Shown: piece after piece, positions 1 through 6,464 of the stretch
How the letters are laid out: every line of letters begins with the position of its first letter
Position numbering within the stretch: the first letter of the stretch is position 1
Assembly (NCBI RefSeq): GCF_003334255.1
Contig: NZ_QOWU01000101.1
Length of the DNA stretch: 6,464 nt
Direction: 5' to 3' (one strand)
Source: Escherichia coli
GTDB taxonomy: Bacteria > Pseudomonadota > Gammaproteobacteria > Enterobacterales > Enterobacteriaceae
The notes under the pieces: model-generated
Told to the model about the DNA's origin: nothing
Databases searched by the model: none
What the model saw: the letters and a program-made list of their open reading frames with translations, nothing else
Translations under genes and position numbers: made by a program

Positions 1-48
1 TGTTCCGCGTGCGCATAGCCGCATTCACCGCATCACAAAATTCACTTT

Positions 49-106
49 AAAAAGGGTGGCAGAGCAGTCACGGAGTAAAACTGATACCGCCAAACGTCAC
101 CAGAAA
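49..106 (-). ncRNA. dicF: DicF small RNA (ftsZ-targeting sRNA of Qin-type prophages), mature 53 nt at 54-106 plus U-tract at 49-53
   Basis: The reverse complement of 54-106 reads TTTCTGGTGACGTTTGGCGGTATCAGTTTTACTCCGTGACTGCTCTGCCACCC, followed by TTTTT (plus-strand A5 at 49-53). This matches the E. coli DicF sequence as I recall it, with about one mismatch; the match is from memory, not from a search. It lies in the expected orientation, co-directional with the repressor-proximal leftward operon. Confidence 0.8.
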
Positions 107-440
107 ATTGATAACAGAGGGCGTTGCAGCGGGGTTGTCACTTAAGCGTATGGTCAACCTGACAACCCGGTGTCCTCAACGGGGAAGGAATAACCCCGCC
201 ATACTTACCGCCGCGCCATTTCGCGGAGTGCCACAACCGGAAGCGCGCGGTCGACGAAAATTTAATGACGACCTATACAGAGAGACTAACTTCGCCGGGC
301 GCTTTCGTGTTATGCCCTGACTTTTCAGGGATATATCCTTTTCAGTAAACTGTCAGTGCCGGATGCTCACCCGTGTCCGGCGCACGCACTCCACCTGACC
401 CGTGGAGAACTCCTTAATTACCAACCCTCAGGAGGGTGAA

Positions 441-524
441 ATGGATAAAAAGCAAATTGAGGCCCTGCAATCTATTATTGAAAAACAAGATGAAGCTATC
501 AGGATTCTTTTCATATCGCACTGA
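441..524 (+). CDS. Candidate 27-aa small protein (MDKKQIEALQSIIEKQDEAIRILFISH), antisense to the leftward early operon; may be the 5' part of a frameshifted gene continuing in another frame to 720
   Basis: One of the strongest translation-initiation contexts in the window: GGAGG at 431-435, 5-nt spacer, ATG at 441. The ORF ends at TGA 522-524. A second protein-like frame starts at ATG 526 and runs to TAG 718-720 (65 aa). Confidence 0.3.
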   Translation: MDKKQIEALQSIIEKQDEAIRILFISH

Positions 525-679
525 TATGATACTAAATATGCTTTCTGCATTAACGGCTGCGCTTGGTGGTACAAATACAAACGTATACCGCGAAGTTGTT
601 ATTCAACAGATAGATAAATTTGAAAAAACCATAGCAGGTATTAATGCTCATCTTGCAGAACAAGAGAAAGACCATGCTC

Positions 680-1093
680 TTATGGCAATTTCTTCAGTAG
701 CTCTCCCGAAAGTTGAGTAGTTTTAATTGTTGTTTTGAAATAATCACTGCTTTCACATTTGAGTGATTTCATGGCAATCCAAATGCGGGCCTCTGTGCCT
801 GCATTTGGTTCCAGTTGCTGTAGACGTTTTGCGTCTTCCAAAAGTAAGGCGATAATGTGTTTCAGCTTCTCATCATTTGCTTGATTCTTGTTTTCAGTCG
901 AATTCTGTCCGCCGAATAGGCGCTTCTCTTCATACAGACCTATAAAGGCACGACGCACGTTACCGGATATAGTATCGATGGTTTCCTTTTCTACAGTACT
1001 CAGGTCAAGAGTCGCCAGTTGAGAGCGAACCACATTAGATGCCATTTCCTGGAATGGTACTGGTAAATCTTTAAATTCCATCGTCAACCTCAT
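680..1093 (-). CDS. Hypothetical 137-aa protein, second gene of the repressor-proximal leftward operon; no family recognised
   Basis: Minus-strand ORF whose ATG (1093-1091) overlaps the TGA of the upstream YdfA-like gene (TGATG), suggesting translational coupling. Alternative start at ATG 1081. The predicted protein is helical and charged. Confidence 0.6.
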   Translation of the reverse strand: MRLTMEFKDLPVPFQEMASNVVRSQLATLDLSTVEKETIDTISGNVRRAFIGLYEEKRLFGGQNSTENKNQANDEKLKHIIALLLEDAKRLQQLEPNAGTEARIWIAMKSLKCESSDYFKTTIKTTQLSGELLKKLP

Positions 1094-1245
1094 CAGTCGG
1101 AGTTTCTTGCTAACCAGCGATGCGCGCCAGCTTCGGTTTTAAACGTTTTACTTTTGGTATACGTCATCGCGGTAAACGTGCCGTCCTGGTTGGGAAACAC
1201 GCCGCATACCAGAGATTCGCTGTTGCCAAGATCGATAGTATCCAT
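1093..1245 (-). CDS. ydfA: YdfA-like small protein (DUF1391 family), 50 aa
   Basis: The internal ATG at 1245 is preceded by GAGGT with a 5-nt spacer. The product MDTIDLGNSESLVCGVFPNQDGTFTAMTYTKSKTFKTEAGAHRWLARNSD matches my recollection of E. coli YdfA, the first gene after dicA in Qin. The 114-aa upstream extension in the ORF track has no SD and starts inside a hairpin. Confidence 0.6.
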   Translation of the reverse strand: MDTIDLGNSESLVCGVFPNQDGTFTAMTYTKSKTFKTEAGAHRWLARNSD

Positions 1246-1430
1246 GTTGACCTCATTTCCCCTTAACGCCGGGGGAGCGGAACAAAAACCTGCTGCGCTG
1301 TTATACAAAGTGTTCCCGCCGTCATGTTCATACGCCTCGGGCTGGCTACTTAACCCCTGACCACTGCCGGGTAACTCGAAGTATTGCCCTGCATTCTGTG
1401 GGGCGGGGTGGGTTGGTATGAAAAGAAGGA

Positions 1431-1467
1431 TACCCATAGGTATTTAAAAAGTAAATACCTATGGGTA
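1431..1467. promoter_or_regulatory. Perfect inverted repeat (15-bp arms, 7-bp spacer) downstream of the repressor gene; candidate OL-type operator overlapping an early-left promoter, possibly also a terminator for the repressor transcript
   Basis: TACCCATAGGTATTT (1431-1445) and AAATACCTATGGGTA (1453-1467) are exact reverse complements. On the minus strand, TTTACC-17 bp-TAAATA fits -35/-10 spacing within and around the repeat. The half-site CCATAGGTA recurs at 1926-1934 at the repressor start. Confidence 0.45.
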
Positions 1468-1509
1468 AATTTTTGCGGTGTCTTAACTGGTGACTAGTTG
1501 TTTGGTGAG

Positions 1510-1929
1510 CTATGATGCGTTTTGTGCTTTCTTTTTACGGATTTCTTCGTAGATCATATTGTAATACTGTTTTTTCTCTTCAAGAGTTTTTAATAATTTA
1601 TCCGCTTCACTTTCTGGCAGTTCGTCTAAGAGATCTAAAAAAATACGTTGTCGTGGCGTTAGAACCCTTGTTTCATAACTGGAGGCTGTGTTCGTTGATG
1701 ATGAAACGATACCATCCATCCATCCCCGGGGTAACCCAAAGGACTCTTCGATAATCTCCACCATATCATCAGCGATCCGTTTTTTTCCCTTTTTCCCCTC
1801 TGGGTACAACATTCTTGATACATAAGAAGGCTCGCGCCCGATCTTTCTGGCCACGTTAACCGCTTTACCATCGCATTTCTCATCACGAATTTTGATGAGT
1901 TGCTGTCGTCTAAATTCATATTTGTCCAT
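1510..1929 (-). CDS. Prophage repressor, 139 aa: CI-type HTH N-terminal domain with a DicA-like C-terminal region
   Basis: Complete ORF, divergent from the Cro-like gene. HTH segment AVNVARKIGREPSYVSRMLYPEG. The C-terminal LTPRQRIFLDLLDELPESEADKLL resembles the DicA C-terminus (LSPKELELLELFNALPESEQ as recalled). The ATG at 1929 sits 6 nt after a TATTAT -10 candidate, consistent with a leaderless mRNA. Confidence 0.85.
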   Translation of the reverse strand: MDKYEFRRQQLIKIRDEKCDGKAVNVARKIGREPSYVSRMLYPEGKKGKKRIADDMVEIIEESFGLPRGWMDGIVSSSTNTASSYETRVLTPRQRIFLDLLDELPESEADKLLKTLEEKKQYYNMIYEEIRKKKAQNAS

Positions 1930-2029
1930 AGGTAAATAATAGATGCGATTACCGCAAGGTAAACAACCTGTGGGTATTGACTTTTGTTTACCTGCGGGTA
2001 TTCTTTGCTGTGTTTACTAAGGAGTAGCT
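1930..2029. promoter_or_regulatory. Divergent promoter/operator region between the repressor and Cro-like genes
   Basis: CCGCAAGGTAAACAA (1952-1966) and the reverse complement of 1985-1999 (CCCGCAGGTAAACAA) form an inverted pair. A rightward TTGACT (1977-1982), 16-bp spacer and TATTCT precede the SD TAAGGAG (2018-2024) and ATG 2030. A leftward TATTAT sits immediately upstream of the repressor ATG. Confidence 0.55.
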
Positions 2030-2311
2030 ATGGAAGAATTAAGAATATTTCTCAATTCTCTTTCGTCAGATGAACAGCGTATGTTTGCATGCGAGTGTGA
2101 TACCAGCATCGGTTATCTAAGAAAAGCATTGAGTAAAGGTCAAGTGTTAGGGGCATCGTTATGTGTCCTTATTGAGCGAGCCAGTAATGGTGAAGTTACA
2201 CGTCAGCAACTAAGGCCTTTTGATTGGATGAATATTTGGCCCGAGCTGGAAGATACCAAAACGTTAACACAACCACTTTCTAGGAGCTTGATTCATGAAA
2301 ATCAAGCATGA
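2030..2311 (+). CDS. Cro-like transcriptional regulator, YdaS family, 93 aa
   Basis: SD TAAGGAG 5 nt upstream of the ATG. Divergent from the repressor. The segment ASLCVLIERASNGEVTRQQLRPFDW resembles Rac YdaS as recalled (CPAIERATRGEVLCEELRPDIDW). Confidence 0.8.
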   Translation: MEELRIFLNSLSSDEQRMFACECDTSIGYLRKALSKGQVLGASLCVLIERASNGEVTRQQLRPFDWMNIWPELEDTKTLTQPLSRSLIHENQA

Positions 2312-2720
2312 ACACATCCGCATGGCGATGAATGTCTGGGCGCATCCGGACGGCGAAAAAGTACCGGCTGCGAAAATTACCAAAGCGTATTTCGAGCTGG
2401 GAATGACGTTCCCGGAACTGTACGACGACAGCCATCCGGAAGCCCTGGCTCGTAATACCCAGAAAATTTTCCGTTGGCTGGATAAAGACACCCCTGATGC
2501 TGTTGAAAAAATTCAGGCTCTGTTACCGGCGATCGAAAAGGCAATGCCGCCTCTGCTGGTGGCCCGTATGCGCAGTCACAGCTCTGAATATTACCGTGAG
2601 ATCGTCGAACGGAGGGATCGGCTGGTGAAAGATGTGGATGATTTTGTCGCAGCGGCGATCGCCTGGGGCACCCTGACTAACAGTGGTGGTCAGCCTGGTA
2701 ATGCTGTTGTCGTGCATTGA
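2295..2720 (+). CDS. ydaT: YdaT-family protein (CII-like regulator, also annotated as toxin YdaT), 141 aa
   Basis: Starts MKIKHEHI and ends VVH, with an internal KIQALLPAIEKA motif, as in Rac YdaT from memory. GGAG lies 8 nt upstream. The start overlaps the end of the Cro-like gene by 17 bp. Confidence 0.8.
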   Translation: MKIKHEHIRMAMNVWAHPDGEKVPAAKITKAYFELGMTFPELYDDSHPEALARNTQKIFRWLDKDTPDAVEKIQALLPAIEKAMPPLLVARMRSHSSEYYREIVERRDRLVKDVDDFVAAAIAWGTLTNSGGQPGNAVVVH

Positions 2721-2788
2721 CCAACAATATTCATGCCGGATTTCTTCCGGATGTTCGAGGGTAAAGTTCGGTATCAGATGAGGTGAGT

Positions 2789-3826
2789 ATGGCTAATGCC
2801 TGGCTCAGATTGTGGCATGACATGCCAAATGATCCCAAATGGCGAACCATTGCCAGGGTCTCAGGACAGCCAATCGCAACAGTGATGGCGGTGTATATCC
2901 ACCTTCTGGTGAGTGCGTCACGAAATGTCACGACATGTCACGGCGTGTCACTACGTGGTCACATTGATGTCACGACGGAAGATTTAGCAAGTGCGCTTGA
3001 TGTGACGGAAGACGTAATTGATTCAATTTTGCATGCAATGCAGGGGCGGGTTCTGGATGGTGACCTTATTTCCGGATGGGAAAAACGTCAGGTGCTGAAA
3101 GAGGACAATGGTAACGTTTCGCAAACGGCAAAATCCCCGGCAGAGCGCAAGAGAGCGCAGCGGGAGCGCGAAAAGCTGCGGAAATATGATGCTGATTGTC
3201 ACGATGAGTCACGACGTGTCACGCATCTGTCACGACAAGTCACGACAGATAAAGATACAGATACAGAATTAAACCCCACACATAACGCGCGCATGCGCGA
3301 GAGTGCTCCAACCGGTGAGTCGCATGGTGCGCCGTTGCAGACAGCCGAACCTGAATACCTGGACGGCCTGAGCGAACCGATCGGGAAATTTTCGATGACT
3401 ACTGTCTGGCAGCCGTCGTCGGATTTTCGACAACGGGCAGCAGTGTGGGGTATGGCTCTGCCTGAGCCGGAATTTACACCTGCTGAGCTTGCCGCATTCC
3501 GGGATTACTGGATGGCGGAGGGGAAGGTTTTCACACAGGTTCAGTGGGAGCAGAAATTTGCCCGCCACGTGCAGCACGTCAGGACACAGGTAAAACCAGT
3601 CAGCAAGGGGGTAAGCCATGCAGCATCAGGTGGCACGGCATCACGGGCAGTTCAGGAAATCCGGGCAGCACGCGAACAGTGGGAACGAGACAACGGATTT
3701 ATCAGCAACGGAAATGGCCTGGAAGCTGTGGGAGCTTATGGGGGAGGTGTATTCGAACCGCTGGACTCAGAAGAACGGGGCCGCACCTTCGAAGCTCTGG
3801 ATTGCCCAGATTGGCACGATGACTGA
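2789..3826 (+). CDS. Phage replication initiator (lambda O-like, iteron-binding replisome organiser)
   Basis: Long ORF immediately upstream of the P-like gene. Two arrays of GTCACG iterons are embedded in its coding sequence, as in lambda O/ori. ATG 2789 is preceded by GAGG; the GTG at 2783 is an alternative start. Confidence 0.8.
   Translation: MANAWLRLWHDMPNDPKWRTIARVSGQPIATVMAVYIHLLVSASRNVTTCHGVSLRGHIDVTTEDLASALDVTEDVIDSILHAMQGRVLDGDLISGWEKRQVLKEDNGNVSQTAKSPAERKRAQREREKLRKYDADCHDESRRVTHLSRQVTTDKDTDTELNPTHNARMRESAPTGESHGAPLQTAEPEYLDGLSEPIGKFSMTTVWQPSSDFRQRAAVWGMALPEPEFTPAELAAFRDYWMAEGKVFTQVQWEQKFARHVQHVRTQVKPVSKGVSHAASGGTASRAVQEIRAAREQWERDNGFISNGNGLEAVGAYGGGVFEPLDSEERGRTFEALDCPDWHDD
2915..2978. 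repeat. Iteron array 1: six direct repeats of (t)GTCACGAc at 10-11 bp spacing
   Basis: GTCAC begins at 2917, 2927, 2937, 2947, 2958 and 2969, i.e. one helical turn apart. Confidence 0.7.
3196..3248. repeat. Iteron array 2: five direct repeats of (t)GTCACGAC at 10-11 bp spacing, followed by an AT-rich segment
   Basis: GTCAC begins at 3198, 3208, 3218, 3229 and 3239. The AT-rich stretch AGATAAAGATACAGATACAGAATTAAA (3247-3273) and the 12-bp palindrome CGCGCATGCGCG (3288-3299) follow. Confidence 0.7.
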
Positions 3827-4280
3827 ACAGCAAATCCGGCTGGTCTGCCGTCAGTGCATGGACCGCTGCCGGGCGGGTGAAACGTGGCCCCCAGACCTGG
3901 CTGAGTTTGTTGCACTGATTTCGGAGAGTGGGGCAAATCCATTTGGTCTTACGGTGGATGCAGTGATGGAAGAGTACCGGCGCTGGCGCAATGAATCCTG
4001 GCGATACGACGGGAGTGATAAATACCCGTGGCCACAGCCTGTGCTGTACCACATCTGCCTCGAAATGCGTACCAGAGGGATTGAGCGCCAGATGACGCAG
4101 GGTGAGTTAAAACGACTTGCGGAACGGCAACTGACGAAATGGGCAAAGCATGTTGGTAACGGGATGAGTGTTCCGCCAGTGCGACGACAACTGGAAGGGG
4201 CGAAACACCCGCAAGGGCCAACGCCAATTGAACGGCTGAAACAGGAATACGAACGCCGGAAGGCAGCTGGTTTTATTTGA
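3714..4280 (+). CDS. Replication protein P-like (DnaB helicase loader); start ambiguous
   Basis: The C-terminal two thirds resemble lambda P as recalled (YPW motif; PPDLAEFVAL versus PSPGQFVAW; TMTEQQ versus TTMEQV). The P-like frame is open back to 3618. Candidate starts: ATG 3618 (SD AAGGGGG, giving 220 aa), ATG 3714, ATG 3738, and ATG 3819 (ATGACTGA overlap with the O stop). The stop is at 4278-4280. Confidence 0.75.
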   Translation: MAWKLWELMGEVYSNRWTQKNGAAPSKLWIAQIGTMTEQQIRLVCRQCMDRCRAGETWPPDLAEFVALISESGANPFGLTVDAVMEEYRRWRNESWRYDGSDKYPWPQPVLYHICLEMRTRGIERQMTQGELKRLAERQLTKWAKHVGNGMSVPPVRRQLEGAKHPQGPTPIERLKQEYERRKAAGFI

Positions 4281-4313
4281 GTCTGAGAAACGATTTTGTC
4301 GGAGGAAATTTTA

Positions 4314-5030
4314 ATGGAAACCGTATTTGACGCACTGAAAGCACTGAAAAGAGCCTCTTCACAGGTAGTGGCGGCCCGCCTTGGAATCAGCCGTGAAGAT
4401 GCGGTCAACGAACTGTGGAAACTGAAGCGCCGCGGTGAAGCGGATAACAAGGGTTCGATGTGGTGGCTGATTCAGGCTGGTGAAAGTGAACCGGTGTCAC
4501 CGGTACCGAAAGTGACAGCGCAAATGCTGACTGAGGCGATTGAACAACATGGCCCACAAACGGCGGATGAGCTGGCACTGATGTTCGGGATTACCTCCCG
4601 CCGGGCGAATTCATCGCTGGCCATGGCAATCAGCAAAGGGCGTCTGATTCGCGTGAATCAGGGTGGTAAATTTCGTTACTGCATACCGGGCGCTGATTTA
4701 CCGGCAGAGCCGGAAGCTGCATCCGTAGCGGAAACCGATGGTAAAGCCTTTCCTCAGCCAGCAGGTGTTGCGTTACCAGTACAGGAAATGATGGCACAGG
4801 AAGAAATGAAAACAGAAATCGTGGAAGACATTGTGAGGTTACAGCCATCGATCACCGAAATGAAAGCAGATGACCTGATTCTACCATCGCTGCATGTGGC
4901 TAACCGCGAGCTGCGCCGGGCGAAAAGTGATGTCCAGAAGTGGGAGCGAGTCTGTGCTGCGCTGCGGGAACTGAACAAACACAGGGATATTCTCCGGGAT
5001 ATTACCGCCACCAGAGAGCAGCAGCGGTGA
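4314..5030 (+). CDS. Phage protein with two predicted winged-helix domains and a C-terminal coiled coil, 238 aa; function unknown
   Basis: GGAGGA at 4301-4306 with ATG at 4314; the track's 4296 start is a TTG. Two HTH-like segments ([18 protein letters not shown] and [24 protein letters not shown]). Its stop overlaps the next gene's GTG (GTGA). Confidence 0.7.
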
Positions 5031-5344
5031 GTGGCTGGAAGAAGTGGCGCTGGGCTGAAATCCTGATACTCCGGCAGTGTGCGGGAACGATGAGAGTCGA
5101 AAGCATCGGTTATCTGATTGGTCGTAGTGAGTCAGCCGTCAGGACGAAAGCGCGGGAACTGGGTATCAGCATGATTTTACGGGGTGATTTTCACCCGTCG
5201 GCAAAATATTCACAGCGTGATATTGAGCTGGCGCGGCAACTGCATCAGCGTGGCGTACCCCGACGGGAAATTGCCGAAAAGTTTGGGATGAAGTTGGGCG
5301 CAGTGAATAACTACGTTTATTTCGACAGGAGGGTTCAGGAGTGA
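5027..5344 (+). CDS. Small protein with two HTH-like segments, about 105 aa; function unknown
   Basis: GTG 5027 overlaps the upstream TGA (5028-5030). ATG 5090 is an alternative start giving 84 aa. HTH-like segments [21 protein letters not shown] and [19 protein letters not shown]. Confidence 0.6.
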
Positions 5345-5643
5345 GGGTGAGGATTTATATCGCCGGTCCGATGACGGGATATGAAAATTTCAACCGCGAG
5401 GCGTTTCACAGGGCGGAAGATGCGCTGAAACGGGAAGGGCATACCGTTTTAAACCCGGCAGTACTTCCGGACGGGCTGACTCAACCACACTACATGGATA
5501 TTTGCATGGCAATGCTCCGTTGCGTGGATGCGGTTTACATGCTGAAAGGCTGGCAGCAGTCGGCAGGTGCAAGGGCTGAGCTGGCACTGGCGGAGAAACT
5601 GGGCCATGCGGTGATTTTTCAGGAGGTGGGCAGTGAATATTGA
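5341..5643 (+). CDS. DUF4406 protein, nucleoside 2-deoxyribosyltransferase-like fold, 100 aa
   Basis: N-terminal RIYIAGPMTGY and the later SAGARAELALA glutamate motif are typical of the NDT/Rcl-like fold. AGGAGGG at 5327-5333 precedes GTG 5341, which overlaps the upstream TGA. GTG 5347 is an alternative start. Confidence 0.75.
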   Translation: MRVRIYIAGPMTGYENFNREAFHRAEDALKREGHTVLNPAVLPDGLTQPHYMDICMAMLRCVDAVYMLKGWQQSAGARAELALAEKLGHAVIFQEVGSEY

Positions 5644-5872
5644 CCCGGCGATAACGATTGATATGGCCCTGAACACCGGCCTGGCACTTCTTGGTTATTT
5701 CTACATCATGTTCTGCAGCGGACGATGGCTGTCACTGTTGTTCATGAAAAAATGGAATAAACGCCGTAAGCAGGAGCAACGCCAGAAGGCAATGGATGCA
5801 TTTTCGAAGCCTTCGGAATTGACGGCATGGAACCAGGGGATCCAGCTCGCGCAATCAGCAGAGGGGGTGTAG
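5633..5872 (+). CDS. Small predicted membrane protein (one TM helix followed by a basic stretch), 69-79 aa
   Basis: Hydrophobic segment ALNTGLALLGYFYIMF followed by KKWNKRRKQEQRQK. GTG 5633 overlaps the DUF4406 stop by 11 bp; ATG 5663 is an alternative start. Confidence 0.45.
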   Translation: MNIDPAITIDMALNTGLALLGYFYIMFCSGRWLSLLFMKKWNKRRKQEQRQKAMDAFSKPSELTAWNQGIQLAQSAEGV

Positions 5873-5902
5873 TAATCCTTGTATATCGGAGTGAAGAGAA
5901 AA

Positions 5903-6217
5903 ATGACGATCACAAAACAACGAGTAGAAAAAATCATATATCGCCATGAAATGGGACTGAACAGCGATGTCACTGCCGAAGAGGTTTATGACCTGGCTGT
6001 ACTGGCGCTGAATTTATCAAATATCGCAAACCTGAAGCGATACGAGCTTGATATGGATGGTTGCGACTCGTGCGGTCAGGATTGTGGCGCAGATATGACT
6101 GAAGATCCTGATGGTGATTATGTCCTGTTTGATGACGTGGTTAAGTTGTTTGAATTTGATACAACCACTCAAAAGTTAGAAATCCCGGCAAAGGAGGCAG
6201 CCAGTGAGCAAGATTGA
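5903..6217 (+). CDS. Hypothetical acidic protein with a CDSCGQDC cysteine cluster, 104 aa
   Basis: ATG 5903 lies downstream of GGAG at 5888-5891; the track's 5879 start is a TTG. The C-terminal half is strongly acidic (DMDGCDSCGQDCGADMTEDPDGDYVLFDD). The stop overlaps the next gene's start region. Confidence 0.6.
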   Translation: MTITKQRVEKIIYRHEMGLNSDVTAEEVYDLAVLALNLSNIANLKRYELDMDGCDSCGQDCGADMTEDPDGDYVLFDDVVKLFEFDTTTQKLEIPAKEAASEQD

Positions 6218-6464
6218 CTATCAGGCACTGCGTGAAAAGGCAGAGAAAGCAACTAAAGGAAGCTACATCGTAGGGCATACATCTGTTAACCAGCACGGCA
6301 ATTTAACAGGAGTTTTTGTTTGCCAAAAATGGAAAGGAGAACCCGGTGGCGTGATTGCGGAATGTCATATTAACTGCCTGATTGAAACAGATGCTCAGGC
6401 TTATGCAAACGCTGAATTCATAGCAGAGGCTAACCCGGCTACCGTGCTGGCACTGCTGGATGAA
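6204..6464 (+). CDS. Ead/Ea22-like family protein, 5' partial (runs off the window end)
   Basis: SD AAGGAGG at 6191-6197 with GTG at 6204. The frame is open to the window end, and the translation ends ...ANAEFIAEANPATVLALLDE, the motif I associate with Ead/Ea22-like proteins. Confidence 0.7.
   Translation, partial: MSKIDYQALREKAEKATKGSYIVGHTSVNQHGNLTGVFVCQKWKGEPGGVIAECHINCLIETDAQAYANAEFIAEANPATVLALLDE

Follow-up and report, generated by a model that had tools for sequence, protein, structure and literature searches.

The 6,464-nt stretch of DNA analysed here (the window) comes from an ordinary mosaic lambda-like prophage of E. coli, of which it covers the early-control and replication region. 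Judged from sequence, its topology is A-[X]-A, a single backbone with a replaced immunity cassette, and not Qin joined to Rac/lambda as the original prediction had proposed. Very probably, it represents the immunity/replication region of a widespread lambdoid family, in which one backbone is kept and a self-contained cassette at 1424-2288 has been replaced. The family order is exo, dicB, DicF and DUF1391, then repressor and cro, then YdaT, initiator and loader, and its other members include the CP-933/Sp prophages, phage Tritos, and Qin and Rac, both decayed (Table 1).

Four complete E. coli genomes have, beside yccA, a full-length lambdoid prophage to which the window is 100% identical, and it is with this source prophage, not with Qin, Rac or lambda, that the window aligns collinearly. 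In genomes other than its source, at most 72% of the window is covered, by matches split into three or four pieces, and the predicted mosaicism of the region is thereby borne out. Matches to the window occupy a median of 2 and a maximum of 16 places per E. coli genome. Genome-wide figures are BLAST summaries over 5,426 genomes; the detailed alignment covers 13 related loci.

Table 1. Features of the window, with coordinates, strand and supporting matches.
Feature	Position	Strand	Details
Conserved DicF block, leftward dicBF-type operon	1..426	-	92.5% to K-12 Qin, 100% to L005
DicF small RNA	54..105	-	Rfam RF00039, 70.1 bits vs gathering score 48, full length 1-52
Variable cargo slot	427..1089		GC 0.40; two ORFs, function unassigned: 490-720 (+), 680-1081 (-)
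DUF1391 gene (YdfA/YdaF-like)	1093..1245	-	tblastn 90% Qin YdfA, 82% Rac YdaF; PGAP annotation
Conserved leader, left homology flank of cassette	1246..1423	-	ends ...GTGGGGCGGGGTGGGTTGGTATG
Immunity cassette, exchanged unit, 865 bp	1424..2288		O_L/P_L, repressor, O_R/P_RM/P_R, cro-like gene
O_L-like operator pair, candidate	1431..1467		TACCCATAGGTA (1431-1442), TACCTATGGGTA (1456-1467), 25 bp apart
Putative P_L	near 1431..1467	-	TTTACT-17-TATCCT; hexamers read by eye, 8/12 matches, below scan threshold
Repressor, 139 aa	1510..1929	-	PHROG 5736 'transcriptional regulator', full length, 6e-70
P_RM, promoter-like	1963-1936	-	TTTACC-16-TATTAT; overlaps operators
O_R-like operators, candidate	1950..2000		TACCGCAAGGTA (1950), AACCTGTGGGTA (1965, one mismatch), TACCTGCGGGTA (1989)
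P_R, promoter-like	1977-2004	+	TTGACT-16-TATTCT; overlaps operators
cro-like/YdaS-like regulator, 93 aa	2030..2311	+	PHROG 35 (8e-22); Pfam YdaS partial, 25.2 bits
YdaT operator O_M	2288..2305		TTGATTCATGAAAATCAA, TTGATT-N6-AATCAA; spans ydaT start codon
YdaT (CII-equivalent regulator)	2295..2720	+	7e-83 to PDB 8bt1; Pfam YdaT_toxin 1e-10
Replication initiator (O-analogue)	2789..3826	+	N-domain with internal iterons, DnaT-like C-domain
Iterons GTCACG	2917..3244	+	x4 (2917-2974), x5 (3198-3244); ~10-nt phase
Recurrent intragenic recombination joint in initiator	3249..3267		end of second iteron cluster
Lambda-P-family helicase loader, N-terminally short, 153 aa	3819..4280	+	Pfam Phage_lambda_P 56.5 bits, model positions 53-161
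DUF1627 gene (YdaW-like)	4314..5030	+	58% protein identity to Rac YdaW; PGAP annotation
nin-like cargo, annotated	5027..6464	+	own breakpoints
HTH ORF	5027-5344	+	annotation
DUF4406 gene	5341-5643	+	annotation
DUF4752 gene, frameshifted	5633-5949	+	annotation
ORF in nin-like cargo	5903-6217	+	annotation
Ea22-like gene, start	from 6204	+	annotation

Both arms have the same nearest neighbour, locus L005, which is 99.5-100% identical in several segments (100%, 99.8% and 95.8% on the left arm; 99.5% in ydaT, 100% in the O N-domain, 96.8%, and 99.8% in P on the right) and shares no sequence with positions 1424-2288. Loci L009-L012 show cassettes that are 99.0-99.5% identical between flanks that are 83-93% identical. 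Because the relative nearest to both arms is without the cassette, and near-identical cassettes sit in less similar flanks, the topology is A-[X]-A. The arms had been assigned different origins; besides sharing L005, they are linked, left-arm homology and ydaT lying in one place in ~42 of the 60 matching records that were sampled evenly, where the left-arm homology starts at the DicF end or, in four rows, at DUF1391.

Four relatives have both flanks without the cassette, with a LexA-type cI, RacR or an HTH protein with RelBE as alternative repressors. In every cassette-swapped relative homology breaks at 1420-1423 (1463 in one locus) and at 2289/2290, and the junction positions are identical across five unrelated cassette types. 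The leader on the left is kept in each of the 13 compared loci that have it, Rac of K-12 and phage Tritos among them, and past ~1420, after ...GGTATG, divergence among the loci is complete; on the right, conservation begins with O_M. Over hundreds of bases, flank identity is 90-100% in every locus compared. The boundaries are also functional edges: the left one lies just outside O_L, the right one where the YdaT operator/ribosome-binding region starts, at its first base. Of 5,426 genomes, 822 carry the cassette intact, as a whole repressor and cro unit, and its partners in carrier genomes include no fewer than four other replication modules, along with other left-arm cargo. That exchange takes place at the immunity region had been anticipated correctly. 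The proposed contrast between an AT-rich left and a GC-richer right is not seen; GC is patchy and alternates by module, 0.53 in the backbone and 0.40 in swappable units, to which low GC and GC3 are confined (0.531 at 1-426, 0.403 at 427-1089, 0.527 at 1090-1423, 0.403 with GC3 of 0.32-0.40 in the cassette, 0.50-0.57 at 2289-5643, and 0.46-0.47 at the right end).

Operators and DNA-binding domain occur together. The window has four exact matches to TACC-N4-GGTA where 0.04 would be expected, and such sites are found at all six cassette-bearing loci and at none of seven without the cassette. The order and spacing of the three O_R-like sites at 1950-2000 equal those of the cI-cro intergenic region of phage mEp043, and an O_L-type pair 25 bp apart is also present at the annotated putative PL of mEp043. 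The divergent P_R/P_RM pair, spanning 1936..2004, is a candidate by position only, and the total of promoter-like sites in the window is not above chance. The repressor matches the mEp043 cI DNA-binding domain at 55 of 72 residues (76%) over aa 1-72, and its aa 89-139 match the tail of phage Tritos CI at 36 of 51 residues and that of DicA at 33%. The NCBIfam DicA model aligns to aa 86-136 only (24.5 bits, below the cut-off of 101), a Pfam search of the 139-aa protein gave no match, and an S24 peptidase domain is absent from it. By its sequence, the repressor is domain-modular, with a DNA-binding domain of mEp043-cI type (aa 1-72) and a C-terminal tail of DicA/Tritos type (aa ~87-139). A chimeric repressor at the junction was thus rightly suspected in so far as the protein is bi-modular, but the junctions lie outside it, at 1420-1423/1463 and 2288/2289; the domain fusion is old and fixed, and separate from any join between arms. 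The adjacent cro-like gene is named 'YdaS family HTH' in some records.

DicF is present on the left arm as predicted, and an Rfam search of the window even at E<=1 returned nothing else; the source record annotates dicB 135 bp further left, just beyond the window. In the cargo slot that follows, homology to relatives stops at 330-443 and resumes at 665-1100, other loci having ydfB/ydfC, a Rha gene or other ORFs there. Its two ORFs match PHROG 18692 and 1363, both families without assigned function, and PADLOC gave no match in the slot. The YdfA-like gene is Qin-like, as had been stated, but it is Rac-like too.

The YdaS-like, YdaT, iteron-bearing O-like and P-like genes expected on the right arm were recovered by profile or PDB matches, the Pfam YdaS match being partial. 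The O_M motif, defined by footprinting for CP-933P YdaT (PMC9986795), has one exact match in the window against 0.02 expected. The initiator belongs with PHROG 1408/3729 ('replication initiation protein') and PHROG 3992 ('primosomal protein'), and Pfam found DnaT PF17948 only, at aa 201-266. GTCACG occurs 10 times in the whole window against 3.0 expected, with nine copies in phase in two clusters within the initiator gene, and these iterons are confined to loci sharing the N-domain (L005-L008, L011-L013 and Tritos), with none in L009, L010 or L014. The joint at their end recurs: homology runs over 1040/1100-3267 and then diverges in L011-L013, covers 3249-5626 and none of 2535-3248 in L014, and ends at 3267 in many records. 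The loader aligns to phrog_109 profile positions 74-236, and tblastn against lambda P itself found no match. The right-hand cargo breaks at 4991-5005, 5334-5338, 5626-5629 and 6205/6235; given these breakpoints, those of the left slot, and the conserved blocks between cargo and cassette, the cargo is not explained by the immunity junction, to which it had been attributed.

One close comparison is with the CP-933P/Sp12-type immunity region of E. coli O157:H7, with PaaR2, YdaS and YdaT (PMC8630535, PMC9986795). It shares the dicB/DicF backbone, YdaT (93% identical in L008) with its TTGATT-N6-AATCAA operator, the DnaT-like initiator, P, DUF1627 and the CI/Cro/CII-equivalent logic, and L008, with a putative PaaR2-type HTH+RelBE cassette, is 91-99% identical to the window over 2289-5626. 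Its repressor, operators and cro are unrelated to the window's, whose cassette has no toxin-antitoxin pair and encodes the 139-aa repressor with a mEp043-type DNA-binding domain. Phage mEp043 shares that domain, the TACC-N4-GGTA half-sites (three O_R and two O_L, 25 bp apart) and homologous O_R and cro DNA (64.7% over 309 nt), whereas its cI has 228 aa with an S24 self-cleavage domain in place of the short DicA/Tritos-type tail, and it has an N gene, a lambda-type cII and Phage_rep_O replication and lacks dicBF and YdaT.

In the K-12 Qin cryptic prophage, with dicA, dicC and the dicBF operon (PMC10448788, PMC5069750), the DicF block and ydfA are alike, and the window's repressor sits in the dicA slot, where it would control a dicBF-type operon. 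Beyond the distantly DicA-like tail there is no dicA/dicC homology, ydfB and ydfC are swapped for other ORFs, and the replication arm is missing from Qin, leaving only the ydaT-like remnant ydfX. Rac of K-12 (racR, ydaS, ydaT, ydaU, ydaV, ydaW) has the same gene order, family-level relatives in ydaF, YdaT (31%) and YdaW, a leader 87% identical over 1258-1420, and the ydaT start and operator; it differs in that the window lacks racR similarity, its initiator is not YdaU/DUF1376, its loader is P-type and not DnaC-like YdaV, and kilR/KilS of Rac stand against dicB/DicF. Qin and Rac, presented earlier as two architectures, are both decayed members of one layout, with DUF1391, repressor, cro and a ydaT-like gene in that order. 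At DNA level, a Rac-type right arm holds only for short islands, 2289-2318 and parts of 4301-4727; the left arm also matches Rac, at 1112-1420. Lambda shares the order O_L, repressor, O_R, cro, CII-equivalent, iteron-bearing initiator and P, an initiator whose N-domain and iterons are separable from the P-interacting C-domain, and, with the imm434/imm21 hybrids, an exchangeable 'imm' unit that begins at O_L and stops where cro ends. The lambda-type right arm holds for P at the profile level only: blastn of the whole lambda genome matched just 50 bp in ea22, and tblastn of window proteins against lambda 34400-41100 (sieB to ninB) gave nothing at E<=0.01. The window's repressor also lacks S24, YdaT takes the place of CII, the O-analogue falls outside Pfam Phage_rep_O, and no N gene was seen in the window.

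It is very improbable that a single crossover within the repressor gene fused a Qin-type left arm to a Rac/lambda-type right arm and left a chimeric repressor where they meet. This would account for a tail (aa 89-139) like that of DicA/Tritos repressors beside a DNA-binding domain that is unlike them, for K-12 Qin matching the left side only and Rac ydaT and ydaW the right side only, and for an O_R-proximal cassette half that, as the right arm, lacks Qin similarity. It is contradicted because L005 is the closest relative of both arms, which are linked in most matching genomes. Moreover, every observed junction is outside the repressor, the left-arm leader at 1258-1420 matches Rac and not Qin, Qin keeps ydfX, and the 139-aa protein is the same, and fixed, across 822 genomes, with one PHROG family covering its full length. 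The O_L sites, left of the repressor tail, match the specificity of the DNA-binding domain, so the unit spans the supposed joint.

A general model of lambdoid mosaicism, in the line of work of Hendrix and Juhala, has illegitimate recombination strike at random and selection then keep the immunity units that work, and boundaries at functional edges are where selection would trim. That such a process set the cassette boundaries here is nevertheless unlikely, with flanks that are ample substrate for RecA or the prophage's own exonuclease/recombinase, and with the same junctions in five unrelated cassette types. Repeats can mislead assemblers, and an E. coli genome has several lambdoid prophages that resemble one another, but a chimeric contig of two prophages, or an annotation artefact, is barely conceivable when the four complete genomes with the identical window bear two strain names (JE86, UCPROB) and each module junction recurs in many other complete genomes.

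Replacement of the cassette within one backbone most likely proceeded by homologous recombination in two conserved flanks, which would be the leader ending ...GGTATG at 1420 and the YdaT operator and start at 2288. We infer repressor binding and promoter use as follows. The cassette would be a co-adapted specificity unit, whose repressor, on TACC-N4-GGTA, would turn off the leftward DUF1391/DicF/dicB operon at O_L and the rightward cro/YdaT/replication operon at O_R; the product of the cro-like gene would counteract the repressor, and the part of CII would fall to YdaT, acting at its own operator. Repressor, YdaS and YdaT have been taken as CI/Cro/CII equivalents, dicA, cI and paaR2 have been placed in one slot, and immunity-region recombination is reported to give rise to heteroimmune phages (PMC5917428, PMC8630535, PMC9986795, PMC10448788). 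The mosaicism of the window is textbook lambdoid modular exchange.

The mosaicism of this DNA is real, with breaks at the edges of an exchanged immunity cassette, at a joint in the initiator gene and at cargo slots, but the fusion of two unlike arms at a chimeric repressor, as put forward in the original prediction, is unsupported. Both arms are closest to L005, a related locus whose immunity genes encode a 214-aa HTH protein and Cro. L005 is 100% (1-426), 99.8% (427-1089) and 95.8% (1090-1423) identical to the window on the left, has no match to the cassette, and is 99.5% (ydaT), 100% (initiator N-domain), 96.8% and 99.8% (P) identical on the right. In the cassette carriers L009-L012, the cassette is 99.0-99.5% identical, with left flanks at 91-93% and ydaT at 83-91%. 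These per-segment identities give the two arms one nearest relative and the cassette a separate history; by alignment, the structure is one backbone with a replaced cassette, not two unlike arms joined. The arms are also normally linked, since about 42 of 60 records, sampled at even spacing from 4,872 matching ones, run through to ydaT or beyond in a single place, starting in the left arm at the DicF end or, in four rows, at DUF1391.

The junctions themselves were read from a base-level alignment of 13 loci. In L005 and three other relatives that have both flanks but different immunity genes (L006, LexA-family cI and Cro; L007, RacR and an HTH protein; L008, a 166-aa HTH protein and RelBE, by appearance a candidate PaaR2 type), homology is lost at 1420-1423 (1463 in L008) and is back at 2289/2290. 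At the left edge all 13 loci have ...GTGGGGCGGGGTGGGTTGGTATG, past which all similarity ends and each cassette type has palindromes of its own, and at the right edge the aligned loci are unrelated through 2288, after which TGATTCATGAAAATCAAGCATGAACAC is common to them. These edges of homology set the exchanged unit at 1424-2288, 865 bp. It occurs at a coverage of at least 80% in 822 of 5,426 genomes, nearly always with at least 95% identity, and the whole segment is in no record of the phage collection searched. Six cassette-bearing loci join it to different replication modules (a 320-aa HTH protein with a DnaC-like ATPase; a 356-aa protein with DUF977; a 356-aa protein with an ATPase; DUF1376 with P) and differ as well in left-arm cargo (ydfB/ydfC, or a Rha insertion); constant around it are DicB to DUF1391 on the left and YdaT on the right. 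This mosaicism is ordinary: an immunity module, an initiator-domain module and moron slots are exchanged in textbook fashion on one shared lambdoid backbone, and such module exchange has already been described for the dicB/YdaT-type lambdoid prophage family (PMC5917428, PMC8630535, PMC5069750).

An AT-rich left arm and a GC-richer right arm had been expected, but GC content tracks modules and not sides: it is 0.531 in 1-426, 0.403 in 427-1089, 0.527 in 1090-1423, 0.403 in the cassette, 0.525 in ydaT, 0.50-0.57 in 2721-5643 and 0.46-0.47 at the right end. Third-position GC (GC3) is 0.26-0.40 in slot and cassette genes versus 0.51-0.59 in the backbone genes from DUF1391 to DUF4406. The cargo, made up of ORFs of no known function at 427-1089 and the genes past 4991, cannot be credited to recombination in the immunity region either, as it has breakpoints of its own and conserved blocks lie between it and the cassette. 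Searched against PADLOC defence-system models, the cargo ORFs gave no match save one at chance level (E 0.008).

The division into a Qin-type left arm and a Rac/lambda-type right arm fares no better. In local blastn and tblastn comparisons, K-12 Qin, K-12 Rac and phage lambda each match the window only in part; identity of 100% over the 6,464 bp is found solely in the chromosomes of four complete E. coli genomes (JE86-ST05, JE86-ST02, UCPROB-001 and UCPROB-002), and the remaining genomes cover at most 72% of the window, always as 3-4 pieces. Qin DNA aligns at 1-426 (92.5%) and 1100-1283 (90.2%) only, without collinear homology over the immunity region and dicBF operon, and dicA, dicC, ydfB and ydfC are absent from the window. 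Rac DNA similarity is limited to short islands (1-59, 1112-1249, 1258-1420, 2289-2318, 4301-4426 and 4537-4727; 76-97%), and the Rac order racR, ydaS, ydaT, ydaU, ydaV, ydaW is not kept: by tblastn racR, ydaU and ydaV have no match, and identities are 37% for YdaS (over aa 40-93), 31% for YdaT and 58% for YdaW. The whole lambda genome yields a single 50-bp blastn match, in ea22, and the window proteins have no tblastn match at E<=0.01 to lambda 34400-41100 (sieB to ninB), so "lambda-type" holds only at the profile level, for P. The split is further undermined because the leader of the left arm (1258-1420) resembles Rac, not Qin, and Qin retains in ydfX a YdaT-like remnant that the window's YdaT matches (36% identity, E 2e-6). 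From these two matches, Qin and Rac are decayed copies of one layout and not two architectures, and if modules are named after K-12 remnants, every intact prophage in such a family will seem a "Qin x Rac hybrid".

Features located in the window, in nucleotides from its start
Feature	Coordinates	Strand	Detail
DicF sRNA	54-105	-	Rfam RF00039, 70.1 bits against a gathering threshold of 48, full model 1-52
DUF1391 YdfA/YdaF-like gene	1093-1245	-	
Candidate operators TACC-N4-GGTA, O_L-like	1431, 1456		exact
139-aa repressor candidate	1510-1929	-	
P_RM-like hexamers	1963-1936		TTTACC-16-TATTAT; promoter scan; overlap O_R sites
Candidate operators TACC-N4-GGTA, O_R-like	1950, 1989		exact
Candidate operator TACC-N4-GGTA	1965		one mismatch
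P_R-like hexamers	1977-2004		TTGACT-16-TATTCT; promoter scan; overlap O_R sites
cro/YdaS-like gene	2030-2311	+	
YdaT	2295-2720		
Replication initiator	2789-3826		
P-family loader	3819-4280		
DUF1627 gene	4314-5030		followed by a series of small nin-like ORFs
Cargo breakpoints	330-443 / 665-1100; 4991-5005; 5334-5338; 5626-5629; 6205/6235		

In the source record (L001), the window sits within a full-length lambdoid prophage adjoining yccA, with the gene order integrase, exonuclease, DUF1482, dicB, window, hokD, DUF968, RusA, Q, tRNAs, lysis genes, terminase and portal. An Rfam search (E<=1) found no structured RNA besides DicF in the window. Directly 3' of the DicF end, 1-59 is 93% identical to K-12 Rac (L003 8358-8416), at a place adjoining and overlapping the kilS sRNA at its 3' end; DicF and KilS thus have a common 3' flank and terminator context and different bodies. 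Signs of decay are seen to the right of the replication genes, in a frameshifted DUF4752 gene (5633-5949) and a truncated Ea22-like gene (6204-6464), and DUF551 genes are split in the source record (L001 26204-28174). Among 14,050 matching places, 166 are on plasmid records and not chromosomes, and may represent phage-plasmids or integrated prophage fragments. PP818812.1, a record under the label "Actinobacillus phage vB_Apl-pPE4", has E. coli-type lambdoid early genes in common with the window at 86.5% identity, with genes named ydaT, dicA and for primosomal and replication proteins, and its host label seems odd. The sequenced phage Tritos (OV696610.1) has the whole layout of exo, dicB, DicF, ydfCBA, CI, Cro, YdaT and initiator; the label "Rha family transcriptional regulator" on its YdaT gene looks mistaken. 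No DicF/DicB matches were reported in an earlier paper covering about 2,000 phage genomes.

The cassette has the elements of a lambdoid switch. TACC-N4-GGTA is present in four exact copies in the window against 0.04 expected, and the motif occurs in all six cassette loci examined but in none of seven loci without the cassette, which include loci sharing both flanks. Three candidate operators (1950-2000) lie between the divergent repressor and cro-like genes, and the two exact candidate O_L sites, 25 bp apart, form a second set at a position homologous to the pair at the annotated putative PL of mEp043. The mEp043 layout, with identical half-sites, three sites between cI and cro and two sites 25 bp apart at the putative PL, offers independent sequence support for the candidate operators. 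Unlike the mEp043 pair, which is outside any extended palindrome, the O_L pair (1431-1467) makes up a perfect palindrome (16+16 nt, 5-nt loop); it lies a short way downstream from the stop codon of the repressor, is followed on the minus strand by TCCTTCTTTT, and also scores as terminator-like. Besides its predicted O_L role, the palindrome might end P_RM read-through into the toxic dicBF operon. Promoter-like sites in the window are no more numerous than expected by chance, so that only position singles out the P_R- and P_RM-like hexamers, and P_L was not called by the scan. The repressor would shut the rightward cro/YdaT/replication operon and also a leftward promoter at 1431-1467, which would drive DUF1391, the cargo ORF at 680-1081, DicF and then dicB. 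Qin offers a parallel to this leftward control, in that DicA controls dicBp (PMC10448788).

YdaT matches the crystallised CP-933P protein (PDB 8bt1) at 7e-83 and Pfam PF06254 at 1e-10. Its operator, TTGATT-N6-AATCAA, was defined by footprinting (PMC9986795) and has one exact copy here, at 2288-2305, over the ydaT start codon at the ydaS/ydaT junction; conservation of the right flank begins with this site. Both sequence and cognate operator place the protein in the YdaT (CII-equivalent) family. The cro-like protein has a partial match to Pfam PF15943 YdaS (25.2 bits, E 1.4e-5, model positions 32-62 of 65) and matches PHROG 35 at 8e-22.

Within the initiator gene are two clusters of GTCACG iterons, nine copies in all, at 2917-2974 and 3198-3244; they are found only in loci sharing the initiator N-domain, as for a functional analogue of lambda O. 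The protein does not match Pfam Phage_rep_O, only DnaT PF17948 (DNA-binding) over aa 201-266, and is O-like in layout, with iterons within the gene and P following, but not a member of that family. L011-L013 and Tritos have the N-domain and iterons in common with the window but not the C-domain, L014 shares 3249-5626, from the C-domain through P and further, while lacking the N-domain and iterons, and many matching records stop at 3267, a pattern that points to a second intragenic joint within this gene. Lambdoid initiators are classically split into an origin-binding N-domain and a loader-binding C-domain, which the joint fits. The loader belongs to Pfam lambda-P PF06992 (56.5 bits, E 3.7e-15, model 53-161 of 162), although lambda P itself has no tblastn match to it. 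Its N-terminus is short (153 aa), PHROG 15931 (482 positions) covers initiator and P as one protein, and an ORF continues the P frame upstream for 67 codons within the initiator gene (3618-4280), which together suggest that relatives may have O-P fusions or an alternative start.

The original description of the repressor as chimeric holds at the level of domains, and fails as a join between arms. Residues 1-72 match the DNA-binding domain of mEp043 cI (55 of 72 identical), but mEp043 cI runs on into an S24 peptidase domain, whereas the alignment ends at aa 86 of the window repressor, a 139-aa protein with no S24 domain and no Pfam domain at E<=10. Residues 89-139 match the tail of Tritos CI (36 of 51) and, more distantly, DicA (33%); both of these have an XRE-type HTH different from that of the window repressor. 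Against the DicA model (NCBIfam NF007257) the protein scores 24.5 bits, over aa 86-136 only, where the cut-off is 101, and a search for a solved relative in the PDB found none (best E-value 0.078, chance level). The fusion is old and internal to the cassette, since the O_L sites, left of the tail-coding part, fit the specificity predicted for the DNA-binding domain, one PHROG family spans the full length (6e-70), and the form is fixed in 822 genomes. PGAP labels the protein "hypothetical protein", despite its presence in 822 of 5,426 complete E. coli genomes.

It is possible, though we lean slightly against it, that this repressor is a natural domain-swap of an mEp043-type system in which S24 was traded for a DicA/Tritos-type tail, with immunity specificity kept and SOS uncoupled. 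On this reading cro, the two operator sets and the DNA-binding domain would all have been retained, and with them the immunity specificity. If the domain-swap is true, losing the RecA-sensitive S24 would free the prophage, with its toxic dicBF operon, from SOS induction and leave control to an antirepressor or to spontaneous bistable switching. A Rem-like antirepressor was sought in the source prophage: no relationship to Rem was seen for the ORF in the Qin-equivalent position (L001 28963-29241), and tblastn with Rem against 46 kb found nothing below E=0.47. The S24-less variant of an mEp043-type repressor, carried by about 15% of complete E. coli genomes, is the one mildly new element; the results as a whole have small significance beyond annotation. 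The base-precise cassette boundaries, the operator motif and the initiator joint can serve to type E. coli prophages by their immunity and replication modules, and also aid the prediction of homoimmune resident prophages.

Follow-up and report, generated by a model that had tools for sequence, protein, structure and literature searches.

Almost certainly, the minus strand of the window, the 6,464-nt stretch of Escherichia coli DNA analysed here, carries a bona fide dicF gene at 106..54, a locus of a known kind. Our overall reading, which we hold with high but lesser confidence, is that this genuine dicF lies in a PL-type operon of a prophage at yccA, that its processing and targets would resemble those of K-12, and that the rare base A50 would make it a mildly attenuated, redundant copy. 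Published work already covers DicF itself, the operon that encodes it, its targets and its occurrence in several lambdoid prophages of one genome.

Identity of the dicF gene

DicF was the sole Rfam match at gathering threshold across the entire window when 4,227 families were scanned. The DicF covariance model (RF00039) matched positions 105..54 of the minus strand over its full length (model positions 1-52 of 52), with a score of 70.1 bits against a gathering score of 48 (E = 2.2e-14), and a permissive Rfam scan (E ≤ 1) of window positions 1-2100 returned no RNA families besides DicF. Read from the sequence, the minus strand from 106 to 49 is UUUCUGGUGACGUUUGGCGGUAUCAGUUUUACUCCGUGACUGCUCUGCCACCC followed by UUUUU. 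The dicF gene of K-12 MG1655 (b1574; positions 2883-2935 of region L002), annotated as a 53-nt ncRNA, corresponds to window 106..54, and 52 of the 53 bases were identical, the lone difference being a G-to-A change at DicF nt 50 (window position 57, T on the plus strand). The 5' arm, the hairpin loop and the U5 tract were unchanged relative to K-12. The dicF gene at 54..106 (minus strand) thus comprises a 5' single-stranded arm (nt 1-15) and a terminator hairpin (nt 16-52), and is followed at 49..53 (minus strand) by the U5 tract of the Rho-independent terminator, which was read directly and is the same in K-12; the rare substitution at 57..57 (minus strand) turns the C18-G50 stem pair into a C·A mismatch. 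A preliminary description made from the sequence alone had placed a minus-strand DicF with its U-tract at 49-106, had proposed the RF00039 search that proved significant here, and had given GCCGCCC for K-12 where the window reads GCCACCC. Its coordinates, strand and tract were exact (TTTTT at 53..49), and alignment to K-12 showed that the K-12 sequence it gave was right and the one-base difference real.

The early-left operon and its prophage

From end to end, the window matched four complete E. coli chromosomes at 100% identity (JE86-ST05, JE86-ST02, UCPROB-001 and UCPROB-002). On the JE86-ST05 chromosome (NZ_AP022815.1), dicB is encoded on the minus strand (region L001, 11678-11866), starting 135 nt left of window position 1 and lying 187 nt downstream of the DicF 3' end on the same strand, where the preliminary description had expected it, just left of position 1. 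Its product passed the NCBIfam DicB model NF049927 (111 bits against a cutoff of 100, residues 1-62 of 62) and was 61% identical to K-12 DicB, with a conserved N-terminal half and a diverged C-terminal half. Leftward along the same strand, dicB is followed by a DUF1482 (ydfD-like) gene and by exonuclease, DUF4224 and integrase genes, and then by the host gene yccA. The DicB allele WP_000449172.1 travels with A50 in S19-651 and STEC2018-607. According to the NZ_AP022815.1 annotation and the alignment to K-12, window positions 1..48 (minus strand) form the start of the dicF-dicB spacer, which, left of the window (L001 ~11930-11975), differs from K-12 by a 13-nt insertion and a diverged patch of ~40 nt; both are common to S19-651 and absent from AMSCJX02 and LR-21-1.

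Homology to the K-12 dicBF operon, at ~95% identity, begins at window ~425 and takes in the leader, dicF and the spacer before entering dicB on the left. The leader, a conserved untranslated segment at 107..425 (minus strand) that is equivalent to the ydfC 3' UTR and is the source of the DicF precursor, was itself ~95% identical to K-12, and the ~120 nt directly upstream of DicF (to ~window 226) were identical. STEC2018-607 in turn showed 99.7% identity to the window prophage from ~404 leftward to yccA and differed rightward. Since the K-12 homology and the STEC2018-607 identity both begin at ~404-425, the alignments point to a mosaic junction there, to the right of which gene content differs between prophages.

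Beyond this putative junction, the operon begins with a ydfA-like gene (DUF1391; 1093..1245, minus strand; annotated by RefSeq and matching phrog_751, E 6e-36) that retains DNA homology to K-12 ydfA, and a 133-aa early-left gene (680..1081, minus strand; a RefSeq CDS matching phrog_1363, E 1.6e-44) stands in place of ydfB/ydfC; no NCBIfam match was found for the latter. On the opposite strand, two overlapping plus-strand ORFs in different frames, 441-524 and 490-720, match positions 1-23 and 23-92, respectively, of phrog_18692 (92 positions) and appear to be one frameshifted phrog_18692 gene that lies antisense to that operon and carries a strong Shine-Dalgarno sequence (GGAGGGTGAAATG). RefSeq annotates the distal piece of this gene only, as a hypothetical protein.

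The prophage repressor is a 139-aa protein encoded at 1510..1929 on the minus strand (phrog_5736 transcriptional regulator, E 6e-70), which is presumed to control the DicF-containing operon. DicA was considered as the encoded repressor and ruled out: the protein scored 24.5 bits against the DicA subfamily model (cutoff 101), and its similarity to K-12 DicA by BLASTP was confined to the C-terminal ~50 aa (33% identity over 46 aa only). Upstream of the DicF operon, between the repressor and ydfA-like genes, we found a perfect 37-bp palindrome (16+16; 1431..1467) containing two TACC-N4-GGTA sites, which is terminator-like on both strands in a consensus scan and could serve as an OL operator pair, as the repressor gene's terminator or as both. 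Three more such sites, one with a mismatch, form an OR-like cluster at 1950..2000 between the divergent repressor and cro-like genes, where promoter-like hexamers occur on both strands. In total the window holds six TACC-N4-GGTA sites against 1.19 expected, a number reached in 0 of 200 shuffles, with one site outside the two clusters. This arrangement suggests an OR/OL layout of lambdoid type, and we therefore infer that the heteroimmune repressor would control the DicF operon through these candidate sites. A consensus scan for minus-strand promoters matching at least 9 of 12 positions found none between 1260 and 1510; as a candidate PL we propose TTTACT-17-TATCCT at 1455-1427, an 8/12 match.

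The prophage is lambdoid and is integrated beside yccA in JE86-ST05. At the Qin site of that chromosome (ydfJ to rspB) lies a separate full-size prophage with rem, hokD, a DicA-like HTH repressor gene, dicB and a canonical DicF (Rfam 76.7 bits); the genome contains 3 DicF matches. Because a canonical DicF is present at the Qin site of the same genome, the yccA-site DicF is an extra copy. Qin itself was ruled out as the identity of the element, which adjoins yccA while another prophage occupies ydfJ-rspB. The preliminary description had assigned the window to a Qin-type operon with the order dicA-ydfABC-dicF-dicB. The Qin-type dicBF module and the ydfA-like gene stand, whereas DicA is absent as the repressor, the phrog_1363 gene replaces ydfB/ydfC, and the element is a different prophage in which K-12 homology is confined to the distal operon. 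In the right early region (window 5633-5949 rightward; L001 17633-20174), RefSeq marks several pseudogenes (the DUF4752 gene is frameshifted, the Ea22-like gene truncated and the DUF551 gene split), and the prophage is therefore partly decayed.

The A50 allele: predicted effect and distribution

In the Rfam structure, the terminator hairpin has five G-C pairs at its base, of which G50-C18 is the central one, so that A50 leaves a C·A apposition. The covariance-model alignment of the A50 copy kept 10 of 11 model pairs standard and flagged the C·A as non-canonical, with the U5 tract present, and its score was 6.6 bits below that of the canonical copy in the same genome (70.1 vs 76.7). Folding of short RNAs gave a hairpin minimum free energy of -12.4 kcal/mol for A50 compared with -15.9 kcal/mol for G50 (3.5 weaker), and -10.5 kcal/mol for the canonical register with its C·A mismatch. 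The favoured A50 fold is shifted by one base (U15-A50, G16-C49 etc.), so that CCC separates the stem from the U tract, and the predicted probability of the canonical stem pairs fell from ~0.98 (G50) to ~0.01 (A50). Folding thus predicts a loss of stability; the preliminary description had suggested that the stem difference could affect stability. The consensus terminator scan of the window called the DicF terminator in neither allele's register, since the rules of the scan do not allow for a loop and bulge of this size. In the established model of intrinsic termination, the stem must abut the U tract.

Pairing to ftsZ would be weakened as well. The predicted DicF:ftsZ duplex, which includes G50, had an energy of -33.2 kcal/mol for A50 and -38.5 kcal/mol for the K-12 allele (5.3 weaker; RNAduplex, ftsZ -28..+26), calculated with the K-12 ftsZ leader in place of JE86-ST05's own; extended complementarity of A50 DicF to the ftsZ translation-initiation region is nevertheless predicted to be retained. 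For the precursor (the 391-nt leader plus DicF and the 401-nt precursor, each with both alleles), folding yielded an unstable, diffuse ensemble, marginally better than shuffles (z = -1.8), in which no stable RNase III stem emerged.

From the thermodynamic predictions, together with the requirement that a terminator stem abut the U tract, the A50 copy is most likely mildly attenuated: termination would be weaker and the 3' end less well protected, so that the level of 53-nt DicF would fall somewhat and read-through into dicB would rise somewhat. It would also be redundant, given the canonical DicF that JE86-ST05 carries at its Qin site. A copy that has lost its function altogether is unlikely.

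The distribution of the allele was assessed in 5,426 complete E. coli genomes, among which 4,021 records had a DicF match, at 7,242 places in all. Counted as exact 67-mer matches, the K-12 sequence occurred in 3,045 of the 4,021 DicF-bearing records and the A50 sequence in 9, and none of the 22 phage records with DicF carried A50. Neither the compensated U18/A50 allele nor U18 alone on the K-12 background had an exact match in the genome collection. Four other stem changes in the sampled natural alleles all keep a standard pair (e.g. C18U gives U·G, C49U gives G·U and U21C gives C-G). The A50 carriers extend beyond a single clone and include prophages at yccA, potC and tRNA-Ser/mtfA, plus AMSCJX02, whose flanks are ~91% identical to the window, and the allele occurs both with and without the 13-nt spacer insertion and with differing neighbouring SNPs. 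Given these several sites, spacer types and SNP backgrounds, A50, a plain transition, would either have arisen more than once or have moved by short-patch recombination in a very conserved segment. A canonical DicF copy is also present in at least two A50 carriers, AMSCJX02 and JE86-ST05.

Several further observations were made in the course of this survey. In E. coli SCU-171, a DicF variant (region L009, 385-451) keeps the hairpin and ftsZ-pairing part, with C18U and U21C, but is completely different over its first ~16 nt, which form the pairing arm for xylR and pykA; this variant may act on other targets. Downstream of the A50 DicF of AMSCJX02 (region L004, 5127-6294), a truncated 5' fragment of dicB is followed by a Rha-family regulator gene and then by a complete dicB, which looks like an insertion or duplication. 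The T4-like Aeromonas phage AP1 (MT713136.1, a 254-kb record) has a 97% DicF match near the end of the record, beside tRNA genes (3001-3067 of region L012), which may be E. coli assembly contamination or a real transfer. Among the matches listed, dicF is unannotated in every RefSeq/PGAP E. coli genome and is annotated in the K-12 reference record and in phage Tritos; a covariance-model pass is therefore needed to see dicF in RefSeq/PGAP genomes.

The main competitor to attenuation is that DicF is fully functional and G50A neutral, the slipped 6-bp or the mismatched stem sufficing for termination, Hfq binding and stability. We regard this as a serious possibility, nearly as likely as attenuation. 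An alternative stem of -12.4 kcal/mol does exist, the xylR and pykA seed regions at the 5' end are untouched, and the K-12 terminator is leaky already, so the extra effect of A50 may be small. The allele is also found in prophages with intact dicB at three integration sites and on flanks that are only ~91% identical; its persistence in two or more prophage backgrounds that have diverged shows tolerance of the change, which may in effect be neutral. Neutrality is harder to reconcile with the rarity of the allele (9 vs 3,045 records), with the standard pair kept by every other sampled stem variant, with the 6.6-bit lower Rfam score relative to the canonical copy and with the 3 nt that part the slipped stem from the U tract, a spacing unfavourable to intrinsic termination under the established model.

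A more speculative proposal, to which we give limited credence, is that A50 is a natural leaky-terminator allele that shifts output from the sRNA toward dicB read-through and lowers DicF dosage. Genomes with several copies of this toxic module would tolerate such an allele or even favour it, and it would have had multiple origins or have moved by short-patch recombination between prophages. We consider it improbable that this is a decaying, non-functional copy in a degrading prophage, its mutation reflecting relaxed selection with the function covered by another DicF copy. The pseudogenes of the prophage (the DUF4752, Ea22-like and DUF551 genes and the frameshifted phrog_18692 gene at 441-720) and the canonical DicF elsewhere in the same genome would fit such decay, but only one substitution is present in 53 nt, the leader and dicB are intact, with the proximal leader identical to K-12 and dicB passing a curated model, and no damage is seen in the repressor, the operators or the integrase. 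That the match is due to chance, or to a fault in assembly or sequencing, instead of a real DicF has a negligible probability, as a structure-aware model gave E = 2e-14 and the identical 67-mer recurs in 9 independent complete-genome records, several of them from clearly unrelated isolates, so that A50 is not a sequencing error.

Proposed expression and comparison with known systems

In K-12, the dicBF transcript starts upstream of ydfA; RNase III sets the 5' terminus of a 190-nt RNA and RNase E that of the 53-nt RNA. One transcript, ydfABC-dicF, stops at the DicF terminator, and another, longer one continues into dicB-ydfD (PMC10448788). A 72-nt DicF form can arise from RNase III acting on read-through RNA (PMC9438474). 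The ftsZ ribosome-binding region pairs with the 3' part of DicF and xylR and pykA with its 5' part, assisted by Hfq (PMC5069750).

By analogy with K-12, lifting of the repressor in the yccA prophage would yield a polycistronic early-left (PL-type) transcript running from the ydfA-like gene through the conserved leader. RNase III and RNase E would then cut its 5' side: the 190-nt product of RNase III would begin near window 243 (190 minus 53 gives 137 nt upstream), and the RNase E site would lie at the DicF 5' end (106/107). The 3' end would form by termination at the DicF hairpin and U5 tract, or by RNase III cleavage on read-through into dicB. Aided by Hfq, mature DicF would use its 3' part to pair with the ribosome-binding region of ftsZ and its 5' part to pair with xylR and pykA; it would block cell division and alter metabolism. 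Because the 5' arm, the loop and the proximal leader are unchanged, the same biogenesis as for K-12 DicF is expected; for RNase E and RNase III processing and for Hfq-dependent repression of ftsZ, xylR and pykA by the window DicF, the observation that bears on the matter is the conservation of the leader. The uncompensated A50 would be predicted to make termination less efficient, to leave less, or less stable, 53-nt DicF and to allow relatively more transcription into dicB. The rare G50A allele is a ready-made natural mutant for gauging the share of the terminator stem in DicF yield, Hfq binding, ftsZ pairing and dicB read-through.

DicB is an activator of MinC, and lambda kil encodes a division inhibitor of the phage under CI control. 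The window operon resembles the lambda PL operon with kil in lying left of the repressor gene, in being operator-controlled and in encoding host division inhibitors (PMC10448788, PMC3961180); it differs in having an antisense sRNA and DicB where lambda uses the Kil peptide. With the DicF of K-12 Qin, the window copy shares 52 of 53 nt, the 5' arm, the loop, the U5 tract, the leader with its processing region and the position upstream of dicB, whereas G50A, the 13-nt spacer insertion with the ~40-nt diverged patch, the upstream genes, the repressor and the integration site set it apart. In pathogenic E. coli, dicBF loci have been described in several lambdoid prophages per genome, including CP-933M/O/P (PMC5069750, PMC7873438). 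Like those dicBF loci, with multiple dicF in EHEC, the window locus belongs to a full-size lambdoid prophage outside the Qin site, in a genome with several copies. It shows no difference in kind from them and represents a further mosaic with a rare allele. Its significance goes little beyond annotation, the allele being a minor curiosity.

What the first reader, a model, noticed from the sequence alone, without database searches (positions are those of the whole stretch)
431..720. Strongly SD-led antisense ORF, possibly frameshifted, convergent with and overlapping the 137-aa gene
GGAGG-5nt-ATG at 431-443 opens a 27-aa helical peptide ending at TGA 522-524. Two bases later ATG 526 opens a second protein-like frame of 65 aa to TAG 718-720, whose last 41 bp overlap the 3' end of the minus-strand 137-aa gene. 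The pair reads as a single ~93-aa gene split by a +1 frameshift near TCTTTTCATATC (507-518), or as two small proteins. Either way it is transcribed against the dicB-type operon in its AT-rich, likely horizontally acquired part, an arrangement reminiscent of antisense or toxin-antitoxin-like modules.
Basis: seen in the sequence. Interest (0 to 1): 0.55.

Follow-up and report, generated by a model that had tools for sequence, protein, structure and literature searches.

The report
Frameshifted small prophage gene, sieB-type slot
The two back-to-back ORFs are a broken copy, caused by one extra T, of a real 92-residue prophage gene of unknown function that is one of several interchangeable small genes sitting behind a conserved RNA leader, opposite the DicF/dicB operon, where prophage Rac keeps its exclusion gene sieB.

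Summary
GGAGG-5 nt-ATG (431-443) opens 27 codons to TGA 522-524. ATG 526 opens 64 codons to TAG 718-720, overlapping the minus-strand 137-aa gene by 41 bp. The window and four other genomes have one extra T in the run 508-511. The gene is real: dN/dS against the Salmonella orthologue is 0.245, and same-length relatives exist down to 26-33% identity. It has no Pfam, defence-system or structural match. It lies antisense in the early-left operon between DUF1391-type genes and DicF, exactly where sieB lies in K-12 Rac. In 117 usable related viral loci (120 fetched) the slot is empty in about half, as in K-12 Qin. Otherwise it holds one of at least seven small ORFs (69-96 aa), each starting 54-60 nt after a conserved leader that folds on the plus strand and sequesters the SD. 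My best reading is a decayed copy of a lysogeny-expressed accessory gene. Toxin-antitoxin and programmed-frameshift readings are not supported. Expression and function remain untested.

The parts
54..105 (-). DicF sRNA gene. It marks the early-left (dicBF) operon that runs leftward through the whole region.
   Evidence: Rfam RF00039, 70.1 bits against a gathering score of 48.
322..351 (+). Candidate weak sigma-70 promoter for the plus-strand gene: -35 TTTTCA at 322-327, an 18-nt spacer and -10 TAAACT at 346-351. The predicted start is at about 356-359. This is inferred, not shown.
   Evidence: Relaxed scan, 4+4 matches. The same hexamers occur with a 17-nt spacer in E2348/69, PPompW, STEC1589 and Qin. 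L130 has an 18-nt spacer with an extended TG. L008 has TGTTATTAT at the same place. The stricter scan finds no plus-strand promoter.
356..434 (+). Conserved structured leader. Helix 1 is 356-366/373-383 (11 bp, three G.U pairs). Helix 2 is 389-394/402-407. The anti-SD CUCCU at 410-414 pairs with AGGAG at 430-434. The invariant core is 359-385.
   Evidence: Plus-strand fold z = -4.2 with 0 of 200 shuffles as good, against z = -1.9 for the minus strand. 93.5% of cells are paired, three pairs carry compensatory changes, and the covariation score is 0.066 against 0.031 in shuffles. See the alignments.
431..443 (+). Shine-Dalgarno GGAGG (431-435) and start codon ATG (441-443) of the 92-aa gene.
   Evidence: Sequence. 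The SD and a start 54-60 nt after the core are conserved in all cargo classes.
441..524 (+). N-terminal fragment ORF. Residues 1-23 are native, followed by FISH and a stop (27 aa).
508..511 (+). T-run carrying one extra T relative to the intact allele (TTTT against TTT). This is the frameshift.
   Evidence: Alignments. Allele count is 5 against 121 genomes.
526..720 (+). C-terminal fragment ORF of 64 aa, equal to native residues 29-92 and carrying K45N and P65A. RefSeq instead annotates 490-720 (76 aa, WP_225380399.1) in the identical genome.
680..1093 (-). Convergent partner gene of 137 aa (RefSeq start at 1081, 133 aa). It has an 'MEFKDLP' N-domain plus an 'LLEDAKRLQQLEPNAGTEARIW' domain and tail. 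Its last 41 bp overlap the plus-strand gene.
   Evidence: phrog_1363 at E 1.8e-44. Modular comparison.
441..870 (.). AT-rich swappable cassette: the plus-strand ORF plus the 3' part of the convergent gene. It is bounded on the left by the conserved leader and on the right inside the partner gene.
   Evidence: Salmonella homology covers window 300-864. PPompW homology stops at 440 and resumes at 931. GC profile. Cargo classes.

Best explanation
Window 441-720 is a frameshift-inactivated copy (one extra T in the run 508-511) of a genuine 92-aa prophage gene (RefSeq WP_000358771.1, phrog_18692). That much is shown. It is also shown that the gene is one of at least seven alternative small ORFs (69-96 aa) occupying a fixed slot in DicF/dicB-type lambdoid prophages. 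The slot is on the strand opposite the early-left operon, between the DUF1391/'MEFKDLP' early genes and DicF. Each ORF has an SD and starts 54-60 nt after a conserved leader core, and each converges on and overlaps the 3' end of the upstream early gene. This is the position and orientation of sieB in K-12 Rac. The rest is inferred. The intact gene would be an accessory ('moron') gene expressed from the repressed prophage, from a weak sigma-70 promoter at about 322-351. Its mRNA would begin with two hairpins and a helix that sequesters the SD, so translation would be gated. When the early-left promoter fires on induction, convergent transcription and the fully complementary dicBF transcript would shut it off, as described for P22 sieB and its sas antisense RNA. 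The product is a soluble, all-helical protein of about three helices. Its most likely job is in phage-phage conflict, either exclusion or defence for the lysogen or a counter-measure. In the window's lineage the gene is dead, or at best split into a 27-aa and a 64-aa piece.
For: Frameshift: one-T indel; intact 92 aa; 5 against 121 genomes; intact protein on at least 1000 contigs, the window's product on 72. Real gene: phrog_18692 92/92 at E 5.9e-63; dN/dS 0.245 at dS 0.74 against Salmonella, and 0.19-0.45 against the distant homologues at saturated dS; same-length relatives at 33-44% identity; a 91-aa class at hhalign probability 96%. Slot: Rac is racR-ydaG-ydaF(DUF1391)-sieB(+)-KilS-kilR, against repressor-DUF1391-p137-ORF(+)-DicF-dicB here. 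Salmonella keeps the same layout, with a sub-threshold DicF-like RNA. Cassette: of 120 leader-bearing viral loci (117 with enough downstream sequence), 55 are empty as in Qin and the rest hold seven cargo classes plus singletons, the classes all with an SD and a fixed offset. GC step. Leader. Promoter-like hexamers conserved over a diverged spacer. Precedents: sas/sieB (PMC12197685) and accessory loci beside the repressor (PMC7067206). Decay: three changes inside the ORF in this lineage, none of them synonymous, and other independent truncations.
Against: There is no direct evidence of a plus-strand transcript or protein. The stricter promoter scan finds no plus-strand promoter, the candidate matches only 4+4 of 12 positions, and the sequence upstream of the core is mosaic in some loci. 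No intrinsic terminator follows the gene. The leader is equally conserved in empty loci such as K-12 Qin, so part of its conservation may serve the minus-strand dicBF transcript. Work on Qin found no additional promoter in the operon, though only the dicBF strand was examined (10.1101/2023.04.14.536235). There is no match to any known defence family (PADLOC), to Pfam, to solved structures or to folds, so the functional class is argued from position only. The protein is absent from 50,697 sequenced phage records. It may therefore be confined to resident, possibly defective, prophages.
Confidence: 0.6

Rival explanations
1. The split gene is still functional. Ribosomes terminating at TGA 522-524 reinitiate at ATG 526-528, one base later, giving a 27-aa N-terminal helix and a 64-aa C-terminal piece that holds the most conserved core (residues 29-60). 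The two pieces work separately or reassemble.
For: The stop and start are separated by one base (TGAtATG). ATG 526 is the native Met29. The conserved block YRTDMILNMLSALTAALGGT..NVYREV lies almost wholly in the second piece. The allele persists in five complete genomes from three sources and on 72 contigs.
Against: There is no SD before ATG 526. The break falls inside the long first helix predicted for the intact protein (H3-41). The same lineage has two further non-synonymous changes (K45N and P65A), one of them at a residue invariant among close homologues, and no synonymous change. The gene is independently truncated in other lineages, which looks like decay.
Confidence: 0.15
2. Programmed +1 ribosomal frameshifting. 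The tRNA-Leu on CUU slips to UUU at CUU-U (505-508... run 508-511) to make the full-length protein, as in prfB.
For: The sequence AGG AUU CUU UUC contains the prfB-type slippery CUU U, and an SD-like AGGA lies 2 nt upstream.
Against: The 0-frame codon after CUU is a sense codon (UUC), not a stop or a rare codon, so there is no pause. The shifted allele is a 4% minority (5 of 126) nested among intact alleles that are otherwise 98.6-98.9% identical. All homologues from Salmonella to distant relatives are single ORFs.
Confidence: 0.03
3. Two-gene conflict module. The plus-strand protein and the class-specific C-terminal tail of the convergent early protein are a functional pair. Either the pair is toxin-antitoxin-like, or it is an exclusion factor plus a self-immunity ('escape') domain made early from PL, like P22 SieB and Esc.
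For: Every cargo class has its own partner tail. The 92-aa, 77-aa, 91-aa, 73-aa and 69-aa ORFs each go with a distinct C-terminal sequence behind a shared MEFKDLP N-domain. For the 69-aa class, the tail stays with the cargo while the N-domain changes. The 41-bp overlap is kept in E. coli, Salmonella and a P2-like prophage.
Against: Distant homologues have an unrelated partner (a 214-aa Xre-like protein, L008) or none at all (L009-L011). The LLEDAK domain occurs in phages with other cargo and without the 92-aa gene. The joints fall at different depths in the partner gene, as expected if the tail simply hitch-hikes between recombination anchors. The similarity of the last 13 residues is forced by the antisense of the conserved cargo C-terminus. 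The TA profile hit is far below cut-off.
Confidence: 0.1
4. The plus-strand RNA is the functional product and the peptide is incidental. In this reading the RNA is an antisense regulator that pairs with leaky dicBF transcripts and keeps DicF and DicB low in lysogens.
For: The leader is conserved even where the slot is empty (K-12 Qin) and folds significantly on the plus strand. Any plus-strand RNA is fully complementary to the dicBF precursor, whose maturation depends on RNase III.
Against: Purifying selection acts on the protein frame (dN/dS 0.245). A strong SD at a fixed distance is kept in all cargo classes. Protein-level conservation with constant length holds down to 26-33% identity. The mapped RNase III site of the 190-nt DicF species lies about 110 nt outside the predicted plus-strand transcript (inferred).
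Confidence: 0.1

Closest known systems
sieB of cryptic prophage Rac (also lambda and P22): superinfection exclusion / abortive infection gene
   Same: Same slot and orientation. It is a plus-strand gene convergent with, and overlapping, a DUF1391-family early gene (ydaF), and it lies just upstream, in PL terms, of an sRNA (KilS there, DicF here) and a division inhibitor (kilR there, dicB here). In P22 it is regulated by a cis-antisense RNA, sas (PMC12197685).
   Different: There is no sequence similarity. The protein here is 92 aa and soluble with no hydrophobic segment, whereas Rac sieB is a 162-codon CDS and is described as a membrane protein (my own knowledge). The Rac sieB leader is not homologous to the leader here. 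No exclusion phenotype has been tested.
Prophage accessory ('moron') loci in the immunity / early-left region (rexAB, bstA and others)
   Same: It is a small self-contained gene in a mosaic hotspot next to the repressor. Its base composition differs from the flanks, it alternates with unrelated genes or an empty site, and it is oriented so that it could be expressed when lytic promoters are off (PMC7067206).
   Different: A classic moron has its own clear promoter and terminator. Here the promoter is only a weak prediction and no terminator is seen. The cargo shares a conserved structured leader across unrelated ORFs, which is not a described feature of morons.
phrog_18692 / RefSeq WP_000358771.1 (hypothetical protein, Enterobacteriaceae)
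   Same: The repaired window ORF is 98% identical to it, with two substitutions, and covers the whole profile.
   Different: The window copy carries a +1 T frameshift. RefSeq annotates only a 76-aa remnant, WP_225380399.1.
Type I / type II toxin-antitoxin modules
   Same: Small genes, antisense overlap with a neighbour, an SD-sequestering leader as in several type I toxin mRNAs, and a prophage location.
   Different: The protein is not hydrophobic and is not under 60 aa. No co-directional partner gene exists. The only TA profile hit is 15.9 bits against a cut-off of 50. Homologues occur without the overlapping partner.

Membership tests
phrog_18692 / WP_000358771.1 family | Full-length sequence match to the family profile | tested here: met
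   The intact allele scores 210 bits at E 5.9e-63 over 1-92 of 92. The repaired window ORF differs by K45N and P65A only.
phrog_18692 / WP_000358771.1 family | Uninterrupted reading frame of about 90-93 codons | tested here: not met
   The window has one extra T at 508-511, giving 27-aa and 64-aa ORFs. It is a frameshifted member (pseudogene allele).
SieB superinfection exclusion proteins | Gene antisense to the early-left operon, between DUF1391-type early genes and the kil/sRNA region | tested here: met
   Rac annotation compared with the window layout.
SieB superinfection exclusion proteins | Sequence homology to SieB | tested here: not met
   No SieB family was returned by Pfam, NCBIfam or PHROGs. 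The exhaustive HMM search returns only the small family itself.
SieB superinfection exclusion proteins | Membrane protein of roughly 160-190 aa | tested here: not met
   92 aa, and the maximum 19-residue Kyte-Doolittle mean is 0.93, so there is no transmembrane segment.
SieB superinfection exclusion proteins | Aborts lytic growth of superinfecting phages | not testable with these tools
   Needs plating assays.
Type II toxin-antitoxin (RelB-like antitoxin) | Profile match above the curated cut-off | tested here: not met
   NF048017 scores 15.9 bits against a cut-off of 50.
Type II toxin-antitoxin (RelB-like antitoxin) | Co-directional, adjacent toxin gene in one operon | tested here: not met
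   The only neighbour is convergent (680-1093, minus strand). Downstream on the plus strand there is no further ORF with an SD.
Type I toxin-antitoxin | Small hydrophobic toxin peptide, usually under 60 aa | tested here: not met
   GRAVY is -0.10 and there is no hydrophobic stretch. All cargo classes are soluble.
prfB-type programmed +1 frameshift | Slippery CUU U followed by a slowly decoded or stop codon in the 0 frame | tested here: not met
   CUU UUC: the next 0-frame codon is the sense codon Phe.
prfB-type programmed +1 frameshift | The frameshift is conserved among homologues | tested here: not met
   5 of 126 complete genomes carry it. All other lineages and all distant homologues are single ORFs.
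Prophage moron / accessory locus | Composition differs from the flanks, and the gene is present or absent or replaced at a fixed site among related phages | tested here: met
   GC 0.365-0.405 against 0.55. Empty in 55 of 117 usable loci (120 fetched), with seven alternative cargo classes elsewhere.
Prophage moron / accessory locus | Own promoter and terminator | tested here: inconclusive
   There is only a weak promoter-like site, with hexamers conserved across a diverged spacer. The stricter scan finds none, and no terminator follows the gene.
Prophage moron / accessory locus | Expressed during lysogeny | not testable with these tools
   Needs strand-specific RNA-seq or a reporter. No paper mentions the protein or the leader sequence.

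The most novel reading that the evidence does not exclude
The conserved plus-strand leader, a swappable small ORF and the cargo-specific tail of the convergent early protein together form an unrecognised family of prophage conflict cassettes. In this reading the lysogen makes a small soluble exclusion or defence protein whose translation is gated by an SD-sequestering leader. On induction or infection, the early-left transcript silences it in cis by antisense pairing and supplies a cognate neutralising tail. That would be a compact, diversifying version of the sieB/esc/sas logic, spread over at least seven protein families in E. coli and Salmonella prophages.
Probability: 0.15. Interest if true: 0.7.

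Novelty: new member of a known kind. Interest (0 to 1): 0.35.

Why it matters
For this window the answer is modest. It explains an odd pair of ORFs as a pseudogene allele, and it shows that the RefSeq 76-aa call in these genomes is a remnant that should be marked as frameshifted. The wider context is more useful. A fixed site opposite the DicF/dicB operon, carried by thousands of E. coli prophages, holds a rotating set of small uncharacterised genes behind one conserved, structured leader. That gives a short, well-defined list of candidates (92, 91, 77, 73, 69, 96 and about 94 aa) to test for phage exclusion or counter-defence. It also gives a leader that can be tested as a translational gate. 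Any plus-strand transcription here would bear on how leaky expression of the toxic DicF and DicB products is controlled. Published work has examined that only on the dicBF strand.

Tried and rejected
- Pfam, PADLOC, NCBIfam and a PDB sequence profile gave nothing usable for the 92-aa protein or the other cargo classes.
- AlphaFold2 with a 4-sequence alignment gave a three-helix model at pLDDT 68.5. Foldseek against viral models and the PDB gave no match at E <= 0.001. The top PDB hits were ribosomal protein chains at E about 0.3, a generic three-helix resemblance.
- A second AF2 job with a 9-sequence alignment had not finished and is not used.
- tblastn of the protein against 50,697 phage records found no match.
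- Rfam at E <= 5 over 1-800 found only DicF, so the leader is not a curated RNA family.
- Literature searches for the protein accession and the leader sequence found nothing. The RpoD SELEX paper gave nothing for the plus strand.
- I first thought the leader existed only to serve the cargo. I dropped that because K-12 Qin keeps it at 92.5% identity with an empty slot.
- I considered obligatory pairing between the cargo and the LLEDAK domain. I rejected it because that domain occurs with other cargo and the cargo occurs without it.
- I rejected a programmed frameshift (minority allele, no pause codon).
- My first repair of the frameshift deleted the wrong base; this was corrected.

Full report
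**Observation.**
GGAGG is at 431-435, followed by five bases and ATG at 441-443. Twenty-seven codons (MDKKQIEALQSIIEKQDEAIRILFISH) run to TGA 522-524. The minus-strand 137-aa ORF is 680-1093, so the overlap is 41 bp. The motif TCTTTTCATATC is at 506-517, and the T-run is 508-511.

**Context.**
Rfam places DicF at 54-105 on the minus strand (70.1 bits). The minus strand carries, in order:
- a DicA/cI-type repressor (1510-1929);
- a DUF1391 gene (1093-1245);
- the 137-aa gene;
- 575 nt without a minus-strand gene;
- DicF, with dicB just beyond the left edge of the window (annotation of the 100%-identical genome).

The candidate therefore lies inside the early-left (dicBF) operon, on the other strand.

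**The frameshift.**
E. coli E2348/69 has an annotated, uninterrupted 92-aa CDS at the same place (WP_000358771.1). The DNA alignment shows a single extra T in the window's T-run.
- Of 5,426 complete E. coli genomes, 126 carry the gene. Five have the window's 81-base version and 121 have the 80-base intact version.
The 76-aa product that RefSeq calls in the frameshifted genomes is on 72 contigs.
- Within the ORF, the window's lineage differs from the majority allele by the extra T, K45N and P65A, with no synonymous change.
- Other lineages carry independent truncations and frameshifts.

The window's copy is thus a decaying allele. The stop and the next ATG are one base apart, so reinitiation could still give a 64-aa C-terminal piece. 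I rate that 0.15. A prfB-like programmed +1 shift at CUU-U is very unlikely: there is no pause codon, and the shifted form is a minority allele.

**Is the intact gene real?**
Yes.
- It matches phrog_18692 end to end (E 5.9e-63).
- Salmonella prophages carry a 93-aa orthologue at 72% identity in the same place. dN/dS against it is 0.245 at dS 0.74.
- An exhaustive HMM search of 1.84 billion representatives finds only 15 proteins. They include same-length relatives at 33-44% identity in a P2-like prophage, beside an island integrase, and next to a cI-type repressor.
- A 91-aa class found later is a remote homologue (hhalign probability 96%, E 2e-9).

No function can be read from sequence or fold:
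- There is no Pfam, PADLOC or PDB match, and only sub-threshold NCBIfam hits.
- The AF2 model has three helices at pLDDT 68.5, with no significant Foldseek match.
- The protein is soluble and mildly acidic, with no hydrophobic segment.

**What the slot is.**
K-12 Rac is annotated racR(-), ydaG(-), ydaF/DUF1391(-), sieB(+), KilS sRNA(-), kilR(-). The window is repressor(-), DUF1391(-), p137(-), ORF(+), DicF(-), dicB(-). The plus-strand gene therefore sits where sieB sits, and like sieB it converges on and overlaps the preceding early gene.

K-12 Qin matches window 1-426 at 92.5% but has ydfC directly abutting that point. There the slot is empty, and what I first called a leader is the ydfC-dicF intergenic region. 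PPompW/Stx2 prophages share the window's sequence up to base 440, including the SD, and then encode an unrelated 77-aa protein.

Of the 117 with enough sequence downstream, 55 are empty like Qin. The rest hold an SD-led ORF starting 54-60 nt after the core:

| Cargo class | Loci |
|---|---|
| 91 aa | 15 |
| 92 aa | 14 |
| 77 aa | 12 |
| 73 aa | 8 |
| 69 aa | 4 |
| 96 aa | 3 |
| singletons (two lack an SD and start outside the 54-60 nt window) | 3 |

phiES15 and pAEv1818 have a further class of about 94 aa. All are 'unknown function'. GC falls from 0.55 in the leader to about 0.37-0.40 in the cassette.

**The partner gene.**
Each cargo class is overlapped at its 3' end by a convergent early gene, by 11-41 bp in most classes and about 100-120 bp for the 96-aa class. 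The partner is usually an 'MEFKDLP' N-domain protein (phrog_1363/6937) with a cargo-specific tail. In Salmonella the partner is just the 71-aa C-terminal module of p137.

This could mean functional pairing. I think it does not, for three reasons:
- Distant cargo homologues have an unrelated partner or none.
- The LLEDAK domain occurs with other cargo.
- The joints lie at different depths in the partner gene.

I therefore read the tail as hitch-hiking between two recombination anchors: the leader, and the conserved 5' part of the partner gene. Pairing keeps about 0.1.

**The leader.**
On the plus strand, 300-460 folds at -55.1 kcal/mol, z = -4.2, with 0 of 200 shuffles as good. The minus strand gives z = -1.9. 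The structure has three elements:
- an 11-bp helix (356-366/373-383) with three G.U pairs, which would be A.C mismatches on the other strand;
- a 6-bp helix (389-394/402-407);
- CUCCU (410-414) paired to the SD AGGAG (430-434).

On 16 distinct cargo-bearing leaders, 93.5% of cells pair, against 33-57% when the partners are slid. Three pairs show compensatory changes, including U-A to A-U in the anti-SD helix. The covariation score exceeds all 500 shuffles. Diversity is low, so this is supportive and not conclusive.

Just upstream, -35 TTTTCA and -10 TAAACT recur across a diverged spacer, with a 17-nt spacer in most E. coli and 18 nt here. L008 has TGTTATTAT at the same position. The stricter scan reports no plus-strand promoter and no terminator after the gene.

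Published work on Qin maps DicF maturation. RNase III gives a 190-nt species whose 5' end would fall near window 243, and RNase E gives the 53-nt form. That work finds no further promoter, but it examined only the dicBF strand (10.1101/2023.04.14.536235). The core at 356-434 therefore has no described role on that strand.

**Mechanism (inferred).**
In the intact state the gene would be an accessory gene expressed from the repressed prophage. Its translation would be limited by SD sequestration. It would be switched off when the early-left promoter fires, through convergent transcription and a fully complementary transcript. This is the logic reported for P22 sieB and its sas antisense RNA (PMC12197685). 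Mosaic accessory loci next to the repressor are well known (PMC7067206). The rotating set of unrelated small proteins at one site points to phage-phage conflict. No assay supports that yet.

**Verdict.**
The TA-like reading is not supported. The item is a frameshifted member of an annotated but uncharacterised prophage family, in a sieB-type slot. Interest is moderate (0.35), mainly for the conserved leader and the cassette hotspot around it.

Noticed in passing
window 356-434 (core 359-385); also L002, L003, L004, L008, L013, L016 and 120 viral loci: A highly conserved, structured element lies between DicF and the upstream early genes. It is invariant from E. coli to Salmonella and a P2-like prophage and is kept even where no plus-strand gene follows (K-12 Qin). 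It folds better on the plus strand, is not in Rfam, and no paper prints its sequence.
   Followed up: partly
window 441 to about 870, and the equivalent site in L003, L012-L014, L019-L138: This is a hotspot holding at least seven unrelated small ORFs (69-96 aa), all of unknown function and all starting 54-60 nt after the leader core. About half of the sampled loci are empty.
   Followed up: yes
window 680-1093 (-): The 137-aa protein is modular. Its 'MEFKDLP' N-domain is shared with PPompW p135. Its 'LLEDAKRLQQLEPNAGTEARIW' module stands alone as a 71-aa gene in Salmonella and heads other proteins in phiES15, pAEv1818 and Stx phages.
   Followed up: partly
window 1431-1467 and 1966-2000: The half-site TACCCNNAGGT occurs four times (0.01 expected by chance). 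Two copies form a perfect 16-bp inverted repeat just downstream of the repressor gene, and two lie in the repressor/cro divergent region. These are probably the OL and OR operators of the DicA-type repressor. The scan also flags 1431-1467 as a bidirectional terminator-like hairpin.
   Followed up: partly
window 2917-2976 and 3198-3246 (+): Two clusters of GTCACGAC-type repeats at 10-nt spacing lie inside the DnaT-like replication gene (13 matches against 4.1 expected). They are probably origin iterons embedded in the initiator gene, as in lambda O.
   Followed up: partly
window 502->474 (-): This is the only promoter-like site the strict scan found in 1-1600 (CTGATA-17-AATAAT, 9 of 12). It lies inside the plus-strand gene on the minus strand and points across its start codon and leader towards DicF. 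It could give a sas-like antisense RNA or a PL-independent DicF precursor. One such hit is within chance expectation.
   Followed up: no
window 339 (T-run in the candidate promoter spacer), 308, 332, 366: The window's lineage also has an extra T in the spacer of the candidate promoter (18 nt against 17) and three substitutions in the leader relative to the majority allele. This is consistent with general decay of the locus.
   Followed up: no
L004 5734-5782 (-): Salmonella prophages with the orthologous gene carry a divergent DicF-like RNA below the Rfam gathering score (36.2 bits against 48, E 3.7e-6) next to a ydaE-type gene.
   Followed up: partly
window 1093-1437 (-): The mechanical 114-aa ORF extends the DUF1391 gene far upstream of the annotated 50-aa CDS (1093-1245). 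The extension is GC-rich and probably non-coding leader of the early-left operon.
   Followed up: no
protein clusters: The 92-aa gene shows several other independent truncated or frameshifted alleles in E. coli (70 aa on 42 contigs, 58 aa on 24 contigs, and others). This suggests recurrent loss of function.
   Followed up: partly

Follow-up and report, generated by a model that had tools for sequence, protein, structure and literature searches.

The two short stem-loops H1 and H2, which lie upstream of the DicF small RNA, are best explained as stem-loops in the leader of an accessory gene on the plus strand, downstream of a weak promoter-like site. This explanation is tentative, and we hold it at somewhat less than an even chance. 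It is based on the conservation of the hairpins, on the difference between the two strands in folding, and on the association of the leader with plus-strand open reading frames (ORFs). Otherwise, the flagged elements are mostly ordinary and the finding is modest. The true processing structure of DicF is a neighbouring hairpin at 232-314.

The window, i.e., the whole stretch of 6,464 nt of Escherichia coli DNA that was analyzed, matches, with 100% identity, a lambdoid prophage that is integrated beside yccA in E. coli JE86-ST05. Its early-left operon is located on the minus strand and runs into DicF; dicB lies to the left of the window. The ORFs of the operon belong to DUF1391 and to unknown PHROG families, and about 570 nt without translation separate the 134-aa ORF from DicF. 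The features of the locus are as follows:

54-106 (about), minus strand: DicF small RNA (Rfam RF00039, 70.1 bits; the K-12 dicF annotation aligned to 106-54)
106-426: conserved non-coding "DicF leader", equivalent to the K-12 ydfC-dicF intergenic region
232-314, minus strand: long DicF-precursor hairpin with the RNase III cut (20 pairs, 292-314 with 232-254)
441-720, plus strand: accessory ORF of phrog_18692 (92 aa if intact)
680-1081, minus strand: 134-aa ORF of the early-left operon
1093-1245, minus strand: DUF1391/YdfA-like gene of the early-left operon
1510-1929, minus strand: repressor-like gene of the early-left operon

An operator-like motif, TACC-N4-GGTA, is repeated at 1431-1467 and 1949-2000. 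It forms a 16-bp inverted pair at 1431-1467, ahead of the early-left genes, and three sites are located between the divergent repressor-like (1510-1929) and Cro-like (2030-2311) genes.

Palindrome, octamer repeat and hairpins

The elements in and next to the flagged interval 316-407 are the following:

315-330: hairpin H0, CCCTGA-CTTT-TCAGGG, which was not part of the first-pass annotation
321-328, plus strand: first copy of the octamer CTTTTCAG, which includes the -35-like hexamer TTTTCA (322-327)
329-338: 10-bp palindrome GGATATATCC, a minority allele in the spacer of the candidate promoter
338-345, plus strand: second copy of CTTTTCAG, which is exact because of a single extra T
346-351, plus strand: -10-like hexamer TAAACT (TAAGCT in some relatives), with a predicted start at about 355-358, the foot of H1
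356-383, plus strand: hairpin H1 with 11 bp and a 6-nt loop (356-366/373-383; core GCCGGA/TCCGGC, 358-363/376-381)
389-407: hairpin H2, CTCCAC-N7-GTGGAG (arms CTCCAC/GTGGAG, 389-394/402-407)
424-443, plus strand: ribosome-binding region (inverted repeat ACCCTC/GAGGGT, AGGAGG at 430-435, ATG at 441)

The palindrome, both octamer copies and the hairpins H1 and H2 were found exactly at the positions given by the first-pass annotation. Chance expectations were derived from 5000 dinucleotide-preserving shuffles of the segment 300-430 (131 nt). A palindrome of at least 10 bp occurred in 9% of the shuffles and the window contains five, and, thus, the palindrome is not unusual. A direct repeat of at least 8 nt within 40 nt was seen in 3% of the shuffles, which is marginal. 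No position of the block varies more than base 332 in the middle of the palindrome, where all four bases occur among the relatives. The extra T of the second octamer is missing in about 88% of the copies. Among 152 copies anchored on H1 the palindrome was present in about 20%, and the palindrome together with the exact repeat in about 12%, showing that both are allelic accidents. No second copy of GGATATATCC was found in the window when one mismatch was allowed. A transposon footprint was rejected, with the repeat exact in about 12% of the copies and the palindrome present in about 20%. The palindrome and the exact octamer are accidents of lineage without a role of their own; they would represent one allelic state of the spacer and the -35 region of the putative promoter.

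It is highly improbable that a dimeric protein binds the DNA of the inverted repeats or of the palindrome, e.g., as an operator. The symmetry of the elements would fit, and a GGATATCC core is present near H1 in other flank families as well as in an 18-nt inverted repeat of the prophage locus L061. However, the elements are unlike the TACC-N4-GGTA operators of this prophage, which speaks against the operator proposed in the first-pass annotation. In addition, the palindrome occurs once in the window and has the most variable base of the block at its centre, and the half-sites are 18 and 13 bp apart from centre to centre, which is not a helical repeat.

The hairpins H0, H1 and H2 are modestly in excess over chance and are conserved. 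Three perfect 6-bp hairpins were present where 0.2 were expected (P about 0.01, shuffles of 300-430); the whole window has 26, a rate of 0.5 per 131 nt. The loops of H1 and H2 both carry CTSACCCGTG (366-375 and 395-404). In 41 distinct sequences H1 was paired in 98.8% of the cells and H2 in 90.6%, and H1 is the most widely common core of the module. The top of H0, GACTTTTCA (319-327), is invariant in the 41 distinct aligned sequences; one compensatory pair (C-G to U-A) was seen in three sequences, and the majority allele does not form the two outermost pairs. With 41 minus-strand and 28 plus-strand variants, covariation was close to zero for either strand, as the copies are too much alike.

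Several further candidates were considered for this stretch. An intrinsic terminator was rejected, as a scan of 1-1500 gave no call on the two strands of 316-420, where the hairpins have the tails GCGCACGC and AACTCCTTAA. A small peptide on the minus strand, in the frame MVIKEFSTGEVECVRRTRVSIRH, was also rejected: K-12 no longer has the start, TAG codons arose in frame twice independently, a loss of the stop was seen as well, and most changes alter the amino acid. In phage phi367 the depositors annotated a 37-aa leftward ORF (L129:1520-1633) that runs through H2 and H1; the stop of this ORF and the start of a PAPS reductase gene overlap in an ATGA. The frame is broken in several E. coli copies, and, thus, the ORF probably does not represent a gene. 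On the minus strand, i.e., in the early-left transcript, H0 reads CCCUGAAAAG, which resembles the lambda boxB GCCCUGAAAAAGGGC. A nut site was nevertheless rejected, since H0 has a 6-bp stem and a 4-nt loop rather than a 5-bp stem and a pentaloop, its outer pairs are broken in most alleles, no boxA-like CGCTCTTA was found on reading 316-440, and the operon has no N gene. A search of Rfam 15 on both strands, at the gathering threshold and at E values up to 10, returned DicF only and nothing overlapping 316-440. No paper was found that assigns a role to 316-407 or prints the H1 sequence, and one K-12 small-RNA survey has no entry at the flagged stretch.

Folding of the two strands and processing of DicF

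The two strands differed in their folding. The plus-strand RNA 312-426 had a minimum free energy of -38.5 kcal/mol (z -5.0), and 0 of 200 shuffles were as good, while the minus-strand RNA had a z of only -1.5. H1 alone formed its 11-bp stem on the plus strand (-19.8 kcal/mol, z -4.4), compared with 6 bp and a 12-nt loop on the minus strand (-11.7 kcal/mol, z -0.36). The consensus fold reached -20.1 kcal/mol on the plus strand versus -11.8 on the minus strand. Five successive extension pairs of H1 exist on the plus strand only; three of them are G.U, and the pairs are kept in 33-41 of the 41 variants. By our own estimate the chance of such an extension is about 0.007 per strand. The RNase III hairpin 232-314 served as an internal control and showed the opposite signature: its wobble pairs form on the minus strand only, e.g., U.G 312-234 in 42 of 51 sequences. 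In a non-homologous variant leader, in which H1 is followed by an alternative second hairpin, the fold was again significant on the plus strand only (z -4.9 versus -1.2). H2 and H0 are equally stable on both strands, both strands of the K-12 allele fold about equally well, and transitions in the stems favoured the plus strand by only about 6 to 3.

The 106-426 block was matched in 4316 of 5426 complete E. coli genomes, with up to eight copies per genome. The leader was aligned for 99 distinct copies with DicF as anchor. Conservation was about 99% at 106-270, the region 270-290 was variable, and 290-426 was conserved to 80-90%. The whole 315-426 block is absent from about 15 of the 99 distinct DicF leader sequences (types E and F).

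RNase III generates the 5' end of a 190-nt DicF and RNase E generates the 53-nt species, a finding of Faubladier 1990 that has been confirmed, and no internal sense promoter was found (Ragunathan 2023, PMC10448788). The published RNase III cut at K-12 1649244/5 (PMC10448788) aligns to 243/244 of the window, and the RNase E cut that forms the DicF 5' end is near 105/106. Both cuts are outside of 316-407, which contains neither an RNase III nor an RNase E mapped site, and the flagged elements are located 70-165 nt upstream of the RNase III cut. RNase III/E processing at these elements on the minus strand, as expected by the first-pass annotation, is therefore unsupported. A site for RNase III would call for a long duplex of about 20 bp; H2 and H1 have 6 bp on the minus strand, and H1 with its 12-nt loop is too short for RNase III. 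The 20-bp duplex is the hairpin 232-314, the 20 pairs of which are conserved in 51 distinct sequences and the loop of which is the variable region 270-290. As the RNase III cut lies in this hairpin, the expected processing structure exists, but it adjoins the flagged interval. The fold of the entire 387-nt minus-strand precursor gave no significant long-range structure (z -1.36).

The locus, the leader, the RNase III hairpin 232-314 and the RNase E-made DicF 5' end are the same as in the dicBF operon of Qin (Faubladier 1990; Ragunathan 2023, PMC10448788). In contrast to these processing elements, the flagged ones are short stems with the best fold on the opposite strand, and the papers assign no role to them.

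The hairpins could nevertheless act in the minus-strand early-left transcript, as folding insulators, as 3' protective stem-loops after the RNase III cut, or in the setup of an RNase E site. Transcripts containing ydfA vanish in the absence of RNase III and accumulate upon inactivation of RNase E (Ragunathan 2023, PMC10448788), which would be in accordance with such a role. The elements lie in the long untranslated DicF leader, the hairpins are kept in K-12-type copies without a plus-strand ORF, and the equal stability of H2 and H0 on the minus strand would also fit. RNase E prefers RN/WUU, and the ACAGUUUAC that follows H1 on the minus strand offers a candidate site AG/UUU at about 350. However, H1 was no better than shuffled sequences on this strand (z -0.36), 312-426 had a z of -1.5, the mapped cuts are elsewhere, the module was found without DicF at the gathering threshold, and some DicF leaders lack the 315-426 block. 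Taken together, a role in the early-left transcript is regarded as unlikely.

Some observations were made on the neighbourhood of DicF. Within the 190-nt DicF precursor, 130-226 (minus strand) is 77-82% identical to the annotated "dicF-like region" of the phages P1 and P7, which is located just downstream of the C1-controlled Pban promoter, and 115-237 is also common to several Stx2c and cdtI phages. About 30-57 nt to the left of window base 1 there is a promoter-like TTAACA-16-GAGAAT (9/12; L002:2944-2971, K-12 L003:3045-3018). It lies between dicB and dicF on the window plus strand and is directed through DicF in antisense, but the count of such promoter-like sites was not above chance. A DicF-pattern search of genome contigs yielded only two stray metagenome-assembled genomes and no cross-genus set.

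The leader in front of accessory genes

K-12 is homologous as far as about 426. Many prophages remain homologous beyond this point, via AGGAGGGTGAA and up to the ATG of a plus-strand ORF, and this ORF differs between phages. Fourteen unrelated ORF families (at least 40 aa) were found behind the same leader and Shine-Dalgarno sequence, and the ribosome-binding region is common to these unrelated ORFs up to the ATG. The slot is, thus, occupied by one of fourteen cargo families or by none.

In the window the slot contains the ORF 441-720. It is intact (92 aa) in E2348/69 and frameshifted in the window by one extra T in the T-run 507-510. The PGAP annotation of the identical JE86-ST05 record kept only the 3' part (490-720), as a hypothetical protein. 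All relatives reached via the 92-aa ORF are 94-100% identical. The PHROGs of the 92-aa ORF and of a 77-aa plus-strand ORF are listed as "unknown function", and NCBIfam and PADLOC gave zero matches for the five plus-strand ORFs tested. The terminator scan called none downstream of 720. At 779-808, within the 134-aa minus-strand ORF and about 60 nt past the stop of the plus-strand ORF, there is a 12-bp inverted repeat (CCAAATGCGGGC/GCCTGCATTTGG, 92% complementary) without a T-run.

Morons are accessory genes with their own expression signals that are inserted in conserved operons, as known from HK97/HK022 comparisons. The genes behind the leader are similar: they are small ORFs without known function, they are variably present in close relatives and oriented against the operon, they have a strong ribosome-binding site, and 14 cargos share one slot. 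In contrast to morons, the conserved part is here a common leader with two stem-loops, and the copy in the window has only a candidate promoter and showed no clear terminator.

The module was also found in more distant phages. H1, H2, the Shine-Dalgarno sequence and an ORF are present in phi367, phiSTEC1589 and PhiR5_2. No DicF was detected at the Rfam gathering threshold in phi367 and phiSTEC1589, and PhiR5_2 was checked by pattern only. In the prophage locus L191 a diverged DicF-like sequence (6016-6066; Rfam 28.6 bits, below the gathering score) is present at the usual position relative to H1, and, thus, some loci counted as lacking DicF may hold divergent relatives.

In a weight-matrix scan of 520 nt, TTTTCA (322-327)-N18-TAAACT (346-351) ranked first among the sigma-70-like sites of the plus strand. 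Its -35 is part of the first CTTTTCAG, its spacer contains the palindrome, and its -10 abuts the second CTTTTCAG. The score was 9.5, and 10.4 with the 17-bp spacer of the relatives; 12-22% of the shuffles reached such a score, and a stricter 9-of-12 scan called no promoter on the plus strand. The site is at the identical place in every variant with the block. Variation is seen in its spacer and in the six bases that follow the -10, but the two hexamers are conserved. The promoter at 322-351 and the start at about 355-358 are therefore candidates that were predicted from the sequence. The promoter half of the first-pass proposal survives in this weak site at the octamer and palindrome; the hairpins are unlike the operators of this prophage, and their position downstream of the site suits a transcribed leader better than a promoter or operator.

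In the favoured explanation, 316-407 would be a non-coding stretch near the outer end of the conserved DicF leader, and at this joint lambdoid prophages would place small accessory ("moron") genes opposite to the early-left operon. H1, H2 and the Shine-Dalgarno sequence would form a leader of about 85 nt (approximately 357-440) that is reused before many unrelated small ORFs. In the window the leader would probably start at about 355-358, from the weak sigma-70-type promoter at 322-351. Stem-loops at the 5' terminus shield E. coli mRNAs from attacks of RNase E that need a free 5' end. H1 would then be a 5'-terminal stem-loop with this effect, and we infer a stabilising role for it. The 5' UTR of ompA is a known example of a 5'-terminal stem-loop that stabilises an E. 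coli mRNA. Likewise, H1 is a stable hairpin 0-2 nt from the presumed 5' end and is followed by an unstructured stretch and a ribosome-binding site. In contrast to ompA, the 5' end is here only predicted, and H1 is also found downstream of ORFs in other prophages.

Pairing within the leader was also noted. The H1 loop carries UCACCC, the complement of a GGGUGA that is located between Shine-Dalgarno sequence and AUG (366-372 versus 434-439). The H2 loop (395-401) is complementary to 434-439 in the majority allele only (CUCACCC); the window has CUGACCC. The local inverted repeat 424-429/432-437 can also mask the Shine-Dalgarno sequence. The complementarity between loop and Shine-Dalgarno region is not kept in leaders of the phiSTEC1589 type. 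Translational control via loop pairing or Shine-Dalgarno masking is possible, judged from these complementarities.

In about half of the copies, K-12 Qin among them, the hairpins are retained and are followed by ydfC instead of a plus-strand ORF. In the loci L061, L069, L086, L192 and L213, H1 comes 25-46 nt after the end of a plus-strand ORF, and in P13374 H1 lies between two leftward genes. These positions downstream of ORFs or between leftward genes indicate that a role in a 5' leader is not the whole story. In L061 an 18-nt inverted repeat (AATCTGGATATCCCCAAC, 5047-5064 and 5555-5572, 89% complementary) brackets a 490-nt segment with a 114-aa plus-strand accessory ORF, and its left copy comes after a perfect TATAAT. 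The GGATATCC core recurs about 16-18 nt before H1 in an unrelated flank family.

The hairpins could alternatively mark the ends of plus-strand RNAs, as a 3' stabiliser or weak terminator for genes to the left, or, where H2 is replaced, as part of an antisense small RNA of about 62 nt. The ORFs that end shortly before H1 would be explained by this. In addition, in L047, L191, L109 and similar prophages H2 is swapped for GACCACACG..CGTGTTGGTC followed by the T-run of TCCATTTTT (equivalent to about 386-430), the variant that folds with the z of -4.9; H1 together with these elements looks like a plus-strand small RNA of about 62 nt with a terminator. The top of the alternative hairpin is inverted between two variants (CGCTGTCACG versus CGTGACAGCG). 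REP elements stabilise mRNA 3' ends, and the H1 arms GCCGGATGC..TCCGGC resemble them. We take H1 to share with REP elements these arms, the intergenic position and a possible protection of mRNA, and to differ from them in that it is shorter (28 nt), has no inner G+C stem or GTAG/CTAC tail, occurs once in the window and is prophage-borne. However, the window has no plus-strand ORF to the left of H1, neither H1 nor H2 is followed by a T-run, so that no terminator was called, and a terminator right before a Shine-Dalgarno sequence and an ORF would block the expression of the latter. A function at RNA 3' ends is thus considered improbable.

It also has to be considered that the stretch has no function of its own, i.e., that it is a joint of recombination which travels with DicF and the accessory genes, and that recent common ancestry has kept the hairpins as chance inverted repeats. 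The copies are 90-100% identical, so that their conservation proves little, the covariation is not significant, the excess of hairpins reaches only P of about 0.01 while 6-bp stems are common in the window, and the palindrome and repeat are clearly accidental. Against this, H1 persists as a unit in at least five flank combinations and in distant Stx phages, although the flanks are swapped. H2 can be exchanged for another hairpin at the same place, and in L213 it is a perfect 9-bp stem. In PhiR5_2 a deletion and a substitution rebuild the inner extended stem of H1. The absence of any function is therefore rated as rather unlikely.

A further reading goes beyond the accessory-gene leader and is similarly on the unlikely side. 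It sees a conserved antisense transcription unit in leaders of the dicBF type, in which a promoter at approximately 322-351 would give rise to an RNA with H1 at its 5' end. This RNA would extend into a hypervariable accessory slot or, in some prophages, terminate as a small RNA of about 62 nt. Such a unit could also set the DicF and DicB output of the lysogen, through convergence with the early-left transcript or through pairing to it.

DicF and DicB are toxic inhibitors of cell division in most E. coli, and the way in which the dicBF operon is kept silent continues to be studied. Even without an opposite-strand role of the module, it holds that palindrome and repeat may be disregarded and that the structure for DicF processing is the hairpin 232-314. 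The main value of the analysis is that attention is moved to this RNase III hairpin and to a possible antisense unit in the dicBF leader. If the opposite-strand unit is true, it would represent a reusable expression leader for a family of unknown accessory genes of prophages, and it would add an antisense layer to the control of dicBF.

Follow-up and report, generated by a model that had tools for sequence, protein, structure and literature searches.

The minus-strand reading frame between the ydfA-like gene and dicF in an E. coli lambdoid prophage is a real gene under purifying selection, since the copies compared have a pairwise dN/dS of 0.21-0.26 over the whole gene at dS 0.23-0.30. It encodes a 133-aa protein built of two modules, a conserved N-terminal head A and a head B followed by a tail, and belongs to an early-left operon of the dicBF type. 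We studied it in a stretch of 6,464 nucleotides, called the window throughout; the positions of its features are collected in Table 1. From the place of the gene and the predicted shape of its product, we tentatively regard the protein as an accessory binder of a host protein, with the two conserved hairpins as its functional surfaces, and rate this reading a little short of an even chance.

A first-pass annotation of the same DNA had described a 137-aa frame, 680-1093 on the minus strand when counted from its first ATG and coupled by TGATG to the YdfA-like gene. This frame is confirmed in the sequence, and the ORF that starts at ATG 1093 has one base in common with the ydfA stop. The overlap is therefore present as described, but the start chosen by PGAP and found in nearly all homologues, which begin MEFKDLP, is ATG 1081. 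It has GAGG 6 nt upstream, and all PHROG alignments of the ORF begin at its Met. The junction, TGATGAGGYTRACGATG, comprises tandem stops, the coupled ATG and a Shine-Dalgarno sequence for the second ATG, and both starts are possible. The same junction motif joins ydfA to head A in four other loci (L003, L004, L005 and L011) and ydfB to head B in L010.

Table 1. Features of the prophage early-left region in the window.
Feature	Position	Strand	Basis
DicF sRNA	54..105	-	Rfam RF00039, 70.1 bits (gathering score 48), E 2.2e-14, full length
dicF leader, conserved, untranslated part of the polycistronic precursor, ~320 bp	106..426	-	92% identity to Qin
Convergent partner gene, 92 aa when intact	441..720	+	phrog_18692 (both halves match); Shine-Dalgarno GGAGGG 5 nt before ATG
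CDS of the 133-aa protein, with stop	680..1081	-	ORF list; PGAP CDS WP_001625307.1 in the identical JE86-ST05 locus; PHROG 1363; dN/dS ~0.2
3'-end overlap of the convergent genes, 41 bp	680..720	.	Gene coordinates
Tail, residues 113-133, predicted disordered	683..745	-	pLDDT <50 for residues 111-124; block means 47-50 from residue 111
Head B, residues 69-112 (about), predicted hairpin H66-90 / H94-108	746..877	-	75 head-B-only proteins
Linker, residues 56-68, at the fusion joint, predicted disordered	878..916	-	pLDDT <50 for residues 54-64
Head A, residues 1-55, predicted hairpin H8-23 / H32-51	917..1081	-	N-termini of phrog_6937, 2151 and 9419; block pLDDT 77-87
Inter-cistronic junction TGATGAGGTTGACGATG	1079..1095	-	Tandem TGA TGA ydfA stop, overlapping ATG, GAGG, second ATG (from sequence)
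YdfA-like gene, DUF1391, 50 aa	1093..1245	-	phrog_751, E 6e-36; PGAP 'DUF1391 family protein'
Terminator-like hairpin, 16-bp stem	1431-1467	-	Sole one on this strand between repressor and DicF; upstream of ydfA
Immunity repressor, 139 aa	1510..1929	-	phrog_5736 'transcriptional regulator', E 6.4e-70

When the gene is divided into segments, dN/dS ranges from 0.1 to 0.4. Head A, linker and head B are all constrained, the tail more weakly (approximately 0.25-0.4), and the tail reaches 1.0 against RM9387, where it is replaced. Intact copies were found in prophages with three types of immunity, namely the repressor type seen here, RacR, and LexA-like/HTH_3 repressors. The full cassette of the window is present in 124 of 5,426 complete E. 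coli genomes. The two modules of the protein are found separately in many enterobacterial prophages. The protein is already in RefSeq, as the 'hypothetical protein' WP_001625307.1, and in PHROGs: it is an uncharacterised small accessory protein of the lambdoid early operon class.

The first 1,500 bases of the window are 100% identical to the prophage next to yccA in E. coli JE86-ST05 and ~96% identical to a prophage of EPEC E2348/69. The window is an E. coli lambdoid prophage whose early-left operon is Qin-like. On the minus strand the order is repressor, hairpin, YdfA/DUF1391 gene, 133-aa ORF, a 574-bp stretch and DicF; beyond DicF, the full locus continues with dicB, a DUF1482 gene, an exonuclease and the integrase. 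Cro/YdaS-like and YdaT genes are divergent from the repressor gene, and residues 86-136 at the C-terminus of the repressor weakly match the DicA model NF007257. A 114-aa ORF at 1093-1437 is the YdfA-like gene extended upstream.

In nucleotide alignment with K-12 Qin, ydfA is 86%, the segment 106-426 is 92% and dicF is 98% identical. The homology stops at the ydfA stop and restarts at about 426, with 666 unalignable bp in between, and upstream of 1300 identity is 26%, the repressor and promoter region being different. Qin retains the leader up to ~15 bp short of the expected start of the 92-aa gene. Of the 570 bp before DicF, the annotation had said that they hold no minus-strand frame of at least about 64 aa. 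No minus-strand ORF of more than 50 aa is indeed found in 106-679, but the interval is not empty, as it contains a plus-strand 92-aa gene and the dicF leader.

Qin itself provides the model for expression. Its ydfABC-dicF-dicB genes form one DicA-repressed transcript that starts upstream of ydfA (PMC10448788). An antirepressor lifts the repression of this promoter, which is also spontaneously active in some of the cells (PMC10448788, PMC5069750). RNase E and RNase III process the ydfABC-dicF transcript to release DicF (PMC5069750, PMC10448788). The 133-aa ORF is a member of such an operon, as it is encoded on the operon strand, has ydfA and dicF on either side and shows neither a terminator- nor a promoter-like site of its own. 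For the latter, a consensus scan of 680-1300 on the minus strand returned no promoter-like site, such scans being weak. By analogy with Qin (PMC10448788), the ORF would be co-transcribed with the dicF operon. Given this synteny and the lack of a promoter-like site of its own, we infer that the gene would be silent in the lysogen and its product made only when the repressor is relieved, from the same transcript as the division inhibitors DicF and DicB.

The first-pass annotation had further proposed that the protein takes the place of YdfB/YdfC, and had suggested comparing what occupies this slot in related prophages. That comparison overturns the proposal. Homologues of the 133-aa gene are found downstream of ydfA-ydfB-ydfC in two loci (L014 and L015), and in two others (L012 and L013) they follow ydfA and a ydfC homologue, so that in all four the cassette lies after ydfC and not in its place. 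Among the 5,426 complete E. coli genomes, a junction of ydfC with head A occurs in 494 and a junction of ydfA with head A in 751. Since the gene co-occurs with ydfC, with or without ydfB, in other prophages, it is a further cassette, inserted after ydfC and before the dicF leader, and not a replacement. Qin is a reduced form without the cassette, and the window prophage is a form without ydfB and ydfC. Like the 133-aa protein, YdfB and YdfC of Qin are small, function-unassigned and encoded between ydfA and dicF, but no sequence relationship exists between them, and in L012-L015 they are neighbours rather than alternatives. The 133-aa protein has no match to PHROG 2061 (YdfB) or PHROG 1744 (YdfC), while the K-12 proteins do match these families. 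The place after ydfB, which in Qin belongs to ydfC, is taken by a head-B gene in L010 and phiES15; head B as a YdfC homologue was considered and rejected (hhalign probability 0.2).

The protein matches PHROG 1363 with an E value of 1.8e-44, residues 5-135 of the 137-aa ORF aligning with profile positions 1-126 of 139. Members of PHROG 1363 are temperate-phage or prophage proteins with no assigned function. The earlier statement that the protein belongs to no recognisable family accordingly holds for characterised families but not for this one. PHROG divides each of the two heads among several families, phrog_6937, 2151 and 9419 for head A and phrog_30817, 12693, 32391 and 2982 for head B, none of which carries a functional annotation. 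The module boundaries were taken from these sub-matches together with a HMMER scan of 1.84 billion representative proteins.

Head A (MEFKDLP...NVRxAFxGLY) stands at residue 1 of 65 head-A-only proteins of 31-208 aa that have unrelated tails; the most frequent of the head-A proteins has 124 aa and another C-terminus. Cassette DNA is matched in ~915 of the 5,426 complete E. coli genomes, mostly by the head-A segment alone. Head B carries the motif LKHxIALLLEDAKRLQQxEPNAGTEARI, which is nearly always N-terminal in the head-B-only proteins (39-153 aa). Similarity to head-A-only proteins stops at ...GLYEEK, and similarity to standalone head-B proteins starts at residue 69. From there to residue 133 the protein is homologous to standalone 71-aa proteins, P0134 of L010 (matched over its full length) and the Salmonella L016 protein, and this includes the tail, ...TTQLSGELLKKLP, which is homologous to the tails of both.

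Because both modules occur separately and residues 69-133 match standalone proteins, the sequence shows the 133-aa protein to be head A joined in frame to an entire head-B gene, and the joint falls in the linker, a stretch of predicted disorder. The fusion would have brought together the N-terminal module of a gene that is very common in prophages and a whole small gene consisting of head B and tail. MAFFT misalignments had suggested that heads A and B are an internal duplication, and this was rejected (hhalign probability 0.2). Head B was also considered as a cis-acting DNA or RNA element. Its dN/dS is 0.04-0.23 at dS 0.4-2.0 among E. coli, Cronobacter and Shigella phage copies; with synonymous sites near saturation and the protein conserved, such an element is ruled out.

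Searches against characterised families returned no homologue. Pfam gave no significant match for the protein or for 41 relatives, NCBIfam none for the protein, and PADLOC none, its best hit being HerA (E 0.021, 11 bits). The PDB sequence search was likewise without significant result for the protein and for both head profiles. Catalytic and DNA-binding families were not matched in Pfam, NCBIfam, PADLOC or PDB, and homology to a characterised protein was not found in these four resources. The variable tails of larger relatives matched only families of unknown function and one methyltransferase-like fragment in a PHROG search. In the literature on ydfA/B/C, DUF1391 and early-left cargo genes we found nothing about this family of proteins; one match for ydfC was an unrelated directed-evolution study.

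The annotation had called the protein helical and charged, and this is borne out. The protein contains 19 D+E and 19 K+R (pI 6.6, GRAVY -0.47), and the AlphaFold model from a 48-row alignment is all-helical, with two predicted helical hairpins (block pLDDT 71-87) and a disordered linker and tail. At a pTM of 0.37 the packing of one hairpin against the other is not confident, and a model from the single sequence was poor (pLDDT 61). Fold searches returned generic hairpins only. With Gp4 of Pseudomonas phage LUZ24 (PDB 6yse; 15% identity) the protein shares a helical hairpin of generic fold, a resemblance that is no evidence of homology. There is no transmembrane segment, the maximum Kyte-Doolittle value in a 19-residue window being 0.38.

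Given that homology to characterised proteins was not found, any proposal for how the protein acts is drawn from the place of its gene and from its predicted shape. The product would be a soluble, non-enzymatic protein of 133 aa, with two independent helical hairpins on a flexible linker that would serve as binding surfaces for a host protein; the protein would thereby act as an accessory host-takeover factor and not in a core phage function. We propose a host protein as the target because small helical early-left products typically bind host proteins. Lambda Kil, CIII and Ral, and DicB, are examples of such small, soluble, non-enzymatic early products; of these, at least Kil and CIII are mainly helical and work by binding host proteins. 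The likeness to these four lies in the early-left position, the small size (50-130 aa) and the presumed non-enzymatic nature; however, no sequence similarity to any characterised protein was detected, and a fused two-module build is not a trait of these four.

The host-binder reading is favoured by purifying selection in every segment, the modular anatomy, the two predicted hairpins, the lack of catalytic or DNA-binding family matches and of a transmembrane segment, and the place in a repressed operon of the Qin type. Head B is conserved as protein and not as DNA, and head-B proteins occupy the same repressor-proximal slot elsewhere: in Cronobacter phage phiES15 and Shigella phage 75/02 Stx this slot precedes kil, and in several metagenomic and Salmonella prophages head-B genes are first or second after a DicA-like repressor. 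Against it, numerous head-only ORFs either are short or continue into non-coding sequence (e.g. P0085 and P0115), and part of the head-only 'family' is for this reason recombination debris. The timing of expression, moreover, is carried over from Qin, which differs in its repressor and promoter region. The recurrent convergent partner gene also counts against the host-binder reading, as it hints at a more specific role.

This partner is convergent to the 133-aa gene, and the last 13 codons and the stop of the latter fall within it. In the window the partner is broken by a +1 T frameshift, placed by alignment at 508-511, and is thus a pseudogene while the 133-aa gene is intact; in E2348/69 the partner is intact (WP_000358771.1). 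The same 41-bp overlap is seen in L010, L015 and L016-L018, and partner homologues of 71-73% identity have the same convergent layout in L010 and in Salmonella L016-L018. More broadly, the end of a head-B gene overlaps a convergent small gene by 30-41 bp in seven distinct loci, namely the present one and its near relatives, L010, Salmonella L016-L018, phiES15, Aeromonas phage pAEv1818, L023/L024, and L025. Their sources are Escherichia, Salmonella, Cronobacter and Aeromonas prophages or phages and metagenomic contigs. The overlapping partners belong to three unrelated families (92-93 aa, phrog_18692; 93-97 aa, phrog_8894; and 61 aa), and the tail of head B co-varies with the partner family. 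Beside phrog_8894 partners, it is a conserved tail of ~36 aa that far exceeds the overlap. Strong Shine-Dalgarno sites precede the partner genes, and the substitutions in them are conservative.

The recurrence of the overlap, the co-variation of tail and partner family, and the coding signals of the partners all speak for an alternative in which the protein serves self-immunity or partner control. The head-B half, expressed early, would neutralise a convergent cargo gene product, perhaps defensive or toxic, that is made in the lysogen, and would recognise it by a tail specific to that partner; in addition, the partner would be silenced by transcription converging on the 41-bp overlap. A constant head B with a tail that co-varies with the neighbouring small gene resembles the build of type II antitoxins. 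Unlike type II systems, however, the genes here are convergent and overlapping, not co-transcribed, and uncoupled cases exist. For the 133-aa protein and the 92-aa partner, a direct test against the type II pattern was negative, as the genes are not co-directional and no toxin or antitoxin domain was found in Pfam, NCBIfam or PADLOC.

The uncoupled cases are of several kinds. In L011/L012 the tail is retained beside a different, non-overlapping antisense gene; in RM9387 the tail is truncated and the partner absent; L019 has a remnant of the partner without head B; and 75/02 Stx and L026 have no partner. All of them weigh against partner control, as does the frameshifted partner beside an intact 133-aa gene in the window. 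No convincing promoter for the 92-aa partner was seen by scan or by eye, and the partner proteins have no significant match in Pfam, PADLOC or NCBIfam. Moreover, the co-variation may reflect mere physical linkage inside one recombination cassette. We therefore consider partner control unlikely. In its wider form, head-B genes and their convergent partners would constitute a previously unrecognised family of two-gene modules beside DicA-type repressors, the partner being an effector expressed in lysogeny, for defence or manipulation of the host, and the head-B protein an early neutraliser supplied by the phage, with a constant hairpin and a tail fitted to the partner; the 133-aa protein would then be a neutraliser fused to head A that links two early functions. 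That such a family exists seems to us rather improbable.

The first-pass annotation favoured another analogy, that of exclusion cargo such as rexAB or sieB at repressor-proximal sites. The slot is a variable accessory one, and the related loci do carry toxin-antitoxin cargo, with HigB plus an HTH partner and also ParE/PaaA2 placed between repressor and ydfA, and in L019 ParE/Phd close to the immunity region; exclusion by the protein itself nevertheless finds no direct support. RexAB of lambda and SieB of P22 are likewise accessory genes near the immunity repressor; lysogens express them, and two of the products, RexB and SieB, reside in the membrane. The 133-aa protein differs in having neither a promoter-like site of its own nor a hydrophobic segment, PADLOC yielded no significant match, and Pfam showed no nuclease, ATPase or other effector domain. 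Its gene also lies inside an operon that in Qin is silenced by the repressor (PMC10448788). In favour of exclusion, expression of DicB, which is encoded by an operon of this type, is reported to guard E. coli against phage infection (bioRxiv 10.1101/708461 / PMC6832061). On balance, a role of the 133-aa protein in superinfection exclusion or defence appears quite doubtful.

It could also be argued that the protein is inert, a neutral by-product of mosaic recombination whose chimeric frame is kept only as part of the DicF precursor. The region is highly mosaic, with a junction inside head A in L014 (residues 1-32 replaced) and further junctions at the end of either head; truncations or frameshifts affect many of the relatives (e.g. 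P0079, P0121 and P0085), and the full cassette is rare among the genomes surveyed. The dN/dS of ~0.2 in both halves and the linker weakens this argument, as do the frame kept intact across three immunity types and the strong constraint on head B across genera, and we hold neutrality to be very unlikely. Equally hard to credit is a self-regulator of the operon, that is, an anti-termination, RNA-processing or lysis-lysogeny factor (N- or CIII-like) acting on the dicF leader or a YdaT/CII-like switch: the gene is promoter-proximal and directly upstream of a conserved, structured leader of 320 nt, and head-B genes are first or second after the repressor in several phages, the same position as that of lambda N, but the N-terminus, MEFKDLPVPFQEMASNVVRSQ, has a single Arg and lacks the arginine-rich motif of lambda N-type antiterminators, head A has a pI of 4.9 and the whole protein is near neutral, we know of no similarity to N or CIII, and the 133-aa gene is missing from Qin and many other prophages in which this operon and leader operate.

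Taken together, the fused two-head build and the recurrent convergent partner are notable, but no new mechanism is demonstrated, and the protein is one more conserved hypothetical. Its interest lies in its surroundings. Operons of the dicBF type are present in most E. coli strains, often in multiple copies, and encode known modulators of cell division, metabolism and phage sensitivity, the K-12 Qin version being a reduced one. DNA matches to the head-A gene occur in about one-sixth of the genomes, and the cassette that precedes dicF consists of shuffled hairpin modules, often accompanied by an antisense gene. The analysis thus defines small targets, namely two hairpins of roughly 40-55 residues and three families of overlapping partners. 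If the hairpins bind defined host proteins, or if the convergent pairs are functional, these genes would add to the devices by which prophages take over the host or secure their own immunity.

The 3′ end of the 133-aa open reading frame that lies between the ydfA-like gene and dicF shares 41 bp with a convergent 92-aa gene. In E. coli E2348/69 that convergent gene is unbroken (WP_000358771.1), while in the window an additional T within a T-run at 508–511 (+1) shifts its frame; hence PGAP calls just a 76-aa remnant (490–720). An overlap of 30–41 bp with a convergent small gene is a recurrent 3′ end of genes carrying head B (residues 69–112 of the 133-aa protein), being found among our comparison prophages and phages at L010, L015, the Salmonella loci L016–L018, Cronobacter phage phiES15 (L009), Aeromonas phage pAEv1818 (L022), L023/L024 and L025. 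The convergent genes belong to three families unrelated to one another, and partner family and head-B tail co-vary.

Features of the window discussed in the text
Feature	Position	Strand	Description
DicF	54–105	-	
Two short hairpins	355–410		GCCGGA..TCCGGC and CTCCAC..GTGGAG; a short way upstream of the 92-aa gene
Convergent 92-aa gene	441–720	+	phrog_18692
Junction motif TGATGAGGYTRACGATG	1079–1095	-	Tandem stops, coupled ATG, GAGG, second ATG
Hairpin	1431–1467		Perfect 16-bp stem, T-runs on both strands; separates the repressor gene from the ydfA promoter region

The order ydfB then head B is common to phiES15 and L010; in phiES15, the 42-aa YdfB homologue upstream of the head-B gene (L009 3349–3477) carries no annotation. 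The junction TGATGAGGYTRACGATG is found at different gene pairs, namely ydfA/head A (residues 1–55) and ydfB/head B, and may be a recombination linker that joins cassettes. Mosaicism also reaches into head A itself, which in the prophage loci L014/L015 is interrupted by a mosaic junction (2501–2600). Residues 1–32 there are a divergent head-A allele with a dN/dS of ~1 versus the window, which reflects replacement, not drift; from there on, the gene matches E2348/69 without a difference, and a single residue sets it apart from the window.

The 16-bp-stem hairpin at 1431–1467 resembles a bidirectional terminator, and from it to ~1300 the window bears no relation to Qin sequence. The two short hairpins upstream of the 92-aa gene are kept in Qin and in Salmonella L019, even where the flanking DNA differs; L010 keeps the first only. 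They may serve in the mRNA leader or in processing of the DicF precursor. In the 3′ arm of the DicF terminator stem, the window reads CCACC versus CCGCC in K-12. The resulting C·A mismatch is flagged by cmscan, although this DicF copy still scores well over the gathering threshold.

In the identical locus of E. coli JE86-ST05, the PGAP annotation has a DUF4752 gene as frameshifted and an Ea22-like gene as truncated (window 5633–5949 and 6204–6464). Taken together with the broken 92-aa gene, these suggest that the prophage is accumulating defects.

Finally, toxin-antitoxin modules lie near the immunity region in three related prophages: HigB with an HTH partner (L011 1397–2061) and ParE/PaaA2 (L014 1181–1652), both between repressor and ydfA, and ParE/Phd (L019 1032–1594). 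This supports the proposal that the immunity-proximal region collects cargo.

Follow-up and report, generated by a model that had tools for sequence, protein, structure and literature searches.

The inverted repeat beside a 139-aa repressor gene in a lambda-like Escherichia coli prophage is very probably a left operator region with a predicted leftward promoter

Results

An inverted repeat at positions 1431-1467 of a 6,464-nt stretch of E. coli DNA (the whole of which we call the window) is very probably the left operator region (OL) of a prophage immunity cassette. On the comparative evidence given below, it would consist of two 12-bp operators bracketing a predicted leftward promoter, PL. 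A first-pass annotation had proposed that the repeat is an operator for the adjacent repressor at a leftward early promoter and is related to sites at the repressor's own promoter, a prediction that comparison with related loci strongly supports.

Gene organization of the window

The window is the immunity region of an E. coli lambda-like prophage. The stretch 1000-2400 has 100% identity to strain JE86-ST05 and 97.6% to EPEC E2348/69. Counting a genome when the matching place spanned at least 80% of window 1000-2400, we found the cassette in at least 822 of the 5,426 complete E. coli genomes, EPEC E2348/69 and O157 strains among them. In E2348/69 the prophage adjoins ompW and contains, in order, int, xis, an exonuclease gene, DUF1482, dicB, small genes, DUF1391 (ydfA-like) and a gene for a 139-aa hypothetical protein, followed by a divergent transcriptional regulator, a YdaT-family protein and the replication genes.

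In the window the 139-aa repressor gene lies on the minus strand (1510-1929), is probably leaderless, and encodes a predicted N-terminal helix-turn-helix domain and a DicA-like C-terminal helix. Reading leftward, it is followed by the repeat and then by the ydfA-like gene, DicF, dicB, exo, xis and int, all in leftward orientation. The ydfA-like (DUF1391) gene (1096-1248, minus strand) opens this leftward operon, which runs on to DicF and dicB, and the DicF small RNA gene (54-105, minus strand) lies in its downstream part (Rfam RF00039, 70.1 bits with a gathering score of 48). DicF was the only match in an Rfam scan of the whole window, and no family matched at the inverted repeat. We set aside a mechanically called 114-aa open reading frame (1093-1437) that starts within the repeat as an artefactual extension of ydfA. 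Between the repeat and the ydfA-like gene is the predicted PL leader RNA (1249-1419, minus strand), which begins near A1419, is C-rich and shares 87-98% identity with prophages carrying other repressors. This leader is about 170 nt long and untranslated, and its 5' end is very C-rich (CCAACCCACCCCGCCCCAC); it could be a Rho-loading or antitermination element.

To the right of the repressor gene and on the plus strand are a cro/ydaS-like gene (2030-2311), whose 93-aa product is 71% identical to Cro of phage mEp043 and accompanies the same operators there, and a ydaT/cII-like gene (2295-2720). A perfect inverted repeat, TTGATT-CATGAA-AATCAA (2288-2305), lies over the ATG of the ydaT-like gene (2295). 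It equals the YdaT box of CP-933P and Rac, TTGATT-N6-AATCAA (PMC11879457), and is likely bound by the CII-like YdaT protein. The O-like replication gene contains two clusters of 10-bp-spaced TGTCACG-type direct repeats (2916-2961 and 3197-3253) that are probably origin iterons.

A 12-bp palindrome occurs on both sides of the repressor gene

A repeat search gave two arms of 16 nt (1431-1446 and 1452-1467) that are 100% complementary and have 5 nt between them; the 15-nt arms and 7-nt spacer described earlier are the same repeat, one pair short. As RNA, the repeat has a predicted folding energy of -22.5 kcal/mol on each strand (z = -7.3 and -5.2), and 200 shuffles gave no fold as stable. Allowing at most one mismatch, the palindrome TACC-N4-GGTA has six matches in the window where 1.19 are expected, a number that none of 200 shuffles reached. 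Five of the six fall into two clusters, one in the arms of the repeat (1431 and 1456) and the other between the repressor and cro-like genes (1950, 1965 and 1989). Centre-to-centre spacing is 25 bp on the left and 25, 15 and 24 bp on the right. Operators of lambda are spaced by 23-24 bp, to which these values are close.

We call the candidate sites in the repeat OL1 (TACCCATAGGTA, 1431-1442) and OL2 (TACCTATGGGTA, 1456-1467). On the right are an OR1-like site (TACCTGCGGGTA, 1989-2000), an OR2-like site (AACCTGTGGGTA, 1965-1976) and an OR3-like site (TACCGCAAGGTA, 1950-1961), none of which the first-pass annotation had listed. The copy that it cited at the repressor promoter is a fourth site over the repressor start (TGTCCATAGGTA, 1925-1936), which has two mismatches, is the weakest, and is absent in relatives from other genera. 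The shared half-site on which that link was built, CCATAGGTA-WW-TAA, does occur at 1434-1448 and at 1926-1940, over the repressor ATG (1929..1927, minus strand), but a single 9-mer in 6.5 kb is not significant alone.

Operator centres fit Y-R-Y-R in 28 of 40 sites. Among near-identical cassettes the TACC and GGTA tetrads are almost invariant and the central 4 nt vary. Thus, the recognition unit is best read from these sequences as a 12-bp palindrome, TACC-YRYR-GGTA, with the repeat made of two such operators 25 bp apart and not of one 37-bp palindrome as first described. We rejected a mobile or REP-like repeat because the motif is confined to immunity regions and tracks the repressor domain. 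The commoner polymorphisms of near-identical cassettes cluster in the operator centres (1435-1438, 1460-1463, 1969-1972 and 1993-1996) and are all transitions; they could mean relaxed constraint or tuning of affinity.

Predicted promoters share one layout with the operators

A promoter scan called a rightward candidate, PR (TTGACT-16-TATTCT, 1977-2004, plus strand), that would drive the cro-like and ydaT-like genes, and a repressor promoter candidate, PRM (TTTACC-16-TATTAT, 1936-1963, minus strand). At PR, the operator at 1965-1976 abuts the -35 hexamer, and the operator at 1989-2000 overlaps the -10 hexamer and ends in the TA that opens it. The minus-strand reading of the repeat, TACCCATAGGTA - TTTACT - TTTTAAA - TACCTATGGG/TATCCT, has the same layout. 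Because this layout mirrors that of PR, we placed PL with its -35 hexamer TTTACT at 1455..1450 and its -10 hexamer TATCCT at 1432..1427 on the minus strand, and with a start near A1419. The -35 hexamer aligns with the PL of relatives, and the -10 hexamer, whose first TA is the last TA of OL1, is placed by alignment and by analogy with PR. OL1 would then overlap the -10 hexamer with its centre at about -17 from the predicted start, and OL2 would adjoin the -35 hexamer on its upstream side with its centre at about -42. In the window this PL (TTTACT-17-TATCCT) has 8 of the 12 consensus bases, which puts it under the threshold of the scan. The scan did call this register in two Salmonella loci (L095 and L094) and a Yersinia locus (L091), where it has 9 of 12.

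The promoter proposed earlier, TTTACC-17-TAAATA, exists as a string on the minus strand (1469..1464 and 1446..1441). We rejected it as PL since its -10 hexamer is not conserved in relatives and that of the alternative register is.

The OR3-like site overlaps the -35 hexamer of PRM, and the OR2-like site lies between the -35 hexamers of PR and PRM. The repressor ATG is 7 nt past the -10 hexamer of PRM, which implies a leaderless repressor mRNA; paaR2 is a precedent for a leaderless repressor gene (PMC8630535). With its centre at -41.5 from the repressor ATG, taken as the PRM start, the OR2-like site would hold the position of lambda OR2. The PR -35 hexamer TTGACT (1977-1982) reads TTGGTT or TTGGCT in E2348/69 and an O157:H7 strain, and this change may weaken PR in these cryptic copies.

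The sites are conserved together with the repressor's DNA-binding domain

We fetched 13 loci from other genera or phages in which the repressor domain is about 50-85% identical. These came from phages mEp043 and CharmingMan, Serratia, Yersinia, Salmonella, Pantoea, Klebsiella, Edwardsiella and metagenomes. The OR pattern was found just upstream of the repressor start in 12 of the 13, as two flanking sites 39-40 bp apart with, in most cases, a weaker site between them at 15 bp from the one proximal to the promoter; in a degraded Klebsiella locus (L100) the arrangement was shifted. A downstream OL pair with a spacing of 25-26 bp was present in 11 of the 13, and two loci (L092 and L102) showed no clear OL pair within the fetched sequence. 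Each pair encloses a TTGACA-like hexamer (tttact, tagaca, ttgatt, ttgacc, ttgaca or tttaca) and ends in a TAnnnT -10 hexamer. The sequence between the two sites varies among relatives, as does its length (13-14 nt), and the -35 hexamer is held inside. An N-like gene lies downstream of the pair in mEp043, in the Yersinia locus L091 and in the Klebsiella locus. Eight divergent loci together contained 34 perfect sites in 44 kb, where about 0.65 are expected. A Cro-like protein accompanies the motif across relatives with 71-72% identity.

The DNA-binding domain is found on repressors of different build. Pfam searches assigned the repressor to no family, and comparison with the sequences of solved structures gave no relative. 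NCBIfam NF007257 (DicA) aligned to residues 86-136 (E 1.9e-5; 24.5 bits with a cut-off of 101), and we excluded membership of the DicA family since the match is below threshold and covers the C-terminal segment only. Searches for homologues showed that residues 1-72 are highly conserved and are fused either to a DicA-like tail (proteins of 135-140 aa) or to several kinds of S24 peptidase domain (221-242 aa). These fused forms were found in Salmonella, Edwardsiella, Yersinia, Klebsiella, Pantoea, Serratia and phages mEp043 and CharmingMan. Thus, one operator specificity appears to be common to self-cleaving repressors and repressors that lack a cleavage domain.

An AlphaFold2 model (mean pLDDT 84) has a helical N-terminal domain with helices at residues 3-18, 23-30, 34-40 and 54-63, a disordered linker (78-87) and a long C-terminal helix. 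The best Foldseek matches, all weak (TM-scores 0.3-0.46), were Rep of phage SPC32H (5d50, E 1.5e-3) and C-protein/XRE regulators. Rep of this Salmonella phage is controlled by an antirepressor. The model is in keeping with a repressor that is dimeric, has a helix-turn-helix and does not cleave itself. An antirepressor probably inactivates it, to judge from the analogy of DicA and Rem (PMC10448788).

Prophages with other repressors carry their own motif at the same position

About 3,000 further genomes match the leader from 1250 to about 1420, where the homology ends. We examined four other cassettes, namely Rac racR of K-12, one with a LexA-type repressor, one with another helix-turn-helix repressor, and paaR2-paaA2-parE2. 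Each has its own repeated motif at both the left and the right regulatory regions, and Rac is without any TACC-N4-GGTA site. In the PaaR2 cassette the same position is occupied by PL933P with its OL operators, which is repressed about 100-fold by PaaR2 and by YdaS (PMC8630535). Thus, the motif goes with the repressor, and the place it occupies is that of a PL proven by experiment. In the window and in the four others (L002, L096, L097 and L098), the junction between cassette and leader is within a few nucleotides of the cassette's own leftward -10 hexamer, which argues that the boundary of the module coincides with the PL transcription start. All five cassette types meet the same C-rich leader (CATACCAACCCACCCCGCCCCACAG, minus strand) at one point, at about 1415-1425 of the window.

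Alleles of the repeat and alternative readings

We compared the repeat of the window with its alleles in six cassettes from E. coli genomes and then in 78 cassettes from viral contigs. The viral-contig scan with a domain alignment gave near-identical cassettes only and was used for allele counts, while diversity came from individual look-ups. The commonest left-operator allele (about 60 of the 78) has the centres CATA and CATG and one mismatch in the stem. Perfect-hairpin alleles are a minority of about 15, comprising that of the window (about 13) and one with the centres CATG and CATG (2). In the window the perfect 16-nt pairing exceeds what two operators need, because the two centres are exact reverse complements and four flanking pairs are added. 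By definition, two adjacent Y-R-Y-R sites are complementary at 8 positions, and each of the other 4 is so with a probability of about one half. The four extra A/T pairs (TTTA/TAAA) are the sole lineage-specific part of the pairing. Thus, the symmetry is mostly a by-product of the operator consensus.

The hairpin could be, or could also be, a Rho-independent terminator that ends the repressor transcript from PRM before the toxic ydfA-DicF-dicB operon, and we regard this as unlikely. A terminator scan called the repeat on either strand, and the 16-bp stem of -22.5 kcal/mol has TCCTTCTTTT after it on the minus strand. The scan gave no other terminator-like site from the repressor stop (1510) to PL, and a GC-rich terminator of its own precedes OL in relatives whose repressor is S24-type or that carry cargo genes (L008, L009, L093, L091 and L096). 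The commonest allele also favors the minus strand, where the RNA has a U.G wobble (-22.2 kcal/mol) and the plus-strand RNA an A.C mismatch (-18.0 kcal/mol). However, the stem is AT-rich, with 5 G-C pairs of 16, and in the tail that follows it (UCCUUCUUUU) the proximal part, UCCUUC, is a poor U-tract. The preference of the first-pass annotation for an operator over a pure terminator was reasonable. The nearest relatives with the same gene order, the Salmonella loci L095 and L094, have the operator pair with neither a T-rich tail nor another terminator, so a terminator is not a conserved requirement. A strand-specific covariation test (A-U to G.U to G-C on the minus strand) rested on few independent changes, and rare stem variants that break the pairing on either strand, roughly 6 events versus 3, gave no clear bias. 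The pairing is, moreover, largely explained by the operator consensus. A version of this reading that we consider improbable has the two operators of this cassette molded into one 16-bp hairpin, T-rich tail included, that would also be the sole terminator for the repressor transcript. If so, the same 37 bp would act as protein-bound DNA that silences PL and as an RNA structure that stops read-through from PRM.

It is very doubtful that the 37 bp form a single long palindromic operator with half-sites of about 15 bp. Symmetry between the arms is perfect over 16 nt, but each arm is itself palindromic and occurs singly in OR at other spacings (15, 24 and 25 bp). Relatives keep two 12-bp sites with the -35 hexamer inside while the sequence and length between them differ, and most alleles of this cassette are not perfectly symmetric. 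Least credible of all is a repeat with no function of its own, either a palindrome due to chance or a scar or hot spot of recombination where the exchangeable immunity module ends. Homology with heteroimmune prophages does stop about 10 bp to the left of the repeat. Against this, the motif is far above chance and conserved across genera with the DNA-binding domain, and the point of junction with the leader is one and the same in all five cassette types, with or without such a repeat, which indicates that the junction tracks the transcription start and not the palindrome.

Discussion

The motif, its enrichment, its geometry and its conservation with the repressor's DNA-binding domain lead us to propose that the repeat is an operator pair. 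From these we infer binding, repression, cooperativity and a transcription start as follows. OL1 and OL2 would flank the -35 hexamer and overlap the -10 hexamer of a leftward sigma-70 promoter that starts near 1419. The adjacent 139-aa repressor would, in a lysogen, bind OL1 and OL2 as dimers, with probable cooperativity, and keep RNA polymerase off the promoter. Occupancy of OL would silence the ydfA-DicF-dicB-exo-xis-int operon, and after induction the Cro-like protein would be expected on the same sites. The operators at 1989, 1965 and 1950 would organize PR and PRM as in lambda. The long hairpin would be mostly a by-product of two neighboring palindromic sites with Y-R-Y-R centres.

This design is that of ordinary lambda, a textbook architecture, and there is little in it that is conceptually new. 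We did not find the operator sequence described, and literature searches by protein accession and for phage mEp043 gave no study of the repressor, the motif or the operators. A widespread immunity type without an earlier description thus gains a candidate operator, TACC-YRYR-GGTA, and an assigned PL, PR and PRM. The binding domain is modular and unannotated, and one immunity specificity is probably common to SOS-inducible phages and to repressors without a self-cleavage domain. For work on DicF and DicB in pathogenic E. coli, our results point to the repressor and sites that would control this copy of the operon.

The arrangement resembles lambda in having palindromic operators 24-25 bp apart, centre to centre, that overlap the -35 and -10 regions of PL and PR, an OR2-like site at -41.5 relative to the start of PRM, a leaderless repressor mRNA and a divergent cro. 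In contrast, the lambda operator is 17 bp and the one here is 12 bp with a 4-bp centre that looks uncontacted; lambda has three OL sites rather than two, its OL lies after rexAB and a terminator rather than about 40 bp past the repressor gene, and the repressor here is without the S24 self-cleavage domain.

The cryptic prophage CP-933P, with PL933P, OL1-3 and a PaaR2-YdaS-YdaT switch (PMC8630535), has its leftward promoter at the homologous position, from the end of the repressor operon to the shared leader upstream of DUF1391/ydfA. It also has ydaS-like and ydaT-like genes as rightward neighbors, a leaderless repressor gene beside about 100 bp of intergenic sequence, repeated operators in both OL and OR, and a leftward promoter that copies the design of PR. 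However, its repressor has an unrelated DNA-binding domain and its operators are GTTTAGTAA-type repeats, not TACC-YRYR-GGTA. It has three OL sites and, from the repressor gene to OL, a toxin-antitoxin pair, whereas here two sites directly follow the repressor gene, and PL933P is experimentally proven whereas PL here is predicted.

The dicBp promoter of the Qin prophage, with DicA and DicC (PMC10448788, PMC3441716), has under its control an operon of the type found here (ydfA...dicF-dicB). DicA is also a short repressor that is not cleavable. Residues 86-136 of the repressor described here resemble the C-terminal segment of DicA, but the N-terminal DNA-binding domain of DicA is another one and the Qin operators therefore differ.

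Phages mEp043 (PV340537) and CharmingMan differ in that their repressors carry an S24 peptidase domain and a separate GC-rich terminator precedes OL; in mEp043, PL drives the N gene rather than ydfA-dicB. They have the same DNA-binding domain (65% identity over 86 aa) and the same Cro (71%), together with the same operator motif, the same OR spacing (25 and 15 bp) and the same OL pair design.

Follow-up and report, generated by a model that had tools for sequence, protein, structure and literature searches.

A probable mosaic of a CI-type head and a DicA-like tail in the candidate master repressor of a lambdoid Escherichia coli prophage

In a lambdoid prophage of Escherichia coli, a 139-aa protein known in RefSeq only as a "hypothetical protein" (WP_000362153.1, identical in sequence to the product of the ORF analysed here) is encoded, according to the gene order, in the cI position and divergently from a cro-like gene. 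What this protein is, and where its two halves come from, are the questions raised by the locus, as a preliminary description of the DNA had taken it for a chimera carrying a CI-type DNA-binding head on a DicA-like C-terminus. We have analysed the whole stretch of DNA of 6,464 nucleotides in which the gene lies (contig NZ_QOWU01000101.1, hereafter the window) and we propose, with a probability of about 0.8, that the protein is the maintenance (CI-equivalent) repressor of this prophage and that its gene is mosaic, made up of two modules exchanged independently of each other.

The repressor gene and its surroundings

The features of the locus are collected in Table 1. Left of the repressor gene, on the same strand, lie a DUF1391 (ydfA/ydaF-like) gene, DicF, dicB, an exonuclease gene, xis and int, and right of it, on the opposite strand, are found a 93-aa Cro-like gene, a YdaT-type CII analogue and replication genes. 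The left operon had been called Qin-type in the preliminary description and this holds: DicF scores high, a DUF1391/ydfA-like gene is present and dicB lies farther to the left. Window positions 1-426 are 92.5% identical to the dicF region of Qin, and the DUF1391 gene shows 90% DNA identity both to Qin and to Tritos, a plaque-forming phage obtained from prophage 3 of the AIEC strain LF82 (PMC9928086). This leftward DicF operon should be controlled by the 139-aa repressor. On the other side, YdaT has been described to act as a CII equivalent (PMC9986795).

Table 1. Positions of the features discussed, in window coordinates (a point in the strand column marks features given without a strand)
Feature	Position	Strand	Basis or remark
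DicF sRNA gene, leftward operon	54..105	-	Rfam RF00039, 70.1 bits (gathering score 48), model 1-52 of 52
DUF1391 (ydfA/ydaF-like) gene, first annotated gene of the leftward operon	1093..1245	-	RefSeq annotation of L001, mapped; PHROG 751 match
OL operator pair, TACCCATAGGTA (1431-1442) and TACCTATGGGTA (1456-1467)	1431..1467	.	25 bp apart; 37-bp inverted repeat
Repressor gene (candidate CI equivalent; WP_000362153.1)	1510..1929	-	ATG-start ORF, 139 aa, coordinates including the stop codon
Tail, residues 88-139, DicA-like two-helix hairpin	1513..1668	-	identity to Tritos CI and DicA tails; AF2 helices
Linker, residues 74-87, junction of the modules	1669..1710	-	AF2 pLDDT <50 at residues 76-87
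Head, residues 1-73, XRE/lambda-repressor-fold HTH, 'phage repressor CI' N-terminal-domain family	1711..1929	-	sequence identity, profiles
PRM-like promoter, TTTACC, 16 nt, TATTAT	1936..1963	-	consensus scan; ATG 7 nt past the -10
OR3-like operator TACCGCAAGGTA	1950..1961	.	coincides in part with the PRM-like -35; register conserved across six head-A loci
OR2-like operator AACCTGTGGGTA, one mismatch	1965..1976	.	centre about -41.5 from the inferred PRM start (calculated)
PR-like promoter, TTGACT, 16 nt, TATTCT, before cro and the YdaT/CII-like gene	1977..2004	+	consensus match only
OR1-like operator TACCTGCGGGTA	1989..2000	.	inside the PR-like promoter, at its spacer and -10
Cro-like gene, 93 aa	2030..2311	+	PHROG 35 match
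YdaT-type CII analogue	2295..2720	+	PHROG 163 'CII-like transcriptional activator', E=5e-47; RefSeq 'toxin YdaT family protein'

Over the kilobase around the repressor gene, identity is 100% to JE86-ST05 and 99.5% to EPEC E2348/69, in which the prophage adjoins ompW. The 139-aa repressor matches PHROG 5736 ('transcriptional regulator') over its full length. PADLOC returned no defence-system matches for the repressor and its downstream neighbours, and the literature on WP_000362153.1 and on the PDB codes 7NKV, 8C3K and 8CO2 yielded nothing useful.

Ancestry of the head and the tail

The AF2 monomer model consists of two domains joined by a disordered linker. According to the database search, the first 53-73% of the repressor shares 64-82% identity with the N-terminal part of proteins 221-242 aa long that contain a Peptidase_S24 domain (PF00717), and S24 proteins with this head are found in Escherichia, Salmonella, Klebsiella, Pantoea, Edwardsiella, Yersinia and others. 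The head proper is 76-82% identical to the N-terminal domains of S24 CI repressors (79-82% for P0036, P0064 and P0070), and among sequenced phages it is shared by the cI protein (229 aa) of the lambdoid phage mEp043, with 55/72 identical residues (76%). The similarity to the S24 repressors stops at GWMDG, residue 73, and that to Tritos and DicA starts at about residue 88. With the single repressor sequence, Pfam gave nothing, even at E<=10, and the PDB gave chance-level matches only, a profile being needed to see the head family; the head-family profile matched 7nkv and 8c3l, both named "Phage repressor protein CI" (E about 1e-18 to 3e-18), and the Rep protein of Salmonella phage SPC32H (5d50_A, E=2e-15). 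As expected for a member of the XRE/lambda-repressor-like superfamily, the predicted HTH fold superimposes on the DNA-binding domains of 434, P22 C2, lambda cI and C-protein. In the pairwise comparison the head showed no match to the DicA head (z=-0.9), which bears out the earlier view that it is a CI-type HTH of a kind different from that of DicA.

The kinship of the C-terminus with DicA, which the preliminary description had based on the string LTPRQRIFLDLLDELPESEADKLL (residues 90-113 of the repressor), is also confirmed. BLASTP against K-12 DicA aligned query residues 89-134 with DicA 84-129 (15/46 identities, E=2e-7), the tails compared on their own shared 15/45 residues (33%), and the tail-only profile comparison with the DicA class reached a probability of 99.85% (E=1.3e-30). 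Moreover, residues 86-136 alone matched positions 81-131 of the 135 in the NCBIfam DicA model NF007257 (E=1.9e-5), and as this match amounts to 24.5 bits against a curated cut-off of 101 bits and covers just that part, the 139-aa protein is not a DicA orthologue. The nearest tails are those of the 139-aa CI proteins of Tritos and of vB_EcoS-673R7, with 36/50 identical residues (72%). A profile built from eight tails and searched against 1.84 billion representative proteins found 281 representatives at E<=1e-3, nearly always at the C-terminal end of proteins of 110-180 aa, and the motif L-T/S-P-x-x-x-x-L-L-x-L-F-x-x-L-P-E-S-E... of the DicA-like tails is present in the 139-aa repressor. In the Gifsy-2 repressor the tail profile picks up the first tail helix (LDEKEETLLSLFNQLPEAEK), scoring 18 bits with E about 1e-7 when just two sequences were tested. 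RacR, to which the preliminary description had also pointed for comparison, gave neither a significant BLASTP alignment with the repressor nor a match to the tail profile. No Pfam family covers the tail and no PDB chain is similar to it in sequence; AF2 places its helices at residues 92-103 and 106-138 (pLDDT 86-92). A weak similarity between the tail and helices 1-3 of the head (14/47 identical, z up to 6) was dropped, as it looks compositional (K/E/R-rich).

When relatives are compared half by half, the two parts of the protein follow different lines. The cI protein of mEp043 shares the head as given above, and its S24 domain has no homology to the tail. For Tritos CI, the head comparison is not significant (z=1.0) while the tail has the 36/50 identities, and DicA behaves in the same way. 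Three short repressors with the same head, P0023, P0024 (Yersinia) and P0020 (Serratia), share 57-60 of 73 head residues with the 139-aa protein and 15-17 of 45-49 tail residues, and in the short repressors with this head (head A) identity is 72-82% in the head versus 31-38% in the tail. In the case of P0023 these values are 79% and just 35%. When tail-bearing representatives are ranked by tail similarity, XRE-headed proteins come first and P0023 is near the bottom.

The DNA changes its kinship within the gene as well. The window is similar to Tritos at 1-426 (94%), 1100-1413 (90%), 1511-1626 (75%, the tail) and 2283-3267 (83%), with no DNA similarity to Tritos at all in 1627-2282, and the Tritos-like backbone resumes at the YdaT-type gene. 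To mEp043, the window is similar only at 1715-1833 (74%, head) and 1905-2202 (65%, from the beginning of the head through OR into cro). Furthermore, the Cro-like protein shares 52/73 residues (71%, E=5e-39) with mEp043 Cro and has no similarity to Tritos Cro or to DicC. The DNA blocks and the kinship of Cro thus indicate that head, OR and cro form one block of mEp043-like ancestry, and the DNA blocks likewise assign the tail and the flanking backbone to another, Tritos/Qin-like ancestry, the junction being located in the linker of the repressor. OL (1414-1510) has also been replaced relative to the backbone, because it must match the head. A comparable split is seen in DicA, which has a head 59% identical to that of P22 C2 and a tail without kinship to C2 (Yun et al. 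2012, PMC3441716). The Tritos head shows 58% identity to the head of HK022 cI and 51% to that of 933W cI. Taken together, P22 C2 and DicA, HK022/933W cI and Tritos CI, and mEp043 cI and the present protein make up three head lineages, each represented by both an S24 form and a form with a DicA-like tail.

Operators, immunity and inactivation

With at most one mismatch allowed, the window contains six copies of the palindrome TACC-N4-GGTA, where 1.19 would be expected and no shuffle out of 200 gave as many. Three of the six are located at OR (1950, 1965 and 1989) and two at OL (1431 and 1456). In each of the seven head-A loci compared (this window, mEp043, CharmingMan and contigs of Yersinia, Pantoea, Salmonella and Klebsiella, belonging to five genera), the same palindrome is found close upstream of the repressor gene, with S24 and DicA-like tails alike. 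A downstream operator pair, 25-26 bp apart, is present in the mEp043, CharmingMan, Pantoea, Salmonella and Klebsiella loci, and the Yersinia contig is the only head-A locus that has no second pair downstream of the repressor gene. TACC-N4-GGTA is missing from the immunity regions of Tritos, Qin and Gifsy-2. In six aligned OR regions, the three sites, set 15 and 24-25 bp apart, are in register, and so are the -10 and the repressor ATG located 6-7 nt after it. The promoter scan itself performed at chance level, with two promoters found against 1.5 expected, so that their support comes solely from this conservation across loci; no PL-like promoter adjoining OL was found in the scan. The OR alignment, together with the scan, suggests that the PRM-type transcript, and hence the repressor mRNA, could be leaderless, as is known for lambda cI and has been shown for PaaR2 (PMC8630535).

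Comparison of these loci leads to the following model. A dimer of the head would bind the palindromic TACC-N4-GGTA operators, three of which, at OR, would overlap the divergent PRM- and PR-like promoters in a lambda-like layout (15 + 24 bp), the other two, 25 bp apart, being placed at OL upstream of the DicF/dicB operon; in this way the repressor would shut off both PR and the leftward DicF/dicB operon. As every head-A locus has the same operators, whatever its tail or genus, it is the head that would set immunity, and head, operators and cognate Cro would have been inherited as one immunity-defining block. The prophage is therefore predicted to be hetero-immune to Qin, as had been proposed from the letters alone, and also to Tritos, since operators and Cro differ. 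The related claim that the domain swap changes immunity stands with regard to Qin and Tritos, where the whole head-operator-Cro block has been exchanged, and fails with regard to the relatives with the same head, for which exchange of the tail would leave immunity as it was.

What the exchange of the tail would alter with regard to these same-head relatives is the mode of inactivation, as the S24 autocleavage domain is absent, a point missing from the preliminary description. In the 139-aa repressor there is no Pfam match to Peptidase_S24, which is present in its head homologues, nor any AG or CG dipeptide that could serve as an Ala-Gly or Cys-Gly cleavage site, and for both reasons the protein should not be cleaved in a RecA-dependent manner upon SOS induction. 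By analogy, derepression probably needs an antirepressor or some other indirect route. The Gifsy repressors are uncleaved and are inactivated by LexA-controlled antirepressors, some of which act across prophages (PMC3121763), and Rem derepresses DicA 165-fold (PMC10448788).

We have looked for such a system in the prophage. LexA boxes of the form CTGT-N8-ACAG were found neither in the window (corrected for chance) nor in the 13-kb L001, and four such sites in L008 were discarded as not credible SOS boxes because they lie inside structural or lysis genes and have GC-rich spacers. The Gifsy-2 antirepressor gene was placed by Lemire et al. at the two small ORFs flanking dinI, and tblastn over about 56 kb of prophage detected no homologue of these ORFs or of Rem. 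The gene located in the position of rem, after hokD (L008, 916-1194), is unrelated to Rem. An antirepressor encoded by another prophage may act here in trans, or switching may be spontaneous, as has been reported for dicBp.

As to the tail itself, it occupies the site at which the S24 repressors carry their peptidase domain, and we infer that it is a dimerisation module. The conserved operator spacing implies dimer-dimer cooperativity, which the tail might supply as well. An artificial single chain of two tails joined by a linker, modelled with AF2 from a paired alignment, had a pTM of 0.65 with helices above 90 pLDDT and contained short strands opening each copy that are missing from the monomer model. 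This model is weakly consistent with the packing of two hairpins.

A more general idea, which we advance tentatively and with the odds somewhat against it, sees in the DicA-like tail a mobile 'induction-mode cassette', so far uncatalogued, that has been swapped with S24 in at least three head lineages. Such a swap would keep operator specificity and geometry and would change RecA-dependent self-cleavage into control by an antirepressor, possibly in trans, with the fast-evolving tail picking the antirepressor. If this were true, tail type, and not immunity type, would predict which prophages are co-induced in a polylysogen.

Frequency, alternative readings and known repressors

The census of 5426 complete E. 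coli genomes shows how widespread both modules are. The head-OR-cro module was found in 874 genomes, in 824 of them at >=90% identity and with this protein, and in 50 at 60-80% and inside genes annotated as "S24 family peptidase". The tail module was present in 1719 genomes (about 32%), with 822 at >=90% and with this protein and 898 at 60-80% in Tritos-type genes annotated as "helix-turn-helix domain-containing protein". The exact combination of head and tail thus occurs in 822 of the 5426 genomes (about 15%), and diverged relatives of it are found in Salmonella, Serratia and Yersinia. No recent intermediate of the junction was seen among the 5426 genomes and both halves are about 25% diverged in DNA from their nearest E. 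coli relatives. The head-tail junction is old and fixed, that of an established family and not a one-off of this prophage.

The preliminary description had named full-length collinear homology to a single repressor family as the finding that would speak against a chimera, and such homology does exist in a weak and remote form. With hhalign, residues 8-139 are collinear with DicA 9-135 (99.9%), and the head alone matches the head of the DicA class with 97.3% probability (E=1.8e-11), at 10% identity and with a 5-residue insertion after the recognition helix. Because of this collinearity of the whole-length profiles, we consider the gene to be a mosaic of two sub-families within one architecture and not a fusion of unrelated folds. 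The same data, and the full-length match to PHROG 5736, could also be accommodated by vertical divergence of a DicA-family member whose head evolved faster than its tail, with no mosaic at all. We regard this as quite improbable, as the head is about 10% identical to the DicA class against 76-82% to S24 repressors, the tail is 72% identical to that of a protein with an unrelated head, the rankings by head and by tail disagree, and the DNA similarity switches between Tritos and mEp043 inside the gene, with operators and Cro tracking the head. Several pseudogenes on the right arm of the prophage and the RefSeq label 'hypothetical' might, in turn, suggest that the protein is the decayed remnant, truncated or frameshifted, of an S24 CI in a cryptic prophage, and that its C-terminus is meaningless. 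However, this tail belongs to a family of 281 representatives, is predicted with confidence to form helices, is kept at >=90% identity in the 822 genomes and is also present in the plaque-forming Tritos, and the host prophage in JE86-ST05 has a complete lambda-like set of morphogenesis genes, all of which leaves the remnant with next to no credit.

The role of master regulator could also belong to the 93-aa or the 141-aa neighbour, the 139-aa protein being an accessory or antitoxin-like regulator, as the labels 'transcriptional regulator' and 'toxin YdaT family protein' of these neighbours and the former consideration of YdaS and YdaT as toxins might lead one to think. This is very improbable, since YdaS and YdaT are now read as analogues of Cro and CII (PMC8630535, PMC9986795), the S24-bearing homologue of the repressor is the annotated cI/prophage repressor of mEp043, and the locus matches that of lambda cI in the order and orientation of its genes, in its tripartite OR and in its pair of sites at OL. 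A different matter is whether the tail serves mainly as a docking surface for an antirepressor or another signal, with dimerisation provided by the head or by DNA. The tail-bearing DicA and Gifsy repressors are under antirepressor control, and a tail at 31-38% identity beside a head at 72-82% is what would be expected of a surface that coevolves with a partner; nevertheless, the operator layout common to S24 and tail versions argues for a tail that takes over the oligomerisation function of S24, and the tandem-tail model packs, for which reasons we find a mainly docking role rather unlikely. Docking and dimerisation are not mutually exclusive roles of the tail.

In the reading that we prefer, a CI-equivalent repressor encoded by a mosaic gene, a "hypothetical protein" of 15% of E. 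coli is annotated as a master repressor, the prophages that carry it are provided with a defined operator, TACC-N4-GGTA, and with a predicted immunity group common to mEp043-type phages, and its tail is recognised as an uncatalogued domain. Furthermore, the predicted lack of cleavage during the SOS response bears on the timing of DicF and DicB expression and on the cross-talk between co-resident prophages. Module exchange within phage repressor genes is already established, and the gain is therefore one of annotation and testable predictions and not of concept.

Among the known systems, DicA of the K-12 prophage Qin is alike in its build, an XRE-fold head joined through a linker to a helical tail some 50 residues long that is homologous to that of the query, in its lack of S24 and in its cI position upstream of DUF1391-DicF-dicB. 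In contrast, its head is only remotely related (about 10%), its operators and its Cro partner DicC differ, and its antirepressor Rem has no homologue in this prophage. The cI protein of mEp043 and other S24/LexA-family repressors with the same head are identical around the predicted recognition helix (REPSYVSRMLY), and mEp043 also shares the TACC-N4-GGTA operators, the OR/OL layout and the PRM architecture, but its S24 domain for autocleavage and oligomerisation is replaced here by the 52-residue helical tail. The CI proteins of Tritos and vB_EcoS-673R7, also of 139 aa, have the closest tail (about 75% in DNA), and Tritos has the same prophage backbone, with 90-94% identity in the left operon and 83% across YdaT and the replication region; it differs in its HK022/933W-cI-like head, in the GTAC-containing repeats that serve as operators and in an unrelated Cro. 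The repressors of Gifsy-1, -2 and -3 of Salmonella (GfoR, GtgR and GfhR) are likewise short (136 aa), non-cleavable and lambdoid, but differ in their heads and operators, have a tail similarity that is detectable for the first helix only and are accompanied by a LexA-controlled antirepressor cassette next to dinI whose counterpart was not found here. The Rep protein of SPC32H (PDB 5d50/5d4z) is unlike the 139-aa protein in its length of 199 aa, the match being limited to its N-terminal part (chain residues 2-84). Of the features of the LexA/CI type, our protein has the CI-homologous N-terminal domain and lacks the S24 domain and the cleavage site, and its HTH, short C-terminus and length agree with those of the DicA/Gifsy type (about 130-160 aa). 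The 139-aa protein is an uncharacterised but common member of this known class of short, non-cleavable lambdoid repressors.

DicF and the left operator region

Some of the features discussed here are listed in the table below. The match to RF00039 spans the full model and the first 426 nt of the window show 92-94% identity in the DNA comparison to the dicF regions of the K-12 prophage Qin and of Tritos, an E. coli phage with the same prophage backbone. Therefore, the window encodes the cell-division-inhibiting sRNA DicF, which is located downstream of the left promoter whose control by the CI-equivalent repressor is predicted.

Together with their spacer, the two left operators (OL, TACC-N4-GGTA) make up an inverted repeat of 37 bp whose arms are 16 bp long (window 1431-1467), and this repeat was scored as terminator-like on both strands in the terminator scan. 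On the minus strand it is followed by TCCTTCTTTT, 43 nt past the repressor stop codon, and OL might have a second role as terminator of the repressor transcript. The ATG of the 114-aa frame (window 1437) also falls within an OL operator. The N-terminal 60 aa of this frame match two separate families, PHROG 19140 and 37620, and the frame could correspond to one long protein, to two genes or to the short DUF1391 gene alone.

Features of the prophage region
Feature	Position	Strand	Remarks
DicF sRNA gene	window 54-105	-	Complete; 70.1 bits against Rfam RF00039, aligned over model positions 1-52 of 52
Open frame, 114 aa	window 1093-1437	-	RefSeq gene covers only the last 50 aa (DUF1391, 1093-1245)
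Replication-initiator ORF	window 2783-3826	+	PHROG 15931, profile positions 1-347
P-like helicase-loader ORF	window 3618-4280	+	PHROG 15931, profile positions 279-482
Hypothetical protein, 92 aa	L008 916-1194, outside the window		Between hokD and the DUF968 gene (JE86-ST05)

The right-hand edge of the immunity block and the replication genes

DNA similarity to Tritos picks up again at window 2283, and therefore the right-hand edge of the immunity block (repressor head, OR and cro) is the cro/ydaT junction, where the YdaT/CII-like gene starts (2295) 17 nt before the cro-like stop (2311). Further downstream, the initiator and helicase-loader ORFs share 209 nt, which they read in different frames, and RefSeq places the start of P later than the ORF start, at about 3819. 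Both ORFs match PHROG 15931, a profile of 482 positions, which suggests that fused or frameshifted versions occur among the members of this family.

Relatives of the tail and a candidate antirepressor

The DicA-like tail was found in 281 representative clusters and in ∼32% of the complete E. coli genomes, and no Pfam family or PDB relative was found for it. Among the representative proteins, P0145 (216 aa) apparently carries two HTH heads ahead of the tail, whereas in P0108 (199 aa) the tail is followed by additional sequence. At the protein level, the tail (window 1513-1668) is weakly similar to helices 1-3 of the head (1780-1915) from the same protein family (14 of 47 residues identical; z scores relative to shuffled sequences reach 6), a likeness that is probably compositional, as K/E/R-rich sequence.

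The 92-aa protein of L008, the same prophage in strain JE86-ST05, presents no likeness to Rem at the sequence level. By its position it is a candidate antirepressor, as in Qin this exact position is occupied by rem, the gene of the DicA antirepressor.

Follow-up and report, generated by a model that had tools for sequence, protein, structure and literature searches.

The immunity switch of phage lambda is built on three operators (OR) that lie over the divergent promoters PR and PRM, with a second operator set at PL. Relative to the PRM start, OR2 and OR1 are at −41.5 and −65.5 (as are sites C and D in the locus described below), CI bound at OR2 activates PRM from −41.5, and the cI mRNA made from PRM is leaderless.

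Three other lambdoid elements are closer to the locus considered here. Prophage CP-933P of E. coli O157:H7 carries divergent genes for a short repressor, PaaR2, and a YdaS-type Cro, separated by 97 bp (PMC8630535, PMC9986795). In this system the footprints of PaaR2 and YdaS overlap, and low PaaR2 activates PRM and represses PR (PMC8630535). The paaR2 mRNA is leaderless, as 5' RACE, N-terminal sequencing and mass spectrometry showed that it starts at the ATG and is translated (PMC8630535), while a YdaT-dependent promoter, PRE, located at the ydaS/ydaT junction, reads towards paaR2 (PMC8630535, PMC9986795). The Qin prophage of E. coli K-12 contains the dicA-dicC-dicBp region, a lambda-like bistable switch with a short repressor that has no RecA cleavage site (PMC10448788). 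Phage mEp043 (PV340537 / NC_019706) encodes a cI protein of 228 aa with a C-terminal LexA/S24-type domain, together with a lambda-type CII and N. Mapping of operators or start sites for mEp043, or for the sequence studied here and its RefSeq protein accessions, was not found in the searchable literature.

Here we describe an immunity region in a stretch of E. coli DNA of 6464 bp (the window), which is 100% identical to a lambdoid prophage of E. coli JE86-ST05 integrated beside yccA. Positions 1930-2029 very likely constitute the OR of a lambda-type bistable immunity switch that uses a single operator family, TACC-YRYR-GGTA. The locus is a presumably heteroimmune addition to the CP-933P, mEp043 and Qin-like lambdoid switches, and reveals no new kind of mechanism. 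Its genes and gene-associated elements are as follows:

54-105, minus strand: DicF (Rfam, 70 bits)
1093-1245, minus strand: DUF1391 (ydfA-like) gene
1420-2282: immunity cassette, comprising OL/PL, the repressor gene, OR/PRM/PR and cro, replaced en bloc relative to CP-933P
1510-1929, minus strand: repressor gene, 139 aa (phrog_5736 'transcriptional regulator', E 6e-70)
2019-2024, plus strand: Shine-Dalgarno sequence of cro, AAGGAG, 5 nt before the ATG (read from the sequence)
2030-2311, plus strand: cro, YdaS-type, 93 aa (PDB 8c7k and 8co2 'Cro', E 1e-9)
2288-2305: YdaT operator TTGATT-N6-AATCAA, exact match at the cro/ydaT junction, just outside the cassette
2295-2720, plus strand: YdaT (PDB 8bt1, E 7e-83; 91% identity to CP-933P YdaT)

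The gene for dicB lies just beyond the window edge, and replication genes follow YdaT in the gene order. The divergent repressor and cro reading frames are separated by 100 bp. A previous sequence-only reading took this gap to be a divergent control region between the repressor gene and the YdaS-type Cro gene, and PR and PRM are indeed found back to back within it.

The CP-933P locus was found through the 5' end of paaR2, rebuilt from the primer table of the CP-933P paper. The two loci share divergent genes of the same types with nearly the same gap, an identical PR −35 (TTGACT), multiple repeated palindromes over both promoters with a second set at PL, the intact YdaT operator, and a repressor C-terminal region of the PaaR2/DicA type without S24. 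By blastn, the identity to CP-933P is 92% at 1256-1419 and 97% at 2283-2650 with no match between, and the bounds of the cassette (1420-2282) are set by the positions at which this identity stops and resumes. The identity of the products of the replaced cassette to those of CP-933P is only 23% for the repressor and 35% for Cro (compared with YdaS). In addition, CP-933P carries paaA2-parE2, co-transcribed with its repressor gene; in this locus OL comes directly after the repressor gene, with no toxin-antitoxin genes in between. The operator consensus of CP-933P is GTTTAGTAA, compared with TACC-N4-GGTA here, so that CP-933P and the present cassette are presumably heteroimmune. At a coverage of ≥80%, 822 of 5426 complete E. 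coli genomes contain the cassette; strains that carry it include JE86-ST05, O55:H7 DEC5A and UPEC clone D i2. A megablast search of the cassette against 50,697 phage records found the immunity region in no phage, the ydaT junction alone being matched.

The repeat unit of the two control regions is the 12-bp palindrome TACC-N4-GGTA. Four exact copies occur in the 6464 bp (starting at 1431, 1456, 1950 and 1989), compared with 0.04 expected, and this count is reached in none of 200 shuffles. All four copies are confined to the control regions, two in OR and two in the hairpin at 1431-1467, and a fifth copy, with one mismatch, is found at 1965 within OR. Repeat tables connect the strings in OR with the hairpin at 1431-1467, and TACC-N4-GGTA is what the aligned copies give. 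The sites and the promoters that they accompany are listed below, with the PRM and PR elements taken from a promoter scan:

1431-1442: OL1, TACCCATAGGTA; exact TACC-N4-GGTA; left end overlaps the predicted PL −10
1456-1467: OL2, TACCTATGGGTA; exact TACC-N4-GGTA; abuts the predicted PL −35
1923-1934: site A, TGTCCATAGGTA; two core mismatches; covers the repressor ATG and the predicted start of PRM
1950-1961: site B, TACCGCAAGGTA; exact match; centre 1955.5, −26.5 from the predicted PRM start
1965-1976: site C, AACCTGTGGGTA; one mismatch; centre 1970.5, −41.5 from the predicted PRM start; abuts the PR −35
1989-2000: site D, TACCTGCGGGTA; exact match; centre 1994.5; between the PR −35 and −10, overlapping the −10
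1936-1941, minus strand: PRM −10, TATTAT; separated by 6 nt from the repressor ATG (A at 1929)
1958-1963, minus strand: PRM −35, TTTACC; 16-nt spacing to TATTAT
1977-1982 and 1999-2004, plus strand: PR, with −35 TTGACT, a 16-nt spacer and −10 TATTCT; predicted start near 2011
1455-1450 and 1432-1427, minus strand: predicted PL (dicBp analogue), with TTTACT, a 17-nt spacer and TATCCT; start near 1420; read from the sequence

The GGTAAACAA inverted pair, TTGACT and TATTAT, which had been singled out in the sequence-only reading, are all present where it placed them, and its rightward −35 candidate TTGACT pairs with the TATTCT at 1999-2004. The same reading described an inverted copy of CCGCAAGGTAAACAA (1952-1966) at 1985-1999. 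Such a copy exists, but the best ungapped fit lies one base further left, at 1984-1998 (reverse complement CCCGCAGGTAAACAA, 12 of 15 positions matching). In the repeat search the pair appears as two 20-nt arms, 1947-1966 and 1984-2003, which are 80% complementary and 17 nt apart. These long arms depend partly on a minority allele of this copy at 1995, where 72 of 80 near-identical relatives have T and not C.

The repressor domain was used as a guide to diverged relatives of the locus. In a protein search, residues 1 to ~85 of the repressor recur in two settings, namely full-length homologues of 135-140 aa (53-85% identical to the repressor) and many LexA/S24-type prophage repressors of 221-242 aa (60-80% identical over the DNA-binding domain), the latter in Salmonella, Klebsiella, Pantoea, Edwardsiella, Leclercia and other hosts. 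The nearest cultured phages by repressor domain are mEp043 and CharmingMan. Nine loci and these two phages were retrieved, giving a diverged set that covers Salmonella, Serratia, Yersinia, Pantoea, Edwardsiella, Leclercia, a metagenome, mEp043 and CharmingMan; conservation counts refer to the eleven loci with a divergent cro, which represent at least six genera. Another 80 copies, from viral contigs, are 99-100% identical and hence unfit for covariation analysis, and were used for polymorphism only.

In the eleven loci the gap is about 100 bp and TACC-N4-GGTA sites occupy the same three places, while the intervening sequence drifts. The spacings are fixed, with 24-25 bp between D and C, 15 bp between C and B, and 25-26 bp within the OL pair, which every related locus has downstream of its repressor gene. 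Among 44 strong sites, arm positions are 99-100% invariant, whereas N4 is free, favouring YRYR. The arms of site D are invariant in the eleven loci, and those of site B nearly so, the sole lapse being the first T in the metagenome locus. Site B overlaps the PRM −35 (through its right arm) and the spacer. In site C, the GGTA arm beside the PR −35 is invariant and the opposite arm is degenerate in 10 of 11 loci; site C is predicted to be intrinsically weaker. Site A matches OL1 at 12 of 14 positions, but its right arm is missing in nine of the ten other loci, and in the closest, Salm85, has decayed to AGTA. As it is absent from most relatives, site A is not counted as a conserved operator, and the function of this weak, lineage-specific site is speculative. 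Among the 80 near-identical copies, polymorphism within the gap is highest at the N4 positions, and nine copies have C changed to T at 1953, in an arm of site B. The hypervariable N4 centres could tune site affinities.

Outside the arms of B, C and D, the invariant columns of the eleven intergenic regions comprise, at PRM, the AA completing the −35; at PR, the TTG of the −35 and the final T of the −10; and further a G of the Shine-Dalgarno sequence and the two start codons. A purine-rich block is aligned at the position of the cro Shine-Dalgarno sequence in all aligned loci. The remaining invariant columns fall only in flanking coding sequence (e.g. a base of an Asp codon of the repressor and two bases early in cro). 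In a consensus scan of 1300-2400, PR and PRM are the sole two sigma-70-like promoter matches. Two is also the mean number of matches in shuffles, which leaves the scan without significance by itself, and it is the placement and conservation of the matches that carry weight.

The TATTAT hexamer lies on the minus strand at 1941-1936 and ends 6 nt before the repressor ATG, as the sequence-only reading stated when it proposed a leaderless repressor mRNA. Its proposal gains strong indirect support from the geometry of the relatives, the lack of a usable Shine-Dalgarno sequence, and the CP-933P precedent. No start codon lies between an in-frame stop and the ATG at 1929, leaving no earlier in-frame start possible, and the alignment of the repressor to the PHROG 5736 profile begins at residue 1. 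The 20 nt 5' of the repressor ATG contain no tetramer resembling a Shine-Dalgarno sequence, and none of the eleven loci has one in a usable position. All eleven have the arrangement of −35, 16-17 nt, −10 hexamer, 6-7 nt and repressor ATG, with TTTACC invariant at 28-30 nt from the MDKYE ATG. The −10 hexamer itself varies (TATTAT, TAAGAT, TAGAAT, TAGGAT, TAAACT, GATACT, TATGAT, AAAAAT), conforming to TAnnnT in nine of the eleven loci and matching TATAAT at four or five of six positions in all, and T26 and A27 are nearly invariant in the alignment of the eleven regions. The stretches of 6-7 nt between the −10 and the ATG likewise differ in sequence between loci. The same geometry is seen in mEp043 (TAGAAT, 6 nt, ATG) and in CP-933P paaR2 (GATAAT, the 6 nt TACCAC, ATG). 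By this analogy and from the promoter sequence, the repressor maintenance transcript is probably leaderless, starting no more than 1 nt from the A of the ATG. The repressor starts called upstream of PRM in Pantoea, Leclercia and CharmingMan are probably mis-calls.

The N-terminal HTH domain of the repressor is of the mEp043 CI type (76% identity to mEp043 cI over residues 1-72), and is joined to a helical C-terminal domain of the DicA/PaaR2 type, of which the last 46 residues are 33% identical to DicA. Similarity to PaaR2 is remote (23% identity over 90 aa, pairwise E 8e-9) and is mainly confined to the C-terminal helices and the latter half of the HTH domain. An AF2 model (pLDDT 84) has an N-terminal HTH, a disordered linker at 76-86 and a C-terminal helical hairpin; a Foldseek search with the model finds phage and XRE-type HTH repressors at weak E-values, and a PDB sequence search with the repressor gave chance-level matches only. 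Many homologues that share the DNA-binding domain have PF00717, but the repressor, with 139 aa, has no S24 domain, and direct RecA-dependent cleavage is therefore unlikely. The Cro proteins of the eleven aligned loci belong to a single family, in which a CGTSIGYLRKALS helix is conserved. Between the recognition helix of the repressor (PSYVSRML) and that of Cro (SIGYLRKAL) there is no obvious likeness, unlike between those of PaaR2 and YdaS, so that the use of shared operators by Cro rests on analogy and on the lack of any further conserved motif.

In the proposed mechanism, the repressor would bind the TACC-N4-GGTA sites through its N-terminal HTH domain. Cooperative binding at D and C would cover the PR −10 and the region upstream of its −35, turning off cro-ydaT and the replication genes, and by analogy with lambda and CP-933P the dimer at C, centred at −41.5, may stimulate PRM. 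PRM would be switched off once B (and A) is filled. If lambda and CP-933P are a guide, the YdaS-type Cro most likely acts through these sites too, with the opposite order of preference. OL1 and OL2 would control the leftward promoter that drives the ydfA-like, dicF and dicB genes.

The arrangement resembles that of lambda in having three operators over divergent PR and PRM with a second set at PL, a spacing of 24 bp between D and C like that between OR1 and OR2, and a weak middle site. It differs from lambda in showing no similarity of protein or operator sequence, in its core site of 12 bp rather than 17, in its repressor, which has no RecA-cleavable domain, and in having YdaT as the analogue of CII. 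Another difference concerns the third site, B, which is perfect and lies 15 bp from C, compared with 23 bp in lambda. Tight binding of the repressor to a perfect site at −26.5 would repress PRM and not activate it, which makes the roles proposed for B and C uncertain. With only 15 bp between them, B and C are possibly not occupied simultaneously, and the invariant spacing could make their occupancy mutually exclusive, a logic unlike that of lambda OR2/OR3.

Following the sequence-only reading, CCATAGGTA and GGTAAACAA would represent two repeat families, one serving as operator of the repressor and the other as operator of the Cro/YdaS-like protein. Both strings do recur, the recognition helices of the two proteins differ, and in some phages, reportedly including PY54 (PMC4488713), Cro has a single site to itself. 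However, CCATAGGTA is the N4 plus right arm of OL1 and of site A, and GGTAAACAA is a flank plus the right arm of site B (as the reverse complement, of site D); as overlapping views of the same TACC-N4-GGTA sites with their flanks, they define one operator family and not two. The AAACAA flank at site D is not conserved in other loci, the eleven-locus alignment leaves no conserved column of the gap over for a second family, and in CP-933P the PaaR2 and YdaS footprints overlap (PMC8630535), all of which makes separate operators quite improbable. That the repeats are a chance similarity in an AT-rich intergenic region has next to no probability. Searching with one mismatch, GGTAAACAA occurs four times compared with 1.6 expected, a count reached by 17 of 200 shuffles and not significant, and the exact string occurs twice in the window (1958, plus strand; 1984, minus strand; 0.04 expected), as in only one of 200 shuffles; but chance is refuted by the shuffle test of TACC-N4-GGTA itself together with the conservation of its positions in eleven independent loci. 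An RNA or DNA hairpin (such as a terminator or attenuator between the divergent genes) in place of protein sites was also considered for the inverted repeat and rejected. The segment 1940-2010 folds as RNA better than shuffles (−23.1 kcal/mol, z = −3.5), and on the minus strand 1944-1956 is marked as a small terminator-like stem, yet any array of palindromic sites folds well in silico, and the repeat lies between the predicted starts (1929 leftward, ~2011 rightward), so that neither promoter would transcribe it. Between loci it is the sequence of the arms that is kept, and N4 and flanks change without compensation, which is the pattern of a protein site and not of a helix, and a hairpin role is accordingly very improbable.

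For the repressor mRNA, the alternative is a leadered transcript from an upstream promoter, for example a YdaT-activated promoter of the PRE type within cro or another PRM, with translation either lacking a Shine-Dalgarno sequence or proceeding from a long leader. The YdaT-dependent PRE of CP-933P provides a precedent (PMC8630535, PMC9986795), the YdaT operator is intact here, and a leadered transcript is probably made during establishment, like that of lambda cI from PRE. A PRE-type transcript would nevertheless be an addition to the leaderless PRM transcript and not a replacement, and the fixed distance from −10 to ATG in all eleven loci, together with the mapped start of CP-933P, favours a maintenance transcript that begins at the ATG. 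We therefore regard a repressor mRNA that is not leaderless as unlikely, and retain the single-family OR with a leaderless maintenance transcript.

The operator motif, the repressor DNA-binding domain and the Cro family move together as one module. In mEp043 the DNA-binding domain is joined by the same Cro family, and sites are in the same OR and OL positions, but the LexA/S24-type C-terminal domain of its cI stands in place of the 50-aa DicA/PaaR2-type tail found here, and its lambda-type CII and N in place of YdaT and dicBF. The C-terminus of the repressor thus alternates among carriers of the module between an S24 peptidase domain and a DicA/PaaR2-type domain, and one set of DNA-binding domain, Cro and operators with two alternative repressor C-termini speaks of a modular evolution of inducibility. 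A possible, though doubtful, extension is that the present repressor is a natural domain swap, in which an mEp043-type CI DNA-binding domain, along with the Cro and TACC-N4-GGTA operators that go with it, has been placed on a DicA/PaaR2-type oligomerisation tail in exchange for S24, making it SOS-blind. If this is true, an SOS-blind form of a known specificity guards dicF/dicB in about 15% of E. coli genomes. The analysis provides a precise operator map (TACC-YRYR-GGTA; B, C, D, OL1 and OL2), of use in annotation and experiments, for a module that is present in about one in seven complete E. coli genomes and annotated in them only as "hypothetical protein" and "transcriptional regulator". It would also add a third specificity group, widespread in several enterobacterial genera, to the experimentally demonstrated leaderless repressors, lambda cI and CP-933P paaR2.

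On the left side of the repressor gene, the predicted leftward promoter repeats the design of PR, with OL2, TTTACT, 17 nt, and OL1 overlapping TATCCT. It falls below the threshold of the promoter scan and was inferred from sequence, and the same layout, consisting of a site, TTGACn, TTTACn or TAGACA, and a site overlapping a TAnnnT hexamer, is found in 12 loci. As in Qin, what comes after the repressor gene is a PL-type promoter for ydfA (DUF1391), dicF and dicB, and with this layout the repressor would be the functional counterpart of DicA at dicBp (PMC10448788). The two loci differ in that the N-terminal DNA-binding domain and the operators are unrelated, Cro is YdaS-type here and not DicC (E 0.86), and the Qin locus used for comparison has no YdaT between dicC and ydfX/ydfW. 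OL1 and OL2 together form a perfect 16-bp hairpin (RNA fold −22.5 kcal/mol, z = −7.5). This hairpin is flagged as terminator-like on both strands.

Sharp mosaic junctions relative to CP-933P, the E. coli O157:H7 prophage with the PaaR2/YdaS/YdaT switch, are located at 1419/1420 and 2282/2283. The left junction coincides with the predicted start of the leftward promoter PL, and the right junction lies ∼10 codons ahead of the cro stop codon, just upstream of an operator for the CII analogue YdaT:

2288-2305, YdaT primary operator, TTGATT-N6-AATCAA, exact match

This operator, which spans the ATG of ydaT at 2295 and lies just beyond the swapped immunity cassette, is the same as the OM site footprinted in CP-933P (PMC9986795).

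Within the cassette, variation in the three TACC-N4-GGTA operators between the repressor gene and cro (sites B, C and D) was scored among 80 near-identical IMG/VR copies. The N4 centres (1954-1957 in site B, 1969-1972 in C and 1993-1996 in D) are polymorphic at 6 of their 12 positions, compared to 2 of 24 positions in the arms and ∼7 of the 64 remaining intergenic positions. At 1995, T is present in 72/80 copies, making the C of the window the minority allele. The site B arm carries a C to T change at 1953 in 9/80 copies.

The operators at PL, OL1 and OL2, together constitute a perfect inverted repeat in which 16-bp arms flank a loop of 5 nt (1431-1467), and which as RNA folds into a hairpin of -22.5 kcal/mol (z = -7.5). 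The hairpin lies 43 nt past the repressor stop codon and is followed by a T-run on the minus strand, and may also terminate the repressor transcript. The stem is no longer perfect in 65/80 close relatives, which carry C at position 1460.

In the leftward operon, the start codon of the DUF1391 gene is separated from the predicted PL start by ∼175 nt (1245-1420, minus strand), which could be a long leader or a nut-like region. This stretch is 92% conserved relative to CP-933P, and is formally included in a 114-aa ORF (1093-1437) that lacks a PGAP call. Further along lies a match to a small RNA, with dicB immediately past the window end:

54-105, minus strand, DicF small RNA (Rfam RF00039, 70.1 bits; gathering score 48)

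The dicF gene therefore belongs to the leftward operon under OL/PL control.

To the right, the DnaT-like/O-like replication gene (2783-3826) contains two clusters of repeats, which probably mark the prophage replication origin:

2917-2976 and 3188-3254, GTCACG iterons with 10-nt phasing

Three related loci carry called repressor starts upstream of, or within, the conserved -10 element of the repressor promoter PRM:

L089, Pantoea, MMSDMDKYE
L091, Leclercia, MSGMDKYE
L095, phage CharmingMan, MKAMDKYE

In all three, the conserved MDKYE start is located 7 nt past this -10 element, and looks like the real repressor start. A fourth locus, L088 (Klebsiella, Logan SRR22048721), encodes an S24-type repressor homolog with no recognizable divergent cro next to it. 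The homolog adjoins a host pyruvate-ferredoxin oxidoreductase gene, and TACC-N4-GGTA sites are present upstream (1955 and 1995, L088 coordinates) and as a downstream pair (2932 and 2957); the locus looks like a truncated prophage end.

Follow-up and report, generated by a model that had tools for sequence, protein, structure and literature searches.

A YdaS/YdaT gene pair at the cro/cII position of a lambdoid Escherichia coli prophage and a predicted establishment promoter beside the YdaT box

Genes and control elements of the immunity region

The window analyzed here is a stretch of E. coli DNA of 6,464 nucleotides, and its features are listed in Table 1. An identical copy (100%) of positions 1400-2800 is present in the E. 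coli JE86-ST05 chromosome, inside a lambdoid prophage adjoining yccA. The genes of that prophage are ordered int, xis-like gene, exonuclease, dicB, DUF1391, repressor, 'transcriptional regulator', 'toxin YdaT family protein', DnaT-like O and P, with Q and tRNAs later, and several genes further right are pseudogenes (frameshifted or truncated). At least part of a 1.4-kb immunity query was matched in 3065 of 5426 complete E. coli genomes and most of it in 813, the immunity module being 94-100% identical across hundreds of genomes.

Table 1. Coordinates of genes and of predicted or matched control elements in the window
Feature	Position	Strand	Description
Candidate OL operators	1431..1467		Two TACC-N4-GGTA sites (1431-1442, 1456-1467) in a perfect palindrome with 16-bp arms, just past the repressor gene
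Repressor gene (CI analogue)	1510..1929	-	139 aa; PHROG 5736 (6e-70)
Candidate PRM	1963..1936	-	-35 TTTACC (1963..1958), 16-nt spacer, -10 TATTAT (1941..1936); promoter scan
Candidate OR operators	1950-1961, 1965-1976, 1989-2000		TACCGCAAGGTA, AACCTGTGGGTA, TACCTGCGGGTA, respectively; TACC-N4-GGTA motif
Candidate PR	1977..2004	+	-35 TTGACT, 16-nt spacer, -10 TATTCT; promoter scan, 9/12 matches
ydaS/Cro-like gene	2030..2311	+	93 aa; ATG; AAGGAG 7 nt upstream
Predicted extended -10 of PRE analogue	2269..2261	-	TGT-TAACGT; hexamer 2261-2266, 21 nt past the box
YdaT box (OM operator)	2288..2305		TTGATTcatgaaAATCAA; exact match to TTGATT-N6-AATCAA
ydaT	2295..2720	+	141 aa; ATG; AGGAG 8 nt upstream
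O-like replication initiator (DnaT-like)	2789..3826	+	PHROG 1408/15931; RefSeq annotation
P-like helicase loader	3819..4280	+	PHROG 109 (4.5e-54); RefSeq 'replication protein P'

The sequence-only reading had described a Cro-like gene overlapping a YdaT-like gene by 17 bp, the two taking the places of cro and cII ahead of O and P. Both open reading frames were recovered with this overlap (2295-2311), RefSeq annotates both genes at the same coordinates in JE86-ST05, and the gene order together with the O-like and P-like PHROG matches confirms the proposed slot. The ydaS-like gene is the first of a rightward operon that diverges from the repressor gene, with repeated sites in the intergenic region. 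Its product aligns only partially with the Pfam family YdaS_toxin (PF15943, E=1.4e-5, residues 36-66 only), but it also matches PHROG 35 (E=8.4e-22) and resembles the solved 'Cro' proteins PDB 8co2 and 8c7k (E~1e-9). By profile and by similarity to solved Cro proteins, it is a member of the YdaS/Cro-like helix-turn-helix (HTH) family (PF15943, COG4197).

The second protein belongs by profile to the YdaT family, matching both Pfam YdaT_toxin (PF06254, E=1e-10) and PHROG 163, 'CII-like transcriptional activator' (E=5.3e-47), and it aligns over its full length with PDB entries 8bt1 (E=7e-83) and 3c4r (E=2e-76). Compared with the crystallised CP-933P YdaT (8bt1), 117 of the 118 positions of residues 1-118 are identical (~91% overall), the single difference within residues 2-118 being I73 for M73. 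The alignment to 8bt1 divides YdaT into a POU-like HTH domain, the alpha-6 tetramerisation helix and a variable C-terminal tail (119-141) that diverges from the CP-933P protein. Arg60 of the recognition helix and I103, L110, V111, V114, F117, V118 and A121 of the helical bundle (PMC9986795) are all retained in the translation. The Pfam scan of YdaT gave PF06254 and otherwise insignificant matches only, with no match to Phage_CII; with the full-length alignment being to an HTH protein, no toxin fold or family was found. None of the NCBIfam models matched YdaS or YdaT. YdaT is a functional analogue of CII that lies outside the lambda CII family by sequence profile.

Downstream, the O-like gene contains two clusters of iteron-like repeats (2916-2976 and 3197-3246), and a terminator scan found no terminator between ydaT and O. 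An Rfam search at E<=1 returned only DicF (54-105), and no known RNA element such as an oop-like antisense RNA around ydaS/ydaT.

To the left of the pair, the repressor shares 23% identity (BLASTP, E=8e-9) with the protein at the PaaR2 position of locus L002, suggesting that it is a distant relative of the CP-933P PaaR2. No similarity to RacR was detected, no S24 peptidase domain was matched in the libraries searched, and a weak match to the DicA C-terminus remained below the curated cut-off. The start predicted for PRM, ~7 nt past its -10, falls at 1929, the A of the repressor ATG. With 7 nt between the end of this -10 and the ATG, and no Shine-Dalgarno sequence ahead of that codon, the repressor mRNA is probably leaderless, by analogy with those of lambda cI and PaaR2 (PMC8630535). 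The position of the candidate PR agrees with that of PR933P (PMC8630535).

The motif TACC-N4-GGTA was matched six times at <=1 mismatch, a number reached in 0 of 200 shuffles. Exact copies occur 3-4 times in each of the 15 loci of the same Cro type and in none of the 151 loci of other types. The motif is exclusive to one Cro type, and its copies are therefore candidate immunity-specific operators; judged from these motif statistics, they would form both OR and OL. The candidate OR sites overlap the -35 of PRM and both the -35 and the -10 of PR. The palindrome at 1431-1467, folded as minus-strand RNA (-22.5 kcal/mol, z=-7.6), is followed by a U-rich run, UCCUUCUUUU, and may double as the terminator of the repressor transcript.

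The YdaT box and its cassette

CP-933P YdaT footprints on TTGATT-N6-AATCAA at the ydaS/ydaT border (PMC9986795). The same operator, TTGATTCATGAAAATCAA, is present without mismatch at 2288-2305, with the ATG of ydaT (2295) inside its spacer. The box has been footprinted in Rac too, where YdaT binds ATGATTCATGAAAATCAA across its own ATG (PMC11879457). The box was kept in all 166 loci that we examined, with variation only at the first two bases and the last base, and box-like inverted repeats were found at the equivalent place in five distant homologue loci. The YdaT of the window thus has, like its relatives, a cognate repeat at its own start codon. In a 25-kb stretch of the prophage (L001), the ydaT box was the sole exact site; three further sites with two mismatches were within chance expectation, and none was near int or Q. 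Analogues of PI and PaQ, sought as extra boxes near int/xis or Q, were therefore rejected.

Gene order, family membership, the near-identical match of YdaT to a protein of known structure and footprint and the exact operator copy were all seen directly. We consider it highly probable that positions 1431-4280 form the region for immunity and replication of a lambdoid E. coli prophage, in which the ydaS-like gene encodes the Cro analogue and ydaT the CII analogue.

The surroundings of the box were compared among 85 loci with a ydaT at least 91% identical to that of the window. The box was present at all of them, behind upstream genes of at least 10 types that share <60% identity, and no conserved cognate toxin-antitoxin pair was found in this set. 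For example, the exact CP-933P YdaT protein occurs behind YdaS, PaaR2 and PaaA2/ParE2 (loci L002 and L003), and also behind a P22_Cro-family gene accompanied by a 238-aa CI repressor of the S24 type (L004 and L005). Such swapping of upstream partners would be expected of a cII-type module in mosaic lambdoid phages and not of a co-evolving toxin-antitoxin pair.

Junction alignments show that homology between the mosaics sets in at the left border of the box, to within one or two bases. A second junction lies near ydaT codon 118, where the type of the YdaT tail co-segregates perfectly with the type of the downstream O gene (45 versus 39 loci). The box and ydaT codons 1-118 thus appear, from these comparisons of sequence, to behave as a portable cassette behind at least 10 unrelated Cro-slot genes. 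Homologues of YdaT also occupy the cII slot of the phages mEp237, HK639, HK225, Pectobacterium ZF40 and Tritos and of Klebsiella phages, several of them being annotated as cII.

The same alignments bear on the overlap between the two genes, which is 4 bp in 52 of the 85 loci, 17 bp in 29 and absent in four; in the Rac prophage of K-12, a 22-bp gap takes its place. The 52 upstream proteins with the 4-bp ATGA overlap end in '...DS', while the 29 with the 17-bp overlap end in '...(L/V/M/G)IHENQ(A/T)'. In the window, the last seven codons of the ydaS-like gene (LIHENQA) come from the YdaT box cassette. Mosaic recombination would join left modules at the box edge, and the frame in which the Cro-slot gene enters would then decide whether it ends in ATGA or 17 bp into ydaT. 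As the Cro-slot gene reads into the cassette up to the first stop, the 17-bp overlap is an accident of frame and carries no toxin-antitoxin meaning.

A predicted leftward establishment promoter

Both studied homologues have already been shown to activate a leftward establishment promoter (PMC8630535, PMC11879457). CP-933P YdaT, a tetramer with a POU-like HTH domain (PMC9986795), activates a leftward PRE933P reporter that is silent otherwise, and it is not toxic (PMC8630535). Similarly, Rac YdaT raises leftward expression up to 29-fold via the box, and the CP-933P protein cross-activates (PMC11879457). The published positions of the promoter are of two kinds. PRE933P is described as upstream of, or overlapping, the box (PMC9986795), and the activation in Rac is assigned to PracR4, ~190 bp from the box, in an assay for which the text describes mutation of the box alone (PMC11879457).

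We compared the sequences to the left of the box, which fall into 11 dissimilar left-flank types covering the 166 loci, the Rac prophage of K-12 included. A TAnnnT hexamer was found 20-22 nt leftward of the box edge in all 11 types, and no other position relative to the box had more than one TAnnnT match among them. With a background for TAnnnT of 1.65% per position, the naive probability of 11 out of 11 is ~4e-15, a figure to be read with some of the types possibly being related and their independent number nearer nine. The hexamer was also present, at 20-21 nt, in all five loci of distant homologues, namely those of Klebsiella phages (54% and 33% protein identity), mEp237, HK639 and ZF40, which brings the total to 16 of 16 left-flank types.

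In the window, the predicted start of this PRE analogue lies near 2254, placing the box near -51 to -34 with its centre near -42.5. The hexamer TAACGT matches the -10 consensus at only three of six positions, which counts against it. By eye, a TGn extension is seen in five flank types, each of them with a weak hexamer (TAACGT, TATCCT, TAGCCT, TAAGTT and TACCTT; 3-4 of 6 matches to TATAAT), and the strongest hexamers (TACAAT, TATGAT and TATCAT) are without the extension. TACAAT is the hexamer of CP-933P, and TATGAT that of Rac, 20 nt from its box. Compensation of a weak hexamer by TGn is the pattern expected of a promoter. A promoter next to the box also fits the YdaT-activated PRE933P reporter fragment of CP-933P, whose 120 bp comprise 18 nt to the right of the box, the box itself and 84 nt to its left.

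We lean, if only slightly, towards a model in which YdaT activates a promoter next to its box, with a -10 fixed 20-22 nt to the left, the box centred near -42.5 much as in class II activation and the -10 supplied by every left (immunity) module. Each left module must supply its own -10 because recombination joins the modules at the box edge. This -10, whose function is predicted from sequence, provides a third reading beside PracR4 and the positions given in PMC9986795.

Other candidates for PRE or for the conserved element were considered and rejected. A promoter with TTGATT (2305..2300) as -35 and TAGAAA (2282..2277) as -10 was discarded since this -10 is not conserved in the CP-933P-type and P22-Cro-type flanks. 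For a promoter located entirely within ydaT, on the right of the box, the responsive CP-933P fragment has only 18 nt, and no convincing hexamers were found there. Finally, the conserved element could have been a stop codon; the plus strand has TAG or TAA in some flanks but TAC in others, whereas TAnnnT fits all types.

In the homologues, tetrameric YdaT binds the box and turns on a leftward promoter feeding the repressor operon (PMC8630535, PMC9986795, PMC11879457), and YdaS and the repressor bind common operators between divergent promoters. By extension, PR (1977-2004) would drive ydaS-ydaT-O-P in this prophage, with the repressor and YdaS competing at the TACC-N4-GGTA operators (OR, 1950-2000; OL, 1431-1467). 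Once accumulated, YdaT would bind 2288-2305 and recruit RNA polymerase to the weak extended -10 located 21 nt to the left, the centre of the box near -42.5 resembling class II activation. The resulting leftward transcript would be antisense to ydaS and enter the repressor gene, raising the repressor and lowering Cro as lambda PRE does. Two observations count against this scheme. The missing Shine-Dalgarno sequence bears on the translation of the repressor from such a PRE-type transcript, and YdaS and the repressor are only 35% and 23% identical to the characterised CP-933P YdaS and to PaaR2, respectively.

If the model is true, the published Rac model of activation from ~190 bp (PracR4) would have to be revised, and the unit made up of the box and ydaT codons 1-118 would serve the whole PHROG 163 family, the viable phages HK639, mEp237 and ZF40 among it, as a portable cassette for establishment.

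Alternative readings and comparison with known systems

The Cro/CII identity of YdaS/YdaT is itself already known. It was argued from gene context in 2018 (Jobling 2018, PMC5917428) and confirmed on CP-933P (2021, 2023) and on Rac (2025). In the RefSeq annotation of K-12, ydaT already goes under 'DNA binding transcriptional activator'. Automated counts of toxin-antitoxin systems in E. coli prophages are still misled by the names used in Pfam and PGAP ('toxin YdaT family protein'). What this analysis adds are the limits of the cassette, an account of how the overlap arises, the candidate immunity-specific operators and the predicted promoter geometry; the comparative data predict the position of the YdaT-dependent establishment promoter in this prophage, in Rac and in CP-933P.

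Among the alternatives, the genes could be intact relics of a decaying prophage, kept for superinfection immunity or by hitch-hiking, without a working lysis-lysogeny decision. The frameshifted or truncated genes downstream would fit such a state, as would the fact that CP-933P and Rac are cryptic prophages. However, the repressor, operators, cro, box, ydaT, O, P and iterons are all intact in the window, the module is 94-100% identical in hundreds of genomes, and the circuit of the cryptic CP-933P is still bistable and functional (PMC8630535). We regard this alternative as possible but doubtful, and it concerns the state of the prophage, not the identity of the genes. Given the pseudogenes, the switch may no longer control a viable phage.

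It is very improbable that the main action of YdaT is that of a repressor or roadblock which, bound at the ydaT start codon, limits rightward ydaT-O-P transcription and replication by negative autoregulation. The box does cover the ribosome-binding spacer and the ATG of ydaT, YdaT has been called a 'repressor' equivalent (PMC9986795), and in Rac the protein binds between racR and ydaS as well, over the ydaS promoter (PMC11879457). Against this, the Rac ydaT reporter 'did not change much' with or without an intact box while leftward expression rose up to 29-fold (PMC11879457), CP-933P YdaT activated PRE933P (PMC8630535), and a conserved leftward -10 at a fixed spacing is what is expected for the site of an activator and not of a roadblock.

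A type II toxin-antitoxin system with YdaT as the toxin and YdaS neutralising it and autoregulating the operon is hardly credible: the Pfam names YdaS_toxin and YdaT_toxin, the RefSeq name 'toxin YdaT family protein', the small, adjacent and overlapping genes and the killing of cells by overexpressed Rac YdaT, 31% identical (PMC5700377, PMC11879457), speak for it, but YdaT is an HTH transcription factor of solved structure with no toxin fold (PMC9986795), CP-933P YdaT shows no toxicity and no rcsA activation (PMC8630535, PMC11879457), the same ydaT follows at least 10 unrelated genes including P22_Cro with no conserved partner, the overlap varies (4 bp, 17 bp or none), and the genes occupy the cro/cII slot of viable phages. 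This reading is already largely refuted. The CP-933P authors conclude that YdaS-YdaT is not a toxin-antitoxin module (PMC8630535).

The regulatory, Cro/CII-like role that the sequence-only reading favoured is supported by the near-identity of YdaT to the CP-933P protein, the exact box, the swapping of partners and the published work on homologues. Its remark that YdaT-type proteins are toxic when overexpressed holds for Rac YdaT, whose toxicity the authors link to activation of the host gene rcsA (PMC11879457), but not for the close relative in CP-933P, for which no toxicity was detected (PMC8630535) and which does not activate rcsA (PMC11879457).

The closest known system is that of CP-933P (Jurenas 2021, PMC8630535; Prolic-Kalinsek 2023, PMC9986795; PDB 8bt1). 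Its operator is identical to that of the window (TTGATTCATGAAAATCAA) and identically placed, the order of repressor, cro, ydaT and replication gene is the same, and the repressor of the window is a distant relative of PaaR2 whose mRNA is probably leaderless too. The Cro-slot protein and the repressor are only 35% and 23% identical, however, and CP-933P has GTTTAGTAA-type repeats where the window has TACC-N4-GGTA. Moreover, paaA2-parE2, a toxin-antitoxin pair, follows the repressor in CP-933P and is missing from the window, the two differ in the type of YdaT tail (119-141) and of O/P module, and the cro-ydaT overlap is 4 bp there and 17 bp here.

Rac of K-12 (Wons 2025, PMC11879457) has a member of the YdaT family in the same slot and a nearly identical box across the ydaT ATG (ATGATT... 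versus TTGATT...), and the Rac data show that YdaT activates leftward transcription towards the repressor. It differs in its YdaT being 31% identical, in RacR being unrelated to the repressor of the window and in the 22-bp gap. In addition, Rac YdaT binds the racR-ydaS intergenic region and the host rcsA and is toxic, whereas the CP-933P type reportedly is not.

As in lambda, the Cro and CII analogues belong to the rightward early operon and precede O and P. CII is a tetrameric HTH activator of a weak leftward promoter at the cro/cII border, antisense to cro, and YdaT would be another; the cI-type repressor mRNA is leaderless in lambda and predicted to be so in the window. The two activators differ in their sites, YdaT with its 222 symmetry recognising an inverted repeat and CII the direct repeat TTGC-N6-TTGC. 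There is also no tR1-type gap between cro and ydaT in the window and, because no box lies near int or Q, no evident PI or PaQ analogue. Finally, the pair shares with type II toxin-antitoxin systems, as in the original RASTA prediction and the Pfam names, an operon of two small overlapping genes, the first of them coding for an HTH protein. It differs from them in that YdaT has neither a toxin fold nor a conserved partner, in that a close homologue is without toxicity, and in its function, which is the regulation of transcription.

Repressor gene and leftward operon

Two sites of the operator type TACC-N4-GGTA, the candidate motif of this immunity type, form a perfect palindrome with arms of 16 bp in the window (Table). 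On the repressor strand, the same stretch folds into a strong hairpin followed by a U-rich tail, and the palindrome may be both the OL operator and the terminator of the repressor gene. A weak PL candidate, read by eye, overlaps it. The palindrome is located in the approximately 264 bp that are non-coding between the RefSeq gene for the DUF1391 protein, which is YdaF-like (PHROG 751), and the repressor gene. This RefSeq call covers only the C-terminal 50 aa of a 114-aa ORF found in the mechanical ORF list. A match to Rfam RF00039 at 70.1 bits (gathering score 48; E=2e-14) marks a full-length gene for the antisense sRNA DicF in the leftward operon, with dicB further left in the prophage.

At the other end of the repressor gene, a candidate PRM -10 element was mapped just ahead of the ATG, and no Shine-Dalgarno sequence was identified ahead of this codon on the same strand (1929-1963). 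The repressor mRNA is probably leaderless; leaderless mRNAs have been demonstrated for lambda cI and for PaaR2, the CP-933P repressor (PMC8630535).

Features mapped in the window
Feature	Position	Strand	Details
DicF gene	54-105	-	
ORF	1093-1437	-	114 aa
DUF1391 gene (RefSeq)	1093-1245	-	
Palindrome	1431-1467		
Weak PL candidate	-35 1469..1464; -10 1447..1442		TTTACC, 16-nt spacer, TTAAAT
Candidate PRM -10	1941..1936	-	TATTAT, ends 7 nt ahead of repressor ATG
YdaT tail	2649-2720		residues 119-141
Iteron-like repeats	2916-2976; 3197-3246	+	inside O-like gene
DUF4406 / nucleoside 2-deoxyribosyltransferase-like gene	5341-5643	+	PHROG 355, 4.7e-48

YdaT tail and replication region

The disordered C-terminal tail of YdaT occurs in two versions among the window and the related loci with a ydaT at least 91% identical (L002-L085). 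These versions co-segregate perfectly with the type of the downstream replication initiator (45 loci versus 39), which places a mosaic junction inside ydaT near codon 118. Inside the O-like gene, iteron-like repeats (TGTCACGAC and its variants) are spaced at 10-11 bp in two clusters of about 5-6 copies. The lambda ori is situated within O, and the two repeat clusters are probably the replication origin. Further along the early-right region, the DUF4406 gene follows the DUF1627 gene and a small HTH gene.

YdaT homologues in phages

Repeats resembling the YdaT operator (TTGATT-N6-AATCAA) were found approximately 16 codons into the annotated CII-like ORFs of phages mEp237 (L168, 1468-1485) and HK639 (L169, 1447-1464), and both start with an in-frame ATG (ATGATAAATCGCAATCAA and ATGATTTACCAGAATCGC, respectively). 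Either the annotated starts of these genes are too far upstream or the operator-like site is gene-internal. The Klebsiella phage ST405-OXA48phi1.2 (L167) encodes a YdaT homologue that is 54% identical, and its operator-like box is degenerate (GTGAATCATGAAAATCAG). The cro and cII genes of this phage (1290-1517 and 1501-1926) overlap by 17 bp, as in the window.

Follow-up and report, generated by a model that had tools for sequence, protein, structure and literature searches.

Two phased arrays of GTCACG iterons within a phage initiator gene: a candidate replication origin in an Escherichia coli prophage and its relatives

Background

The replication origin of phage lambda is located inside the gene of its own initiator, in the region encoding the linker between the N-terminal DNA-binding domain and the C-terminal partner-binding domain. 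Along the direction of rightward transcription, this origin consists of direct repeats (iterons), an A-rich, purine-skewed tract and an inverted repeat (lambda record; PMC7466680), and six-iteron origins of the same type are present in Stx phages (PMC7466680). The lambda iterons are ~18-19 bp long, possess internal dyad symmetry and are spaced about 20-24 bp apart. The gene that directly follows the initiator gene codes for a P-type helicase loader, and the N-terminal domain of the initiator and its sites are exchanged as one module.

A second relevant system is phage SPP1. Its initiator, G38P, lacks an AAA+ domain and binds direct repeats within its own gene (oriL in gene 38), next to an AT-rich unwinding element (PMC5737612). 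There are two separate sets of binding sites in SPP1 (PMC5737612, PMC6316719), and the second gp38-binding locus (oriR) has been proposed to stall replication forks and to trigger the switch from theta to sigma replication (PMC6316719). This second site is ~13 kb away and has an AT-rich region of its own.

Two separated sets of one initiator-binding repeat, in or near the rep gene, are also a feature of P1, F and P4. In P1 (incC and incA) and in F (incB and incC), two iteron sets flank rep, with one serving as the origin and the other as a control locus; the incA or incC sets beside the respective rep genes titrate or handcuff the initiator. In phage P4, which has ori and crr, the second repeat set is a required looping partner. 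The repeat units of these replicons are 8-22 bp long and intergenic, and their Rep proteins are unrelated to the initiator analyzed here.

In the prophage locus described in this work, in contrast, the two repeat sets are both part of the open reading frame and thereby determine some of the protein sequence. The locus belongs to a 6,464-nucleotide stretch of Escherichia coli DNA (contig NZ_QOWU01000101.1, assembly GCF_003334255.1), hereafter the window. The origin of this family of initiators appears not to have been described previously: a literature search, which left most subscription journals outside its range so that an earlier description is possible, returned no account of GTCACG iterons or of the family's origin.

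Results

The initiator gene and its partner

In the protein encoded by the central gene of the locus (Table 1), a winged-helix domain at the N-terminus is followed by a basic helix, a disordered linker and, at the C-terminus, a DnaT-like domain. RefSeq names this protein "DnaT-like ssDNA-binding domain-containing protein", and it matches PHROG replication initiation families with E-values down to 1e-118. The homologues retrieved in protein searches were mostly short fragments, some of which NCBI calls "phage replisome organizer". The adjacent downstream gene is annotated in RefSeq as "replication protein P", matches PHROG 109 ("P-like helicase loader", E=5e-61) and shares 25% identity with lambda P (BLASTP, E=1e-6), so that, as in lambda, a P-type loader immediately follows the initiator.

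The N-terminal domain shows no significant similarity to any Pfam or NCBIfam family, and a PDB sequence search with profiles yielded nothing. The final AF2 model, built on 125 sequences, predicts a three-helix bundle (H1, aa 29-45; H2, 63-70; H3, 74-84) with a beta-hairpin wing (85-96), that is, a winged helix; for an earlier model built on 6 sequences (pLDDT 62), there was no significant Foldseek match. The loop between H1 and H2 is of low confidence in both models. Comparison with the DnaD N-terminal domain and generic winged-helix domains gave 7-22% identity, a match at the level of the fold that does not imply family membership.

Several more specific assignments were considered and rejected. 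Homology to lambda O is not supported by hhalign with the 125-sequence profile (probability 0.04), and the same applies to SPP1 G38P (probability 0.3), with which the protein nevertheless shares the lack of an AAA+ domain. The N-terminal domain is not a member of Phage_rep_org_N (PF09681) by sequence, as this profile matches one of six sequences at E=0.034 and none of them at 0.001. The protein is not a full-length DnaT (primosomal protein I) either, scoring 93.4 bits against the NCBIfam cut-off of 201 bits, and only the DNA-binding domain of DnaT is common to the two. Thus, of the initial annotation of this gene as "O-like", the function of a replication initiator holds, whereas homology to lambda O has to be abandoned.

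Table 1. Features of the initiator locus (positions in the window)
Feature	Position	Strand	Comment
Initiator ("O-like") gene	2789..3826	+	345 aa; from the list of open reading frames
N-terminal winged-helix DNA-binding domain, aa 1-100	2789..3088	+	
Array 1	2917..2974	+	six GTCAC(G/T/A) cores, starting at 2917, 2927, 2937, 2947, 2958, 2969
Inverted core	3002..3006	-	single GTCAC on the bottom strand (GTGAC on top), 33 bp past the last core of array 1
Basic helix, aa 117-135 (AERKRAQREREKLRKY)	3137..3193	+	just upstream of array 2; from the AF2 models
Array 2	3198..3244	+	five GTCACG cores, starting at 3198, 3208, 3218, 3229, 3239
AT-rich tract with top-strand purines (ACAGATAAAGATACAGATACAGAATTAAA...)	3245..3285	+	candidate DNA-unwinding element
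GC-rich palindrome CGCGCATGCGCG	3288..3299		12 bp; borders the AT-rich tract
DnaT-like ssDNA-binding domain, aa 201-266	3389..3586	+	Pfam PF17948, E=1.7e-16
P-type helicase-loader gene	3819..4280	+	shares its first 8 nt with the end of the initiator gene

Two arrays of phased cores

The hexamer GTCACG is found 10 times in the window, compared to 2.98 expected copies, a count that none of 200 shuffles reached, and 9 of the 10 copies fall within positions 2917-3244. Together with two degenerate copies (GTCACT at 2947 and GTCACA at 2958), these form 11 GTCAC cores, all on the coding strand. The arrangement initially reported, eleven cores split into arrays of six and five with a spacing of 10-11 bp, was borne out by a recount: the successive distances are 10, 10, 10, 11 and 11 bp in array 1, and 10, 10, 11 and 10 bp in array 2. 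The repeat unit, originally given as GTCACG(A/G)C, had to be shortened to its GTCACG core because just 7 of the 11 copies carry the "(A/G)C" extension; family-wide, conservation is limited to GTCACG, and the four bases between cores vary freely.

Array 1 spans codons 43-62, which encode the last part of H1 and the loop that connects it to H2 in the winged helix, and precedes array 2 by ~230 bp along the direction of transcription. Array 2 spans codons 137-152 in the disordered inter-domain linker, after the winged and basic helices of aa 1-135 and before the DnaT-like domain, the position that corresponds to that of the lambda origin; it is a candidate for the origin-proximal iteron set. The start of the cores rotates through codon positions 1, 2 and 3, and they therefore make up a repeat of the DNA rather than of the peptide, in agreement with the original remark that the repeats are at the DNA level.

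A single inverted core follows array 1. It was detected in 81 of the 83 loci of the GTCAC class, and the third position of the Val codon GTG that it includes is invariant in all 68 sequences compared (68/68). Such an element is consistently present in the GTCAC class only, not in the other core classes described below, and its significance is uncertain. Within positions 2915-3299, no Rfam family and no excess of promoter-like sites were detected.

The AT-rich tract and the palindrome

Array 2 is directly followed by an AT-rich tract. The segment initially delineated at 3247-3273 is indeed 78% AT, compared to 46% for the gene, and 74% of its top-strand bases are purines; for 3245-3273, the values are 76% and 72%, respectively. 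The tract shows a period-6 repeat, and a 12-bp unit in it, ACAGATAAAGAT, varies in copy number among homologues. A recombination junction with Rac-type genes is located in the same tract (window positions 3247-3267). The enrichment is not restricted to this prophage. Over the 40 nt downstream of array 2, the family has 64% AT against 43% for the gene, with an AT tract in 172 of 177 loci, and the corresponding purine contents are 70% and 56%. Array 1 has no adjacent AT tract (48% AT).

Beyond the tract lies a perfect 12-bp palindrome, again as first noted. In close homologues, it is altered and still palindromic, reading CGCGCACGTGCGCG or, after a 6-bp deletion, CGCGCGCG. In 35% of the family loci, compared to 4.5% of the control windows, the stretch 41-98 nt past array 2 contains a perfect GC-rich inverted repeat whose arms measure 6 bp or more, an enrichment of about 8-fold; the sequences of these repeats are unrelated between lineages.

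Conservation of the two-array layout in a large family

The replication module matches 1293 of 5426 complete E. coli genomes, with the full-length gene in 658 of these, and several copies per genome are present in O157:H7. Phages of Pseudomonas, Aeromonas and Ralstonia carry it as well, as do hundreds of IMG/VR contigs. A first locus scan recovered only relatives with 88-100% identity and was rerun with distant members placed first in the alignment. The set compared here comprised 179 non-redundant homologous loci from E. coli, Pseudomonas, Aeromonas and Ralstonia phages and IMG/VR contigs. Both arrays were found at the same gene positions in 152 of the 179 loci, so that the two-array layout, described at first as less usual, is the norm of the family and not an oddity of this prophage. 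Array 2 is present in 177 loci, 25 of which lack array 1.

The positions of both arrays are maintained down to ~35% protein identity, and the core itself differs by lineage. Six classes can be distinguished (GTCACG, GTGACG, GCAACG, CGAACG, GTAACG and GAAACG), and in a given genome, the core changes in concert in both arrays; Ralstonia phage Hennie, for example, carries GCAACG arrays at the same two positions. Phages of E. coli, Pseudomonas and Aeromonas that share N-terminal domains with 60-85% identity retain both GTCAC arrays and differ in their C-terminal domains and helicase partners. Thus, the arrays travel with the N-terminal domain, as the lambda sites do, and the position of the Rac-type recombination junction in the AT-rich tract agrees with this. 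Other members of the family have different partners in place of a P-type loader, for example a primase/helicase or DnaB. In three complete phage genomes (~40 kb each), there was no phased core cluster besides the two arrays.

Copy number is flexible among close relatives, with 4-6 cores in array 1 and 3-6 in array 2, and a 21-bp indel, equivalent to two units, separates homologues in array 1. In one locus (L122), the array reaches 11 cores, and the encoded loop lengthens with the array. The unit spacing of 10-11 bp has family means of 10.3 and 10.2 bp. The mean number of phased copies is 8.1, compared to at most 4 in codon-shuffled genes. The distance between the arrays ranges from 127 to 278 bp, and the helical phase between them gives a Rayleigh R of 0.27-0.37 on distances that are not independent.

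The cores are constrained as DNA, not as protein: they occupy all three reading frames (520, 485 and 442 cores across the family) and show low entropy at third codon positions. In 70 distinct homologues, this entropy was 0.13 bits inside the cores and 1.36 bits outside (p=4e-5). Free decay of the repeats at synonymous sites had been specified beforehand as the outcome that would speak against an origin; the cores turned out to be near-invariant at these sites. In the alignments, the spacer bases vary and the cores stay fixed.

We also compared protein columns with core class by mutual information. The signal is dominated by the loop residues that the cores themselves encode and is confounded by phylogeny, so that no specificity residues can be claimed from it. 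The strongest co-variation with core class, likewise confounded by phylogeny, involves residues 121 and 124 of the basic helix. Helix 3 and the wing are similar in classes with different cores.

Discussion

Taken together, the constraint on the cores, their conservation across the family, the lambda-like layout, the position of array 2 in the linker and the adjacent P-type loader support the candidate phage origin proposed initially. The locus has the general attributes of iteron origins, that is, phased direct repeats that are conserved at the DNA level and co-vary with the initiator lineage. We consider it probable (roughly 75%) that the arrays are iterons of the prophage origin read by the protein encoded in the same gene, with array 2 as the core and array 1 as a cooperating second set, a conclusion drawn from comparative sequence analysis. 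Against it count the similarity of helix 3 and the wing between core classes, the loci in which array 1 is missing, the variable distance between the arrays and the restriction of the palindrome, at arms of 6 bp or more, to 35% of the loci. The resemblance to lambda extends to the order of direct repeats, purine-skewed A-rich tract and inverted repeat along the transcript. The differences are that the cores here are asymmetric, 6 bp long and recur every 10-11 bp, that a second array is located ~230 bp upstream in the region coding for the DNA-binding domain, and that the C-terminal domain is DnaT-like. SPP1 shares with this locus the direct repeats in the initiator gene next to an AT-rich element and the presence of two site sets, but the second array here is in the same gene, 230 bp away, and has no AT tract.

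We infer the following scheme for how the cores are recognized, the DNA melts, the helicase is loaded and array 1 contributes. The N-terminal winged helix would bind the GTCACG cores, one monomer per core, and because the cores are ~10.2-10.3 bp apart, the bound monomers would share one face of the helix. Array 2 would be the origin core, with an initiator filament assembled on its five sites. This filament, together with supercoiling and rightward transcription through the gene, could melt the A-rich, purine-skewed tract, and the GC-rich palindrome may limit the bubble. The C-terminal DnaT-like domain would then engage single-stranded DNA and/or the P-like loader, bringing in the host DnaB as in lambda. 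Array 1, which falls in the part of the gene that encodes a seemingly tolerant loop of this initiator's N-terminal domain, would most likely recruit additional initiator and cooperate with array 2 through a higher local concentration or a loop.

Array 1 looks accessory, to judge from its lack of an AT tract and its absence in 25 lineages, and looping is one possible role for it. A stronger version, in which array 1 is an obligatory partner and the initiator bridges the ~230 bp as a loop or a wrapped complex to melt the A-rich tract, is a tentative idea that we regard as unlikely; the 25 loci that keep array 2 without array 1 indicate that array 1 is not essential to the mechanism.

About equally doubtful is the division of labor in which array 2 alone is the origin, and array 1 is a control element that acts by titration or handcuffing, by autoregulation through a block to transcription or translation of the initiator gene, or as a fork barrier. 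The absence of an AT tract at array 1 and its dispensability in 25 lineages fit such a function, as does its location within the sequence that codes for the initiator itself, where transcription passes it before reaching array 2, and SPP1 oriR offers a precedent for a fork barrier. However, copy-number control would be of little gain to lytic phage replication, and the orientation and phasing of array 1, which are those of array 2, and its retention in 85% of the loci fit a positive role equally well.

The palindrome, taken together with the T-rich complement of the A-rich tract, could also be read as an intrinsic terminator of leftward (antisense) transcription, a reading that concerns the palindrome only and is compatible with an origin. 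Three terminator-like sites are predicted on the minus strand (3302-3274, 3299-3286 and 3291-3277) against 0.6 expected, and in Ralstonia phage Hennie, a hairpin, GGCGC-GGAA-GCGCC, is followed by a T-rich run on the minus strand. We nevertheless find a terminator improbable: both in the window and in the Pseudomonas phages, the run of T is weak and broken by other bases, no promoter for leftward transcription is known downstream, and lambda ori carries the same element with no terminator role assigned to it.

It is very improbable that the cores are bound by another protein, either the YdaT/cII-like protein encoded just upstream or a factor of the host, and that their function is regulatory instead of replicative. 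A YdaT-like gene does lie ahead of the initiator gene in the phages of E. coli, Pseudomonas and Aeromonas, but Ralstonia phage Hennie and a Manatee Spring contig retain the arrays without an annotated YdaT-like gene upstream, and the core class follows the lineage of the N-terminal domain. Furthermore, the order of iterons, AT tract and palindrome is that of an origin, and binding by a host factor would leave unexplained why there are six core classes, of which several occur within related hosts. Finally, the notion that the repeats have no function as sites and merely reflect either tandem repeats prone to slippage or a peptide repeat in the protein, which the variable copy number and the two-unit indel might seem to favor, is already contradicted by the occurrence of cores in all three frames, which leaves no peptide repeat, by their invariance at synonymous sites next to variable spacers, and by the persistence of both arrays, with concerted core changes, down to ~35% protein identity, so that we give it hardly any credence.

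Conclusions

The DNA-binding domain of a common replication module has no Pfam family, and the candidate origin described here may provide an entry point to its study. The same two-cluster layout, written in different words, recurs throughout a large and so far unstudied family of phage replication proteins, which would offer natural classes of initiator/iteron specificity that differ at two or three core positions. These genes are also a clear case of a cis-acting DNA element that dictates the sequence and the length of a protein loop. If array 1 were obligatory after all, any change of iteron specificity among the GNNACG classes would necessarily alter some of the reader protein as well, since the sequence of array 1 also encodes a loop of the initiator's DNA-binding domain; the family would then be self-referential, with site and reader co-evolving and origin specificity open to re-engineering. 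In related phages, Shiga toxin output depends on prophage induction and replication (PMC7466680), and a defined origin would give a handle on the induction and replication of EHEC prophages.

Repeat anatomy of the initiator gene

The 6464-bp window contains 10 copies of the hexamer GTCACG where 2.98 are expected. A count of 10 was reached in 0 of 200 dinucleotide-preserving shuffles of the window, and 9 of the 10 copies fall within 2917-3244. With two degenerate copies in array 1 (GTCACT at 2947 and GTCACA at 2958), the GTCAC cores total 11, all on the plus strand, with a core-to-core spacing of 10 or 11 bp in both arrays (see the table). A recount of the cores, the AT tract and the palindrome bore out the array coordinates and description in the initial annotation, but its 8-bp consensus with an “(A/G)C” extension fits only 7 of the 11 copies and is too generous for the rest. 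An inverted core, GTGAC on the top strand, is located at 3002-3006, 33 bp past array 1; it is kept in 81 of the 83 GTCAC-class loci, the third position of the respective Val GTG codon is invariant (68/68 sequences), and no consistent counterpart was found among the other core classes.

Location of the features in the window
Feature	Position	Strand	Details
cI-like repressor gene	1510-1929	-	
cro-like gene	2030-2311		
YdaT/cII-like gene	2295-2720		
Repeat-bearing initiator gene	2789-3826	+	
Array 1 cores	starts 2917, 2927, 2937, 2947, 2958, 2969	+	n = 6
Array 2 cores	starts 3198, 3208, 3218, 3229, 3239	+	n = 5
AT tract, ACAGATAAAGATACAGATACAGAATTAAA	3245-3273	+	directly 3' of array 2; 76% AT (46% for the whole initiator gene), 72% purine on the top strand
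Perfect palindrome, CGCGCATGCGCG	3288-3299		after the AT tract
Segment encoded by array 1	codons 43-62		end of H1 and H1-H2 loop of the predicted winged helix
Segment encoded by array 2, AT tract and palindrome	codons 137-171		disordered linker ahead of the DnaT-like domain
P-type helicase-loader gene	3819-4280	+	
DUF1627 gene			last in order, after the helicase-loader gene

What repeats in the GTCACG arrays is a DNA element and not a peptide. Given the period of 10-11 bp, the core shifts through all three reading frames (its first G is at codon positions 3, 1, 2, 3, 2 and 1 in array 1, and 2, 3, 1, 3 and 1 in array 2), so that the same hexamer encodes parts of SR, VT, CH and similar pairs. 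Third-position entropy was compared over 70 distinct GTCACG-class homologues at four-fold-type codons whose amino acid is conserved: it is 0.13 bits for the 7 codons within the cores versus 1.36 bits for the other 35 in the N-terminal domain (Mann-Whitney p = 4e-5). In the alignments, the cores are fixed and the inter-core bases variable. Thus, the check on homologues proposed in the initial annotation favours constraint, and its suggestion that the repeats exist at the DNA level holds: the cores do not freely decay at synonymous sites.

Conservation across homologous loci

None of the 92 loci at close or moderate distance lacks either array; core numbers range over 4-6 (array 1) and 3-6 (array 2), and one array copy-number change is a 21-bp in-frame indel of two units. 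The E. coli phages Evi and 204576, the Pseudomonas phages Marin and phita81A, and the Aeromonas phage pAEv1818 encode N-terminal domains 60-85% identical to that of the window, together with C-terminal parts and helicase partners unlike the window's, and all carry GTCAC arrays at both gene positions. In the Ralstonia phage Hennie (38% identity), both arrays are present at matching positions, with GCAACG as the core. Two IMG/VR scans whose query alignment started with distant members yielded 160 further loci, and the family survey set comprised 179 non-redundant loci. Phased arrays were detected in 178 of these (both arrays in 152, only array 2 in 25, only array 1 in one), with a mean of 8.1 phased copies versus 1.6 (maximum 4) in codon-shuffled controls. 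Six core classes share the ending ACG, namely, GTCACG (86 loci), CGAACG(C) (49), GTGACG (17), GCAACG (13), GTAACG (7) and GAAACG (6), and across the family, the three reading frames contain 520, 485 and 442 cores. In three complete phage genomes of ~40 kb, no further phased core clusters were found beyond the two arrays on either strand.

Where the window's initiator has its DnaT-like C-terminal part, several short homologues of the N-terminal domain (~170-190 aa; P0040, P0042, P0050, P0057, P0072 and others) contain HNH endonuclease domains (PF01844, PF14279).

Prophage context

A lambdoid prophage bearing dicB/DicF in E. coli JE86-ST05 matches the window at 100% identity. Among PHROG families, the initiator protein hits those labelled “replication initiation protein”, its sole Pfam match being the DnaT DNA-binding domain (aa 201-266), and the helicase loader is a distant homologue of lambda P (PHROG 109, E=5e-61; BLASTP to lambda P, E=1e-6). 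The full-length DicF antisense sRNA maps to 54-105 on the minus strand (Rfam RF00039, 70.1 bits vs the gathering score of 48) and has dicB as its neighbour in the JE86-ST05 prophage. The gap between a leftward ORF (1093-1437, start at 1437) and the cI-like gene, on the 3' side of the latter, contains a perfect 16-bp inverted repeat, TACCCATAGGTATTTA / TAAATACCTATGGGTA with a 5-nt spacer (1431-1467). Where the cI-like and cro-like genes diverge, inverted repeats based on GGTAAA/TTTACC (1930-2003; for example, 1947-1966 with 1984-2003, 80% complementary) are probably immunity operators.

A lambda-ori-like module at array 2

Judging from the arrangement of its parts, array 2 belongs to a putative lambda-ori-like module. 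The 40 nt past array 2 are 64% AT, compared to 43% for the gene, in 172 of 177 loci, and 70% purine on the coding strand, compared to 56%, in 169 of 177, whereas the 40 nt past array 1 are unremarkable (48% AT in the family survey). In 35% of the loci, versus 4.5% of control windows, the region 41-98 nt past the last core contains a perfect, GC-rich inverted repeat whose arms span 6 bp or more. These repeats are unrelated in sequence between lineages (CGCGCATGCGCG, CCCCCCTGAGGGGGG, TCGCGCAGGCGCGA, AGGCGCTTCCGCGCCT and others), and within E. coli, the form of the palindrome varies while palindromy is kept. The copy number of the 12-bp unit ACAGATAAAGAT in 3245-3267 differs between closely related E. 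coli homologues (one or two extra in the loci L002, L003 and L006), and an (A/C)AGA(T/G)A motif recurs past array 2 in the distant lineages L012, L013 and L122.

The lambda record shows the same order: downstream of four annotated iterons comes ACACAAAAGACACTATTACAAAAGAAAAAAGAAAAGATTATT, and the inverted repeat GTCAGAGAATTC-TGGC-GAATCCTCTGAC lies beyond it; lambda ori combines iterons with an AT-rich tract midway through gene O (PMC7466680). By analogy, the element in the window would work like lambda ori with O and P, outside that family: profile comparison detected no homology of the initiator N-terminal domain to lambda O, the lambda iterons are 18-bp dyad-symmetric units in contrast to the asymmetric 6-bp cores repeated every 10-11 bp, and the second array sets the window's gene apart. 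In SPP1, which has two binding loci, oriL comprises repeats and an unwinding element within the gene of the organizer G38P (PMC5737612, PMC6316719). The likeness extends to the self-embedded repeats with a candidate unwinding element and to the second site set, although homology of the N-terminal domain to G38P was not detectable and, unlike array 1, the second SPP1 locus is ~13 kb distant and has an AT tract of its own. Functional analogies to the two arrays include the dual iteron sets around the rep genes of P1 and F, and the ori plus crr of phage P4.

Proposed mechanism and the role of array 1

The best-supported explanation is that the two arrays form an iteron-type replication origin, with a probability that we estimate at roughly 75%. 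In the steps suggested by the anatomy and by lambda and SPP1, the winged-helix domain of the initiator would bind the cores along one helical face, array 2 would nucleate the opening of the A-rich tract into a bubble bounded by the GC palindrome, and the DnaT-like domain and the P-like loader would deliver host DnaB.

Array 1 looks like an accessory second site set: it lacks an unwinding element and is absent in 25 lineages, but is retained in 85% of the loci and constrained at synonymous sites. Our first choice for its role is cooperative loading or looping; the distance between the arrays ranges from 127 to 278 bp across the family. A serious, if less likely, alternative is that array 1 is a control element: it could titrate or handcuff the initiator, act as an autoregulatory roadblock, or stop forks in the way suggested for SPP1 oriR (PMC6316719). 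The palindrome could instead be an antisense terminator, given that, together with the T-rich strand opposite the A-rich tract, it forms three terminator-like sites for leftward transcription at 3274-3302 on the minus strand versus 0.6 expected in shuffles; nevertheless, we consider this explanation unlikely. Binding of the cores by another protein seems highly improbable. The least credible explanation, that the repeats are non-functional slippage products, is contradicted by the family array survey and the synonymous-site entropy.

Protein segments and module exchange

Because the arrays fall in the H1-H2 loop and the disordered linker, both site sets occupy segments that tolerate almost any protein sequence. 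The loop lengthens as array 1 grows: in the GTGACG-class locus L122 (1330-1800), array 1 has reached about 11 cores, many of which take the form of the palindrome GTGACGTCAC, the frame remains open, and the loop is longer by tens of residues. The strongest protein covariation with core class is at residues 121 and 124 of a basic helix (aa 117-135; 3137-3193) encoded just before array 2, where the residue pairs K/Q, A/W, S/-, V/F and T/Y were noted; helix 3 and the wing differ little from class to class. This covariation may be explained by phylogeny.

In megablast searches, Rac-type genes (Rac-SA53 type) match the window only from 3247 on, and phage 606R7 only up to 3267, which places the exchange point between initiator genes with unlike C-terminal halves in the AT tract. 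Judging from these matches, the N-terminal domain and its sites move as one module, and the candidate origin doubles as an exchange junction. There is a parallel in lambdoid O genes: in O hybrids, the N-terminal half and ori set specificity, and the C-terminal half matches P.

An iteron origin inside an initiator gene is a classical kind of element. The literature searched contained no description of these iterons or of the origin of this initiator family, which is no proof of absence because most subscription journals were beyond reach. What is new is that a large, so far uncharacterised family conserves the bipartite in-frame array layout, that the cores are short, of GNNACG type, and switch from lineage to lineage, and that one array dictates the loop sequence in the very domain presumed to read the cores.

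Follow-up and report, generated by a model that had tools for sequence, protein, structure and literature searches.

The closest described system is the O-P module of phage lambda, in which O (38686-39585) and P (39582-40283) overlap by 4 nt, in keeping with the remark in the initial annotation of the DNA treated here that the lambda overlap spans only a few nucleotides. Lambda P, the loader of the DnaB helicase, represented by PDB entries 9oa1 and 8v9t and by Pfam family PF06992, is organized into domains I-IV, with a disordered N-terminus, compact domains, and a C-terminal segment (PMC12661323). Overlapping genes in viruses have been reviewed under the heading of overprinting (PMC8227390). 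Lambda O has a C-terminal domain of its own. The same phage also contains a long same-strand, out-of-frame overlapping gene pair, Rz/Rz1.

The window, a stretch of 6,464 nt from Escherichia coli, carries a prophage module of the same order as that of lambda, an initiator gene followed by a loader gene, the pair lying behind cro-like and YdaT-like genes in an early right operon. Over its C-terminal two thirds, the P-like protein is homologous to lambda P, the predicted fold matches lambda P chains, and the domain layout is similar. The locus departs from lambda in that the two genes overlap by 209 nt, out of frame, rather than by 4 nt, in that no likeness in sequence to the lambda-type head can be detected for residues 1-69 at the head of P, and in that the initiator has a DnaT-type domain. 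It is very probable, in our assessment, that the P-like loader is translated from ATG 3618 via a strong Shine-Dalgarno site of its own inside the O-like gene, so that the same 209 nt would be read in two frames, as the last 70 codons of O and, at +1, as the first 69 codons of P, with the two proteins sharing the stretch in a complementary way. Across 3618-3737, a conserved O helix would lie opposite a variable, disordered segment of P, placed like the N-terminal "lasso" of lambda P; across 3738-3823, P would form the first helices of its compact head opposite a poorly constrained, acidic O tail that is predicted to be disordered. The features of the locus are as follows.

2789-3826, plus strand: O-like gene for a replication initiator whose C-terminal domain is of DnaT type (ORF list, Pfam, PHROG).
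3605-3611, plus strand: Shine-Dalgarno sequence AAGGGGG of the P-like gene, within the O coding sequence and 6 nt before ATG 3618.
3618-4280, plus strand: P-like gene for the helicase loader in the full length proposed here, 220 residues plus stop (Pfam, phrog_109, homologues, AlphaFold2, Foldseek).
3618-3826, plus strand: proposed dual-coding overlap of 209 nt, O last 70 codons and P first 69 codons (sequence).
3618-3737, plus strand: overlap part A, encoding the conserved tail helix SRAVQEIRAAREQWER in O and, in P, the variable, predicted disordered N-terminus and the start of helix 24-45.
3738-3823, plus strand: overlap part B, encoding the conserved block MGEVYSNRWTQKNGAAPSKLWIAQIG and predicted head-domain helices in P and, in O, an acidic tail without predicted structure.
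3738-3740, plus strand: ATG of M41, the RefSeq P start in other genera, unlikely as the main start and perhaps a minor internal one.
3819-3821, plus strand: ATG used as the RefSeq P start in E. coli, rejected here as the main start.

With overprinted gene pairs the locus has in common one DNA stretch in two frames and a see-saw of conservation, in which ordered, conserved segments lie opposite variable, disordered ones, a composition usual for overlapping genes. It differs from pairs such as Rz/Rz1 in that two neighboring replication genes, both essential and with products expected to cooperate, overlap at their ends, rather than one being an accessory gene embedded in the other.

The O-like frame runs from GTG 2783 or ATG 2789, the latter being the RefSeq start, to TGA 3824-3826. 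The P-like frame has a stop, TAA, at 3612-3614, begins with ATG 3618, and remains open until its stop at 4278-4280, and its N-terminal peptide read from that ATG is MQHQVARHHGQFRK...; the initial annotation had described this frame as open from ATG 3618, behind a good Shine-Dalgarno site, through the O stop, and the sequence confirms it. P-frame start codons inside the overlap are ATG 3618, GTG 3630, ATG 3714, ATG 3738, GTG 3747, and ATG 3819, the last lying within ATGACTGA at the O-like stop. The predicted duplex with the 3' end of 16S rRNA is strongest, among the starts tested, at AAGGGGG 3605-3611 (-11.7 kcal/mol), compared with -6.9 kcal/mol for the O start at 2789, -6.5 kcal/mol for 3738, where the spacing is too short, and -3.1 kcal/mol for 3819. 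Of 58 distinct E. coli-level sequences, all 58 keep ATG 3618 and an intact O frame, 57 have an open P frame, and 56 carry AAGGGGG exactly, whereas the alternative ATG 3714 is present in only 4. Both open frames and the conserved ATG and Shine-Dalgarno site are thus direct observations on sequence. Both products would be translated from the overlap; O must be read through to its stop, and for P the support for initiation comes from the conserved Shine-Dalgarno site and ATG. Initiation of P would be independent of O termination. A fold of 3560-3680 gave no significant RNA structure masking the P ribosome-binding site (z = -1.4), and no promoter-like site was found within 3300-4400. The sole terminator-like match in that interval, at 4255-4271, amounts to chance expectation and was set aside.

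Comparison across genera extends these observations. Across 27 loci representing about 20 genera, an ATG 31-42 codons upstream of a conserved block opens the P ORF, and a GGAGG-like site precedes this ATG in 25; both Vibrio sites are weaker or absent, Vibrio phage D77 having a weak Shine-Dalgarno sequence before its first ATG. The overlap with the initiator gene measures 113-224 nt (median 212 nt over the 25 enterobacterial loci and the window), the relative frame is always the same, and P homologues of 210-223 residues begin at the same place as ATG 3618. Residues W38, K52, N53, G54, and W61 are invariant down to Vibrio phages (22-26% identity), and M41, W49, and P57 are nearly invariant, all eight being encoded upstream of 3819; in part B, R48, W49, K52, N53, G54, P57, and W61 show little or no variation. 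Conservation in P reaches back from the O stop by 31 codons or more. At one locus (L091), the initiator stops after 113 nt of overlap and the P block is still conserved past that stop, so the conservation of the P frame is no by-product of O coding. By these comparisons, conservation of the overlap extends from enterobacterial prophages as far as Vibrio phages. In lambda-type P loci (L115-L121, L125), by contrast, the overlap is just 4-17 nt, and the junction typical of them, a conserved P N-terminus at or adjoining the O stop, does not occur here.

The openness of the frames can be set against a +1-frame stop rate of 0.044 per codon, taken from the non-overlapping parts of 24 O-like genes. 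At this rate, 69 open codons would arise by chance in one sequence with p ~0.046, which is weak taken alone. The O frame stays open across 3738-3823 in ~23 of the 27 loci, against 0.22 expected, and this is the sole sign of O-frame constraint in that part. For P residues 1-30, coding support consists of openness, conservation of the ATG and Shine-Dalgarno site, and one codon-position test (29 variants).

Substitution patterns were analyzed in the 58 distinct E. coli-level sequences; a first scan of viral contigs gave only sequences at least 90% identical, which were used for this purpose and left out of the deep comparison. The variants are not phylogenetically independent, and the p-values are therefore approximate. 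The dual-frame constraint that the initial annotation had envisaged for the overlap is detected by these patterns in both frames across 3618-3737 and, across 3738-3823, in the P frame only. In the latter part, diversity at P codon positions 1, 2, and 3 is 0.003, 0.001, and 0.110, variation falling almost only at P third positions, and the O wobble positions are frozen (diversity 0.001). O-synonymous variants account for 1 of 55 possible changes there, versus 63 of 237 in the O-only region (approximate p = 7e-6), and P-synonymous variants for 15 of 49, the same frequency as in the P-only region. Constraint on O alone, which the initial annotation had named as the pattern that would count against a long overlap, is therefore absent. 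In 3618-3737, variants altering both proteins make up 4 of 174 possible changes, a depletion of about 7-fold, compared with 10 of 63 for P-synonymous changes (approximate p = 4e-4) and 15 of 88 for O-synonymous ones (approximate p = 3.5e-5). Judged from these patterns, purifying selection on the P frame spans the whole overlap, and purifying selection on the O frame acts in its first part. O-frame constraint was undetected in 3738-3823, where divergence at P four-fold sites is 0.641 versus 0.649 and the sites are near saturation.

The kinship of P to lambda P is firm in its C-terminal part, which corresponds to domains III-IV of lambda P, those that contact DnaB. Pfam Phage_lambda_P (PF06992) matches P residues 58-187 over model positions 31-161 of 162 (E 1.9e-15); BLASTP aligns residues 85-192 to lambda P 94-202 only; a lambda-free profile matches lambda P in 8v9t at 101-203 (E 1.6e-7), from about residue 89 only; and hhalign against lambda-type P pairs residues 70-218 with 83-230 only, at 100% probability. 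A full-length PDB match was discarded as circular, lambda P having been in the query alignment. P residues 1-69 gave no sequence-level match to the lambda-type head by BLASTP, the lambda-free PDB profile search, or hhalign, and the loose similarity to the N-terminal region of lambda P that the initial annotation had noted for the overlap peptide consequently finds no sequence support upstream of residue 70-89. Weaker support for such a likeness exists at other levels, in a fold match over 204-222 columns and in the mixed family phrog_109, "P-like helicase loader," which matches residues 14-220 (E 2.4e-62). The match of the overlap peptide alone to phrog_109 (E 4.6e-4) is not proof of homology to lambda P, the family probably holding long forms of the same subfamily.

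The AlphaFold2 model of P (mean pLDDT 80.5) places residues 24-105 in one compact helical domain, with helices at 24-45, 47-53, 59-66, 70-85, and 94-103 and block-mean pLDDT of 84-91 across residues 31-100; residues 1-23 fall below 50. The head domain, as predicted, needs residues encoded in the overlap. Foldseek returns the lambda P chains in 9oa1 as the top matches of the model, but with TM of only 0.39-0.44 and rmsd of 10-13 Å. P is predicted to be a loader of host DnaB that interacts with its cognate initiator.

The O-like protein matches Pfam DnaT (PF17948) over residues 203-268 (E 1.8e-16) and the PHROG families phrog_1408 and phrog_15931 (replication initiation), and its RefSeq product name is "DnaT-like ssDNA-binding domain-containing protein." Its NCBIfam DnaT score of 93 bits lies under the 201-bit cutoff, and the protein is thus, by these profile scores, one that carries a DnaT domain match rather than a DnaT equivalog. 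The tail helix is encoded by 3644-3691 and conserved per column; in a structure model of the O tail it occupies tail residues 46-61, with no secondary structure beyond residue 61. The likeness of an O tail motif, LD..DW, to the lambda O C-terminus was not used, the motif being dictated fully by the conserved LWIAQIG codons of P.

Other places have been given for the P start, and the same evidence bears on each of them. If P began at ATG 3738 (M41), it would have 180 residues and an 89-nt overlap, and the openness of the frame upstream would be due to inheritance or chance. This is the RefSeq start in Salmonella, Citrobacter, Klebsiella, Brenneria, and Pectobacterium, whose proteins of 180-181 residues begin MGEI..., and the near invariance of M41, the GGGAG just upstream, and the poor conservation of residues 1-30 are in its favor. 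We nevertheless regard it as improbable. M41 sits within the predicted helix 24-45 and is replaced by Leu in Vibrio phage D77; W38 is invariant in 30 sequences, the Vibrio phages included, and M41 is preceded by a conserved A/W-x-x-W motif at a place where the residues of the O frame are variable; and the GGGAG lies only 2-3 nt from the ATG and is accounted for by W-E codons. The upstream ATG with its strong Shine-Dalgarno site, conserved in 25 of the 27 loci, the scarcity of both-altering relative to P-synonymous variants in part A, and the odds of 31-42 codons staying open by chance (only ~0.17-0.25 per lineage) all count against a start at 3738 as well.

A start at ATG 3819, by termination-reinitiation at the O stop as in lambda and with the upstream frame untranslated, is very improbable. 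It is the RefSeq annotation in E. coli, its ATGA-type junction resembles the 4-nt overlap of lambda, and detectable homology to lambda-type P begins near residue 70. Yet the Met is Leu in many genera and is unconserved outside close relatives, no part of the protein is better conserved than that encoded by the 27 codons before it, and it has no Shine-Dalgarno site. The variation of 3738-3823 at P third positions, with O wobble positions frozen, is likewise at odds with an untranslated P frame, and a start there, in the gap that separates helix 59-66 from helix 70-85, would cost a domain predicted with confidence three of its five helices. Between the two arrangements entertained in the initial annotation, conservation supports the out-of-frame overlap of 110-210 bp and not the coupled start at 3819, at whose position homologues do not begin. 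There is also a small probability that two isoforms are made, the 220-residue protein from 3618 and a shorter one, initiated internally at 3738 or 3819, that would have a role of its own, in regulation for example. Both internal ATGs occur in 58 of 58 E. coli-level sequences, but both are accounted for if they simply encode Met within a conserved protein, no well-spaced Shine-Dalgarno site precedes either of them, and ATG 3819 is lost outside close relatives. Two isoforms would add to translation from ATG 3618 rather than compete with it.

Translation from ATG 3618 would have direct consequences for annotation. In all six RefSeq records checked, the E. coli protein is 153 residues long (WP_000139447.1, "replication protein P"), and by the evidence here its start lies 67 codons too late, and that used in other genera 40 codons too late. 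Of 5426 complete E. coli genomes, 1253 gave a match to the gene. Database forms of the family have 153, 180-181, or 216-223 residues, the 220-221-residue form already being a predicted protein in public databases (P0001-P0004); phage records are shorter still, with 140 residues in PPompW, and the ORF annotated in Vibrio phage D77 begins only 231 nt into the region of homology. The 67 missing N-terminal residues are about half of the predicted folded domain, and expressing or modelling the loader from the database sequence would yield a truncated protein.

In literature searches, no publication was found that describes this O/P overlap. Long, deeply conserved out-of-frame overlap of two core replication genes in a double-stranded DNA phage, with ordered and disordered segments of O and P alternating cleanly along it, offers a natural system for asking how one sequence satisfies two proteins. 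The unit of O tail and P head occurs behind initiators of at least five unrelated families, over a range from Vibrio phages to Enterobacterales, and mosaic breakpoints among E. coli-level relatives lie upstream of the overlap, at ~3249-3270. The overlap would keep tail and head together as one unit moving between initiator types, and it may let them be co-inherited despite the heavy mosaicism of lambdoid phages. A more specific proposal, which we hold only tentatively and think rather doubtful, is that the overlap is a portable "specificity cassette" that encodes, one in each frame, the two sides of the contact between initiator and loader, namely the tail helix and acidic tail of O and the head of P. 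If so, any initiator that acquired the cassette would be automatically matched to the loader, because recombination could not separate the parts. Such a cassette would explain the occurrence of the unit behind at least five initiator families, the upstream position of the breakpoints, and the onset of lambda-type P homology where the overlap ends, at about residue 70.

A third forward ORF, 3544-3822, is open in this DNA and closed in the other loci compared, and was attributed to chance. Its third codon position is the most constrained position of the overlap.

The window corresponds to the immunity and replication region of a lambdoid prophage, with genes in the order repressor-like (minus strand), cro-like, YdaT-like, O-like initiator, P-like, then DUF1627 and others. 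Over the 1001 bases compared (3300-4300) it matches E. coli JE86-ST05 at 100% identity, and of 5426 complete E. coli genomes 1253 carry related sequences. The O-like protein contains a DnaT DNA-binding domain (Pfam, E 1.8e-16), and the protein encoded downstream matches Phage_lambda_P (Pfam, E 1.9e-15). The O-like gene has two start options, GTG 2783 and ATG 2789; RefSeq uses the ATG, where the Shine-Dalgarno pairing is better (-6.9 vs -3.0 kcal/mol). A DUF4752 gene (5633-6217) is marked frameshifted by RefSeq and several genes downstream are partial, indicating that the prophage is partly decayed beyond its replication genes.

Replication genes and their overlap
2783/2789-3826, plus strand: O-like initiator gene (O), stop TGA 3824-3826
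3618-4280, plus strand: proposed P-like helicase loader gene (P)
3618-3737: overlap A
3738-3823: overlap B

Following a stop at 3612-3614, the P frame begins with ATG 3618 and stays open to 4280 (220 aa), overlapping O by 209 nt in frame +1 relative to O. The AAGGGGG at 3605-3611 has a predicted duplex with the 16S 3' end of -11.7 kcal/mol, bearing out the initial annotation of an open frame with a good Shine-Dalgarno site; predicted duplexes are weaker at O's own site (-6.9), before ATG 3738 (-6.5, with too short a spacing) and before ATG 3819, located within ATGACTGA (-3.1). At 0.044 stops per codon, the rate for this frame in other parts of O-like genes, 69 consecutive open codons in a single sequence would be no great surprise (p about 0.046), so the argument depends on what relatives show. 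The overlap is open in all three forward frames. The third (3544-3822, plus strand, 92 aa from GTG) is probably open by chance and is not open in other loci; its third codon position is the most constrained position, being O position 2 and P position 1.

Twenty-seven loci of the window P type were compared: four found via distant proteins, 21 one-genome-per-species contigs and two Vibrio phages. In all 27 the P reading frame begins with an ATG 31-42 codons ahead of a conserved block, preceded in 25 by GGAGG, GAGGT or AGGGGG at 5-9 nt; of the Vibrio phages, one has AGGTGA and the other a weak site. The overlap with the initiator gene is 113-224 nt, always in the same relative frame (median 212 nt for the 25 enterobacterial loci and the window), whereas lambda-type P loci recovered alongside them share just 4-17 nt with their O genes. 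Locus L091 has its initiator stop 113 nt into the overlap, ahead of the P block, and the block is conserved all the same; O coding therefore does not account for conservation in the P frame.

The alternative put forward initially, a coupled P start at 3819, is contradicted by homologous proteins. Residues M41, R48, W49, K52, N53, G54, P57 and W61 show little or no variation in homologue alignments down to 44% identity, whereas M68, the residue encoded at 3819, is often Leu; homologues thus do not consistently begin there. The Pfam Phage_lambda_P match begins at residue 58, ten residues ahead of M68. Adding two Vibrio phage proteins (22-26% identity) leaves W38, K52, N53, G54 and W61 invariant. 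In a tblastn search of a phage collection, matches to Vibrio phages begin at query residue 34 or 37. Of the two initial options the long overlap stands and the coupled start is rejected, and P coding very probably extends to 3618.

Substitution patterns were examined in 58 distinct sequences (85-100% identity) aligned over 3270-4280.

Diversity at codon positions 1, 2 and 3
O-only region, 3270-3617, O frame: 0.087, 0.075, 0.149
Overlap A, 3618-3737, O frame: 0.060, 0.003, 0.088
Overlap B, 3738-3823, P frame: 0.003, 0.001, 0.110
P-only region, 3827-4277, P frame: 0.037, 0.021, 0.156

In overlap B the variation lies at the P wobble position and the O wobble position is frozen, the reverse of the O-only constraint expected of a short P. 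Observed variants were classified against all possible single changes, as counts per site without phylogenetic correction, so that the p-values are approximate. Variants synonymous in O and nonsynonymous in P number 1/55 in overlap B, vs 63/237 O-synonymous in the O-only region (p = 7e-6), and P-synonymous variants occur at the same rate (15/49) as in the P-only region (111/316). In overlap A, variants changing both proteins (4/174) are rarer than those silent in P (10/63, p = 4e-4) or in O (15/88, p = 3.5e-5), so both frames are under purifying selection. ATG 3618 is present in 58/58 sequences and the exact Shine-Dalgarno site in 56/58; the P frame is open in 57/58, and ATG 3714 is found in only 4/58. 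These patterns show selection on the P frame over the whole overlap and on the O frame in its first 120 nt. On comparative evidence, the overlap is dual-coding, with conserved P initiation signals inside O.

Substitution analyses detected no O-frame sequence constraint in 3738-3823. The O frame is nonetheless open through this segment in about 23/27 loci vs 0.22 expected, making some pressure to keep the O tail likely; the O stop usually falls 30-31 codons past the M41 position. The last ~70 O residues form a tail common to initiators of at least five PHROG families, whose profiles stop short of it.

Initiator families with the O tail
lambda-O-like: phrog_391/9773
phrog_1408/15931
phrog_1032
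DUF1376 type: phrog_6451
Vibrio phages: phrog_270

The tail has a conserved, predicted helical segment, SRAVQ-I-RAAR (tail residues 46-61, nt 3644-3691), beyond which it is variable, acidic and without predicted structure. Per-column conservation see-saws, being higher in O opposite disordered P residues 8-19 and higher in P from residue 34. With the predicted O helix ending at 3691 and the first predicted P helix beginning at 3687, hardly any DNA encodes ordered segments of both proteins.

An AlphaFold2 model of the 220-aa P (30-sequence alignment, mean pLDDT 80.5) has disordered residues 1-23, helices at 24-45, 47-53, 59-66, 70-85 and 94-103, then C-terminal helices, with block-mean pLDDT of 84-91 across residues 31-100. 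Its only significant Foldseek PDB matches are the lambda P chains of the DnaB-lambda P complex 9oa1 (E 1e-5, 204-222 columns), at a TM of 0.39-0.44 because the domains are flexibly linked. In lambda P (PMC12661323) a lasso lies at either end, the N-terminal one disordered (domain I, 1-29), with the compact domains II (about 30-119) and III (about 120-192) between them. On our reading of the model, a start at 3819 would remove three of the five helices of the domain-II equivalent, and one at 3738 would fall inside the first helix of the P head. Profile-profile alignment matches residues 70-218 of the window P type to 83-230 of lambda-type P (100% probability) and finds nothing upstream of residue 70; the overlap-encoded part is thus exactly that without a detectable sequence relationship to lambda-type P. 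The supposed resemblance of the overlap peptide to the lambda P N-terminus is unsupported at the sequence level, and a fold-level similarity of the P head is possible.

The overlap represents a conserved variation on the lambdoid O-P module, and literature searches turned up no paper that describes it. Translation of P would initiate independently, at 3618, on the early transcript that also carries O; searches found no internal promoter, no terminator beyond chance and no significant RNA structure at the P ribosome-binding site. Ribosomes translating O would run across the P start, a possible means of adjusting the O:P ratio, and because of the overlap recombination would be unable to separate the O tail from the P head. 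The E. coli-level relatives show mosaic breakpoints around 3249-3270, ahead of the sequence for the DnaT domain, the O tail and P. Many E. coli relatives match the window only beyond this point (reference positions 467/488 of 2783-4280), indicating that the initiator N-terminal half, with its putative iterons, is exchanged independently of the segment that encodes the DnaT domain, the tail and P; alternative initiator forms are called "DUF1376 domain-containing protein" by RefSeq. Nine of the window's ten GTCACG hexamers fall in the first half of the O-like gene.

GTCACG clusters
2916-2975, plus strand: cluster 1, hexamers at 2917, 2927, 2937, 2969
3197-3245, plus strand: cluster 2, hexamers at 3198, 3208, 3218, 3229, 3239

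With 10-nt spacing, and ten hexamers where about 3 are expected in the whole window (0/200 shuffles reached 10), the clusters resemble the iterons of an origin placed, as in lambda, within the initiator gene.

Database annotations of P are mutually inconsistent, and the O-P overlap is largely mis-annotated. RefSeq starts P at 3819 in E. coli (153 aa, WP_000139447.1) and at the equivalent of 3738 in Salmonella, Citrobacter, Klebsiella, Brenneria and Pectobacterium (180-181 aa); PPompW phage records give 140 aa, and forms of 216-223 aa, equivalent to the 3618 start, also exist. P-like frames of 210-220 aa in Vibrio phages D77 and 1.214.O (loci L123, 1399-2058, and L126, 1390-2022) have only the head and following region in common with the window P (query residues 34-131), their C-terminal halves differing; the annotated D77 gene begins at 1732, 231 nt past the start of homology. 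P is disrupted in Leclercia adecarboxylata NCTC13032 (locus L105, 2441-2692), where a frameshift runs the P head (...AWHLWQVMG) into the reading frame of the O tail (...EPVDAEEWGRTFGALDSPDRFDD*). Similar O-P fusion calls seem to underlie the database protein P0106 (PF06992 + DUF1376, 333 aa) and phrog_15931, whose 482 positions match both O and P.

Follow-up and report, generated by a model that had tools for sequence, protein, structure and literature searches.

Five genes are packed closely together on one strand, downstream of a phage replication gene, in a prophage of Escherichia coli, and this arrangement raises the question of whether they operate as a single functional module. An earlier note on this DNA, prepared from its sequence alone, proposed such a module and suggested host takeover, anti-defence or superinfection exclusion as its role. 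The stretch of DNA that was analysed (the window) is 6,464 nucleotides long. It belongs to a Rac-like lambdoid prophage, of which it forms the early-right operon.

Genomic context and packing of the five genes

The window is 100% identical to a prophage of E. coli strain JE86-ST05. In that genome and in O157, the gene order is O-like, P, the five genes (G1 to G5; Table 1), Ead and, further on, hokD, DUF968, RusA and Q; the replication O protein of the prophage is DnaT-like. All five ORFs are present where the earlier note had placed them, flanked by the replication gene P and the hokD-RusA-Q region, and the RefSeq annotation of JE86-ST05 contains the same CDSs.

Table 1. Coordinates of the five genes and of the two genes that flank them in the window.
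Feature	Position	Strand	Evidence or remark
Replication protein P-like gene	3819..4280	+	RefSeq 'replication protein P' at identical locus; context only
G1, DUF1627/YdaW-family, 238 aa	4314..5030	+	Pfam DUF1627; phrog_630 (4e-116); AF2 model
G2, basic HTH protein, 105 aa	5027..5344	+	phrog_323 (2e-25); weak Pfam HTH matches
G3, DUF4406, 100 aa	5341..5643	+	Pfam DUF4406 (2.6e-36); AF2; Foldseek
G4, DUF4752, pseudogene here	5633..5949 (79-aa frame ends 5872)	+	O157 alignment; RefSeq 'frameshifted'
G5, acidic, 104 aa	5903..6217	+	phrog_3126 (4e-64)
Ead/Ea22-like gene, N-terminal part	6204..6464	+	phrog_6389/368/250; extends past window end

On sequence grounds, G1 to G5 are judged to be genuine genes and not chance ORFs, because Pfam matches were obtained, PHROGs holds matches for all five, and the block genes show pN/pS values of 0.28-0.51 against the O157 copy, with G1, G2, G3 and G5 intact. 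The corresponding value for the P-like gene is 0.17.

Consecutive genes are joined by short overlaps. The G1/G2 and G2/G3 junctions are each a 4-nt GTGA overlap, in the first of which the GTG start of G2 overlaps the stop codon of G1. The G3/G4 overlap spans 11 nt, G5 extends 14 nt into the Ead gene, and Shine-Dalgarno motifs lie 5' of G1, G3, G4, G5 and Ead. These overlaps agree with the earlier description, but its statement that the genes follow one another without gaps does not hold, given that 33 nt separate the P stop from the G1 start and 30 nt separate the frameshifted G4 from G5. A promoter scan found no predicted promoter inside the block (4314-6217), and promoter-like sites across positions 1400-6464 occur at chance level (5 versus 5.4 expected). 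The block has a single terminator-like site, a weak stem of 5 bp (5715-5732). Since these scans gave no convincing internal signal, a separate transcription unit is without support. Judging from their geometry, the five genes are very probably co-translated within the delayed-early right operon, wherein the block would be transcribed rightward and translated by stop/start coupling.

Database and literature searches bore out the view that none of the five genes has an established function. No NCBIfam family reached its curated cutoff for any of the five proteins (there were two sub-threshold matches, both for G2), and PADLOC-DB v2 gave nothing below an E value of 0.1 except a spurious match of G1 to SWIM_XIII (E 0.008). 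A literature search on DUF1627, DUF4406, DUF4752, their Pfam accessions and lygF found no functional study. Pas sRNAs have been reported at most 10 kb from DUF1627 genes, and a location for them within the block was considered and dropped; an Rfam search of the whole window matched only DicF (54-105, minus strand), with nothing in the block.

Co-occurrence and mosaicism

If the five genes formed one module, they would be expected to travel together. Among 5426 E. coli genomes, BLAST counts gave 1912 with G1, 1114 with G3 and 533 with G5, and the whole block was intact, at a coverage of at least 80%, in 376 genomes including O157:H7. The records of isolated phages that were matched numbered 24 for G1, 26 for G2, 591 for G3, 126 for G4 and 63 for G5 (the last by tblastn). 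Co-occurrence was also assessed by anchor searches that returned, for each anchor, the best 80 loci; these samples are consequently biased to close relatives. Even so, among these best loci, all five genes were found in 12 of 54 G3-anchored and 8 of 53 G1-anchored viral loci, and G1, G2 and G3 were together in 42 of the 54 G3-anchored loci. Ordered co-occurrence of the five genes across diverged relatives was not found.

The combinations seen across E. coli include G1 alone, G1 with G2, G1 with DUF977 and G3, G3 with G4, and G4 with G5 and Ea22. Mosaic joints lie at gene boundaries, at about positions 5005, 5338 and 5629. The first two belong to G2, which in some relatives has been swapped for DUF977/LygF with joints exactly at gene boundaries. 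Members of the block are also found in other settings. In phage PhiR49_2, G4, G5 and Ea22 reside in the early-left arm between cI and xis/int, the DUF1627 and DUF4752 genes of Shigella phage 75/02 Stx lie in opposite operons and arms, and DUF4406 homologs in Shimwellia, Klebsiella and Rouxiella have unrelated neighbours. The locus samples, genome counts, gene swaps and placements in other arms all indicate that the block lacks co-conservation, and the proposal of a five-gene functional module is therefore not sustained. Nor can tight coupling be taken as evidence for a module, given that the lambda P-ren-nin region has the same geometry.

A DUF4406 protein with an NDT-like fold

The AF2 model of G3 (pLDDT 93.6) has a minimal nucleoside 2-deoxyribosyltransferase (NDT)/DNPH1-type fold, which is of the flavodoxin/Rossmann-like alpha/beta kind. 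Foldseek retrieved NDT, DNPH1 and MilB structures, with 2A0K, 8PQR, 1T1J, 9DA6 and 4JEL at TMq values of 0.70-0.77, although a single-sequence PDB search with G3 gave no match. Modelling and fold search together thus confirm the earlier reading of G3 as an NDT-like DUF4406 protein. DUF4406 is nonetheless a separate Pfam family, and the match of G3 to PF05014 (E 0.055) is not significant.

The motif S74-x-G76-x3-E80-x3-A84 is invariant among 42 diverse homologs, and G3 accordingly carries the G-x3-E-x3-A motif that holds the catalytic Glu. A profile alignment places E80 at the position of the catalytic Glu in NDT and in MilB/BcmB, opposite the Glu of 'GTAFE' (2A0K, 6QAI) and of 'GTHxE' (4JEN, 5VTO, 4JEL). 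The Asp that was sought six residues before the catalytic Glu is absent from G3, where this position is S74, invariant in the 42 homologs. True NDTs have Asp at this position, whereas CMP N-glycosidases such as MilB/BcmB have Ser. The presence of Ser74 in place of Asp argues for an NMP-type substrate over transferase chemistry.

G3 resembles NDT, DNPH1 (Rcl) and MilB-BcmB proteins in its fold, its N-terminal Y-I-A-G-P strand-loop and its catalytic Glu. However, it ends at residue 100, whereas the matched NDT, DNPH1 and MilB targets are 130-160 aa long. In characterised NDT/DNPH1 oligomers a C-terminal segment completes the active site, and G3 has no such segment. Because this segment is lacking, catalysis by G3 is considered putative. 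We suggest that G3 is an NDT/DNPH1/MilB-type N-glycosidase whose most likely substrate or ligand is a (deoxy)nucleoside 5'-monophosphate, and it would thereby tune nucleotide pools at an early stage of the lytic cycle.

NDTs of the PF05014 family from 2,6-diaminopurine phages have been proposed to reshape nucleotide and nucleoside pools, and one of four phage-derived NDTs tested was active (bioRxiv 10.1101/2025.10.22.683976). These proteins and G3 are alike in being phage-encoded and having an NDT fold, but they differ in Pfam family and host range. The preprint was considered as a functional study of DUF4406 and set aside, as it concerns PF05014. The annotation of the identical genome gives no sign of base-modification genes in the prophage. 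DUF4406 comprises approximately 12,000 clusters at 50% identity, from phages and bacteria, and it keeps the catalytic signature of NMP N-glycosidases. Assigning a biochemical role to this family would annotate thousands of phage genes.

A DUF1627 protein adjacent to the replication genes

G1 belongs to the DUF1627 family (PF07789; E 8.9e-82, residues 76-230). The double winged helix proposed for it was reproduced by AF2. In the model, residues 1-52 and 69-123 form winged helices, residues 132-191 are a disordered linker rich in Pro, Ala and Glu, and residues 190-237 make up a conserved C-terminal helix. The Foldseek search with the whole model returned generic tandem winged-helix proteins only, at low TM, because the orientation of the domains is undefined (pTM 0.31), and a single-sequence PDB search gave no match. 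In every locus inspected, the DUF1627 gene lies directly 3' of the helicase-loader gene, and it thus serves as a positional marker in Rac-like phages. Given this architecture and location, G1 may be a tandem winged-helix DNA- or protein-binding factor that dimerises through its C-terminal helix and is tied to the replication module.

The only functional lead for the block comes from a relative of G1. The ydaW gene of the K-12 Rac prophage is listed as a blocker of the retron-Sen2 toxin RcaT in a TIC screen. Like G1, ydaW belongs to the DUF1627 family and lies directly after replication genes. Unlike G1, it is a pseudogene truncated to 151 aa, in which only the two winged helices are left, and it follows a YdaU/YdaV (DnaC-like) module whereas G1 follows an O/P-like module. 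RcaT blocking on overexpression is the sole reported phenotype of truncated ydaW, whereas G1 is full-length.

We also considered G1 as a homolog of lambda Ren and rejected this assignment, given an hhalign probability of 0.8% and a BLASTP E value of 1.7. In PHROGs, there is a weak match to the Ren-like phrog_142 (6e-5 over 50 aa). A generic winged-helix resemblance and a common position are what G1 and Ren share.

The remaining genes of the block

G2 (pI 10.3) had been described as a double-HTH protein. Weak Pfam matches to HTH_7 and sigma70_r4 at residues 60-98 favour the C-terminal HTH, and the N-terminal one is plausible. Matches to TPR/Pins structures in the PDB contained no passing stretch and were judged spurious. 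The protein could act as a small DNA-binding regulator.

It is worth knowing that the 'small membrane protein' placed by the earlier note at 5633-5872 is a pseudogene product, namely the truncated 79-aa product of a frameshifted DUF4752 gene that RefSeq lists as a pseudogene. At 5801-5804, the window has four T residues where intact copies have five, and the addition of one T to reverse this 1-nt deletion restores an ORF of 105 aa whose last 47 nt, up to position 5949, overlap G5. The intact protein matches Pfam DUF4752 with an E value of 8.8e-39 and has a single hydrophobic helix (residues ~11-29) followed by a basic tail, and it would therefore be expected, when intact, to be a single-pass inner-membrane protein. 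Among 21 fetched loci, the gene is intact in 14 and the other seven have the deletion allele.

G5 had been described as an acidic Cys-cluster protein. Its acidity is evident (pI 4.1; 24 Asp plus Glu residues), but its Cys cluster is conserved only in part: in the alignment C54 and C61 are invariant, whereas three of the six homologs have Phe in place of C57. A zinc-finger assignment was rejected, as two invariant Cys fall short of the four Cys/His ligands required and no significant Pfam zinc-finger match was obtained. The zinc-finger label has been given to neighbouring genes in some Stx phages. An Ead/Eae-like gene frequently accompanies G5, which occurs in virulent siphoviruses as well. G5 may be an acidic factor that binds other proteins and moves together with Ead/Eae-like genes. 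In the identical genome, RefSeq annotates the adjoining Ead/Ea22-like gene as a truncated or incomplete pseudogene.

Interpretation of the locus

With these results in mind, we consider it likely that the block is a set of mosaic, uncharacterised accessory genes at the lambda ren-nin position of a Rac-like prophage, and not one machine. The block would comprise at least four independently exchangeable cassettes, namely G1, G2 (which alternates with DUF977/LygF), G3, and G4-G5 with or without Ead. G1 and G3 may still cooperate functionally to some extent, given that the DUF1627 and DUF4406 genes stay linked when the middle gene is swapped.

An extension of this last observation is that G1, an HTH gene and G3 form a three-gene unit, in which the two HTH-type proteins would control or partner the NDT-fold N-glycosidase and might thereby influence nucleotide pools or neutralise RcaT-type effectors. 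RcaT-type effectors are themselves NDT-like. The retention of the order DUF1627-X-DUF4406 with two different middle genes would fit such a unit, as would the blocking of RcaT by K-12 ydaW, although ydaW is solely a list entry in that screen and the PADLOC retron-effector models do not match G3. Likewise, G1 lies upstream in 47 of the 54 G3-anchored close relatives drawn from the best 80 loci, yet among the best 80 loci for G1 it occurs without G3 in 22 of 53, and it does so in 75/02 Stx, pPE4, PPompW and 673R7. In three other genera, G3 homologs of 61-65% identity lack a neighbouring DUF1627 gene, the phage records for DUF4406 far exceed those for DUF1627, and the joints at the boundaries of G3 indicate independent exchange. 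We therefore regard the three-gene unit as unlikely. Its more specific form is slightly more doubtful: DUF1627/YdaW proteins would antagonise NDT-fold immune effectors (e.g. RcaT) and also regulate DUF4406 as a minimal NMP N-glycosidase, so that G1-(HTH)-G3 would be a counter-defence and nucleotide-pool unit behind the replication genes of Rac-like phages.

With G4 dead and Ead truncated, this copy of the prophage is decaying in the region of the block. On the same grounds, the segment could be viewed as functionless debris of a cryptic prophage whose ORFs persist only because decay is recent. Just downstream, the identical genome has a split DUF551 gene and another ORF with a frameshift, which fit this picture, and K-12 Rac keeps only a truncated DUF1627 gene. 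However, the other four genes are intact and have the pN/pS values noted above, which point to purifying selection, and homologs reside in the inducible or isolated phages Rac-SA53, PPompW, 673R7 and PhiR49_2 as well as in virulent phages. These observations argue that the families are functional even if the present copy erodes, and make the debris explanation quite improbable.

Finally, that all five genes constitute one anti-defence, host-takeover or superinfection-exclusion cassette is very improbable, since its attractions (tight same-strand packing, a phage accessory position, five unassigned functions and an intact block in several hundred E. coli genomes) are outweighed by the absence of co-conservation, the occurrence of components in different operons or virulent phages, the G4 pseudogene here and in a third of the fetched copies, the lack of a credible PADLOC match, and a geometry that lambda nin genes share generically.

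The mosaic reading thus describes the block as a typical accessory segment of a very common E. coli prophage family, and we advise against treating it as a cassette for defence or anti-defence.

Comparison with known systems

Two regions of lambdoid phages invite comparison. The first is the early-left 'ea'/exo-xis region, which carries the accessory genes ea22, ead and eaa in lambdoid and P22-like phages. It holds G4, G5 and the Ead/Ea22-like gene together in PhiR49_2 and holds DUF4752 in Stx phages, 75/02 Stx among them. In the present prophage, unlike in these phages, the G4-G5-Ead trio follows the replication genes, within the early-right operon.

The second is the lambda ren-nin region (P-ren-ninB...ninI-Q). 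At the sequence level the block is homologous neither to lambda ren nor to any of the nin genes, no Nin family is among its PHROG matches, and RusA is found downstream instead of NinG/Rap. The lambda nin region is mosaic and dispensable. Both it and the block lie in the rightward operon, where the helicase-loader gene precedes them and Q follows, and both consist of small ORFs with stop/start overlaps, which measure 4, 11, 23 and 34 nt in lambda and 4, 4, 11 and 14 nt in the block. Despite lacking ren/nin homology, the block thus shares with the ren-nin type its position, its compact overlapping ORFs and its mosaicism at gene boundaries.

Mosaic structure of the segment

The earlier note had proposed that five overlapping ORFs downstream of the replication protein P-like gene (G1 to G5, see table) form a candidate prophage module for host takeover, anti-defence or superinfection exclusion. 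Its description is largely right, save that one of the five is a pseudogene, but the module is not borne out, and five lines of evidence (counts, relatives, joints, operons and phyletic range) agree on this point. Among 5426 complete E. coli genomes searched by megablast, G1 has 1912 carriers, G3 1114 and G5 533, and the whole block, taken at coverage of at least 80%, has 376. Among close relatives on viral contigs, all five genes are found together in 12 of the 54 loci anchored on G3 and 8 of the 53 anchored on G1, and G1-G2-G3 occur together in 42 of the 54. A sample taken down the E. coli ranking includes G1 alone, G1+G2, G1+G2+G3 and G1+DUF977+G3, as well as arrangements that are devoid of G1 (G3+G4+DUF977, and G4+G5+Ea22 alone). 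In phage Rac-SA53 and in strains 5132 and FORC_028, DUF977/LygF takes the place of G2. Comparison with the alternative arrangements shows similarity ending at about 5005, restarting at 5338, which is the ribosome-binding site and start of G3, and ending again at 5629, just upstream of the G4 start; the mosaic joints lie at gene boundaries.

The operon context differs as well. Phage PhiR49_2 carries G4-G5-Ea22 between cI and xis/int, Stx phages have DUF4752 (the G4 family) in the early-left arm, and Shigella phage 75/02 Stx has DUF1627 (the G1 family) and DUF4752 in opposite arms. Phage records matched by tblastn number 24 for G1, 26 for G2, 591 for G3, 126 for G4 and 63 for G5, and homologs of the G3 family DUF4406 with 61-65% identity in Shimwellia, Klebsiella and Rouxiella sit among unrelated genes, with no DUF1627 nearby.

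Features of the window, with the K-12 ydaW gene for comparison
Feature	Coordinates	Strand	Remarks
DicF antisense sRNA	54-105	-	Rfam RF00039, 70.1 bits, E 2e-14
Leftward ORF	1093-1437	-	
Perfect palindrome	1431-1467		16-bp stem
Repressor gene	1510-1929	-	
YdaT-family 'toxin' homolog	2295-2720	+	Between Cro-like and O-like genes
P-like gene	3819-4280	+	
G1	4314-5030	+	DUF1627/YdaW, 238 aa
G2	5027-5344	+	HTH, 105 aa, pI 10.3
G3	5341-5643	+	DUF4406, 100 aa
G4, ORF as present	5633-5872	+	79 aa
G4, one T restored	5633-5949	+	DUF4752, 105 aa
G5	5903-6217	+	pI 4.1
Ead/Ea22-like gene	from 6204	+	
K-12 Rac ydaW (DUF1627)	L148:3742-4194		Directly after helicase-loader gene

Gene reality and decay

All five ORFs are confirmed and coincide with RefSeq CDS calls. 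The claimed overlaps are likewise present: 4-nt GTGA at G1/G2 and G2/G3, 11 nt at G3/G4 and 14 nt at G5/Ead, with a gap of 33 nt between P and G1. Shine-Dalgarno motifs precede every start but that of G2, whose translation probably depends on coupling. The ORFs are real genes, as judged by Pfam (DUF1627 9e-82, DUF4406 2.6e-36 and, for intact G4, DUF4752 8.8e-39), by PHROGs matches for all five proteins, and by pN/pS of 0.28-0.51 against the O157:H7 copy, which is 94.6% identical.

The G4 ORF is present as described, but it is a DUF4752 pseudogene that RefSeq marks as frameshifted. Its T-run at 5801-5804 has four T residues, versus five in intact copies; restoring one T yields a protein with a single hydrophobic helix (aa ~11-29) followed by a basic tail, and a 47-nt overlap with G5. 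Fetched loci with a full-length match comprise 14 intact and seven T4 alleles, and thus the T4 allele marks a lineage and is not a sequencing error confined to one genome. One Logan assembly has a called gene of 169 aa (P0003) with both DUF4406 and DUF4752 domains; this G3-G4 fusion call is probably due to an indel where the two genes overlap by 11 nt.

A chromosomal prophage of E. coli JE86-ST05 matches the window at 100% identity, and its RefSeq order is integrase, RecE-like exonuclease, DicB, repressor, Cro-like regulator, YdaT-family, DnaT-like O and P, followed by the five ORFs, the Ead/Ea22-like gene, hokD, DUF968, RusA and antiterminator Q. The prophage is Rac-like lambdoid, and the block is therefore part of its delayed-early rightward operon, with the replication genes on one side and Q on the other. 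RefSeq also marks the Ead/Ea22-like gene and further downstream genes of this locus as pseudogenes; downstream of the window (L001:10925-12895), Ead/Ea22-like is truncated, a frameshift interrupts a small ORF and a DUF551 gene is broken in two. The prophage copy is eroding, with local decay just past the block.

In this Rac/Qin-like prophage DicF precedes dicB in the leftward operon, and the Rac parallel of the YdaT-family homolog is ydaS/ydaT. The palindrome, flanked on both sides by T-runs, forms a terminator-like hairpin on either strand between the repressor gene and the next leftward ORF.

Functional leads

That the five genes are uncharacterised is well founded: PADLOC gives no credible match and NCBIfam none above curated cutoffs for G1-G5, and the literature on DUF1627, DUF4406 and DUF4752 is essentially empty. 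What interest remains attaches to DUF4406, a putative family of minimal NMP N-glycosidases, and DUF1627, a possible anti-retron factor, both unassayed.

DUF4406 is very large (12,366 clusters at 50% identity), and G9, F22, P39, P43, S74, G76, E80 and A84 are invariant among 42 diverse members. The NDT-like assignment of G3 holds, in that its AF2 model (pLDDT 93.6) matches NDTs, DNPH1, MilB and the DUF1937 structure 1T1J (TMq 0.70-0.77), and the family alignment profile matches T. brucei NDT (2A0K, E 2e-4) and the CMP N-glycosidases MilB, BcmB and BlsM. In the profile alignment, E80 aligns with the catalytic Glu of NDT and the CMP N-glycosidases, and the S74 column has Ser in NMP hydrolases and Asp in true transferases. 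We infer that G3 is a putative N-glycosidase acting on a nucleoside 5'-monophosphate, although it is without the C-terminal extension of characterised NDT/DNPH1/MilB-type enzymes.

In Shimwellia and Klebsiella prophages (L151:4465-5294, L152:4411-5291), an early-left DUF4406 gene shares a 4-nt overlap with the stop codon of a DNA methyltransferase gene (Dam PF05869 or MT-A70 PF05063), which may hint at a link to DNA or nucleotide modification. In actinophages, DUF4406 is found as a fusion partner or an annotated part of dCMP deaminase and MazG-like pyrophosphatase genes, and the domain also occurs in far longer proteins of 200-358 aa (examples in phage records H148, H154, H161 and H162 and proteins P0269, P0270, P0291 and P0295); these occurrences would fit a role in nucleotide metabolism.

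The double winged-helix description of G1 agrees with its AF2 model, which has winged helices at 1-52 (pLDDT about 90) and 69-123 (about 81-87); a disordered Pro/Ala/Glu linker follows at 132-191, and the protein closes with a long conserved helix at its C-terminus (190-237). Its closest structural matches are the tandem winged-helix proteins ScpB, SelB C-terminus, ESCRT-II and AlkX/YcaQ. K-12 ydaW is a truncated Rac DUF1627 gene that retains both winged helices, and YdaW appears among predicted MarR-type transcription factors in one list (PMC9308461). A retron TIC/TAC screen lists overexpressed K-12 ydaW as one of the prophage genes that act as 'blockers' of RcaT, the toxin of retron-Sen2, but did not take it further (bioRxiv 10.1101/2020.06.22.160242). 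This blocking is the one functional lead for the five genes. Because RcaT-type retron effectors are NDT-like, the proximity of the NDT-fold G3 is intriguing, but the comparative sequence data argue against an obligate G1-G3 pair.

G2 matches phrog_323 ('transcriptional regulator, D5-like'), with weak HTH-family matches at residues 60-98. G5 is acidic, as had been noted, but the proposed Cys cluster is conserved only in part: invariance is limited to C54 and C61, and three homologs have Phe in place of C57, so that this is not a canonical zinc site. G5 (phrog_3126) repeatedly adjoins an Ead/Eae/Ea22-like gene in either order (L163:1088-1818, L004:5253-6219 and window 5903-6464), both in temperate phages and in apparently virulent siphoviruses, and tends to travel with it. 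Homologs with 60-86% identity lie near terminase genes in siphoviruses Vi II-E1, C1, Akira and swi2, regarded as virulent in that the stretches examined are without an annotated integrase or repressor. The first ~36-47 residues of G5 weakly match phrog_3323 and phrog_60, PHROG families of unknown function, and the Ead/Ea22 fragment weakly matches phrog_60 as well.

Comparison with lambda

DUF1627 lies directly 3' of the second replication gene (a P-like or DnaC-like helicase loader) in every locus examined (window, O157, K-12 Rac, Rac-SA53, 75/02 Stx, pPE4, PPompW, 673R7 and strains 5132 and FORC_028), with either an O/P-like or a YdaU/DnaC-like replication module upstream and a variable gene on its 3' side. 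This position recalls that of lambda ren; homology of G1 to Ren is unsupported in direct comparison. Tight overlap of stop and start codons is a general property of this genomic position: the lambda P-ren-ninB...ninI-Q genes also overlap, by 4, 11, 23 and 34 nt. Lambda ren and the nin genes occupy the same place, from the replication genes to Q, as G1-G5 do here. Within a common family of Rac-like prophages, the block is an ordinary accessory segment, mosaic and equivalent to ren/nin.
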